A stretch of 32,000 nucleotides of DNA, taken from positions 630,001 to 662,000 of the forward strand of contig NC_016893.1 of assembly GCF_000247565.1 (NCBI RefSeq), given 5' to 3'. Positions 1-32,000 of this stretch are shown in pieces. The notes under the pieces were generated by a model. The model had not been told where the DNA came from and ran no database searches. It saw nothing but the letters and a program-made list of their open reading frames with translations. This stretch comes from Wigglesworthia glossinidia endosymbiont of Glossina morsitans morsitans (Yale colony). GTDB taxonomy: Bacteria > Pseudomonadota > Gammaproteobacteria > Enterobacterales > Enterobacteriaceae. How positions within the stretch are numbered: the stretch's first letter is position 1; every line of letters begins with the position of its first letter. The translations under genes were made by a program, and so were the position numbers.

Positions 1-1277
1 AAAAAAATATTGTTATTTTAGGTGCTCAATGGGGAGATGAAGGTAAAGGAAAAATTATTGATTTTTTATCTCAAAAAATACGATACGTAATTCGATGTCA
101 AGGAGGAAATAATGCAGGACATACAATAGTAATTAAAAATAAAAAAATTGTTTTGCATCTTATACCTTCAAGCATTTTAAATAAAAAAACAATTAACATT
201 ATTTCGAGCGGTGTAGTAGTATCTTTAGATGCTTTAGTATCAGAAATACGTATGTTAGAAAATAATCAAGTTGATTTGAAAAATAGAATTTTTATTTCAG
301 CTTTATGTCCGTTAGTTCTACCATGCCATATTGCTATAGATATAGCGAGAGAAAAAAATAATAAAAATACAATACATATTGGTACTACAAAGTGTGGCAT
401 TGGACCTGCCTATGAAGATAAAATTGCAAGGCGCGCTTTACGTATTAATGATTTGTTTAATGAAAAAAAATTAAAATATAAATTAAAAATTATTATGGAT
501 TATTACAATTTTCAATTAGTAAATTATTACCGAGTTAATTCTATTAGTTATGAAGAAAATTTTGAAAGATTGATACAATATTCTAAAATTTTAAAATCTA
601 TGATTATAGATATTCCGAATTTTTTAAAAATTGCTACAAAAAATCATGAATCTATTATGTTTGAAGGGGCTCAGGGTGCATTACTTGATATCGATTATGG
701 AACGTATCCATATGTTACTTCTTCGAATACAACTATAGGAGGAATTATTTCTAGTACCGGATTTTCTCCTTTTAAGATTGATTCTATATTAGGAATATTA
801 AAAGCATATTCTACTCGAGTAGGCAAAGGACCTTTTCCTACAGAAATATTTAATGAAATCAGTAATATTTTGTTAACAAAAGGAAAAGAATTTGGTTCTA
901 CTACAGGGAGAAATCGGAGAATTGGTTGGTTTGATGTTGTAGCAGTAAAACGCTCTATACAGTTAAATTCTTTTTCAGAATTTTGTTTAACAAAAATCGA
1001 TGTACTTGATAATTTACAAGAACTAAAAATTTGTATTGCATATAAATTTCCAAAAAATTTTCAATTTAATAATATTAATTATTCAGAATATTGGAGTTAT
1101 GCGAAACCTATATATGAATCTATGCCAGGATGGAATAGCAAAACACATGGAATAAAAAAATTTGATAATCTTCCTGTGCTTGCTCAAAATTATATAAAAA
1201 GAATAGAAGATTTAATTAAAATTCCGATAAAAATGATTTCTACTGGATCAGAAAGAAACGACATAATTGTATTATAA
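1..1277 (+). CDS. purA: Adenylosuccinate synthetase, 5'-partial (start lies a few codons upstream of the window)
   Basis: The frame of ORF 153..1277 stays open back to nt 3. It reads KNIVILGAQWGDEGKGKIIDFL...GGNNAGHT, the PurA N-terminal GTP-binding P-loop, so the TTG at 153 in the ORF track is internal. The rest is collinear with remembered E. coli PurA (GIGPAYEDK, TTGRNRR(I)GWFD). Stop is TAA at 1275-1277. Confidence 0.95.
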   Translation, partial: KNIVILGAQWGDEGKGKIIDFLSQKIRYVIRCQGGNNAGHTIVIKNKKIVLHLIPSSILNKKTINIISSGVVVSLDALVSEIRMLENNQVDLKNRIFISALCPLVLPCHIAIDIAREKNNKNTIHIGTTKCGIGPAYEDKIARRALRINDLFNEKKLKYKLKIIMDYYNFQLVNYYRVNSISYEENFERLIQYSKILKSMIIDIPNFLKIATKNHESIMFEGAQGALLDIDYGTYPYVTSSNTTIGGIISSTGFSPFKIDSILGILKAYSTRVGKGPFPTEIFNEISNILLTKGKEFGSTTGRNRRIGWFDVVAVKRSIQLNSFSEFCLTKIDVLDNLQELKICIAYKFPKNFQFNNINYSEYWSYAKPIYESMPGWNSKTHGIKKFDNLPVLAQNYIKRIEDLIKIPIKMISTGSERNDIIVL

Positions 1278-1621
1278 AATTAAATTTTTGAATGATTATA
1301 AAAATTAATTTAAACGGAATTTTTTTATTTAAAAAATTTGAATTGTTAATTTTTGAACTCAATATGTTTATATTAGTTGAAATTTAATATTAAATACAAT
1401 ATTTTAATCACTTAAAAAATTAAATGTGTATTAAAAGAAATAAATTTATTACTTAATAATTGTTAATTATTTTATTAAATTCATTTTTAAAAAAATTAAT
1501 ATCATGCAAGAAAAAAATACAAATGCATAATTTTAAATAAATTTATATACTAAATAGATAATCTTATATATCGTATATAAAATATTAATCTATGTTTTGA
1601 TAAAAATTTAAATATAAAAAT

Positions 1622-2374
1622 ATGAGCGAAATAGTATATGGTATCCACGTAATAGAAGAATTATTAGATAATCATCCAAATAAGATAATATGTATTTTTT
1701 TTTCACATACCAGACAAGATTTAAAGTTTAAAAAATTAATTTCTCAAGCAAAGAAAAATAATATTGCAATAAAATTTGTTTTAAAAAAATGGTTGACAAA
1801 AACTGTTAAACATAACAAGCATCAAGGTTTAATAGCTTATATAAAATCATCTCAAGTGTTAAAAGAAAAAAACTTGTTAGAAATTCTTAAAAAAGAAAAA
1901 TCATATTTATTTTTAATTTTTGATAATATCAATGATCCAAGAAATTTAGGAGCATGTATAAGATCAGCTTATTTAGCAGGAATTAGCGGAGTGATTATAA
2001 AAAAAAATCGTTCTGTAAAAATTAATTCTACAGTAAAAAAAACTTCTAGTGGGTCTACAGATCTTATACCAATAATACAGGTAACAAATTTAATATATAC
2101 AATCAAATTATTGAAAAAATATCATGTGAAAGTTATCGGAACATCACATGTAAGCGCAAATAATTTATATTTAGAAAATTTAAATCAATCTATCGCATTA
2201 GTGATGGGAGCAGAGAATAAAGGAATTAGTAATCTAGTTCAGAAAAATTGTGATCAAATAATAAAAATTCCTGTAGTTAATAAAAAATTTCCTTTAAACA
2301 TTTCAGTAGCTACTGGAATTTGTTTATTTGAGATTATTCGACAAAAATATTATAATAAATCATCTCACAACTAA
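1622..2374 (+). CDS. rlmB: 23S rRNA (guanosine-2'-O)-methyltransferase RlmB (SpoU/TrmH family)
   Basis: N-terminus MSEIVYGIHVIEELL matches remembered E. coli RlmB (MSEMIYGIHAV...). SpoU motifs are present: DNINDPRNLGACIRSA, LVMGAENKGIS, LNISVATGICLFE. It lies downstream of purA as in E. coli. Confidence 0.9.
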   Translation: MSEIVYGIHVIEELLDNHPNKIICIFFSHTRQDLKFKKLISQAKKNNIAIKFVLKKWLTKTVKHNKHQGLIAYIKSSQVLKEKNLLEILKKEKSYLFLIFDNINDPRNLGACIRSAYLAGISGVIIKKNRSVKINSTVKKTSSGSTDLIPIIQVTNLIYTIKLLKKYHVKVIGTSHVSANNLYLENLNQSIALVMGAENKGISNLVQKNCDQIIKIPVVNKKFPLNISVATGICLFEIIRQKYYNKSSHN

Positions 2375-2574
2375 ATTATTTATTTGATTTTTTAAAAAAA
2401 AATAATAATATTAATAAGAGTTAAATTAAAAATTGATAATACTTTTATTTAAGATAAATATATTATTTTTAATTGTATTAAAAACTCATTATGTTCAAAA
2501 ATTTTTATTAAAAATAAAAGTTATTAGAGAGTTATCTTTTAACGATTATTAAAAATTTATGCTATGATTTACAT

Positions 2575-2603
2575 GCTAGAAAAATAATTTAATTTTTACT
2601 AGC
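2575..2603 (+). promoter_or_regulatory. Hairpin in the putative cspE 5' leader (11 bp stem with one bulge, 6-nt loop)
   Basis: gctagaaaaat (2575-2585) pairs with atttttactagc (2592-2603); a2598 is bulged and the loop is aattta. It contains a 5-bp G/C-bearing clamp (gctag/ctagc) in an otherwise A/T spacer and sits about 47 nt upstream of the cspE ATG. Function is unproven. Confidence 0.3.
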
Positions 2604-2649
2604 AAACAATATAAGTTTTATTTCTATAATTTTATTAAAGGTAAGTTGC

Positions 2650-2859
2650 ATGTCTAAAATTAAAGGTAATGTGAAATGGTTTAATGAATCAAAAGGATTT
2701 GGATTTATTACTCCAGAAGATGGAAGTAAAGACGTATTTGTACATTTTTCTGCAATTCAAAGCAATGGCTTTAAGACTCTTGCAGAAGGGCAACGTGTAG
2801 AATTTGAAATCACTAATGGAGCCAAAGGACCATCGGCTGCTCATGTGACTACGATTTAA
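2650..2859 (+). CDS. cspE: Cold-shock-domain protein, CspE-type
   Basis: The 69-aa product differs at only about five positions from my recollection of E. coli CspE. RNP1 (KGFGFI) and RNP2 (VFVHF) are intact. A Shine-Dalgarno-like aaagg lies at 2637-2641. It is locally GC-richer than its neighbours. Confidence 0.93.
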
Positions 2860-2873
2860 ATTAAACTTGAAAT

Positions 2874-2958
2874 AAAAATCAGATGCAGTGAAAATTTTAA
2901 TCATTATATATTATTTAAAATAATTTGAATTAAGAAAAACTGCATCTTTGATTTTTTT
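2874..2958. terminator. Candidate bidirectional terminator or long hairpin between convergent cspE and lipA
   Basis: aaaaatcagatgcagt (2874-2889) is complementary to actgcatct-tt-gattttt (2939-2955): 9 bp, a 2-nt bulge, then 7 bp. The T-run extends to 2958 on the + strand, and a T-rich run follows on the - strand. The 49-nt A/T loop is atypically long for an intrinsic terminator. Confidence 0.4.
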
Positions 2959-2962
2959 ATTT

Positions 2963-3895
2963 TTAAATATTATTTTTTTGTTTTTCTGCATGATACGAAG
3001 AACGTACAAAAGGACCACACATAGCACTGGTAAAACCCAAATTTATTGCAATTTTCTTGAAATTTGAAAATTCTTCGGGGTGAACGTATCTGACAACAGG
3101 TAAATGCTTAGGTGTAGGTCTAAGATATTGTCCTATCGTTAACATACTAACAGATGATTGTCTCAGATCTTTCATAACTTGAATCACTTCCTCTTTAGTT
3201 TCTCCTAAACCTAACATCAATCCAGATTTAGTTGGAATTTTAGGATTAAGTAAATTAAAATTTTTTAATAATTTTATAGATCTATCGTATTTAGCTCCCG
3301 GTCGAACTTTCGCGTACAATCGAGGTACACTTTCTATATTGTGATTAAATATATCTGGAGGAAATTTATTAAGAATGTTTAAAGCATATTTATTACATCC
3401 ACGAAAATCTGGTACTAAAATTTCAATTTTAATTTTAAAATTAAGTTTTCTGATTGAATAAATACAATCGGCAAATTGTTGTGCGCCACCGTCTTTTAAA
3501 TCATCTCGATTTACAGAAGTAATTACAACATGTTTTAGCTGCATTTTTATAACGGTATTTGCTAATTTTTCAGGTTCTTGTTTATCAATTATTTTTGGTC
3601 TTCCAGACATAACATTGCAAAATGGACAACGACGCGTGCAAATAGCGCCTAAAATCATAAATGTTGCTGTTCCCCGATTAAAACATTCTGGCAAATTAGG
3701 ACATGCAGCTTCTTCGCACACAGTATGTAAATTTTGACTTTTTATAATTTTTTTAATTTTATCTATTTGATCCGTATTTGTAGGAAGTTTAATTTTTAAC
3801 CAATTTGGTTTATTAAGAATTAACTTATCTTGTCTGTTAATCAAAGTAATAGTTGATATTATATTTTTGTTCTGTTTGTTTGATATATTTTGCAT
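2963..3895 (-). CDS. lipA: Lipoyl synthase (radical SAM)
   Basis: Both Fe-S cluster motifs are present: [12 protein letters not shown] and CTRRCPFC. The product is collinear with remembered E. coli LipA through the C-terminal FVRSSYHA. Confidence 0.95.
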
Positions 3896-3981
3896 TTTTT
3901 AAATTAGTAAAATTGTTATTTGTTGTTTTTATAAAAAATAAATTTTTTTAAATCAATAAACAGCGATATTTTTCTTAAAAA

Positions 3982-4632
3982 TTAACATAATTTAATAGAA
4001 TGAAAAAAATTAATGTTTTTTTTTTCTATCATTAAAAATTTTTTACAATTTTTAATTAAAATTGGCAAAATCATATTTAAATTAATTTTAGGAAAAAATT
4101 CACTTATTTGTGTCATTTTTATATTAGCATTACCGCACGGATATATATATGAAAAAGGAGATAAATCCATTTTTACGTTTAATGCTAATCCGTGTAAAGA
4201 ATAACCTTGATAAATTCTTAATCCTAAAGAACAAATTTTTTTATTTTGTACATATACTCCTGGATATCCTTTAATAAGATAACTGTAGATTTTAAAATAT
4301 AATAATGTAGAAATAACAATTTGTTCTAAAATTAATATTAATTGTTTAATTCCAATTTTTAATTTTTTAACATTTAATAAAAAATATATAACTTGTTGTC
4401 CTGGAGCATGAAAAGTTATATGACCTCCGCGATCAGTTTTAATTACTGGAATGTTAGATATATAAGATGCTTGAAATTTATCCAAATTACCTAAAGTGAA
4501 TACCGGATAATGCTCTAGAAACCAGATTTCGCTTACATGATTTATTTTATTTTTATTAATATAATTATACATAGCATGCAATATATGCTCGTATTTGTGT
4601 ACACCTAGTAAACGAATATTAGTTGTATTCAT
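3982..4632 (-). CDS. lipB: Octanoyl-[ACP]:protein N-octanoyltransferase
   Basis: LipB motifs are present: WFLEHYPVFTLG, TDRGGHITFHAPGQ, and PCG near the C-terminus. It sits immediately downstream of dacA and upstream of lipA, as in E. coli. An in-frame A10 tract (sense strand) lies at 4016-4025. Confidence 0.9.
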   Translation of the reverse strand: MNTTNIRLLGVHKYEHILHAMYNYINKNKINHVSEIWFLEHYPVFTLGNLDKFQASYISNIPVIKTDRGGHITFHAPGQQVIYFLLNVKKLKIGIKQLILILEQIVISTLLYFKIYSYLIKGYPGVYVQNKKICSLGLRIYQGYSLHGLALNVKMDLSPFSYIYPCGNANIKMTQISEFFPKINLNMILPILIKNCKKFLMIEKKNINFFHSIKLC

Positions 4633-4719
4633 AAATATTTTTTTAAAATCAATTTTATTGGAATTAAATAATATTATTTATTAATTAAAAAAATTAATAA
4701 ATTAATTTAGTATTATGAA

Positions 4720-5970
4720 TTATATGAATTTTTGAATGTTTAACTTAATATAATCAATAATGTAATGTAATGCATTTCCAGAATGAACTTCTTCTAAAGT
4801 CACTAAAGGAACTTCTGTAATAATAGAGTTATTCAATTTAAAAATTATTTTACCTACTTTTTGGTATTTTTTTAATGGAGCTTTTAATACACTAGAATCT
4901 AATGTATATTCTATCACAATATCCTTATCTTTGCCTTTTGGTATAGTGAGATATACATTTTTTTTTACTCCTAAATTTACTTTATCTACATTCCCAAAAA
5001 ATACAGATTTTTTTAAAAAAATTTCTTCAGATTTTAAAGATAAAATAGTATTGAATGATCTAAATCCCCATTGGAGCAAAGATTTGCTGCCACGATCTCT
5101 TTCATGAGCAGTATTACTACCAAGTAGTACTGAAATTAAGCGCATGTTATTATTTACTGCAGATGCTGCAAGATTATATCCTGCCAATTTTGTATGACCT
5201 GTTTTGATACCATCAACATGTAAATTTTTATCCCATAACAAATTATTACGATTTATCTGTCGAATATGATTATAAGTAAATTCTTTTTCTTTATACTTAA
5301 TATATTCATGTGATACATCACGAATTAGGGCAATACTAATTAATGCTATATCTCTTGCAGAACTAAATTGTCCAGAAGTGTCTAATCCATGTACATTTTT
5401 AAAAAATGTATTTTTTAAATTTAGTTGATGTGCATAATTATTCATTAACTCTACAAAAGATCTTTGATCACCAGAAATATAATTTGCAATTGCAACACAT
5501 GCGTCATTTCCTGACTGTAAAATAATTCCTCGAGTTAATTCTGATATAGATACATGATCTCCGGGCCGCAAAAACATAAGTGATGATCCTTTTAATTCAG
5601 GATTGCCTAACATCCATGAGTCTTTGGTAATAGTTACTAAATCGTTTGGATTAATTTGTCCTGAATTAATTAATTTACCTACAATATAACTAGTCATCAT
5701 TTTTGTTAAACTAGCAGGTGCTCTTTGCATATCTGCATTCAATTCTGATAAAACTTGACCCGAATTGTAATCAATTAAAATATAAGATGCTGCATTTATT
5801 TTAGGAGGACGTAATTCAGTGTACATATATTCTGCATATGATTGACGCAATAATAAAAAAATAAAAATAAAATTTTTTATTATAAATAAATGCATATTTA
5901 AAAATTTTATAAAAATATACTTTGTATAGTATAGAAAATTTTTGTAGTTTTTTTTAAAAAAAATAATCAT
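4720..5970 (-). CDS. dacA: D-alanyl-D-alanine carboxypeptidase (PBP5/6 class)
   Basis: The three motifs SLTK (SxxK), SGN and KTG are present, and similarity to remembered E. coli DacA is strong throughout. The longest ORF starts at ATG 5970. The ATG at 5895 (MHLFIIKNFIFIFLLLRQSYA) would give a conventional 21-aa signal peptide and may be the real start. Confidence 0.9.
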   Translation of the reverse strand: MIIFFKKNYKNFLYYTKYIFIKFLNMHLFIIKNFIFIFLLLRQSYAEYMYTELRPPKINAASYILIDYNSGQVLSELNADMQRAPASLTKMMTSYIVGKLINSGQINPNDLVTITKDSWMLGNPELKGSSLMFLRPGDHVSISELTRGIILQSGNDACVAIANYISGDQRSFVELMNNYAHQLNLKNTFFKNVHGLDTSGQFSSARDIALISIALIRDVSHEYIKYKEKEFTYNHIRQINRNNLLWDKNLHVDGIKTGHTKLAGYNLAASAVNNNMRLISVLLGSNTAHERDRGSKSLLQWGFRSFNTILSLKSEEIFLKKSVFFGNVDKVNLGVKKNVYLTIPKGKDKDIVIEYTLDSSVLKAPLKKYQKVGKIIFKLNNSIITEVPLVTLEEVHSGNALHYIIDYIKLNIQKFI

Positions 5971-5994
5971 ATTTAAATATAAAATTATATTATT

Positions 5995-7107
5995 TTATAA
6001 TTTTTGAGATAACATTGTTTTATGTGTATTAATTGATATTATTATGCCGAATCCAGACATTAAAGCAATTAATGCAGATCCACCGTAACTCATTAAAGGT
6101 AGTGGCACACCAACGATAGGCAATATACCGCTTACCATACCGATATTCACAAAAATATAAAAAAATAAAGTTAACATCAAACTTCCAGTCATTACTCGGC
6201 AAAAAGTATTTTCTGCTTGCATAGCAATAATTAATCCTCTAATTATTAGAATAAGATATAATAATAATAATATAACACTTCCAATAAATCCAAATTCTTC
6301 TCCTAAAACAGAAAAAATAAAATCTGTATGTCTTTCGGGTAAAAATTCTAATTGAGATTGCGTACCTGATAACCACCCTTTTCCATATAATCCACCAGAT
6401 CCGATAGCAATTTTTGATTGCAAAATATGGTATCCTGCACCTAAAGCGTCTAATTCAGGATTTAATAAAATTTTCACACGATCTTTTTGATAGTCATGCA
6501 TAAAAAATTTCCACAATAATGGCACTATACAAGTTAAGATACATATACAATATATGATAAATTTTTTTTTCATTCCAGATAAAAATAGAACAAATATTCC
6601 AGAAAAAAAAATTAAAATTGCTGTCCCTAAATCTGGCTGTATTGCAACTAATATGGAAGGAATTAAAATTAAAAAAAAAGAAATACTAATGTCTTGCAAA
6701 GAAAGAGGAATATTTGCACGATTTACTAATCTAGAAATCATTAATGGAACTGCAATTTTAGCTATTTCAGCTGGTTGAAATTGTAAAATGCCTAAATCTA
6801 ACCATCTCTTTGCTCCTTTACTGATTTTTCCAAAGCTGTCAACTGAAACAAGCAACAAAATACAGATAAAATATAAATAAGGTGCTAATTGTTCATATTT
6901 ATTAGGAGTAATATAACTAAGCAAAAACATAATTAAAATTCCAATACTTATTTGAATTATTTTTTTTTGAGTAATTTCCACATTTTTACCACTAGCACTC
7001 CAAATGAGTAAAATACTATATAAAAGCAGTATAACGATGACTGTTATAAATATAAAATCAATATGAATTTTTCTATAAAAAGAATTTTTATGAAAATTAA
7101 TAAACAT
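5995..7107 (-). CDS. mrdB: SEDS-family peptidoglycan glycosyltransferase RodA
   Basis: At 370 aa it is the same length as E. coli RodA. Conserved blocks include RWLDLGI.QFQP.EIAKIAVPLM, QPDLGT, LPE.HTDFIF, PLPL.SYGGSA. It sits directly downstream of mrdA. Confidence 0.93.
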   Translation of the reverse strand: MFINFHKNSFYRKIHIDFIFITVIVILLLYSILLIWSASGKNVEITQKKIIQISIGILIMFLLSYITPNKYEQLAPYLYFICILLLVSVDSFGKISKGAKRWLDLGILQFQPAEIAKIAVPLMISRLVNRANIPLSLQDISISFFLILIPSILVAIQPDLGTAILIFFSGIFVLFLSGMKKKFIIYCICILTCIVPLLWKFFMHDYQKDRVKILLNPELDALGAGYHILQSKIAIGSGGLYGKGWLSGTQSQLEFLPERHTDFIFSVLGEEFGFIGSVILLLLYLILIIRGLIIAMQAENTFCRVMTGSLMLTLFFYIFVNIGMVSGILPIVGVPLPLMSYGGSALIALMSGFGIIISINTHKTMLSQKL

Positions 7108-7133
7108 GCTTTAAAACCTTTAAATATTAATTA

Positions 7134-8986
7134 TTATTTTTTTAACAAAATGTAATCTAATATTTTACGTACGATTTTCCCAGAAGAAATGTGTTCTTCC
7201 CCATTTTCTAATATTAGCACAATACAAACTGTTGGTTTTTCAAATGGAGCAAATGCAGTCATTAGTTTATGATCTCGAAATTTTTCCGATACTTTACTCG
7301 GATCATATATTTCATATGGCTGCAAGCTAAATACTTGCGCTGTTCCAGATTTGGCTGCTACTTTATAAGGTGCATCATAAAAATTCCTATATGCTGTACC
7401 ATTAGATCGATTTGCAACTCCATACATACCATTTTTTACAATATCCCAAAAAACAGTACGAGAATCTCCTATTTGTGCATATGAATTTTGGTGATAGTAA
7501 GTAACCGAATAACTATCTTCTTGAATAGAAGACAATAAATGCGGTGTACGTACTAATCCGTTGTTTACTAAAGTCATGAGTGCTTTTGATATTTGTATTG
7601 GTGTTGCAGTCCAGTATCCTTGTCCTATACCTACTGAAATTGTATCTCCTTGATACCAAGGTTGTTTGATATGTTTTATTTTCCATTCACGATCTGGCAT
7701 AATCCCTATATTCTCTTCGAACAAATCAATACCTGTACTCTGTCCATATCCAAATTTTTTCATCCATTCAGATAATTTATCAATTCCCATATTATATGCA
7801 ACTTGATAAAAAAAAGTATCTGCTGATTCTTCTAGCGCTTTAGTAATATTCAAATATCCATGACCCCATTTTTTCCAATCACGATAAATTTTTTCTGATC
7901 CTGGTAGTTTCCACCATCCAGGATCAAACAAAAAAAAGTTTGTACTGATACTTCCTGAATGCAATGCAGAAATAATAACATATGGTTTAATCGTAGACGC
8001 TGGAGGATACATACCTTGAGTAACACGATTGACAAAAGGACGATTAATATCGTGTGTTATTTTTAAATATTTTTTGTTTGATATGCCATTAATAAATATA
8101 TTAGGATCGTAACTTGGATTAGAAACTAATGCAAGTATTCCTCCGTCTCTAGGATCTAATACTACCACTGCAGCGCGCATAGAAGATATTAATTGTTTAA
8201 TATATCTTTGCAAATTTAAATCTAACGTTAAAGTAATATTTTTTCCTGATTTTGGTGGAGAAAAACGTAATTGTCGAATAATTTTTCCTCTACTATTTAT
8301 TTCTACTTCTTTAAAACCAGGTTGTCCATGCAATTTTTTTTCATAAAATTTTTCAATACCTAATTTTCCTATTTCTTGATTTTTGAAATAATCTAAAAAT
8401 TCTTTTTTATACTGCAATTTTTTGAATTCAGAATAATTGATTTTTGATATATATCCAATTACATGTGCTATTTCTGATCCATATGGATAATATCGGCGTT
8501 GATAGTTTTTTATTGATACGCCGGGAAAACGGTATTGATTCAAAAAAAATTTAGTATATTGAACGTCTGTAAGTTCCGATTTAATAAGCACGTTATTTAA
8601 GTAATTAGATTTTTGTTTTTCTTTTTCAAAAAACAAAATATCTGATTCATTTAAATCTAATACAGATTTTAATTCATTTATTGTATGATTAATATTTTCT
8701 ACTTGCTTTAAATTAATTTCTAATTGATAAATAGTACGATTTATTGCTAATACAATACCATTACGATCTAAAATTGTACCTCTTGTAGGAGGGACAGATA
8801 TAAATTTAATTCGATTAAAATTAGATTTGTTATGATATGTAGAAAAACAAGAAATTTGTAGATAGTACAGATTAAAAATTAAAATTCCAGTAAATAATAT
8901 AATAAAAAAAAAGATATTATAATACGATTTAAAAAAATTTTTGATTCAATAAAATATTGCTTATAATAATTTAATTTATCTTTCAT
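7134..8986 (-). pseudogene. mrdA: Penicillin-binding protein 2 (elongasome transpeptidase), reading frame interrupted at a poly(A)9 tract; possibly functional via slippage
   Basis: ORF 7134..8636 covers only the PBP2 portion from about residue 130 onward (STIKP active-site SxxK, KSGTAQ). The same frame stays open upstream without any ATG, GTG or TTG until a stop at 8946-8948, encoding FFFIILFTGILIFNLYYLQ...NRIKFISVPPTRGTILDRNGIVLAINRTIYQ. An ATG at 8986 in a different frame encodes MKDKLNYYKQYFIESKIFLNRIIISFF. Joined, the two parts align continuously with remembered E. coli PBP2 (MKLQNSFRDYTAESALFVRRALVAFLGILLLTGVLIANLYNLQ...). The frames switch inside A9 at 8904-8912, and one extra A restores a 617-aa product. 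Confidence 0.9.
8904..8912 (-). repeat. A9 homopolymer (A on both the given + strand numbering and, as T/A complement, the sense tract of mrdA mRNA reads U/A-run) marking the mrdA frameshift site
   Basis: Hand-indexed: a8904-a8912 on the + strand, flanked by t8903 and g8913. On the mrdA sense (-) strand this is a T9 run within tct ttt ttt tt|att. Confidence 0.85.
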
Positions 8987-9166
8987 ATTTATATTTATTT
9001 TTTCATAAAATATTAAATATTCCTATTTAATATTATATTTGTATTGAAAATTATAATACGTTATTGTAAATATAATATATATACTGATATTTTCAATATC
9101 TAAGAGTATTTATATAAAAAAAATTATAAATTCACTTTTATATTTAAACTAAAATATTTATTTTAA

Positions 9167-9799
9167 TTATTTATCAGAATATAATTTTTTTTTAAAAATA
9201 TATTTTTGCACCGAAGTTGCAATTAAACCATTACAAGACATTCCAAAATGACATCTTAAACGAATAATGCTAGATGATATGTTCCAAACCGGCGTTAACG
9301 CATAATAAATTAATCCGCAGGGAAGATAATGCAAAATATCCGGATGAATTTTATTTAATTTTGGATTACATATATATTTTGAGCGCGAACATACTATAAG
9401 ATGACAGAAATTAATTAATTCTAATCCTCTATACCAATTTGGAAGATTTAAAAAAGAATCTTGACCTAAAATAAATCCAATAGGTTTATATGGACCGTAT
9501 TCGCAACGAATATTTTTAAAAGTATTGAAAGTCCAAGATGGCATAAGATCACGCACTTCTCTATAATCTATCTTAAAAATATTTTCTGGAATTTCAGATA
9601 TAGCGAGTTGTATCATATTTATACGATCTTCTATAGAAGTTTTTGGCATATTTCTATGCACAGGAATTCCATTAGGCAATAAAATAATTTTATTGAGACG
9701 AACTAATTTCGCAATAGCTATTGCAGATTGGACGTGTCCATTGTGAATAGGATCAAAAGTACCTCCGTAAAAAGCAATTAAAGTTGATTTTTTTTTCAT
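9167..9799 (-). CDS. nadD: Nicotinate-nucleotide adenylyltransferase
   Basis: The nucleotidyltransferase motif GGTFDPIHNGH is at the N-terminus. It is positioned downstream of holA as in E. coli. The gene begins ATG followed directly by an A9 tract (9788-9796). Confidence 0.9.
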   Translation of the reverse strand: MKKKSTLIAFYGGTFDPIHNGHVQSAIAIAKLVRLNKIILLPNGIPVHRNMPKTSIEDRINMIQLAISEIPENIFKIDYREVRDLMPSWTFNTFKNIRCEYGPYKPIGFILGQDSFLNLPNWYRGLELINFCHLIVCSRSKYICNPKLNKIHPDILHYLPCGLIYYALTPVWNISSSIIRLRCHFGMSCNGLIATSVQKYIFKKKLYSDK

Positions 9800-10790
9800 A
9801 TATTTTTGTTATAGGAGAATGATAACCACATAATATTAGAATGATTTCGTTAAAAAAATGCCATACTAAAATTTTTTTTCCACTTTTTTTTAGAATAATT
9901 TCTAAAATTAACATTAAATTAATTATAGAATTCAATTGATTAATACTAATTTTTTCAGAAAAATCTAAAATTAATTTATAATTTTTTTGACATATTTTAT
10001 TATCATTTATATTAATTAAATTTTCTTTAATTTTTATAATATAAACAACTTTATTTTGTATTTTTCTTAAAATTATTAACGGATCAAAAATTTTTTGCAT
10101 TTTTATTTTACTCAAAATAAATATAGATAAATTAATATTTCTTTGAAAAACAACAGAGATTAGTTGATCTACTGTATATATTAATTCAGAATTAACTATT
10201 TTTTCTATTTTTGATAAATTTATTAATTGATCAGGAAAAAGTATGCTGAATTTTTCCAATAATTTTAATGCAGCATATGTATTTTTTTTAAAAATTTTAA
10301 ATAAAAAAATTTCGGAATCAACATCTATTGATATTTTTAATATTTGATTAAAATTTCTTACCCAAGAAGAAAATTTTTTCTGAGTATTAATATTACAATC
10401 TATTATTGTAGAACTATTTTTTATATTTTTAAACCAAACTTGATTCTTAATTAAATTAGTTATTTGATTTATACATATAGTAAGTATGTTACTTTGTTTT
10501 AATAAAGACGTTAGTATAGAAAGATTTTGATGCATATCAATAGTTATTTTTTCCGGAAAGATAAGTAAAATGTGAATTTTAGCATTAAATAAATCAAAAT
10601 TATAAAATTTATTAAAAATATCAGTCCAATTTATATTGGAAGTGATATAAAACTTGTAATGAATAATTTTTTCAGTAGATCTTATATTAAATAAAATTTT
10701 TTGTATAATTTTTTCTAATAAAAAAAATTGATCTCCGACTAAAATATATAATTTTTTTTGATTTTTATTTTTTAATTTGATATTAAACAT
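9753..10790 (-). CDS. holA: DNA polymerase III delta subunit
   Basis: Collinear with remembered E. coli HolA: YILVGD..FLLEK vs YLLLGNDPLLLQE, NWTDIF...LFN...ILLIFPE, and AALKLLEKFSILFPD vs LALAQALERLSLLWPD. The ORF track begins at a TTG (10838). The ATG at 10790 fits the E. coli N-terminus better, so the start is uncertain. The 3' end overlaps nadD by 47 nt. Confidence 0.8.
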   Translation of the reverse strand: MFNIKLKNKNQKKLYILVGDQFFLLEKIIQKILFNIRSTEKIIHYKFYITSNINWTDIFNKFYNFDLFNAKIHILLIFPEKITIDMHQNLSILTSLLKQSNILTICINQITNLIKNQVWFKNIKNSSTIIDCNINTQKKFSSWVRNFNQILKISIDVDSEIFLFKIFKKNTYAALKLLEKFSILFPDQLINLSKIEKIVNSELIYTVDQLISVVFQRNINLSIFILSKIKMQKIFDPLIILRKIQNKVVYIIKIKENLININDNKICQKNYKLILDFSEKISINQLNSIINLMLILEIILKKSGKKILVWHFFNEIILILCGYHSPITKIYEKKINFNCFLRRYF

Positions 10791-10841
10791 TGAATTTATT
10801 AATATAATAAAGTAGATACAATTAATAAAATAATTCAAAAA

Positions 10842-11354
10842 TTAAGCAAAATTATTGCATCTTAAAAAAATGTATTTTTGTATTAAAACTTCTATAGCTT
10901 CGCTATAAATTTCCGCGATAAAATTTATTTTTTCCTGATATTTTTCTAAAGGAGAAATATCTTGATCAAAATAGATACGGGATATAGTGACGTTGACCGG
11001 AATATTTTGATGCATACTAAAGCGCAACTCTGCTTTAATATTAAAAATTATTTGATATTCTAAGAGCTTATATAAATTAGAAAACTCTATTTTTTTTATT
11101 ATCTCTGAAGTGCTAATAATATTTAATAGAGGAATTTTATTTTTTTCTGAATTAGCATTTATTAATTGAATATTATAAGATCTAAATGCATTATAAGCAG
11201 TTAAATATTGGATGTTGCATGTATTAATGCATTTAAAATATAATGCGTGCATATTATAATTCTTACAAAATTTTATTTTATCAAAACTAACGCAGCTATA
11301 CAGAACAGCCGGAACTAATATAGTTAATATTAATTTTTTAATAAAATTATTCAT
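10842..11354 (-). CDS. lptE: LPS-assembly lipoprotein LptE
   Basis: An N-terminal signal peptide with a lipobox-like L-Y-S-C is present. The central and C-terminal parts resemble remembered E. coli LptE (EYQIIFNIKAEL vs EYQMIMTVNATV; IYSEAIEVLIQK vs MYDRAAEQLIRK). It keeps the conserved position between leuS and holA. The start overlaps the leuS stop by 8 nt. Confidence 0.8.
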   Translation of the reverse strand: MNNFIKKLILTILVPAVLYSCVSFDKIKFCKNYNMHALYFKCINTCNIQYLTAYNAFRSYNIQLINANSEKNKIPLLNIISTSEIIKKIEFSNLYKLLEYQIIFNIKAELRFSMHQNIPVNVTISRIYFDQDISPLEKYQEKINFIAEIYSEAIEVLIQKYIFLRCNNFA

Positions 11355-13932
11355 TCAATACAAAATTAATCAATTTATTTTTAATATAGATAATTTTTTT
11401 TATTTTTTTATTTTTTAAAGAATTTTTTATTATTATACTTTTAAAAATTTTCTCTTTAATATATTTTTCATTACTTTTAAATTTAAATATCATAACTTTT
11501 TTAAATTTTCCATTAACTTGAACAATAATTTTTTTTTTCTTTTTTATAACATCAGAGTTTATTTTTGGCCATTCAGCATAATCAATATCTTTAGAACCTT
11601 TTAATTCACGCCATAATATGAAACATACATGAGGTGTAAATGGATAAAGTAAGCGTATAATAATCATAAGAATTTTTTTTGTTATTGATCGATTACATTT
11701 ATTATTTTTAATAGCATTACGTAAGTAATTTGTAAGTTTCATAATTAATGCAACTACAGTATTAAATTTATATTTGTTTTCAAAATTTTCAGTAATTTTT
11801 ATAATAATTTTTTGAGTTTGAAGTATTAAATTTGAAGATTCATGATTATTTTCAGAAGTTTCTTTTAATTTATTATTTTTATTTTTTTCGACATAATCAA
11901 AAGTCATATTCCAAATTTTTTTAATAAATCGATAAGCTCCTTGAATTCCTTTTTCTGTCCATTCTAACGAAGCCTCTGGTGGCGCCGCAAATACAATAAA
12001 TAAACGTAATGTATCTGCGCCATATTTACGAATGATATTATTTGGATGCACACCGTTATTTTTTGATTTAGACATTTTATGCATTCCAGTATGAATAAGC
12101 TTATGCCCTAAAGAATCTACAGCGTTTACAATTTGATTATTTTCATTTCTTTTAAAATTATTATTTACTGGAGTAGTCCAAATTTGGCTTCCCGAGCTAG
12201 AGATATAATAAAATGTATCTGACAATACCATACCTTGGCATAATAATTTTTTTATTGGTTCATTTGAATTTACTAAATTCATATCTTTAAATAATTTATG
12301 ATAAAATCTTAAATACAAAAGATGCATGGTCGCGTGTTCTACGCCTCCTATGTATAAATCTACTGGTAACCAGTAGTTCACAGCATTAGTATTTAACATA
12401 CCGTGTATGTAATGAGGACAAGTATAACGATATAAGTACCAAGAAGATTGTATAAAAGTATCAAATGTATCCGTTTCTCTTGTAAATCGATTTTTTTTGT
12501 AATAAATATTAATCCAATTAGCATAATTTTTTAAAGAATCAACTAATTGATCAGTATTCTTTTCTGGAAGAATGACTGGTAATTCATTTTCAGATACAGT
12601 AAAAATCTCGTTTTTATTATTTTTAATTATAGGAATTGGCGCTCCCCAATATCTTTGTCTGGAAATACACCAATCTTTTAATCTATAATGAATAATATTT
12701 TTTCCTATATGATTTGAAATTAAAAATTGAGATATTTTTTTACTTCCATCACAAAATTTTAATCCATTAAATTGCCCTGAATTACATAAAGTACTAGTCT
12801 GCATCAATTTTTTCTGTTTAAAATTAATGAAATTACCTTTACTATCTTTTAGTACATGTAGTATTGGTAAATTGTATTTTTTAGCAAAATCCCATTGGTC
12901 TTTAGAATATACAGGAACAGATAATATGGCATTATTAGAAGAATCCGGTATAAAAAAGAAATTACAGATCCATATCGGTAGTTTTTTTTGAGATATAGGA
13001 TGAATTGCAAATAAAGATGTAAAAATTCCTTTTTGATGATTCTGTTTAATATTTGTTTCAGAATTTTTTTCTGTTTGACATTTATGTATAAATGTATATA
13101 AATCATAATTTGAGCTTTTTACTGATTTTAACAGTATATGATCAGAAGAAATTATTACAAACGTTCCTCCCATAAAAGTAGCTATGTTATTTATATAGAT
13201 TTTAATTTTTTTACTGTAATTGTAAATTGATAATTCAACTTCTATGCCTTTTGATTTGCCAATCCAATTTTTTTGCATTATTTTAACTTTTTTTGGCCAA
13301 TTTTCTAACGTTTGAATATCATTTAATAATCTATCTGCATAATTAGTAATTTTTATAAACCATTGTGGAATTATTTTTTTTTTAATTCGAGAATTACAGC
13401 GCCAACACGAATTATTAATAACTTGTTCATTAGCCAATACTGTTTGATCTTTTGAGCACCAATTAACTGTAGATTTTTTTTTATACGCTATATTTTTATT
13501 ATACAGTTGAATGAAAAACCATTGATCCCAACGATAATAGTTAGGATGACATGTAATAATTTCTCGATTCCAATCATAACTGCATCCTAAAGATTTGAGT
13601 TGTTGTTTCATATTTTGAATACATTGCAAAGTCCATTTTTCAGGAGAAGTATTATTTTTTATTGCTGCATGTTCAGCAGGTAAACCAAAAGCGTCCCATC
13701 CAATTGGGTGTAGTACATTTTTTCCAAGCATTCTTTGGTATCTTGCGACGGCATCTCCTAAAATGTAATTTCTGACATGACCCATATGCAAATCTCCGGA
13801 TGGATATGGCAACATAGATAAACAGTAATATTTTTCTTTTTCAGAGTTTTCAGTCACTTCAAAAGTTTTTTTTTCTTCCCAATATTTTTGTACAAAATTT
13901 TCTATTTTTTTATGATTATAATCTTTTTGCAT
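11347..13932 (-). CDS. leuS: Leucyl-tRNA synthetase
   Basis: Class I motifs are present: PYPSGDLHMGH (HIGH) and KMSKSK (KMSKS). Collinearity with E. coli LeuS is strong. The ORF track starts at a TTG (13956). The ATG at 13932 (MQKDYNHKKIE...) gives 861 aa and matches the E. coli N-terminus (MQEQYRPEEIE). Confidence 0.93.
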   Translation of the reverse strand: MQKDYNHKKIENFVQKYWEEKKTFEVTENSEKEKYYCLSMLPYPSGDLHMGHVRNYILGDAVARYQRMLGKNVLHPIGWDAFGLPAEHAAIKNNTSPEKWTLQCIQNMKQQLKSLGCSYDWNREIITCHPNYYRWDQWFFIQLYNKNIAYKKKSTVNWCSKDQTVLANEQVINNSCWRCNSRIKKKIIPQWFIKITNYADRLLNDIQTLENWPKKVKIMQKNWIGKSKGIEVELSIYNYSKKIKIYINNIATFMGGTFVIISSDHILLKSVKSSNYDLYTFIHKCQTEKNSETNIKQNHQKGIFTSLFAIHPISQKKLPIWICNFFFIPDSSNNAILSVPVYSKDQWDFAKKYNLPILHVLKDSKGNFINFKQKKLMQTSTLCNSGQFNGLKFCDGSKKISQFLISNHIGKNIIHYRLKDWCISRQRYWGAPIPIIKNNKNEIFTVSENELPVILPEKNTDQLVDSLKNYANWINIYYKKNRFTRETDTFDTFIQSSWYLYRYTCPHYIHGMLNTNAVNYWLPVDLYIGGVEHATMHLLYLRFYHKLFKDMNLVNSNEPIKKLLCQGMVLSDTFYYISSSGSQIWTTPVNNNFKRNENNQIVNAVDSLGHKLIHTGMHKMSKSKNNGVHPNNIIRKYGADTLRLFIVFAAPPEASLEWTEKGIQGAYRFIKKIWNMTFDYVEKNKNNKLKETSENNHESSNLILQTQKIIIKITENFENKYKFNTVVALIMKLTNYLRNAIKNNKCNRSITKKILMIIIRLLYPFTPHVCFILWRELKGSKDIDYAEWPKINSDVIKKKKKIIVQVNGKFKKVMIFKFKSNEKYIKEKIFKSIIIKNSLKNKKIKKIIYIKNKLINFVLNE

Positions 13933-14368
13933 AACAAATGGAGTCCTATAACTCAATTTGAAAAAGTTATTGATTTTTTATTGTCTTAATAAGAATTTTT
14001 GTTTTACATAAACAAGATGTGATAAAATTTGAAAATTAAAAAATTTTTATATTAACTGTATATTGTTTATTATTCGTACAATTATTTTCAAATTTTTACT
14101 TCAAATTTTTTCTTAAAATTTAATTTTAAAACAATTTATATAAATTATATTAATAATATTTTAAAACAAAATCAATTATAAAACTGTTATATTTTATATA
14201 TTAATTTAATTTTACAATTATTGAAAAATTTTAAAAAGTATATAATTAATTCTTTTTTGAATTTAAAATATATTTTTATAAGTTTTTTTAATAAAAATTA
14301 AATATAATATTTATTAAATAATAAAGTAAAATTTATATAAATTAATCTATGTTAATTGAATTATTAAA

Positions 14369-15097
14369 ATGCATATTTTTAGAATATATCACTCACAAGA
14401 ATTAAGTTTAAATAAAACTATTATTATATCTGATCAATCTATGAATTATTTAAAAAATGTTTTAAGAATGAAATTAGGAAATTTAATAAAATTATTTAAT
14501 AACAAAAATCAAGAATATCTCGGAAAAATCGTAAAATTTGATAATAAAAAAATATATATTTGTTTAACAAAAAAAATACATAGTAATGTTGAATCTCCTT
14601 TAAAAATATATTTGGGACAATCAATTTGTAATAGAACGAGCATGGAGTATATTTTTCAAAAATCTGTAGAATTGGGTGTATATGAAATTACACCTTTATT
14701 TTCAGAACATTGTTACATAAATGGTAATCATTATCAAATAAAAAATAAAATGAAACGTTGGAAAACGATAGTTATTCATGCTTCGCAACAATGCGGTCGA
14801 AAATCTTTGTTAAAGATTAACTGTCCTATGTCAATGTTAGAATGGTGTAAGAAAAAAAATAACATCTTAAGCATTTACACTGATCTTCGATCAAAAAATA
14901 AAATGAACGATATTCGTAGTCATTATAATCAAGCAAGATTATTAGTAGGTCCAGAAGGAGGATTCTCTAAATACGAAAATGCATATCTTATGAAAAACAA
15001 TTTTTATAAAATCAGAATAGGCCCAAGAACTTTACGAGTAGAAACTAGTGTATTATCTGCAATTGCTTTATTACAAATGCGTTTTGGTGATTTTTAA
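14369..15097 (+). CDS. rsmE: 16S rRNA (uracil1498-N3)-methyltransferase
   Basis: MHIFRIYH...VLRM...LGQS...MEYIFQKSVELGV.EITPLFSE...LLVGPEGGFS...LGPR.LR.ET matches remembered E. coli RsmE (YggJ). It lies upstream of gshB as in E. coli. Confidence 0.9.
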   Translation: MHIFRIYHSQELSLNKTIIISDQSMNYLKNVLRMKLGNLIKLFNNKNQEYLGKIVKFDNKKIYICLTKKIHSNVESPLKIYLGQSICNRTSMEYIFQKSVELGVYEITPLFSEHCYINGNHYQIKNKMKRWKTIVIHASQQCGRKSLLKINCPMSMLEWCKKKNNILSIYTDLRSKNKMNDIRSHYNQARLLVGPEGGFSKYENAYLMKNNFYKIRIGPRTLRVETSVLSAIALLQMRFGDF

Positions 15098-15118
15098 TAA
15101 TAATATAGGAGCGAAATT

Positions 15119-16069
15119 TTGATTAAATTAGGAATTATTATGGATCCAATACAATCTATTCAGATCAAAAAAGATACAAGTTTTGCAATTATGTTAGAAG
15201 CGCAAAAAAGGAATTATATTCTATATTATATGGAAGTTAAAGATATTTATTATAGTAAAAGTGAAGTTTATGGAAATACAAAAATAATTTCTGTTCAAAA
15301 AAATCCAAAAAAATGGTATCAATTCAGTCATAAGAACACTATTAATTTAAAATCTTTGGATGTTATTTTAATGAGAAAAGATCCGCCGTTTGATTTACAG
15401 TTTGTTTATATAACATATATACTGGAATATTTGCACAAAAGTAAAGTTTTAATTATTAACAATCCTAAAAGTTTAAGAGATTACAATGAAAAAATGTCTG
15501 TTTTATCTTTTCAAGATGCTCCTAAAACACTAATTAGCTGTAACAAAAAATCTATTTGTTTGTTTCAAGAAGAAGTTGGAGATATAATTTTAAAACCTTT
15601 AAATAACATGGGAGGATCTTCTGTATTTTATGTAAAAAAAAACGATTTTAATACTTCAGTAATTATTGATACTTTAACTAACTATCAAAATAGTTTTTGT
15701 ATGATACAAAAATATATTCCAGAAATTATTTATGGCGATAGAAGAATTATTATTATTAATGGTATTCCTGTGCCTTATTGTTTAGTGCGTATTCCAGGAT
15801 ATGGAGAAATTAGAGGAAATTTAGCAGCTGGCGCAATTTTTAAAGTAGAATTATTAAGAAAAAGAGACTATGAAATTACATACAATATTAGTTCATTTTT
15901 AAAAAAATCAGGATTAATTTTTGTCGGTATAGATATAATCGGAAATTATTTAACAGAAATCAATATTACTAGTCCTACTGGAGTTCAAGAAATAGAATCT
16001 GTTTATCCAGTTTCAATTACTGGAATATTATTAGATAACATTGAAAAAATTTTAAATAAAAAAATGTAA
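15119..16069 (+). CDS. gshB: Glutathione synthetase
   Basis: The TTG start gives MIKLGIIMDP, identical in position to E. coli GshB MIKLGIVMDP. An AGGAG Shine-Dalgarno lies at 15107-15111 with 7-nt spacing. ATP-grasp blocks are conserved: ILMRKDPPFD, ILKPL..MGG.S.F, RGNLAAG, GLIFVG.DIIG..LTEIN.TSPT. Confidence 0.93.
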   Translation: MIKLGIIMDPIQSIQIKKDTSFAIMLEAQKRNYILYYMEVKDIYYSKSEVYGNTKIISVQKNPKKWYQFSHKNTINLKSLDVILMRKDPPFDLQFVYITYILEYLHKSKVLIINNPKSLRDYNEKMSVLSFQDAPKTLISCNKKSICLFQEEVGDIILKPLNNMGGSSVFYVKKNDFNTSVIIDTLTNYQNSFCMIQKYIPEIIYGDRRIIIINGIPVPYCLVRIPGYGEIRGNLAAGAIFKVELLRKRDYEITYNISSFLKKSGLIFVGIDIIGNYLTEINITSPTGVQEIESVYPVSITGILLDNIEKILNKKM

Positions 16070-16259
16070 TAATTTTTGATATTTTTAAAAAATTACTGTA
16101 GAGTACACAATATCTCTATAATCTAAATAAAATTTTTTGATAAAAATTTAATTAAAACTTGATAAAGCTAATAATAAATTATATAAAATTAAATAAACAT
16201 GTTAATCAAAAAAAATTTTTAATCTCACAACAAATATATATTCATCAAAGGTAAAAATA

Positions 16260-16679
16260 ATTAAAAATATTTTTTTAATAGGATTTGATTTTGGTACTGA
16301 AAATATCGGTGTAGCTATCGGTCAGACAATTACTTGTACGTCTAAACCGCTAAGTTGTATAAAATCTATCCGTGGAATTCCAAATTGGAAAAAAATTTCA
16401 GAAATTTTTCAAATATGGCATCCAAACGCTATCGTTGTCGGACTACCGCTGAATATGGATGGAAGTACACAAAAAATTACAATTTATGCAAAAAAATTTG
16501 CACAAGAACTAAGAAAAAAGTTTATCATACCAGTCAATATGCAAGACGAACGTCTTACTACAATAGAAGCAAAATCTATACTATTTAATGTTCAAGGATA
16601 TCGAGGATTGAAAAAAAAACTCATAAATTCGCAATCTGCCGCTATTATTTTAAATAGTTGGATGCAAAACATGAATTGA
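16260..16679 (+). CDS. ruvX: Putative pre-16S rRNA nuclease / Holliday-junction-resolvase-like protein YqgF; start codon non-canonical (proposed ATT)
   Basis: The frame is open from 16206. It encodes (I)KNIFLIGFDFGTENIGVAIGQ...IVVGLPLNMDGSTQK...DERLTTIEAK...SAAIIL, collinear with remembered E. coli YqgF ([21 protein letters not shown]...). The ORF track lists only the ATG at 16455, which would delete the conserved N-terminal half. There is no in-frame ATG, GTG or TTG between 16206 and 16455. ATT at 16260 lies 8 nt after aaagg (16247-16251) and gives 139 aa, against about 138 in E. coli. Confidence 0.75.
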   Translation: MKNIFLIGFDFGTENIGVAIGQTITCTSKPLSCIKSIRGIPNWKKISEIFQIWHPNAIVVGLPLNMDGSTQKITIYAKKFAQELRKKFIIPVNMQDERLTTIEAKSILFNVQGYRGLKKKLINSQSAAIILNSWMQNMN

Positions 16680-16754
16680 ATTGTTTAATTTAAATTAAAA
16701 TTAATCAATCTTAAAGATAAACATTTTTATATCAATATAATTTTTCTAAATAAC

Positions 16755-17377
16755 ATGAATGCTTATTTTTATATTAAATTTTTATTAAGTGCAAATAACA
16801 TTTCTGATCTTCCACAAGACAACGGATGTGAAATTGCTATTTTTGGACGTTCTAATGCTGGAAAATCAAAAGCATTAAATATTTTATTTAAAAATAATAA
16901 ATTGTCTAAAAGCAGTAAAATACCAGGAAAAACAATGTTTTTAAATGTATTTAAATTAAATAACAAATTAAGAATTATTGATCTTCCAGGATTCGGGTAT
17001 GCTAATGTATCAAAAAAAAATAAATTAAACATTGCATGTTTAATAAAACAATATTTTAGATTGCGTCAATCATTAAAAATTTTAATTTTTTTAGAAGATA
17101 TCAGGCGTTCTATATTAGATTTTGACGAAAAAATAATTCATTTAATTTTAAAAAAAAAATTCCTATTTTGTTTTTATTAAGTAAATCCGATAAAGTTTCT
17201 ACAAGTTATCGTCAATTTAAATTATTACAAGTTCAAAATTTTTTTAATTTACGCAAACACGAAATTTTTTCAGAATTTTTTTTAAGTACTTTTTCTTCTT
17301 TGAATCAAGATGGGGTAAACACTGTCAGAAAAAAAATAAATTTTTGGACAAAAACTAAGATTTTTAATACTGCTTAA
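16755..17377 (+). pseudogene. engB: Ribosome-biogenesis GTPase EngB/YihA, reading frame interrupted at a poly(A)10 tract; possibly functional via slippage
   Basis: ORF 16755..17180 carries G1 (GRSNAGKS) and G3 (DLPGFGYA) and stops 7 codons after the A-run. ORF 17168..17377, whose frame is open back through the A-run, carries [12 protein letters not shown] (G4, T/S-K-x-D) and the C-terminus. Joined as ...[20 protein letters not shown] it aligns with remembered E. coli ...[20 protein letters not shown]. The frames switch in A10 at 17150-17159, and one extra A gives a 207-aa product against about 210 in E. coli. Confidence 0.9.
17150..17159 (+). repeat. A10 homopolymer on the engB sense strand marking the frameshift site
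   Basis: Hand-indexed a17150-a17159, flanked by t17149 and t17160. Confidence 0.85.
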
Positions 17378-17406
17378 TTTTTGTTAAAAAAAATAAGTAA
17401 CTAAAT

Positions 17407-19083
17407 TTAATATTTGAATAATATAAATCTGCCGTGTTCTACCGTATACTGTGGAACAGGGAGATATGGTGTTAATTCATTTAACGAACTTTTTGATGAT
17501 ATTAAAAATATTAATGCAACAGATTTATTTTTATTTTTATTTAACCAATTTTTAAAATTTTTTTTGGTTACAAATTTATTATTTAATTCGTTTAAATAAC
17601 TTAATCCATATTCTAATTCACCTTTGTTATCAATAATCATAATATCACTGCGATTCATTTCCCATGCAATTGTAGTTGCTACACCAATATTGTTTGCAAT
17701 AATTAATTCTGATTTTTTTAAATCATCTTTTATTTCGTTTAAAAAAACTTGCGGCTGTTTAGAATAAACAATTCGTTCAGGTACATAGAATCCAAATAAA
17801 ATAGCAATTCCAAAAATACTCATTGCAGTCCATTGCCAAATTTTTATTGCAAATAATTTTACCCAAACATTTATTGAGATCCAAATTAAAATACTAACTA
17901 CAAATAATATAAATTTTTTGTATTCTTGATAAGAGTACAATGAATATGGATAAATTTTAGGTATACAATATATAATACTAATTGAAAATAATATCATGCA
18001 ACCAAAAATAATGTTTGTTGTAGAGTTTATTTTTAATAGAATTAAGTTATTTTTTAATTTAGTAGAAAAAATATTTTTAGCAATTAAAATTGATATAGGA
18101 AAAAAGCAAGGTAAAATATAAGTTGGCAATTTGCCTTTAGAAAAGCTGAAAAATAAAAATTGTACTATAATCCAAACTAATAAATAAAAACTGATTTTAT
18201 CAAATTTTCTTGAAATCCATGATCTATACAACGATTTAAAAAGAAGTCCAAACCAAGGAAAAATACCAATAATTAAAACTGGAACATAGTACCATATCGG
18301 AAATTTATGTTGCGCATTGTCTCCTAAAAATCTTTGAATATGCTCGATAAAAATAAAATATCTAGCATAATCTTGTTCTTTAGAAAGAATATTATATATC
18401 CATGGAAACGAAATTAATATAGAAGATATTAATGGAATGAAGCTGTGGATCAAAATTGTTTTTGTATACTTTGGATTAAATTTTAACCATATTACAATAC
18501 TTAAAAATGGAATTACTAATGCAATAAATCCTTTTGTGATCAATCCTGTTCCGCAGGATATTCCAAATATTAAATAATAAAAAATACGATTTTTTTTTAC
18601 TGAAGATTTTATTGCCATCCAAAAAAATATCATAGATACATTAATCCAAAAAGATAAAATTGCATCTAATACAGAGTATGTTCCTATAATGTATACTAAT
18701 AAATTAGACAAAAATATTATTACTGCATTATAAGATATATTTTTATTATTCCATAAAGATTGAACAAAATAAAATAAAAAGATAGCAGATAAAATTGTAA
18801 AAAAAGTTGATCCGAATCGTACAGAGAAATTATTTTTTCCAAAAATTAATTGACTAATATTGTTCACCCAATAACCAAAAATTGGTTTTTCAAAATAACG
18901 TACATCTAATAAATGCGGAATACTCCAATTATGCTTTTCTAACATTTCTCTGCTAATTTCGGCATATCTAGTTTCGTCGGGTTGCCACAAATCACGATAA
19001 TTTAATGGAATTAAGTAATAAAAAAAAATTAAAATAATTATTATTTTTTGTGTTTTATTTTTTTTTATGTGCATGTTATACAT
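17407..19083 (-). CDS. arnT: Undecaprenyl-phosphate-L-Ara4N:lipid A 4-amino-4-deoxy-L-arabinosyltransferase
   Basis: LWQPDETRYAEISREML...YFEKP..GYW is almost identical to the N-terminal signature of remembered E. coli/Salmonella ArnT. KGKLPTYILP and a polytopic hydrophobic profile are also present. ATG 19083 overlaps the arnD stop by 8 nt; an alternative ATG is at 19074. Confidence 0.92.
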   Translation of the reverse strand: MYNMHIKKNKTQKIIIILIFFYYLIPLNYRDLWQPDETRYAEISREMLEKHNWSIPHLLDVRYFEKPIFGYWVNNISQLIFGKNNFSVRFGSTFFTILSAIFLFYFVQSLWNNKNISYNAVIIFLSNLLVYIIGTYSVLDAILSFWINVSMIFFWMAIKSSVKKNRIFYYLIFGISCGTGLITKGFIALVIPFLSIVIWLKFNPKYTKTILIHSFIPLISSILISFPWIYNILSKEQDYARYFIFIEHIQRFLGDNAQHKFPIWYYVPVLIIGIFPWFGLLFKSLYRSWISRKFDKISFYLLVWIIVQFLFFSFSKGKLPTYILPCFFPISILIAKNIFSTKLKNNLILLKINSTTNIIFGCMILFSISIIYCIPKIYPYSLYSYQEYKKFILFVVSILIWISINVWVKLFAIKIWQWTAMSIFGIAILFGFYVPERIVYSKQPQVFLNEIKDDLKKSELIIANNIGVATTIAWEMNRSDIMIIDNKGELEYGLSYLNELNNKFVTKKNFKNWLNKNKNKSVALIFLISSKSSLNELTPYLPVPQYTVEHGRFILFKY

Positions 19084-19972
19084 TTTGATGCATAATCCAG
19101 CCTTCTCTACCGGATATTTTTTTACGTATTAATTTACATATCGGAAAATTTGCATGATTTTTTTCTATTAATTGATTTAATCTACAAAATTGAATGCCTT
19201 CATTTTTAGCAAGATATAATAGTTCTTTAAATTCTTTTAAATATTTAATACCTTCTATTTCAGCATGAATAGTATAAACAGAATAATCAGATTGTTTTTT
19301 CATTTGATTAATAATAAAGTTGTTATACTTTTTTAAAGTAGTATGATTATTAATTACTTCATCAAAAGTTGGTAAAGTTACTGGAATTTGCAAATTTCCA
19401 CAGCTTTTATCAGAAAGTAATGGAAAAAATGGTTTTATTCCTCTGACATCACTGTTGTAAGAAAAGTTAAATTTTTTTTGCACTTGCAACGCGGAATCAC
19501 TTGTTCTCCAACCTGGAGCAGCAAAACATAAAATAGGCGAATTTATTATTGATTCTAAAAATTTTTTACCTAATGTAATTTGATTAATAATATTTTCTTT
19601 CCTCCAAGTATCAATAGAATTTTGCCATTCAAAATGATCCCATGCATGTAGTCCAATTTCATGTTTACGAGCAGCAAGAATAATGTGGTTTTTACAGGCA
19701 TCTCCTATTTTTTTGCTTTTTCCTATTAAGCCACAACGCAAAATACTCCATCCATATGTTTTAATAGGATTAATGCGTAACATTTTAATTAAAAATTTTG
19801 GTTTAAATAATCTCCAGAAATGACGTCCCATGTTATCTGGCCCAACAGTAAAAAAAAAAGTAGCTTTAATTTGATAATTGTTTAATATTTCTAATAAATT
19901 TAATACCCCATACTTCGTGCCTCTTAATGTATCTACATCAATACGTAAACCAACTTTTTTTAAATTATTCAA
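19076..19972 (-). CDS. arnD: 4-deoxy-4-formamido-L-arabinose-phosphoundecaprenol deformylase
   Basis: KVGLRIDVDT.RGT...LLEIL......A.FFF.VGPDNMGRH, HAWDH and YTIHAE.EG match remembered E. coli ArnD. The start is TTG at 19972, with no in-frame ATG near the conserved N-terminus. Confidence 0.92.
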   Translation of the reverse strand: MNNLKKVGLRIDVDTLRGTKYGVLNLLEILNNYQIKATFFFTVGPDNMGRHFWRLFKPKFLIKMLRINPIKTYGWSILRCGLIGKSKKIGDACKNHIILAARKHEIGLHAWDHFEWQNSIDTWRKENIINQITLGKKFLESIINSPILCFAAPGWRTSDSALQVQKKFNFSYNSDVRGIKPFFPLLSDKSCGNLQIPVTLPTFDEVINNHTTLKKYNNFIINQMKKQSDYSVYTIHAEIEGIKYLKEFKELLYLAKNEGIQFCRLNQLIEKNHANFPICKLIRKKISGREGWIMHQNV

Positions 19973-19984
19973 AATAAAAACCTT

Positions 19985-21943
19985 TTATAATTGTAAGAAA
20001 AATTTTATCATATAATTGATAGTATTATTAATTTGAATTTTAGGTTTCCAATCTAATAATTTTTGAGCAATACCAATATTTGGCTTTCGATATTCTATAT
20101 CTTGATAGCCAAAACCATAATATTCGTCACCTCTTAAGTTTCTAAATCCAGAAAATTTAGGAAAAGTATTGCTTGATGTGAATTTTTGAAAAGTATGTAC
20201 AACAATTTTTGCTAATTCTAAAATAGAATACTCGTTTTTTGGATTTCCGATATTAATAATCTCTTGATTACAATTATTTTTTTTATTTTCTATTATCCTA
20301 AATAATGCTTCTATACCGTCATAAATATCTGTAAAACAACGTTTTTGTTTTCCGCAGTTAACCAGATTAATCGGTAACCCGTGAGCTATGTTAAATATCA
20401 TTTGAGTGATAACTCTTGCATGATTCATTTGAGCAATTTTAAAATCATCTAGTCTAGATCCTACCCAATTAAATGGTCTAAAAATTGTAAAAAGTAAATT
20501 ATTTGATTTTCCATAAGCCCAAATAATGCGATCTAGTAATTGTTTAGATGATGCATAAATCCATCTTTGATTTCGTACAGATCCTGTAACAAAATTTGAA
20601 TTAGTTTCATGAAATTCTTTGTCTGTACACATTCCATATACTTCGGAAGTCGAAGGAAAAATTAATCTTTTTTTATATTTAACGCAGTAACGTATAATTT
20701 TTAAATTTTCTTCAAAATCTAATTCGAAAGTTTTTATGGGTTCTTGAACATATTGCATGGGTCTTGCAATAGCTATTAAAGGCAAAATAATATCGCATTT
20801 TTTAACTTTTTCTTTAACCCAGTGAGAACAAGATTTTATGTTTTTTTGTAAAAACTTTATTTTTGAATTATTTATAAATTTTTCAATTAAATTTTTTTTT
20901 AAATCTAAACCGTATATTTTGTAACTGTTACTTTTTAACAAACGCTTTGTAATATGATATCCAATAAATCCATTAATACCTAAAATTAAGATTTTTTTTA
21001 ATATTGGTTTTGATGTTGAATTCGGATATATAACGTATTTTTTATTCTTAATCATAGATAAATGGTATATGTTAGTTTTATTATTAAATGTATGTTTTGT
21101 ATATTGTGCAGAAATAATATTTAATGCTTGAATTTTGCAAGATATAATAAGCGGGTTAATTTTTATTATTAATCCAGGATCGATATCGTACTTTTTTTTT
21201 ATTATTTTTGATTTCCAAAAAATTATTTTTTTGTTGTTGAGATAGCTAAAAGCACCGGGCCAAGGTTTTGTTAATCCTCTGATTAAATTATATATTTTTT
21301 TTGCTGATTGGTTCCAATCAATGAGACCATCTTCGGGTGATCTTTTTCCAAAATAACTAGTATTATGGCAATTTTGAGGTGTTTCACAAAAATTTTTTTT
21401 TAGAATTACAGGAGCTATTTTATTCAGCATATTATAAGCAGCATAACATATTTTTTTATGTAAAGAAATTGCGTTGTCTAGTTTATTAATATTAATTTTG
21501 ACTTGTGATATGATAGGTCCATGATCAATTTTTGTAGTCATACGATGAAGTGTCACTCCGGTTTGATATTCTCCACGTATTATAGACCAATTTAACGGAC
21601 AGCAGCCGCGATATTTTGGCAAAAGAGAACCGTGCAAATTAAATGATCCAAATTTTGGTATTTTTAAAATTTCTGAACATAATATATTACGGTAATAAAA
21701 AGAAAAAATAACATCTGGCTCAAGTTTTTTAAAATATTCGATCCAAATAAAACTGTTAATAGTTTCAGATGTGAATACGGGGATATTTTTTTTTAAGGCA
21801 ATACTTTTTACGGAACTAAAAAATATTTTTTCATTTTTTTGATCATTATGAGTAATTACGCTTAAAATTTTATATCCCGATTTTATTAAAGAAAGTAAAC
21901 CGATGCATCCAATATCATGATAAGCAAATATAATTGCTTTCAT
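19985..21943 (-). CDS. arnA: Bifunctional UDP-glucuronate oxidative decarboxylase / UDP-L-Ara4N formyltransferase
   Basis: The N-terminal formyltransferase domain ([29 protein letters not shown]) and the C-terminal SDR domain ([28 protein letters not shown]) are both present. At 652 aa it compares with about 660 in E. coli. The ATGA start overlaps the arnC stop. Confidence 0.95.
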
Positions 21944-22887
21944 TTTTTTTCTCGTGTGTTTGATATATCATTTTTAATAATACGACTTATAATATAAATG
22001 GGACGTAAGTAAATTTTGTTATATATTTTAATGAAAATTTTTTTTATTCCAATAAACAGTAGAAAATTTATTAAAAATATATTTATGTAAAACCTAGTGC
22101 TTACTAAAAAGAAATATAAACAGATTAGCAAAAATACAACGCAATATAATATTTTAAGTGAAATTTGTTTAAGAATTTTTGCTTTTTTTATTATATTTAT
22201 AAATAAACAAAAGCATAAGTTATATATTAATTTAATTAATTTAATATAATTATATTTAGAATATCCGAACTTTCTTTTAAAATGCGAGACTGGTATTTCA
22301 ATAACTTTATTAGCAAACATATTTGCTATAATTGGAATAAAAATATTGTGGGAATTGTATTTTATTATTGCATCTATAATATGTTTTTGATATGCACGTA
22401 ACATGCATCCGTAATCAGTCATATTATTACCTAAAATTTTTTGAATTGCAATATTAACTATTTTTGAACTAATTTTTCGAAATAAATTATCTTGACGATT
22501 TACACGAAATGTACCTATCACGTCGTATCCTTTTTGAGCTGCATAAAGTAGCTTTGGAATTTCTTCTGGTGGATTTTGTAAATCTGCATCTAAAGTAATT
22601 ATTAAATCTCCTTTAGAATGTGCAAATCCTGCCATAATTGCAGCGTGTTGTCCATAATTTTTATTTAAAAAAATTGCTATAATTGAACTGTTAGGTTTAG
22701 ATGCTTCAGCTTCTAAAATATTAGGAGATTGATCATAACTTCCATCATCTATAATCATGATTTCGTATTTTATATGTAATTTAGAGCATACATATATAGT
22801 GCGTCGAATTAATATAGAAAGGTTTTCTTGTTCGTTATAAACTGGAATAACAATCGATATTTTTTTTATTTTTTTTAATTGCACCAT
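21940..22887 (-). CDS. arnC: Undecaprenyl-phosphate 4-deoxy-4-formamido-L-arabinose transferase (GT2)
   Basis: [31 protein letters not shown] and [17 protein letters not shown] match remembered E. coli ArnC. Two C-terminal hydrophobic segments are present. Confidence 0.93.
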
Positions 22888-23337
22888 ATATAAAAAGTAT
22901 ATTTAATTTTTTTTTAAAAATAAAATTTTTTATATTTTATATTACATATAATTTTTTATGCAAAATATTTTTATATAATTTATATATGAGTTTTCTTTTA
23001 TAAGAAAATTAAGCTTTTAAAGCAAATATATAATGAAAACTAAATTAAGTTTTAATTATCTATAAAATTTTAAAAAATTTATTAAAAATAATAAATGTAG
23101 ATACTAAAAGTACAATATCATTTTAGATATTTTTTACTGCAAACATGAATATATTGTATTAAATAACTTTTACTTGTATTATATATTAGTTTTAGTTTAA
23201 ATAATATATTTTTTAATGTAAATAATTTAGTTATATTAAATATTTTAATTTCTTTTAAATTCATATTAGTATGTATAAAATGTTATTTAAATGAATAAAT
23301 GCAATACTTTTATTTCTCATATTATTAAGGAATACAA

Positions 23338-24372
23338 ATGAATCAAAAAAACAATATTGATCATATAGCTGTATCACAACAATCTATATTAAAAAAAAAA
23401 TATATACAAGCTGATTTATTTAAGCATATATCTCATTTATTGAAATTAAAAAATGCAGTTATAGTCGCACATTATTACACTAGCCCTGAAATTCAAGAAT
23501 TGGCAGATTCTACTGGAGGTAAAGTAGCAGATTCTTTAGAAATGGCTAAATTTGGTCAACATCATACAGCGAAAACACTATTAGTAGCTGGTGTACGTTT
23601 TATGGGTGAAACTGCTAAAATTTTAAATCCGGAAAAAATAGTTCTAATGCCTACATTAAAAGCTGAATGTTCATTAGATTTGAGCTGTCCGGAAATAGAA
23701 TTCAGCAAATTTTGTGATCAACATCCAGAACGCACAGTAGTAGTATATGCAAATACATCTGCAGCTATTAAAGCACGTGCACATTGGGTAGTAACATCAA
23801 GTATTGCAATTAAACTTATTGACTATTTAGATAGTTTAGGTAAAAAAATTATCTGGGCTCCTGATAAACACTTAGGTCATTATATTCAAAAAAAAACTGG
23901 AGCAGATATTTTAAGTTGGCACGGTACATGTATCGTACATGATGAATTTAAAGCGCATTCACTATACAATATGAAAAAAATATATCCTCAAGCTGCAGTA
24001 TTAGCGCATCCAGAATCTCCAGAAAATGTACTAGCACTTGCAGATTTTATAGGTTCTACCAGTGAATTGATTAAATCTGCTCAATCAATTTCTCAAAAAC
24101 AAATTATAATTGCTACTGATCGTGGAATTTTGTTTAAAATGCAAAAAGCTTGTCCGGATAAAATTTTGTTAGAAGCTCCAACTTCTGAAGTTGGCATGAC
24201 ATGTTTAAATTGTGGCATGTGTCCTTGGATGAAGATGAATACGTTAAAAAAAATTATTAATAGTTTGACTCATGATACAAAAAAGCATGAAATTCATGTA
24301 CCAAAAAACTTACAAAAAAAAGCGTTAAAACCATTAATACGTATGTTAAAATTTGCAGAAAATTTTTTTTAA
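23338..24372 (+). CDS. nadA: Quinolinate synthase A
   Basis: VVAHYYT.PEIQ.LA..TGG...[39 protein letters not shown] and a C-terminal Cys cluster (C..C..CPWM) match remembered E. coli NadA. Confidence 0.93.
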
Positions 24373-24580
24373 CAATTTTATAATTATTGCTAATTCATTT
24401 AAATAAATATAAATTTAATATATGTAAAAATAATTCAATTAATTTTTTTTTGAATATATAAAAGAGAATTGTCTATATACTTACAAAAATTGTTAAAACT
24501 ATTATATGAAATTTGCTTATATTAATATTTGTAACAAAAATTATTGCATACTTATATTATTTACACATTATTAGGAAAAT

Positions 24581-25750
24581 ATGAATAGTATAGAACTAAG
24601 ATCCATATTGAGTTTAGGTATAATATTTGCATGTCGTATGTTTGGTATATTTATGATTTTACCTGTTTTAAGTAATCATGGAATGATATTTCAAGGAGCT
24701 ACGACTTCTTTAATAGGCCTTGCTATTGGAATTTATGGAATAACACAATCAATTTTTCAAATCCCATTCGGATTGTTATCAGATAAATATGGCAGGCATA
24801 CATTAATATTAGTCGGATTAATATTAATAGTTTTTGGAAGCATTATTAGTGGTGTATCTAACAATATTTGGGGTGTTATATTAGGACGCGCTATGCAAGG
24901 ATCTGGAGCAATTTCATCAGTTGTTATGGCTTTATTAACTGATTTAATTTGTGAAAAAAATAGAATCAAAGCAATGGCTTTTATCGGTTTAGTTTTTGGA
25001 ATAACTTTTGCAGTATCTATCATTATTGGTCCTATTTTAGCTACATATTATGGAATTCGCAGCATATTTTGGATTACTGCATTACTTGCAGTAATTAGTA
25101 TGTTTTTGATTTTATTTATAGTACCACATCATCAAAAATTGAAAAAAAATCATGATACTAAAATATTTATAAATGCTATGAAAAATATTTTAAATAACAA
25201 ATTAATTGTTTATTTAATTTTTTGTATTTTTTTTCTTCATACAATTTTAATTTCTAATTTTATAGTATTTCCGTTTTTAATTAAAAAAATGGGATATAGT
25301 GAGATAGATCATTGGAAAATATATTTTTTTTCTTTATTATGCTCAACATTTTTTTTAATATTAGTTTTTTCGCGTTATGTAAAAAAAATACAAAATAAAA
25401 TAAAACAAGTACTATATTTTTTTATAATTATACTGTTTATATCTGAAATAACATTATTATTATGTAGTAAAAATATCTATTTTGCTTATTTAGGTATACC
25501 AATGTTTTTTTTAGGATTTAGTGCATTAGAAATAATGCTACCTACATATATAGGAAAGCAGGCTCCTTCTAAATATAAAGGGACAGCGATGGGAATATAT
25601 ACTACAAGTCAATTTTGTGGGGTAGCTTTTGGCGGTATAATAGGAGGTTTATTATTTTCCAATAAAAATGCATTTTTAGTTTTTTTATTTTTAAGTATTA
25701 TGATATTAGTTTGGATAATTTTTAGTTTGAAATTGGAAAAAAAAATTTAA
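24581..25750 (+). CDS. yajR: Major-facilitator-superfamily transporter, YajR-like (lacks the C-terminal soluble domain of E. coli YajR)
   Basis: IG.AIGIYG.TQ..FQIPFGLLSD..GR, GR..QGSGAI...VMALL.DL..E.NR.KAMAFIG..FGITFA and YKGTAMG.Y.TSQF.GVA.GG match remembered E. coli YajR. At 389 aa it is shorter than the roughly 454 aa in E. coli. Confidence 0.8.
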   Translation: MNSIELRSILSLGIIFACRMFGIFMILPVLSNHGMIFQGATTSLIGLAIGIYGITQSIFQIPFGLLSDKYGRHTLILVGLILIVFGSIISGVSNNIWGVILGRAMQGSGAISSVVMALLTDLICEKNRIKAMAFIGLVFGITFAVSIIIGPILATYYGIRSIFWITALLAVISMFLILFIVPHHQKLKKNHDTKIFINAMKNILNNKLIVYLIFCIFFLHTILISNFIVFPFLIKKMGYSEIDHWKIYFFSLLCSTFFLILVFSRYVKKIQNKIKQVLYFFIIILFISEITLLLCSKNIYFAYLGIPMFFLGFSALEIMLPTYIGKQAPSKYKGTAMGIYTTSQFCGVAFGGIIGGLLFSNKNAFLVFLFLSIMILVWIIFSLKLEKKI

Positions 25751-25946
25751 CATTTTAAAATTTTAATAATATAATTAATTAAGAATTATTTTGAATAAAC
25801 AGCAACTAACAATTTTAATAAAATATGCAAATTTCATATTTTTTTGTAAAAAACTAATTAAATATAAAATTTTTTAAATTAATTCGTTTCAAATTAATTA
25901 AATTTACATTTTATATATGAATTAATTTATAAAGGTAATATATATT

Positions 25947-26249
25947 ATGAAAAAAATAATAAAAAAAAAACTTAATGCAATATTATCACCTACTTTTTTA
26001 TATATTCAGAACGAAAGTTATAAACACAAAAATTCAAAAAATGCATACACTCATTTCAGCATCACTATAGTATGCAAAAAATTTAAAAATAAATCGCAAT
26101 TAATCAGACATCAATTAATTTATCAAATTTTATCAAGAGAACTTCGCCACGATATACACGCTCTTTCTTTGCATACTTATTGTGATGTGGAATGGAAAAT
26201 TAATAATCGATGCATTTCTAGTACGCCTATCTGTTATAATTTAAATTAA
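25947..26249 (+). CDS. bolA: BolA-family transcriptional regulator / Fe-S-associated protein
   Basis: The BolA fold signature is present: NES..H......HF...V...F......RH..IY..L..E....IHALSLHTY...EW. It lies upstream of tig as in E. coli. Confidence 0.85.
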   Translation: MKKIIKKKLNAILSPTFLYIQNESYKHKNSKNAYTHFSITIVCKKFKNKSQLIRHQLIYQILSRELRHDIHALSLHTYCDVEWKINNRCISSTPICYNLN

Positions 26250-26417
26250 GTAATTCTCATTTTAATTTAACATTTTTTAGAAAATAACATTTTGAAGTAT
26301 GCTTAATTTATTTTATAAATTTTAATTCTAATTAAGACTTATACATTTTAAATTTATCAAAATAAATACAGAAATTTTTTTAAAAAATTTAAAAAAAATA
26401 ATATCTAGAGGAATAAT

Positions 26418-27731
26418 ATGAAAGTTTCTATGCAAAAAATTTCAGATATTAAGCATACAGTAGAAATGTTTATTTCATGTAATCTTATTGAAAAAGAAGT
26501 TTCAAAAGCGCTTGATAAAATGCGAAAAACAGCTTGTATAGATGGTTTTCGAAAAGGTAAAATACCCAAAACTATTTTAAAAAATAGATATGAACCATAT
26601 ATACGAAAAAAAGTATTAAACGATTTAATAAACAAAAAATTTTTAAAATTTATTAACGAACATGATATTCAACCAATAGGCAAACTAAATTGTGTTATTA
26701 AAAATTTTCAGGAAAAAAATGGTTGCATTTGTCGTATAAATTTTGAAATTTATCCAAAAATAAATATAAAAAATATTTCACATATAACAATTAATAAACC
26801 ATTAGTTTCAGTGAATCCTGAAGATGTAAACTTTACAATTAATAAATTACGTTCAGAACATGCAAGCTGGATAACAAGTACATTAAAAATCGAAAAATAT
26901 GATCGTGTAACTATTAATATTAAACCAATTCAAAAATATAAAATTTTTCAAGAAGAAATTCGGCTTTTAACTTTTATTATAGGGAATAATACAATTTCTA
27001 CCGAACTTGAAAAAAAAATTATAGGAAAAAAATCAAAAACATATTTTATTTTTTCTTTAAATTATAAAATCATAAATTTAGAAAAAAACAGTTATCATAA
27101 CATGATTCTTGATTTTTTAATAAATATTATAAAAGTTGAAAAAAAAATATTACCAAAATTGGATTCTAAATTTTTTGAAAAAATTAACTTAATTAATTTT
27201 AAATCTCCAGAAAAAATGAAAAATGAATTATGTAAAAGCATTAATATGCAATTAAAATATTTTGTGCATATATACATCAAATATCAATTAATTAATCAAA
27301 TATTAAATGATAATTATATTAAAATTCCAGTACAATTAGTACATGAAGAAATAAAAATATTTTTAGAATCTACATATAAAAATAATTTAAATAAATTTTC
27401 TAAGTTAGATTTTTCGCCATTTTTAAATAAGAAATTAATTGATCGTTTAACATATCAAATACAATCTAGAATTATTTTTCAGAAAATTTTGCATTTAAAT
27501 AAAATACAGATAAATCAAAATGATCTAACAAATATCATGCATAATCTTTTGAAGATTAATAAAATACCCGAGAAAAATTGGAAAAAATATAAAAAAAATA
27601 AAAAATTTATCCAAAAATCTATCGATATCGCATCAGAAAATGCAATTTTGGAAATTATTATGCAACAAGCAAATTTTGTAGAAGAAAAAATTACATTTAA
27701 ATTACTTGTAAAAAAAATAGAACGCAGTTAA
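26418..27731 (+). CDS. tig: Trigger factor (ribosome-associated chaperone)
   Basis: The ribosome-binding signature GFRKGKIP is in the N-domain, and the product is collinear with E. coli TF (437 vs 432 aa). An AGAGGA Shine-Dalgarno lies at 26407-26412. The central FKBP-like domain is highly diverged (see findings). Confidence 0.9.
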   Translation: MKVSMQKISDIKHTVEMFISCNLIEKEVSKALDKMRKTACIDGFRKGKIPKTILKNRYEPYIRKKVLNDLINKKFLKFINEHDIQPIGKLNCVIKNFQEKNGCICRINFEIYPKINIKNISHITINKPLVSVNPEDVNFTINKLRSEHASWITSTLKIEKYDRVTINIKPIQKYKIFQEEIRLLTFIIGNNTISTELEKKIIGKKSKTYFIFSLNYKIINLEKNSYHNMILDFLINIIKVEKKILPKLDSKFFEKINLINFKSPEKMKNELCKSINMQLKYFVHIYIKYQLINQILNDNYIKIPVQLVHEEIKIFLESTYKNNLNKFSKLDFSPFLNKKLIDRLTYQIQSRIIFQKILHLNKIQINQNDLTNIMHNLLKINKIPEKNWKKYKKNKKFIQKSIDIASENAILEIIMQQANFVEEKITFKLLVKKIERS

Positions 27732-27850
27732 TTTATAAACATATATACATGAATTTATACGATAAAGTAAATAGTATTTAAAATGCTTATATCATATTAC
27801 TCAGTAAACGTCTGATATATAATAAATTTAAAATAAAAAATTTAAAAAAT

Positions 27851-28435
27851 ATGAATTTAATTCCAATAGTGATAGAAAAAAGTATACATGGAGAACGTTC
27901 TTACGATATTTATTCAAGATTACTAAAAGAACGTATAATATTTCTAACTGGAAAAATCGAAGATAATATGGCGAATTTAATTGTTTCACAAATGATATTT
28001 TTAGAATCTGATAATCCAGAAAAAGATATTTTTTTATATATTAATTCTCCAGGAGGATTGGTAACATCCGGAATGTCTATATACGATACTATACAGTTTG
28101 TTAAATGTGATGTCAGCACATTATGCATAGGTCAGGCGTCTTCTATGGCTGCATTAATATTAACTTCTGGAGTGAAAGGAAAGCGTTTTTCTTTACCTAA
28201 TTCACGTATCATGATTCATCAACCATTAGGTGGTACTCAAGGACAAGCGACAGATATTGTTATACATGCTAAAGAAATTTTAAAAATAAAAAAGCGTATT
28301 ATTAAATTAATTTCGCAACATACAGAACAATCAATAGAGATAGTTAAAAAAGATACCGAAAGAGATCGATTTTTTTCTGCTTCAGAAGCAGTCAGCTACG
28401 GTTTAATCGATTCCATATTGACATGTCGAAAATAA
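27851..28435 (+). CDS. clpP: ATP-dependent Clp protease proteolytic subunit
   Basis: [18 protein letters not shown]...D..ANL, INSPGG, the catalytic Ser context GQASSMAA, and IHQPLGG..GQATDI match E. coli ClpP. It starts at the position of the mature E. coli N-terminus, so there is no pro-peptide. Confidence 0.95.
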
Positions 28436-28529
28436 AAATTAAAAATTTAATAATTAAATAGTTTTTTTCAAAAAATTATATGCATCTTTCTATATTACAT
28501 TAATAAAAAGCGAATAGAGGATTGCTTAC

Positions 28530-29801
28530 ATGACAGATAACCGTAAAAATGCTTCAAATACATTTCTTTGCTGCTCCTTTTGTGGAAAAAATCAAAACGA
28601 AGTACGTAAATTAATCGCAGGTATGTCAGTATATATTTGTGATGAATGTATTATGCTATGTCATAATATTATAAAAAAAGAAACACAACAATTAGAATCT
28701 AGTTATGATTTTATTACTTTACCAAAACCATGTGAAATATTTAACTATCTAAATAGTTATGTGATTGGTCAAGAAAAAGCCAAAAAAGTATTATCGGTAT
28801 CCGTTTACAATCATTATAAAAAATTAAAATATTTAAAATTGCAAAATACTGTCGAATTAGGTAAGAGTAATGTATTATTAATTGGTCCAACTGGTAGCGG
28901 TAAAACACTATTAGCTGAGACTTTAGCAAGATTTCTTCAAGTACCTTTTATAATTTCTGATGCTACCACATTAACAGAAGCTGGATATGTCGGAGAAGAT
29001 GTAGAAAATATAATACAAAGATTATTACAAAAATGCGACTTTAATATAAAAAAAGCTCAACACGGAATTATATATATTGATGAAATTGATAAAATCTCTA
29101 GAAAATCAGATAATCCATCCATTACTAGAGATGTTTCTGGAGAAGGAGTACAACAAGCATTATTAAAATTAATAGAAGGCACAGTTGCTTCAGTACCTAA
29201 AAAAGGCGGCAGAAAACATCCTCAGCAAGAATTTTTTCATGTAGATACATCTAGTATACTGTTTATTTGCGGCGGCGCATTTTCTGGATTAAATAATATT
29301 ATTCATCAAAGAATCATAGCAAAAAATAGCATTGGTTTTACTGCGGAAATGAAAAAAAAATCAGAAAAATGTAATAAAAATAACTTGTTAAATAAAGTGC
29401 AACCTGAAGATTTAATTAAATTTGGTTTAATACCTGAATTTATAGGACGATTACCAATACTGTCAGTATTAGAAGAATTAAACATATCAGAATTAACTAG
29501 AGTTTTAGTTTCTCCAAAAAATGCTTTAGTTAAGCAGTATCAATTTTTATTTAACTTAGAAGGAGTAGAATTAGAATTTAAAAAAAATGCACTAGTTTCT
29601 ATTGCTAAAAAATCTCTAAAAAGAAAAACTGGTGCTCGAGGATTAAGATCTATTATAGAATATATTTTGCTAGATACTATGTATTCTTTACCTTCCACGC
29701 AAAATGTAAAAAAAATAATTATTAATGACGGAGTAATTTTAAAAAAAGAAAAACCTATATTGATCTTTAATAAAGATACATTATCTAAATCAAAAAATTA
29801 A
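28530..29801 (+). CDS. clpX: ATP-dependent Clp protease ATP-binding subunit (AAA+ unfoldase)
   Basis: An N-terminal zinc-binding domain (CSFCGK...YICDECI), Walker A (GPTGSGKT), Walker B (IIYIDEIDK) and the ClpP-docking IGF loop (SIGFTAE) are present. An AGAGGA Shine-Dalgarno lies at 28516-28521. Confidence 0.95.
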
Positions 29802-29936
29802 TCTTAATTTATGAAGATTTTTATTATAAACAATAAATGCATTATTATTTATGGAATTTAATAATTTTATATATAAAATAATATTTTATCGTTAATATTA
29901 AAAGCATATTTAAGCTTATATTCAGAGAGACTTGAT

Positions 29937-32000
29937 ATGAATGCTGAGCATTCCCAAAAAATAGATATTCCAGTACTTCCATTAAGAGATGTAGTCGTAT
30001 ATCCACACATGGTAGTACCACTTTTTGTAGGAAGAGAGAAATCGATTCGTTGCCTCGAAATTTCTATGGAAAGAGATAAAAAAATTATGTTAATTGCGCA
30101 GAAAGAAGCTTCAAAAGATGAACCGAACATTGACGATCTTTTCTTGGTTGGTACTATTTCTTCTGTACTTCAAATGCTTAAACTACCTGATGGAACCGTA
30201 AAAGTACTAGTAGAAGGATTATCTCGAGCGAGTATTATTAATTTAAAAGATAATGGAGATTATTTTTCTGCAGAAATAAATTATTTTGTGATTACTGTTT
30301 CAGATAGTCGAGAACAAGAAGTATTAGTACGAGCTGCAATTAATCAGTTTGAAAATTACATTAAGTTAAATAAAAAAATTCCGCCTGAAGTTTTAACTTC
30401 GCTAAATAACATTAACGATCCAGCAAGATTAGCAGATACTATTGCCGCTCATATGCCATTAAAACTATCAGGAAAACAAACCGTATTAGAAATGACTAGT
30501 ATTACAGAAAGACTAGAATATCTTATGGCTATGATGGAATCAGAAATAGATTTATTGCAGATAGAAAAAAGAATTCGTAATCGAGTAAAAAAACAAATGG
30601 AGAAAAGTCAAAGAGAATATTATCTTAATGAACAAATGAAAGCTATACAAAAAGAACTAGGAGAAATAGAAGATACTCCAGATGAACATGAATCTTTAAG
30701 ATTAAAAATTAAATCAGCTAAAATGCCTAAAGAAGCTTTACAAAAAACAGAATCTGAATTAAAAAAATTAAAAATGATGTCTCCAATGTCAGCGGAAGCC
30801 ACAGTGGTACGCGGATATATTGATTGGATGTTATCTATACCTTGGAATACTCGTAGTAAAGTGAAAAAAAATTTAGTTATCGCTCAAAATACTCTTGACG
30901 AAGATCATTATGGATTAAAAAGAGTAAAAGATCGTATATTAGAATACTTAGCAGTGCAAAGTAGAATTTCAAAAATAAAAGGACCTATTTTATGTTTAAT
31001 GGGACCTCCAGGAGTAGGAAAAACTTCCTTAGGAAAATCTATTGCAAGAGCTACAGGAAGAAAATATATCCGTATGGCATTAGGCGGCATTCGTGATGAA
31101 GCAGAAATTCGCGGGCATCGAAGAACTTATATCGGCTCTATGCCAGGAAAAATTATTCAAAAAATGTCTAAAGTTGGAGTAAAAAATCCTTTATTTTTAT
31201 TAGATGAAATTGATAAAATTTCTACAGATATGCGAGGAGATCCAGCTTCAGCATTATTAGAAGTTTTAGATCCAGAACAAAATGTTGCATTCAATGATCA
31301 TTACTTAGAAGTAGATTATGATTTGTCAGATGTGATGTTTGTTGCCACATCTAATTCTATGCGTATTCCAGCAGCATTATTAGATCGTATGGAAGTAATT
31401 CGATTGTCTAGTTATACTGAAGATGAAAAACTAAATATTGCAAGAAAACATTTATTACCAAAACAAGTGCACCGTAATGCTCTTAAAAAAAATGAGTTGT
31501 GCATCGAAGATAATGCGCTTATGGGAATTATTCAATACTATACTAGAGAAGCAGGTGTAAGAAATTTAGAAAGAGAAATTTCTAAATTATGTCGAAAATC
31601 TGTTAAAATGATTTTAATGGATAAAGATATTAGTAGAATTCATATAAATAAAAAAAATTTAAAAAAATTTCTTGGAGTAAAACGATTTGATTATGGAAAA
31701 GCTGAAGAAAAAAATAGAATTGGTCAAGTTGTAGGGTTAGCTTGGACAGAAGTTGGCGGTGATTTATTAACAATAGAAACTGCTTGTGTTTCTGGAAAAG
31801 GAAAACTGACTTATACTGGATCTTTAGGAGAGGTTATGCAAGAATCTATTCAAGCAGCACTGACAGTAGTACGTGCTAGAGCAAATAAACTAGGTATAAA
31901 ACCAGACTTTTATGAAAAGCACGATATTCATGTGCACGTTCCAGAAGGCGCTACTCCCAAAGATGGTCCAAGTGCAGGAATAGCAATGTGTACTGCATTA
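29937..32000 (+). CDS. lon: Lon protease, 3'-partial (runs off the window end)
   Basis: This gene is not in the ORF track because no stop is reached. ATG at 29937 gives [41 protein letters not shown], nearly identical to remembered E. coli Lon. Walker A is GPPGVGKTS. The window ends after exactly 688 codons at ...[14 protein letters not shown], which contains the catalytic Ser context. Confidence 0.95.

Follow-up and report, generated by a model that had tools for sequence, protein, structure and literature searches.

A one-base frameshift in a nine-T run splits mrdA (PBP2) throughout the known genus Wigglesworthia

The mrdA locus and its two reading frames

The sequence studied is a 32,000-nt stretch (the window; NC_016893.1, positions 630,001-662,000) of the genome of Wigglesworthia glossinidia from Glossina morsitans, in which mrdA lies on the minus strand. 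Analysis of open reading frames and their translations showed that the mrdA (PBP2) frame is broken by a one-base frameshift within a run of nine T's. The 5' segment (8904-8986, minus strand) starts at ATG 8986 and encodes in frame 0 MKDKLNYYKQYFIESKIFLNRIIISFF, the cytoplasmic tail and the start of the membrane anchor; its 27 codons are open up to the run. The run itself (T9; 8904-8912, minus strand) corresponds to U9 in the mRNA, dA9 in the template and A9 on the plus strand. Past it, frame 0 reads LLYYLLEF before a TAA (8879-8881, minus strand), which under standard decoding closes a 35-aa product (ORF 8879-8986). This out-of-frame tail varies among lineages in both sequence and length, and thus nothing suggests that it has a function of its own. 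The 3' segment (7134-8903, minus strand) lies in the -1 frame and encodes the rest of the anchor and the PBP dimer and transpeptidase domains, with 589 codons free of stops from the run to the stop codon at 7134-7136. An open stretch of this length is vanishingly unlikely to arise by chance in a genome of 24% GC, and its codons are orthologous to MrdA. A preliminary description of this DNA had placed the start, the 27 codons, the run and the frame-0 stop at these same positions and had estimated about 590 downstream codons without further stops; every coordinate agreed with our analysis.

Insertion of one T into the run gives a 617-aa protein with the junction ...ISFFFIILF..., in keeping with the earlier claim that the frameshift sits inside the homopolymer and that one added nucleotide restores the full length. 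The restored protein matches NCBIfam PRK10795 (MrdA) over residues 1-616 with 956 bits, slightly below the curated cut-off of 962, and passes TIGR03423 (pbp2_mrdA) with 709 bits (cut-off 455); Pfam domains PF03717 and PF00905 were found in the mrdA product. As had also been proposed, both parts align to E. coli PBP2 (8tj3_C, residues 5-613; E-value 2.6e-252) without a gap at the junction, and only once the additional nucleotide is in place is the alignment with E. coli and 16 further relatives free of gaps. The catalytic motifs STIK (S331, 7995-7997), SAD (from residue 388, 7824-7826) and KSGT (from residue 546, 7350-7352) all line up with those of E. coli PBP2. The predicted membrane anchor, RIIISFFFIILFTGILIFNLYYL, is encoded across the frameshift and becomes contiguous only once recoded.

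Overall, the restored protein is 58% identical to E. coli PBP2/MrdA, which works with RodA in the elongasome (PDB 8tj3, 6g9p), and is collinear with it from residue 6 to 615. Once restored, it carries the same pedestal/dimer and transpeptidase domains, preceded by the predicted anchor, and a rodA gene adjoins it in both systems. In Wigglesworthia, this partner glycosyltransferase gene, mrdB (rodA; 5995-7107, minus strand), lies 26 nt downstream of mrdA and is intact, as stated before, with matches to PRK10794 (561 bits) and TIGR02210 (431 bits, cut-off 337); it adjoins mrdA in the same arrangement in L084, L085 and L087. The neighboring dacA is likewise intact. Unlike its E. coli counterpart, the Wigglesworthia coding sequence is split over two frames, and rlmH, rsfS, cobC and rlpA, which flank mrdAB in E. 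coli, are absent from the locus.

Conservation of the frameshift and selection on both halves

The identical run and the identical frameshift are present in six assemblies that represent four Wigglesworthia lineages, and none of the six has T10 at this position. The flanks of the run (ATATC/ATTAT) are also identical in the window, L001, L002, L081, L082 and L083. Two of the assemblies, BA000021 and WGM, were Sanger-sequenced, and the frameshift is present in the Sanger genome of the symbiont of G. brevipalpis, a host that split off 50-80 My ago. Every lineage has 589 stop-free downstream codons, and mrdA, with this single lesion, has been lost from none of them. The lesion is real and extends across the known genus. 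Because T9 recurs in independent assemblies from four lineages and different technologies, a homopolymer miscall, which had been considered as an alternative, is excluded. The frameshifted state appears to predate the split of the Glossina-associated lineages (50-80 My) and to have been kept since. This ancient, genus-wide lesion, of which the preliminary description was unaware, is the main new result. An exact-sequence look-up for independent morsitans-lineage assemblies returned no record for the mrdB ORF, the N-terminal ORF of engB or the 500-aa GenBank product of mrdA.

Both halves of mrdA are under purifying selection, each in its own frame. For the downstream part, dN/dS between lineages is 0.045 (dS 0.25), about 0.10 (dS 0.6-0.7) or 0.16-0.19. 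The upstream 27 codons were judged by their substitution pattern, in which the frame-0 changes are synonymous (for example Arg21 CGT/CGA/AGA and Ile22 ATT/ATC/ATA). Against an HMM of 117 non-Wigglesworthia MrdA N-termini, the restored junction peptides score 82-89 bits versus 59-67 bits for the downstream frame alone, and the frame-0 N-terminus adds about 22-28 bits in all four lineages. These codons evolve as frame-0 coding sequence and are real MrdA sequence. Low downstream dN/dS, frame-0 evolution upstream and the gain in N-terminal score together rule out a decaying pseudogene, the other alternative raised earlier, and selection on both halves, with the lesion kept in all lineages, supports the earlier view and makes it almost certain that mrdA is still used.

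Nucleotide conservation of the tract is not significant taken alone, with three of the approximately 22 WGM runs of at least nine nt constant in length across all lineages and a chance of about 0.1-0.3 that TCT TTT TTT TTT would stay unchanged under ordinary protein constraint. Tract-length conservation was therefore dropped as a stand-alone statistic, and the case rests on the conserved frameshift state and on purifying selection. The 4-fold third position of TCT is conserved as well, whereas just 29% of such sites show no change among the four lineages; this counts weakly against ribosomal frameshifting (below). Unconstrained tracts change fast: 15 of the 17 indels between WGM and L084 lie in intergenic DNA, mostly as changes of 1-2 nt in A/T runs, and at dS 0.25 the length differs in three of the four intergenic runs that reach 8 nt or more.

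Routes to a full-length PBP2

The explanation that we favor, and regard as somewhat probable, is that mrdA is functional, that the genome is one base short in T9 and that full-length PBP2 arises by transcriptional slippage adding one U. RNA polymerase would slip backwards on the dA9 template tract, on which the entire rU:dA hybrid (about 9 bp) would be homopolymeric, and add a tenth U in a fraction of the mRNAs. Ordinary translation of these slipped mRNAs would read ...I-S-F-F-F-I-I-L-F... across the junction; they would be the only source of full-length PBP2 (617 aa, anchor included), and unslipped mRNAs would give the 35-aa peptide. We infer that slippage occurs at transcription, with a yield that is enough for PBP2. 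The latter is a low-abundance enzyme.

This mechanism, proposed here from sequence, had been suggested in the preliminary description and is the best-supported one. We found no conserved RNA structure at the site (minimum free energies of -2 to -4.5 kcal/mol over 90 nt, differing among lineages), and the alignment-consensus fold reaches only -2.5 kcal/mol, without meaningful covariation. No terminator was found at the run, no SD-like purine-rich motif is visible upstream of it, and an Rfam search of the site gave no match. Since neither a stimulatory RNA structure nor an SD-like element lies beside the run, slippage of RNA polymerase is the best explanation. A search with the 90-aa restored junction peptide (spanning SFFFII) gave no match and is uninformative, as the word index yielded one candidate only. 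In Buchnera and Blochmannia, 12-50% of transcripts are corrected by slippage where the poly(A) run is long (PMC5009743), and in Shigella mxiE one inserted U allows a U run to be read through (PMC1088944). Counting against slippage, Baranov et al. 2005 found A/T runs to be equally dense inside and outside coding sequence and concluded from this that slippage may be suppressed in Wigglesworthia (PMC1088944). Within genes of the window, 34 in-frame-critical runs reach nine nt or more; mrdB and leuS have four each, and one of those in mrdB is an in-frame T9 at 6603-6611. Efficient slippage at all of these would harm many transcripts, which argues for a low efficiency per tract.

Selection against A/T runs usually appears at nine nucleotides (PMC1088944). 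The persistence of T9 is likely explained by nine being about the shortest slippage-competent length, so that longer, shorter or interrupted variants other than T9 to T10 would be purged. The change from T9 to T10, in turn, is likely either not favored, a lower PBP2 dose being tolerable or useful, or countered by deletion bias. It is conceivable, but on balance unlikely, that T9 is a selected, programmed recoding site that keeps PBP2 low in relation to RodA, perhaps to a degree that varies with conditions (responding, for example, to UTP level or transcription speed), and thereby helps to control elongation and shape in a regulator-poor symbiont. If so, few cellular sites of transcriptional slippage known so far would be as old (50-80 My), and RNA polymerase of Wigglesworthia would slip, against the inference of 2005.

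The main rival to slippage, overlooked in the preliminary description, is -1 ribosomal frameshifting, programmed or tolerated, on U_UUU_UUU or on the HIV-1-type heptamer U_UUU_UUA, which would give the same SFFFII junction from unedited U9 mRNA. In frame 0 the run provides UC[U UUU UUU] and [U UUU UUA], both in phase for a -1 shift and conserved in all lineages. In E. coli, U_UU.U_UU.U is among the motifs that exceed 0.1% without stimulators, and H_HH.U_UU.Y motifs are efficient with them (PMC4066793); a review further argues that the small translation systems of endosymbionts could evolve efficient corrective frameshifting (PMC5009743), and the doubts about transcriptional slippage in Wigglesworthia weigh in the same direction. 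However, the site lacks an SD-like element upstream, any fold downstream of it is neither stable nor conserved, and the best unstimulated heptamers reach only about 0.3% -1 frameshifting in E. coli (PMC4066793). Moreover, all nine T's are conserved, including (as weak evidence) the 4-fold site of TCT, although a heptamer requires only 6-7 U's, and the frameshifted engB gene of WGB needs -1 or +2 nt, so that a simple -1 ribosomal shift cannot rescue it. We therefore judge ribosomal frameshifting to be rather unlikely as the source of PBP2. Standard decoding from another start in the downstream frame is how every public annotation models mrdA, with the upstream 27-codon ORF as a relic and a different or shortened PBP2 N-terminus. 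The candidates are ATC 8945, an ATT, or lineage-specific ATG, GTG or TTG codons just past the run. In the window, a downstream-frame TGA (8946-8948, minus strand) lies 12 codons 5' of the run and is followed by the ATC (8943-8945) at which RefSeq starts WP_330216570.1 (603 aa); a product started there would retain the hydrophobic anchor and the lysines before it. The first ATG, GTG or TTG of this frame is the TTG at 8634-8636 (minus strand) used in GenBank AFA41425.1 (500 aa), which drops the anchor and 117 residues, and none of these three codons occurs upstream of the anchor. The earlier statement that no usable start precedes this TTG thus holds for canonical starts, but not for the annotated ATC. 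All four public annotations call N-terminally truncated products (500, 603, 590 and 585 aa) from starts that differ and are not conserved. WGM is annotated with ATC, L084 with TTG, the palpalis-group lineage with ATG and WGB with GTG, and the last three of these starts cut into the anchor. The non-canonical ATC is a very poor initiator, and the peptide of the ATC-start frame scores 21-24 bits below the frame-0 peptide on the N-terminus HMM. In addition, the upstream ORF has kept its ATG, stays open and evolves as frame-0 coding sequence over 50-80 My, unlike a relic. Initiation at an alternative start is accordingly improbable, and recognition of the split reading frame puts right four public annotations of this essential cell-wall gene that disagree with one another.

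It is also quite improbable that PBP2 is supplied by DNA heterogeneity, with replication slippage keeping a minority of T10 copies in the polyploid symbiont cells or in the population and assemblies displaying the T9 majority. Homopolymers are indel hotspots in these genomes (as in the WGM/L084 comparison above; PMC3622351), and minor variants are invisible in consensus assemblies. Yet T10 should be no less fit, and over 50-80 My one or more of the four lineages should have acquired it as the consensus, but it appears in none of the six assemblies; nor did the Wigglesworthia protein clusters contain a junction-spanning protein of about 617-619 aa, as T10 would encode. Finally, it is extremely unlikely, and effectively refuted, that mrdA is a slowly decaying true pseudogene or that the assemblies conceal a genomic T10 by error. 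Gene loss in endosymbionts usually begins with a single-base indel in a tract (PMC3017870), and WGM DNA was MDA-amplified ahead of Sanger sequencing. Against this stand the agreement on T9 among lineages and technologies, the 589 open codons per lineage with dN/dS of 0.05-0.19, the intact catalytic motifs and partner gene, and the 32 other runs of at least nine nt inside genes of the window, all of which are in frame.

Relation to known recoding systems and to other tracts in the genus

Frameshifts in homopolymeric tracts that are rescued by slippage have been described in Buchnera aphidicola and Blochmannia (Tamas et al. 2008; Wernegreen, Kauppinen & Degnan 2010; summarized in PMC5009743, PMC3017870 and PMC4389277). 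The mrdA case resembles these in its setting, an AT-rich, reduced gammaproteobacterial insect symbiont, and in its lesion, a single indel in a poly(A)/poly(T) tract of at least nine nt within a gene that is otherwise intact and under purifying selection, with a frameshift conserved between species; cell-wall genes are among the Buchnera cases. It shares with the class of Tamas 2008 and Wernegreen 2010 a tract-confined indel, purifying selection and conservation across lineages, and Wigglesworthia mrdA would thus be a new and very old member. It is predicted from sequence and differs from these cases in its genus, where slippage was argued to be absent, in a lesion shared by all known lineages of that genus (50-80 My), and in a position only 27 codons from the start, with a standard product of just 35 aa. 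The literature searched contained no report of mrdA as a slippage-rescued gene. Read as slippage, the mrdA frameshift would extend slippage-dependent expression to a third insect-symbiont genus and over the whole Glossina radiation.

Similarly, in Shigella flexneri mxiE a U run lies between overlapping ORFs, and one non-templated U fuses them into a longer functional protein; programmed transcriptional slippage on 9-nt A/T runs is also known from Thermus thermophilus dnaX and IS elements (PMC1088944). In contrast to mrdA, a housekeeping enzyme gene in a run-rich genome, mxiE encodes a regulator, and its slippage is seen as dosage control; at mrdA, the lesion may instead have been tolerated and become frozen, with no regulatory role. 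With -1 frameshifting on X_XXZ_ZZN motifs (dnaX, IS911/IS3 and U_UUU_UUA of HIV-1; PMC4066793), mrdA shares conserved, in-phase heptamers and a -1 frame that gives the long functional product. Unlike those systems, it has no SD-like or structural stimulator, and its run is longer than a heptamer requires. With one tract, no flanking signals and a product of either 35 or 617 aa, mrdA is a clean, testable locus that suits the measurement of transcriptional versus ribosomal slippage in a reduced genome.

A systematic scan for other frame junctions returned, apart from mrdA and engB, overlapping neighbors (holA/nadD, arnA/arnC and arnT/arnD) or short stretches open by chance. The apparent split of ruvX and truncation of purA result from the rules for ORF starts or from the edge of the window, and each gene lies in one frame. 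Tract frameshifts in otherwise intact nearby genes were found in engB of WGM, where the tract lies at 17150-17159, and in lipB of the palpalis-group lineage, and engB of WGB is frameshifted at a different tract. These lineage-specific frameshifts indicate that the phenomenon is general in the genus. Together with mrdA, they imply that a gene with a single tract indel should be regarded as possibly functional in pseudogene counts and metabolic reconstructions of Wigglesworthia.

Reading frames of mrdA and the restored PBP2

The mrdA gene, which encodes PBP2, lies on the minus strand among dacA, mrdB, nadD, holA and lptE and is divided between two reading frames. Frame 0 opens at ATG 8986, reads MKDKLNYYKQYFIESKIFLNRIIISFF and, after 27 codons, meets a stretch of nine T's (T9, positions 8912-8904; A9 on the plus strand); beyond the run it continues as LLYYLLEF and stops at a TAA (8881-8879). 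The -1 frame, counted from position 8903 immediately past the run, stays open for 589 codons until its stop codon at 7134-7136. Upstream of the run it contains an in-frame TGA (8948-8946), and its first ATG, GTG or TTG is the TTG at 8636. The preliminary description had set out this arrangement, including the lack of a usable downstream start before 8636, and was right throughout.

It had also claimed that one additional nucleotide restores a full-length PBP2. One inserted T indeed gives a 617-aa protein, which matches the NCBIfam model PRK10795 (MrdA) from end to end (956 bits, slightly under the cut-off of 962) and passes TIGR03423 (pbp2_mrdA; 709 bits, cut-off 455). Its alignment with residues 5-613 of E. 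coli PBP2 (8tj3_C) is gap-free over the junction. Because 16 other enterobacterial and symbiont MrdA N-termini have the same junction spacing (VAFAGILLL versus ISFFFIILF), the restoring event is +1 nt rather than -2. The restored protein has the catalytic motifs STIK (residue 331), SAD (388) and KSGT (546).

Public records nowhere mark the frameshift; they give N-terminally truncated products that differ from record to record. GenBank AFA41425.1 has 500 aa from TTG 8636, and RefSeq WP_330216570.1 has 603 aa from ATC 8945 in the downstream frame and is 100% identical to the mrdA downstream part; a further UniRef (UniParc) W. glossinidia entry, UPI001F011E68, has 583 aa. The product is 590 aa in a palpalis-group MAG (ATG directly past the run), 587 aa in the Logan gene call of L084, a close relative (TTG), and 585 aa in BA000021, the G. 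brevipalpis symbiont WGB (GTG); these last three starts intrude on the membrane anchor. An ATG followed by A6 precedes the mrdA start at about 9000-9010 (minus strand) and is out of frame in the window. L084 has A7 there, which places this ATG in frame, 7 codons before the conserved start, a further tract-length difference at the translation start.

Conservation of the lesion and selection on both halves

A scan of species-representative genomes combined with exact-protein look-ups recovered the locus in three other lineages: WGB (L002/L087; Sanger, 2002), a single palpalis-group lineage (L001, L082/L086 and L083/L085; a MAG and two Logan assemblies), and a Logan assembly (L081/L084) whose DNA is 93% identical to that of the G. 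morsitans symbiont WGM. The WGM genome was amplified by MDA and then Sanger-sequenced at 9.4x coverage. Every recovered Wigglesworthia locus has ...ATATC-T9-ATTAT... and shares the two frames, and the non-Wigglesworthia MrdA homologues among the matches listed are all full length. The mrdA frameshift is genus-wide. Since six assemblies from four lineages, obtained with different technologies, agree on T9, the homopolymer miscall that had been raised as the trivial alternative is ruled out.

Each half of mrdA is under selection in its own frame. Over the downstream 589 codons, dN/dS (Nei-Gojobori) is 0.045 between WGM and L084 (dS 0.25), 0.09-0.10 against the palpalis-group lineage (dS 0.6-0.7), and 0.16-0.19 against WGB, where dS is near saturation. 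In the upstream 27 codons, the ATG is kept and the frame is open in all lineages, and the codon differences are those expected for frame-0 coding (Ile17 ATT/ATA; Leu19 TTA/TTG; Arg21 CGT/CGA/AGA; Ile22 ATT/ATC/ATA). Three versions of the junction were scored with an HMM built on residues 1-75 of 117 MrdA proteins from outside Wigglesworthia: restored peptides reach 82-89 bits, the downstream frame extended upstream 59-67 bits, and the downstream part alone 56-64 bits, with the same ranking in all four lineages. The gain from frame 0 and the coding pattern therefore identify the upstream ORF as the true MrdA N-terminus, and a relic leader was rejected on these grounds. A decaying pseudogene, also considered in the preliminary description, was rejected on the same evidence and on downstream dN/dS, which is not raised.

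A/T runs of 9 nt or more abound in the genome: the 32-kb window holds 37, of which 34 lie in genes (mrdB, leuS and arnA have four each), and only two, in mrdA and engB, break a frame. Three of about 22 such WGM runs, taken from 19 kb shared with the other lineages, have the same length in all of them, namely the run in mrdA, one of those in mrdB and an intergenic one. Within mrdA, all four lineages agree at 29% of 4-fold T sites and 73% of TTT codons, so that ordinary protein constraint would leave TCT-TTT-TTT-TT(T) unchanged with a chance of roughly 0.1-0.3; thus, nucleotide conservation of T9 by itself is unremarkable. The remarkable point is the persistence of an out-of-frame length. Unconstrained tracts change quickly in the small sample at hand: 15 of the 17 indels between WGM and L084 (dS 0.25) are intergenic, mostly of 1-2 nt in A/T runs, the two coding ones are multiples of three, and length differs in three of the four intergenic runs of 8 nt or longer. 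This agrees with the description of homopolymers as indel hotspots in Blochmannia (PMC3622351).

Routes to full-length PBP2

The sequence features suggest that transcriptional slippage is probably the main route to full-length PBP2. A dA9 template would let the entire rU:dA hybrid re-align, so that a tenth U could be added to the mRNA. Where long poly(A) runs have frameshifted cell-wall genes in Buchnera and a histidine gene in Blochmannia, 12-50% of transcripts are corrected (PMC5009743), and in Shigella mxiE one U inserted at a run of U's fuses two ORFs (PMC1088944). Selection against A/T runs usually appears at a length of nine nucleotides (PMC1088944). Against this route, Baranov et al. 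inferred possible suppression of slippage in Wigglesworthia from the equal frequency of runs inside and outside genes (PMC1088944). Genes carry about 1.3 long runs each, so slippage efficiency per tract cannot be very high. PBP2 is a low-abundance enzyme, for which a low efficiency may be enough.

The same protein would arise by -1 ribosomal frameshifting, for which the frame-0 run contains U_UUU_UUU and U_UUU_UUA; as the main route this is unlikely. No stimulatory element was found: the 90 nt downstream fold at only -2.2 to -4.5 kcal/mol, differing by lineage, and the consensus structure (-2.5 kcal/mol) lacks meaningful covariation. Unstimulated heptamers reach at most about 0.3% in E. coli (PMC4066793). 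Neither a terminator-like element at the run nor an SD-like purine stretch upstream of it was found, and Rfam at gathering thresholds gave no match anywhere in the window, the mrdA site included. Retention of all nine T's, where the heptamer requires six or seven, points weakly to transcriptional slippage instead. A second pointer in that direction is the A11 lesion in WGB engB, which needs -1 or +2 nt, a change that -1 ribosomal frameshifting cannot supply. Alternative initiation is decidedly improbable given that no annotated mrdA start is conserved across lineages, and minority genome copies with T10 are about as improbable, the frame-restoring T10 being the consensus in none of the four lineages. 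A pseudogene or assembly error can hardly be credited in view of the concordant assemblies and the low downstream dN/dS.

Judged by sequence criteria alone, mrdA would join the slippage-rescued tract frameshifts of the Tamas/Wernegreen class, whose defining biochemical criterion is RNA tract-length heterogeneity; it shares with them every sequence-level criterion: one indel in a tract with the rest of the gene intact, purifying selection, and conservation from species to species. The literature searched contained no report of a slippage-rescued frameshift in Wigglesworthia mrdA. The case is notable for its age, spanning the whole genus, for its consistent mis-annotation, and for its position 27 codons in, so that the gene yields the full enzyme or else a peptide of just 35 aa. 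It bears on the earlier inference of suppressed slippage and would carry greater weight if the site were a selected dosage control.

Other tract frameshifts and neighbouring genes

Tract frameshifts appear to be general in Wigglesworthia. In the window, engB (yihA; 16755-17378, plus strand), encoding an essential ribosome-biogenesis GTPase, is frameshifted inside an A10 run (17150-17159); with one A added, the product has 207 aa and passes TIGR03598 (178 bits, cut-off 124). The palpalis-group orthologue (L085) is intact and its run interrupted, so the window lesion is either specific to the morsitans lineage or a sequencing error. The A11 frameshift in WGB engB (L087 1129-1741) lies at a different run, equivalent to window 17012-17020, which is A9 in the window and in L085; the WGB gene call (613 nt, 203 residues) covers both parts. 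Palpalis-group lipB is split at A11 in two independent assemblies (L085 ~14274-14929; L086 ~9128-9783), the halves sharing 81-85% identity with the unbroken protein of WGM, and lipB is intact in the window (3982-4632), L084 and WGB. The mrdA lesion is ancestral, whereas those in engB and lipB are lineage-specific. According to Rio et al. (2012, PMC3280448), who defined pseudogenes by at least 50% truncation, 6 of 11 in WGM have just 1-2 indels and might be rescued; mrdA as the 500-aa GenBank annotation falls short of that threshold.

Close to engB, ruvX (yqgF; ~16258-16679, plus strand) is a single, well-conserved frame without ATG, GTG or TTG near its conserved N-terminus IIKNIFLIGFDFG, which implies a non-canonical start or start-codon loss. 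In WGB, gshB and ruvX are separated by a DUF179/yqgE gene (L087 2272-2835); no gene is called there in palpalis-group L085 and only ~190 bp lie between gshB and ruvX in the window (16069-16258), so yqgE was seemingly lost outside WGB. Finally, the holA and nadD ORFs as listed overlap by 47 nt (9753-9799) around an A9 run (9788-9796); the overlap could be real, or the nadD start could have been over-extended by the ORF finder.

Follow-up and report, generated by a model that had tools for sequence, protein, structure and literature searches.

The window analysed here, a stretch of 32,000 nucleotides with an overall G+C content of 23%, is part of the 719,535 bp chromosome of Wigglesworthia glossinidia, the obligate symbiont of Glossina morsitans. 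On its forward strand lies engB (yihA/ysxC), whose coding sequence runs into ten consecutive A residues (A10) at positions 17150–17159. The initial annotation had claimed that engB is split at this tract by a deficit of one nucleotide, and both the sequence and the orthologue alignment confirm it: the single missing base maps to the A10 tract as a one-column gap against intact orthologues, and the same alignment reveals no other stops or indels in the gene. Where members of the EngB family have a single uninterrupted open reading frame (ORF), the frame here breaks at A10, so that the lesion consists of a single-base indel in an A/T run of at least 9 nt within a gene that is otherwise intact. 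The parts of the locus, all on the forward strand, are:

16755 to 17159, forward strand: N-terminal frame of engB to the end of the A-tract, with G1 (GRSNAGKS), G2 (PGKT) and G3 (DLPG).
17150 to 17159, forward strand: A10 homopolymer, site of the one-nucleotide deficit and putative slippage site (from the sequence and the gap in the orthologue alignment).
17160 to 17180, forward strand: out-of-frame tail FLFCFY plus TAA of the unshifted 141-aa product (from translation).
17159 to 17377, forward strand: C-terminal frame of engB, from ATT 17159–17161 (from translation and collinearity with 1PUI).

The N-terminal part is defined by the ORF list, by its match to positions 2–130 of the NCBIfam profile TIGR03598 and by its identity to WP_041944130.1, while the C-terminal frame contains the beta strand IPILFLL, G4 (SKSD), G5 (FSS) and the C-terminal helix. 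The assignment of G1 and G3 to the ORF at 16755–17180, and of G4 and the C-terminus to the frame ending at 17377, is upheld by translation and by alignment to 1PUI. That first ORF encodes 141 aa, and its unshifted translation ends just past the tract, as had been stated, after six sense codons and a TAA stop at 17178–17180, and thus without G4 and G5. The overlapping frame is open from 17126 to its own stop at 17375–17377; since both frames are open only in 17126–17180, the switch between them is confined to those 55 nt. In RefSeq, the entry WP_041944130.1 (‘ribosome biogenesis GTP-binding protein YihA/YsxC’) has the same sequence as the 141-aa ORF, and the 69-aa downstream ORF, with its start at TTG 17168, is an exact match to WP_041944131.1 (P-loop NTPase family protein / hypothetical); the listing of these two halves as separate proteins, rather than as one frameshifted gene, is a misannotation. 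The neighbouring ArnT is identical to AFA41433.1.

Adding one A to the tract gives a product of 207 aa that matches TIGR03598, the YihA/YsxC equivalog, with 177.9 bits (curated cutoff 124.45 bits) over profile positions 2–185 of 186; the N-terminal ORF by itself scores 146.3 bits. The collinearity with E. coli EngB that the initial annotation had proposed for this product is equally clear, as alignment to the E. coli protein (PDB 1PUI) spans residues 5–199 (E = 1.6e-38) and is gap-free at the junction, with KKK paired to DSN, SKSD to the G4 motif TKAD, and FSSL to FSSL. G1, G3, G4 and G5 are all in register with the solved EngB structures, and G4 and G5, which occur only in the shifted frame, are kept across the Wigglesworthia EngB orthologues. 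The repaired product therefore aligns over essentially its full length with the 50S-subunit assembly GTPases E. coli EngB/YihA (1PUI) and B. subtilis YsxC (1SUL/1SVI), from which it differs in two respects: its coding sequence is interrupted, and its G4 begins with Ser in place of Thr/Asn, a feature common to all the Wigglesworthia orthologues. EngB is essential in both E. coli and B. subtilis.

With the repaired protein as query, two more truncated versions of 141 aa (89% and 86% identity) were found, together with two orthologues of full length, namely P0001, of 213 aa, and P0004, of 203 aa. The relatives compared at the DNA level are L001 (SRR14633898, a 59-kb contig of the Logan assembly), L002 (SRR5590063, also from Logan), L003 (W. 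glossinidia ‘palpalis gambiensis’, SRR21669498; PMC10868223) and L004 (W. brevipalpis). The gene order rsmE–gshB–ruvX–engB–arnT is the same in L001, L003 and L004, which places engB at a position orthologous to that of the annotated Wigglesworthia yihA, and the gene order of L002 also matches that of the window. The comparison of orthologous tracts that the initial annotation had suggested divides these relatives into two groups. Both L001 and L002 carry exactly TTTTAAAAAAAAAATTCC, with the same A10, the same frame break and a truncated ORF of 141 aa. At the tract position L003 reads GAAAAAAATATT and L004 reads AATTTAAAAATT, and both are in frame and lack a long run. In its DNA, engB of the window shares 93.1% identity with that of L001 and 86.4% with that of L002, so that these relatives represent distinct lineages rather than repeat sequencing of one genome, and the frameshift has thus been kept across lineages at 86–93% DNA identity. 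Loss of engB conservation in relatives, which had been named as an outcome that would refute the initial reading, did not occur: the frameshift and the frame downstream of it are both retained. At the level of sequence, these comparisons establish that the Wigglesworthia lineages most closely related to the G. morsitans symbiont have a common ancestor in which a one-base deletion, from A11 to A10, was fixed, and that this took place only after the palpalis and brevipalpis symbionts had branched off. The simplest history is that, after the palpalis split, substitutions created an in-frame A11 run from which one A was lost, with the loss fixed before the three lineages diverged. Neither of the repaired proteins, of 207 and 206 aa, has an exact match among ~15 billion proteins, including those of public-run assemblies, and it follows that none of these assemblies yielded an 11-A consensus; nor does the same collection hold an in-frame version of a morsitans-type EngB. 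A scan of genome contigs with the repaired protein gave only an unrelated match from Anaerobutyricum and none from Wigglesworthia.

The part of engB beyond the tract has continued to evolve as a coding sequence. Between the window and L001, the restored frame has a post-tract dN/dS of 0.28 (from 7 synonymous and 9 non-synonymous changes, a small test with 16 substitutions in all), as compared with values of 0.85 and 1.01 for the two alternative frames; the N-terminal part of the gene gives 0.23, and the synonymous excess in the restored frame has P = 0.021. Over the 104 nt covered by the L002 contig, post-tract differences at the first, second and third codon positions number 6/4/15 between the window and L002, and 3/3/14 between L001 and L002. 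The C-terminal part is 92.7% identical to L001, with 0 gap columns and 0 stops, and is thereby comparable to rsmE (91.8%), gshB (92.3%) and the N-terminal part of engB (93.3%). The four adjacent spacers, by comparison, are only 48–80% identical and contain 15 indel events in 362 aligned nt (0.04 per nt), and at that rate the absence of any indel from 218 nt has a probability of ~1e-4. The further disabling mutations, the dN/dS near 1 and the indels of a decaying pseudogene are all absent from engB. Taken together, the dN/dS values, the codon-position bias and the lack of gaps mean that the post-frameshift region evolves as coding in a frame that the genomic sequence cannot reach, and these comparisons demonstrate that purifying selection has continued to maintain engB on either side of the tract since the deletion.

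The window holds a second break of the same sign, as the initial annotation had pointed out, in mrdA, where a T run is also short by one base:

8904 to 8912, reverse strand: T9 run in the sense strand of mrdA (A9 on the forward strand), in need of one more nucleotide.

Here the T9 run separates a 27-codon N-terminal frame, beginning at ATG 8986 (window 8879–8986), from the main PBP2 frame; the N-terminal frame reads MKDKLNYYKQYFIESKIFLNRIIISFF and joins the PBP2 frame only if T9 becomes T10. The repaired MrdA of 617 aa scores 956 bits and matches the MrdA model from position 1, while the RefSeq model of mrdA with an ATC start scores 937 bits and matches from position 25. We considered whether the break might be merely a mis-called start and rejected this, as the upstream frame adds 19.5 bits and takes the match to profile position 1; an ATC start in the main frame may nevertheless offer a second route to the protein. 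Public annotations start MrdA either downstream of the break or at an ATC in the main frame. Each of the four Wigglesworthia lineages available (morsitans, the SRR14633898 lineage, palpalis gambiensis and the deeply diverged brevipalpis) has an identical T9 and an identical break, a comparison that includes a palpalis assembly from Illumina data at >1,400x (relatives L006, L007 and L008, around 1400–1520). Being shared by all sampled lineages, the mrdA break is older than the engB lesion, and it is arguably the more striking case of the two.

These two tracts stand out against a background of many similar runs. Within genes of the window there are 34 A/T runs of at least 9 nt, the longest of which reach 10 nt and never 11, and only the engB A10 and the mrdA T9 break a frame. 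Other in-gene runs of 10 nt are found in leuS (11529–11538 and 13374–13383, both in-frame A10 runs on the sense strand), arnD (19850–19859), lipB (4016–4025), nadA (23391–23400) and bolA (25961–25970). As in-frame runs of 10 nt, for example that of arnD, are also conserved in L001, conservation of a tract is by itself no evidence of selection for slippage. If slippage here were as frequent as in Buchnera, an appreciable fraction of the transcripts of such intact genes would have to be lost to frameshifting.

By analogy with other insect endosymbionts, we think it probable that engB remains functional through slippage of RNA polymerase on the A10 run, with the addition of one A as the main route. 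The polymerase would slip backwards on the ten A residues, so that some of the transcripts gain an additional A, and ordinary translation of these 11-A mRNAs would yield the full 207-aa GTPase with G1–G5. Slippage of the ribosome by –1 on A AAA AAA may contribute, with an identical protein as its result, while unslipped messages would give the 141-aa product, which lacks G4 and G5 and is probably inactive. The net outcome would be a lowered output of EngB, presumably tolerated by the symbiont. In Buchnera and Blochmannia, symbionts of aphids and ants respectively, genes with poly(A) frameshifts are conserved between species, and 12–50% of their transcripts are frame-corrected (PMC5009743; PMC3017870). 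Error sequencing across the transcriptomes of E. coli and Buchnera has found that the great majority of indels in A/T runs are insertions of a single base, that transcription indels rise exponentially in frequency with run length, and that deletions in runs are seldom seen (PMC5574713). If polymerase slippage in such runs is almost wholly a matter of single-base insertion, only lesions in need of one more nucleotide can be rescued, which would explain why the mrdA lesion (T9 where 10 are needed) shares its sign with that of engB (A10 where 11 are needed). One observation speaks against slippage in this organism: A/T runs, whatever their length, occur as often in coding as in non-coding sequence of W. 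glossinidia (PMC1088944), which Baranov and colleagues (2005) took to suggest that transcriptional slippage does not occur there (PMC1088944). However, their result is equally well explained by weak selection in a bottlenecked symbiont. Public RNA-seq datasets from this system are in existence (PRJNA387614 and PRJNA668823).

Among the other explanations, rescue mainly during translation deserves the most attention, although we regard it as unlikely. On this account the mRNA stays unedited and the ribosome slips by –1 on A AAA AAA AAA, through re-pairing or sliding of tRNA-Lys, and several overlapping zero-frame heptamers of the form X XXY YYZ are indeed available in TTA AAA AAA AAA TTC; a slippery A AAA AAA is present, as is trivially true of any long homopolymer. 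The sense-strand site of mrdA, TCT TTT TTT TTA, likewise holds slippery heptamers, and it has been proposed in review that endosymbionts may tolerate indels by corrective ribosomal frameshifting (PMC5009743). The protein made by a –1 shift is exactly that made from an mRNA with one more A, and for this reason the proteomic search for KKKIPILF proposed in the initial annotation cannot separate the two mechanisms. The surroundings of the tract give the ribosome little help, however, as the 101 nt at 17160–17260 fold with –5.8 kcal/mol, no better than shuffled sequences (z = 0.18), and inspection of the sequence 5′ of the tract finds no Shine–Dalgarno-like motif (GGAG/AGGA-like). With both a stimulatory structure and a Shine–Dalgarno-like element absent, any –1 slip would be unstimulated, and in the only endosymbionts tested correction has been observed at the RNA level. 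Correction might alternatively reside in the DNA, if replication slippage in a polyploid symbiont keeps a minority of A11 copies beneath a consensus that displays the A10 majority. Long A/T runs are prone to replication slippage (PMC3017870), yet A10 is what three independent consensus sequences contain, an advantageous minority allele that restores the frame would be expected to sweep, and the corrected frames of Buchnera and Blochmannia were found in transcripts and explained by transcriptional slippage (PMC3017870; PMC5009743). We consider such a hidden allele very improbable.

It is also conceivable, but in our judgement doubtful, that engB is a genuine pseudogene in this clade, its function lost or dispensable, and that what appears as conservation reflects too little time for decay. 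The ORF is after all interrupted, the unshifted product lacks G4 and G5, and in simulation 16 neutral substitutions leave the frame free of stops ~30% of the time. Some very reduced symbiont genomes, moreover, lack engB. Against this stand the presence of the frameshift in three lineages with up to ~14% DNA divergence, the low downstream dN/dS with its third-position bias and its freedom from the indels that have accumulated in the spacers, the essentiality of EngB in E. coli and B. subtilis and the intact gene of the other two Wigglesworthia genomes. Downstream conservation would likewise be predicted if the 141-aa and 69-aa ORFs were translated separately and reassembled as a two-piece GTPase, and both are annotated as proteins. 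But no ribosome-binding motif precedes TTG 17168, the position of that codon is not conserved (L002 has TTA there, with a TTG two codons later), and a start at 17168 would lose part of the core beta strand before G4, all of which leaves a split gene hardly credible. Finally, the break could be an artefact in the deposited genome of the G. morsitans symbiont, with A11 as the true tract. That genome was sequenced by the Sanger method at 9.4x from MDA-amplified DNA and PCR-amplified clone inserts (PMC3280448), each step of which can slip in homopolymers, so that a homopolymer error in this single record needs independent evidence to be dismissed. Such evidence comes from the identical A10 and break in two independent assemblies of diverged relatives, made from other sequencing runs, which argue that this is not a sequencing error; the tract length in the G. 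morsitans record itself is confirmed indirectly, via these relatives, and we judge an artefact to be extremely improbable.

Polymerase slippage on the A10 run, the reading that we favour, has close parallels elsewhere. Tamas et al. (2008, in PNAS) and Wernegreen et al. (2010, in MBE) reportedly described poly(A)/poly(T) frameshifts of Buchnera and Blochmannia that are rescued by transcriptional slippage. With Buchnera aphidicola and Blochmannia the present case shares an AT-rich obligate insect endosymbiont as its setting and a single-base indel in an A/T run of at least 9 nt (PMC3017870), as well as an essential and otherwise intact gene whose frameshift is kept between diverged lineages with no accelerated decay. 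It differs in its host clade, the Wigglesworthia of tsetse flies, for which one study of genome statistics has argued that slippage may not operate; engB is not among the frameshifted genes named in the available Buchnera and Blochmannia literature. Backward polymerase slippage on A/T runs of ~9 nt or more also joins overlapping frames in Thermus thermophilus dnaX, Shigella mxiE and the transposases of insertion sequences (PMC1088944; PMC5009743). In those systems, however, slippage makes two products or regulates expression, whereas the break in engB has the look of a lesion that is tolerated, since the outgroups show the ancestral form to be an ordinary in-frame gene that lacks the tract. 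E. coli dnaX resembles engB in its slippery heptamer of lysine codons (A AAA AAG) and in the –1 direction of its ribosomal frameshift, but has an upstream Shine–Dalgarno-like element and a downstream hairpin, neither of which is found at engB.

Other insect endosymbionts already provide well-documented examples of the phenomenon, and it has been suggested in general terms for this genome, whose authors found no more than indels of 1–2 nt in 6 of its 11 pseudogenes and suggested rescue at homopolymers (PMC3280448). What is new here is the identification of engB, the finding that purifying selection persists in the diverged lineages that have its lesion in common, and the corrected annotation; the engB case reveals no new mechanism. 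If polymerase slippage does maintain engB, rescue through polymerase infidelity would extend to a third independent endosymbiont lineage, the Wigglesworthia of tsetse flies, and to an essential ribosome-assembly GTPase. The RefSeq models at these loci (two engB ‘proteins’ and an mrdA that starts at ATC) would then be artefacts of a slippage site, and reconstructions of gene content and metabolism in Wigglesworthia, a target for tsetse control, should count engB and mrdA as present. A bolder hypothesis, to which we give little credence, is that the engB and mrdA breaks are selected, heritable ‘slippage valves’ that set a low expression of growth genes dependent on polymerase fidelity. The growth genes so controlled would be EngB, for ribosome assembly, and PBP2, for cell elongation, and the mrdA T9 would be an obligatory recoding site across the sampled lineages rather than a product of drift, with engB as a younger recruitment.

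Three further observations concern other parts of the window. An Rfam search of the window returned nothing. The gene ruvX (yqgF; 16206–16679, forward strand), just upstream of engB, appears split in the ORF listing because it lacks a canonical start codon: it has no ATG, GTG or TTG start, with TTA in the place of the TTG start of L001, and its only near-cognate starts are ATA 16257 or ATT 16260. The rest of ruvX is intact (TIGR00250 positions 1–129 of 130), and a frameshift at its A9 run (16611–16619) was considered and rejected, as no indel is seen against L001. Lastly, downstream of clpP–clpX, in the region at ~30150–32000 on the forward strand, the G+C content climbs to 32% and both GC and AT skew are strongly positive; this is probably where lon begins, a gene missing from the ORF list that would extend beyond the end of the window.
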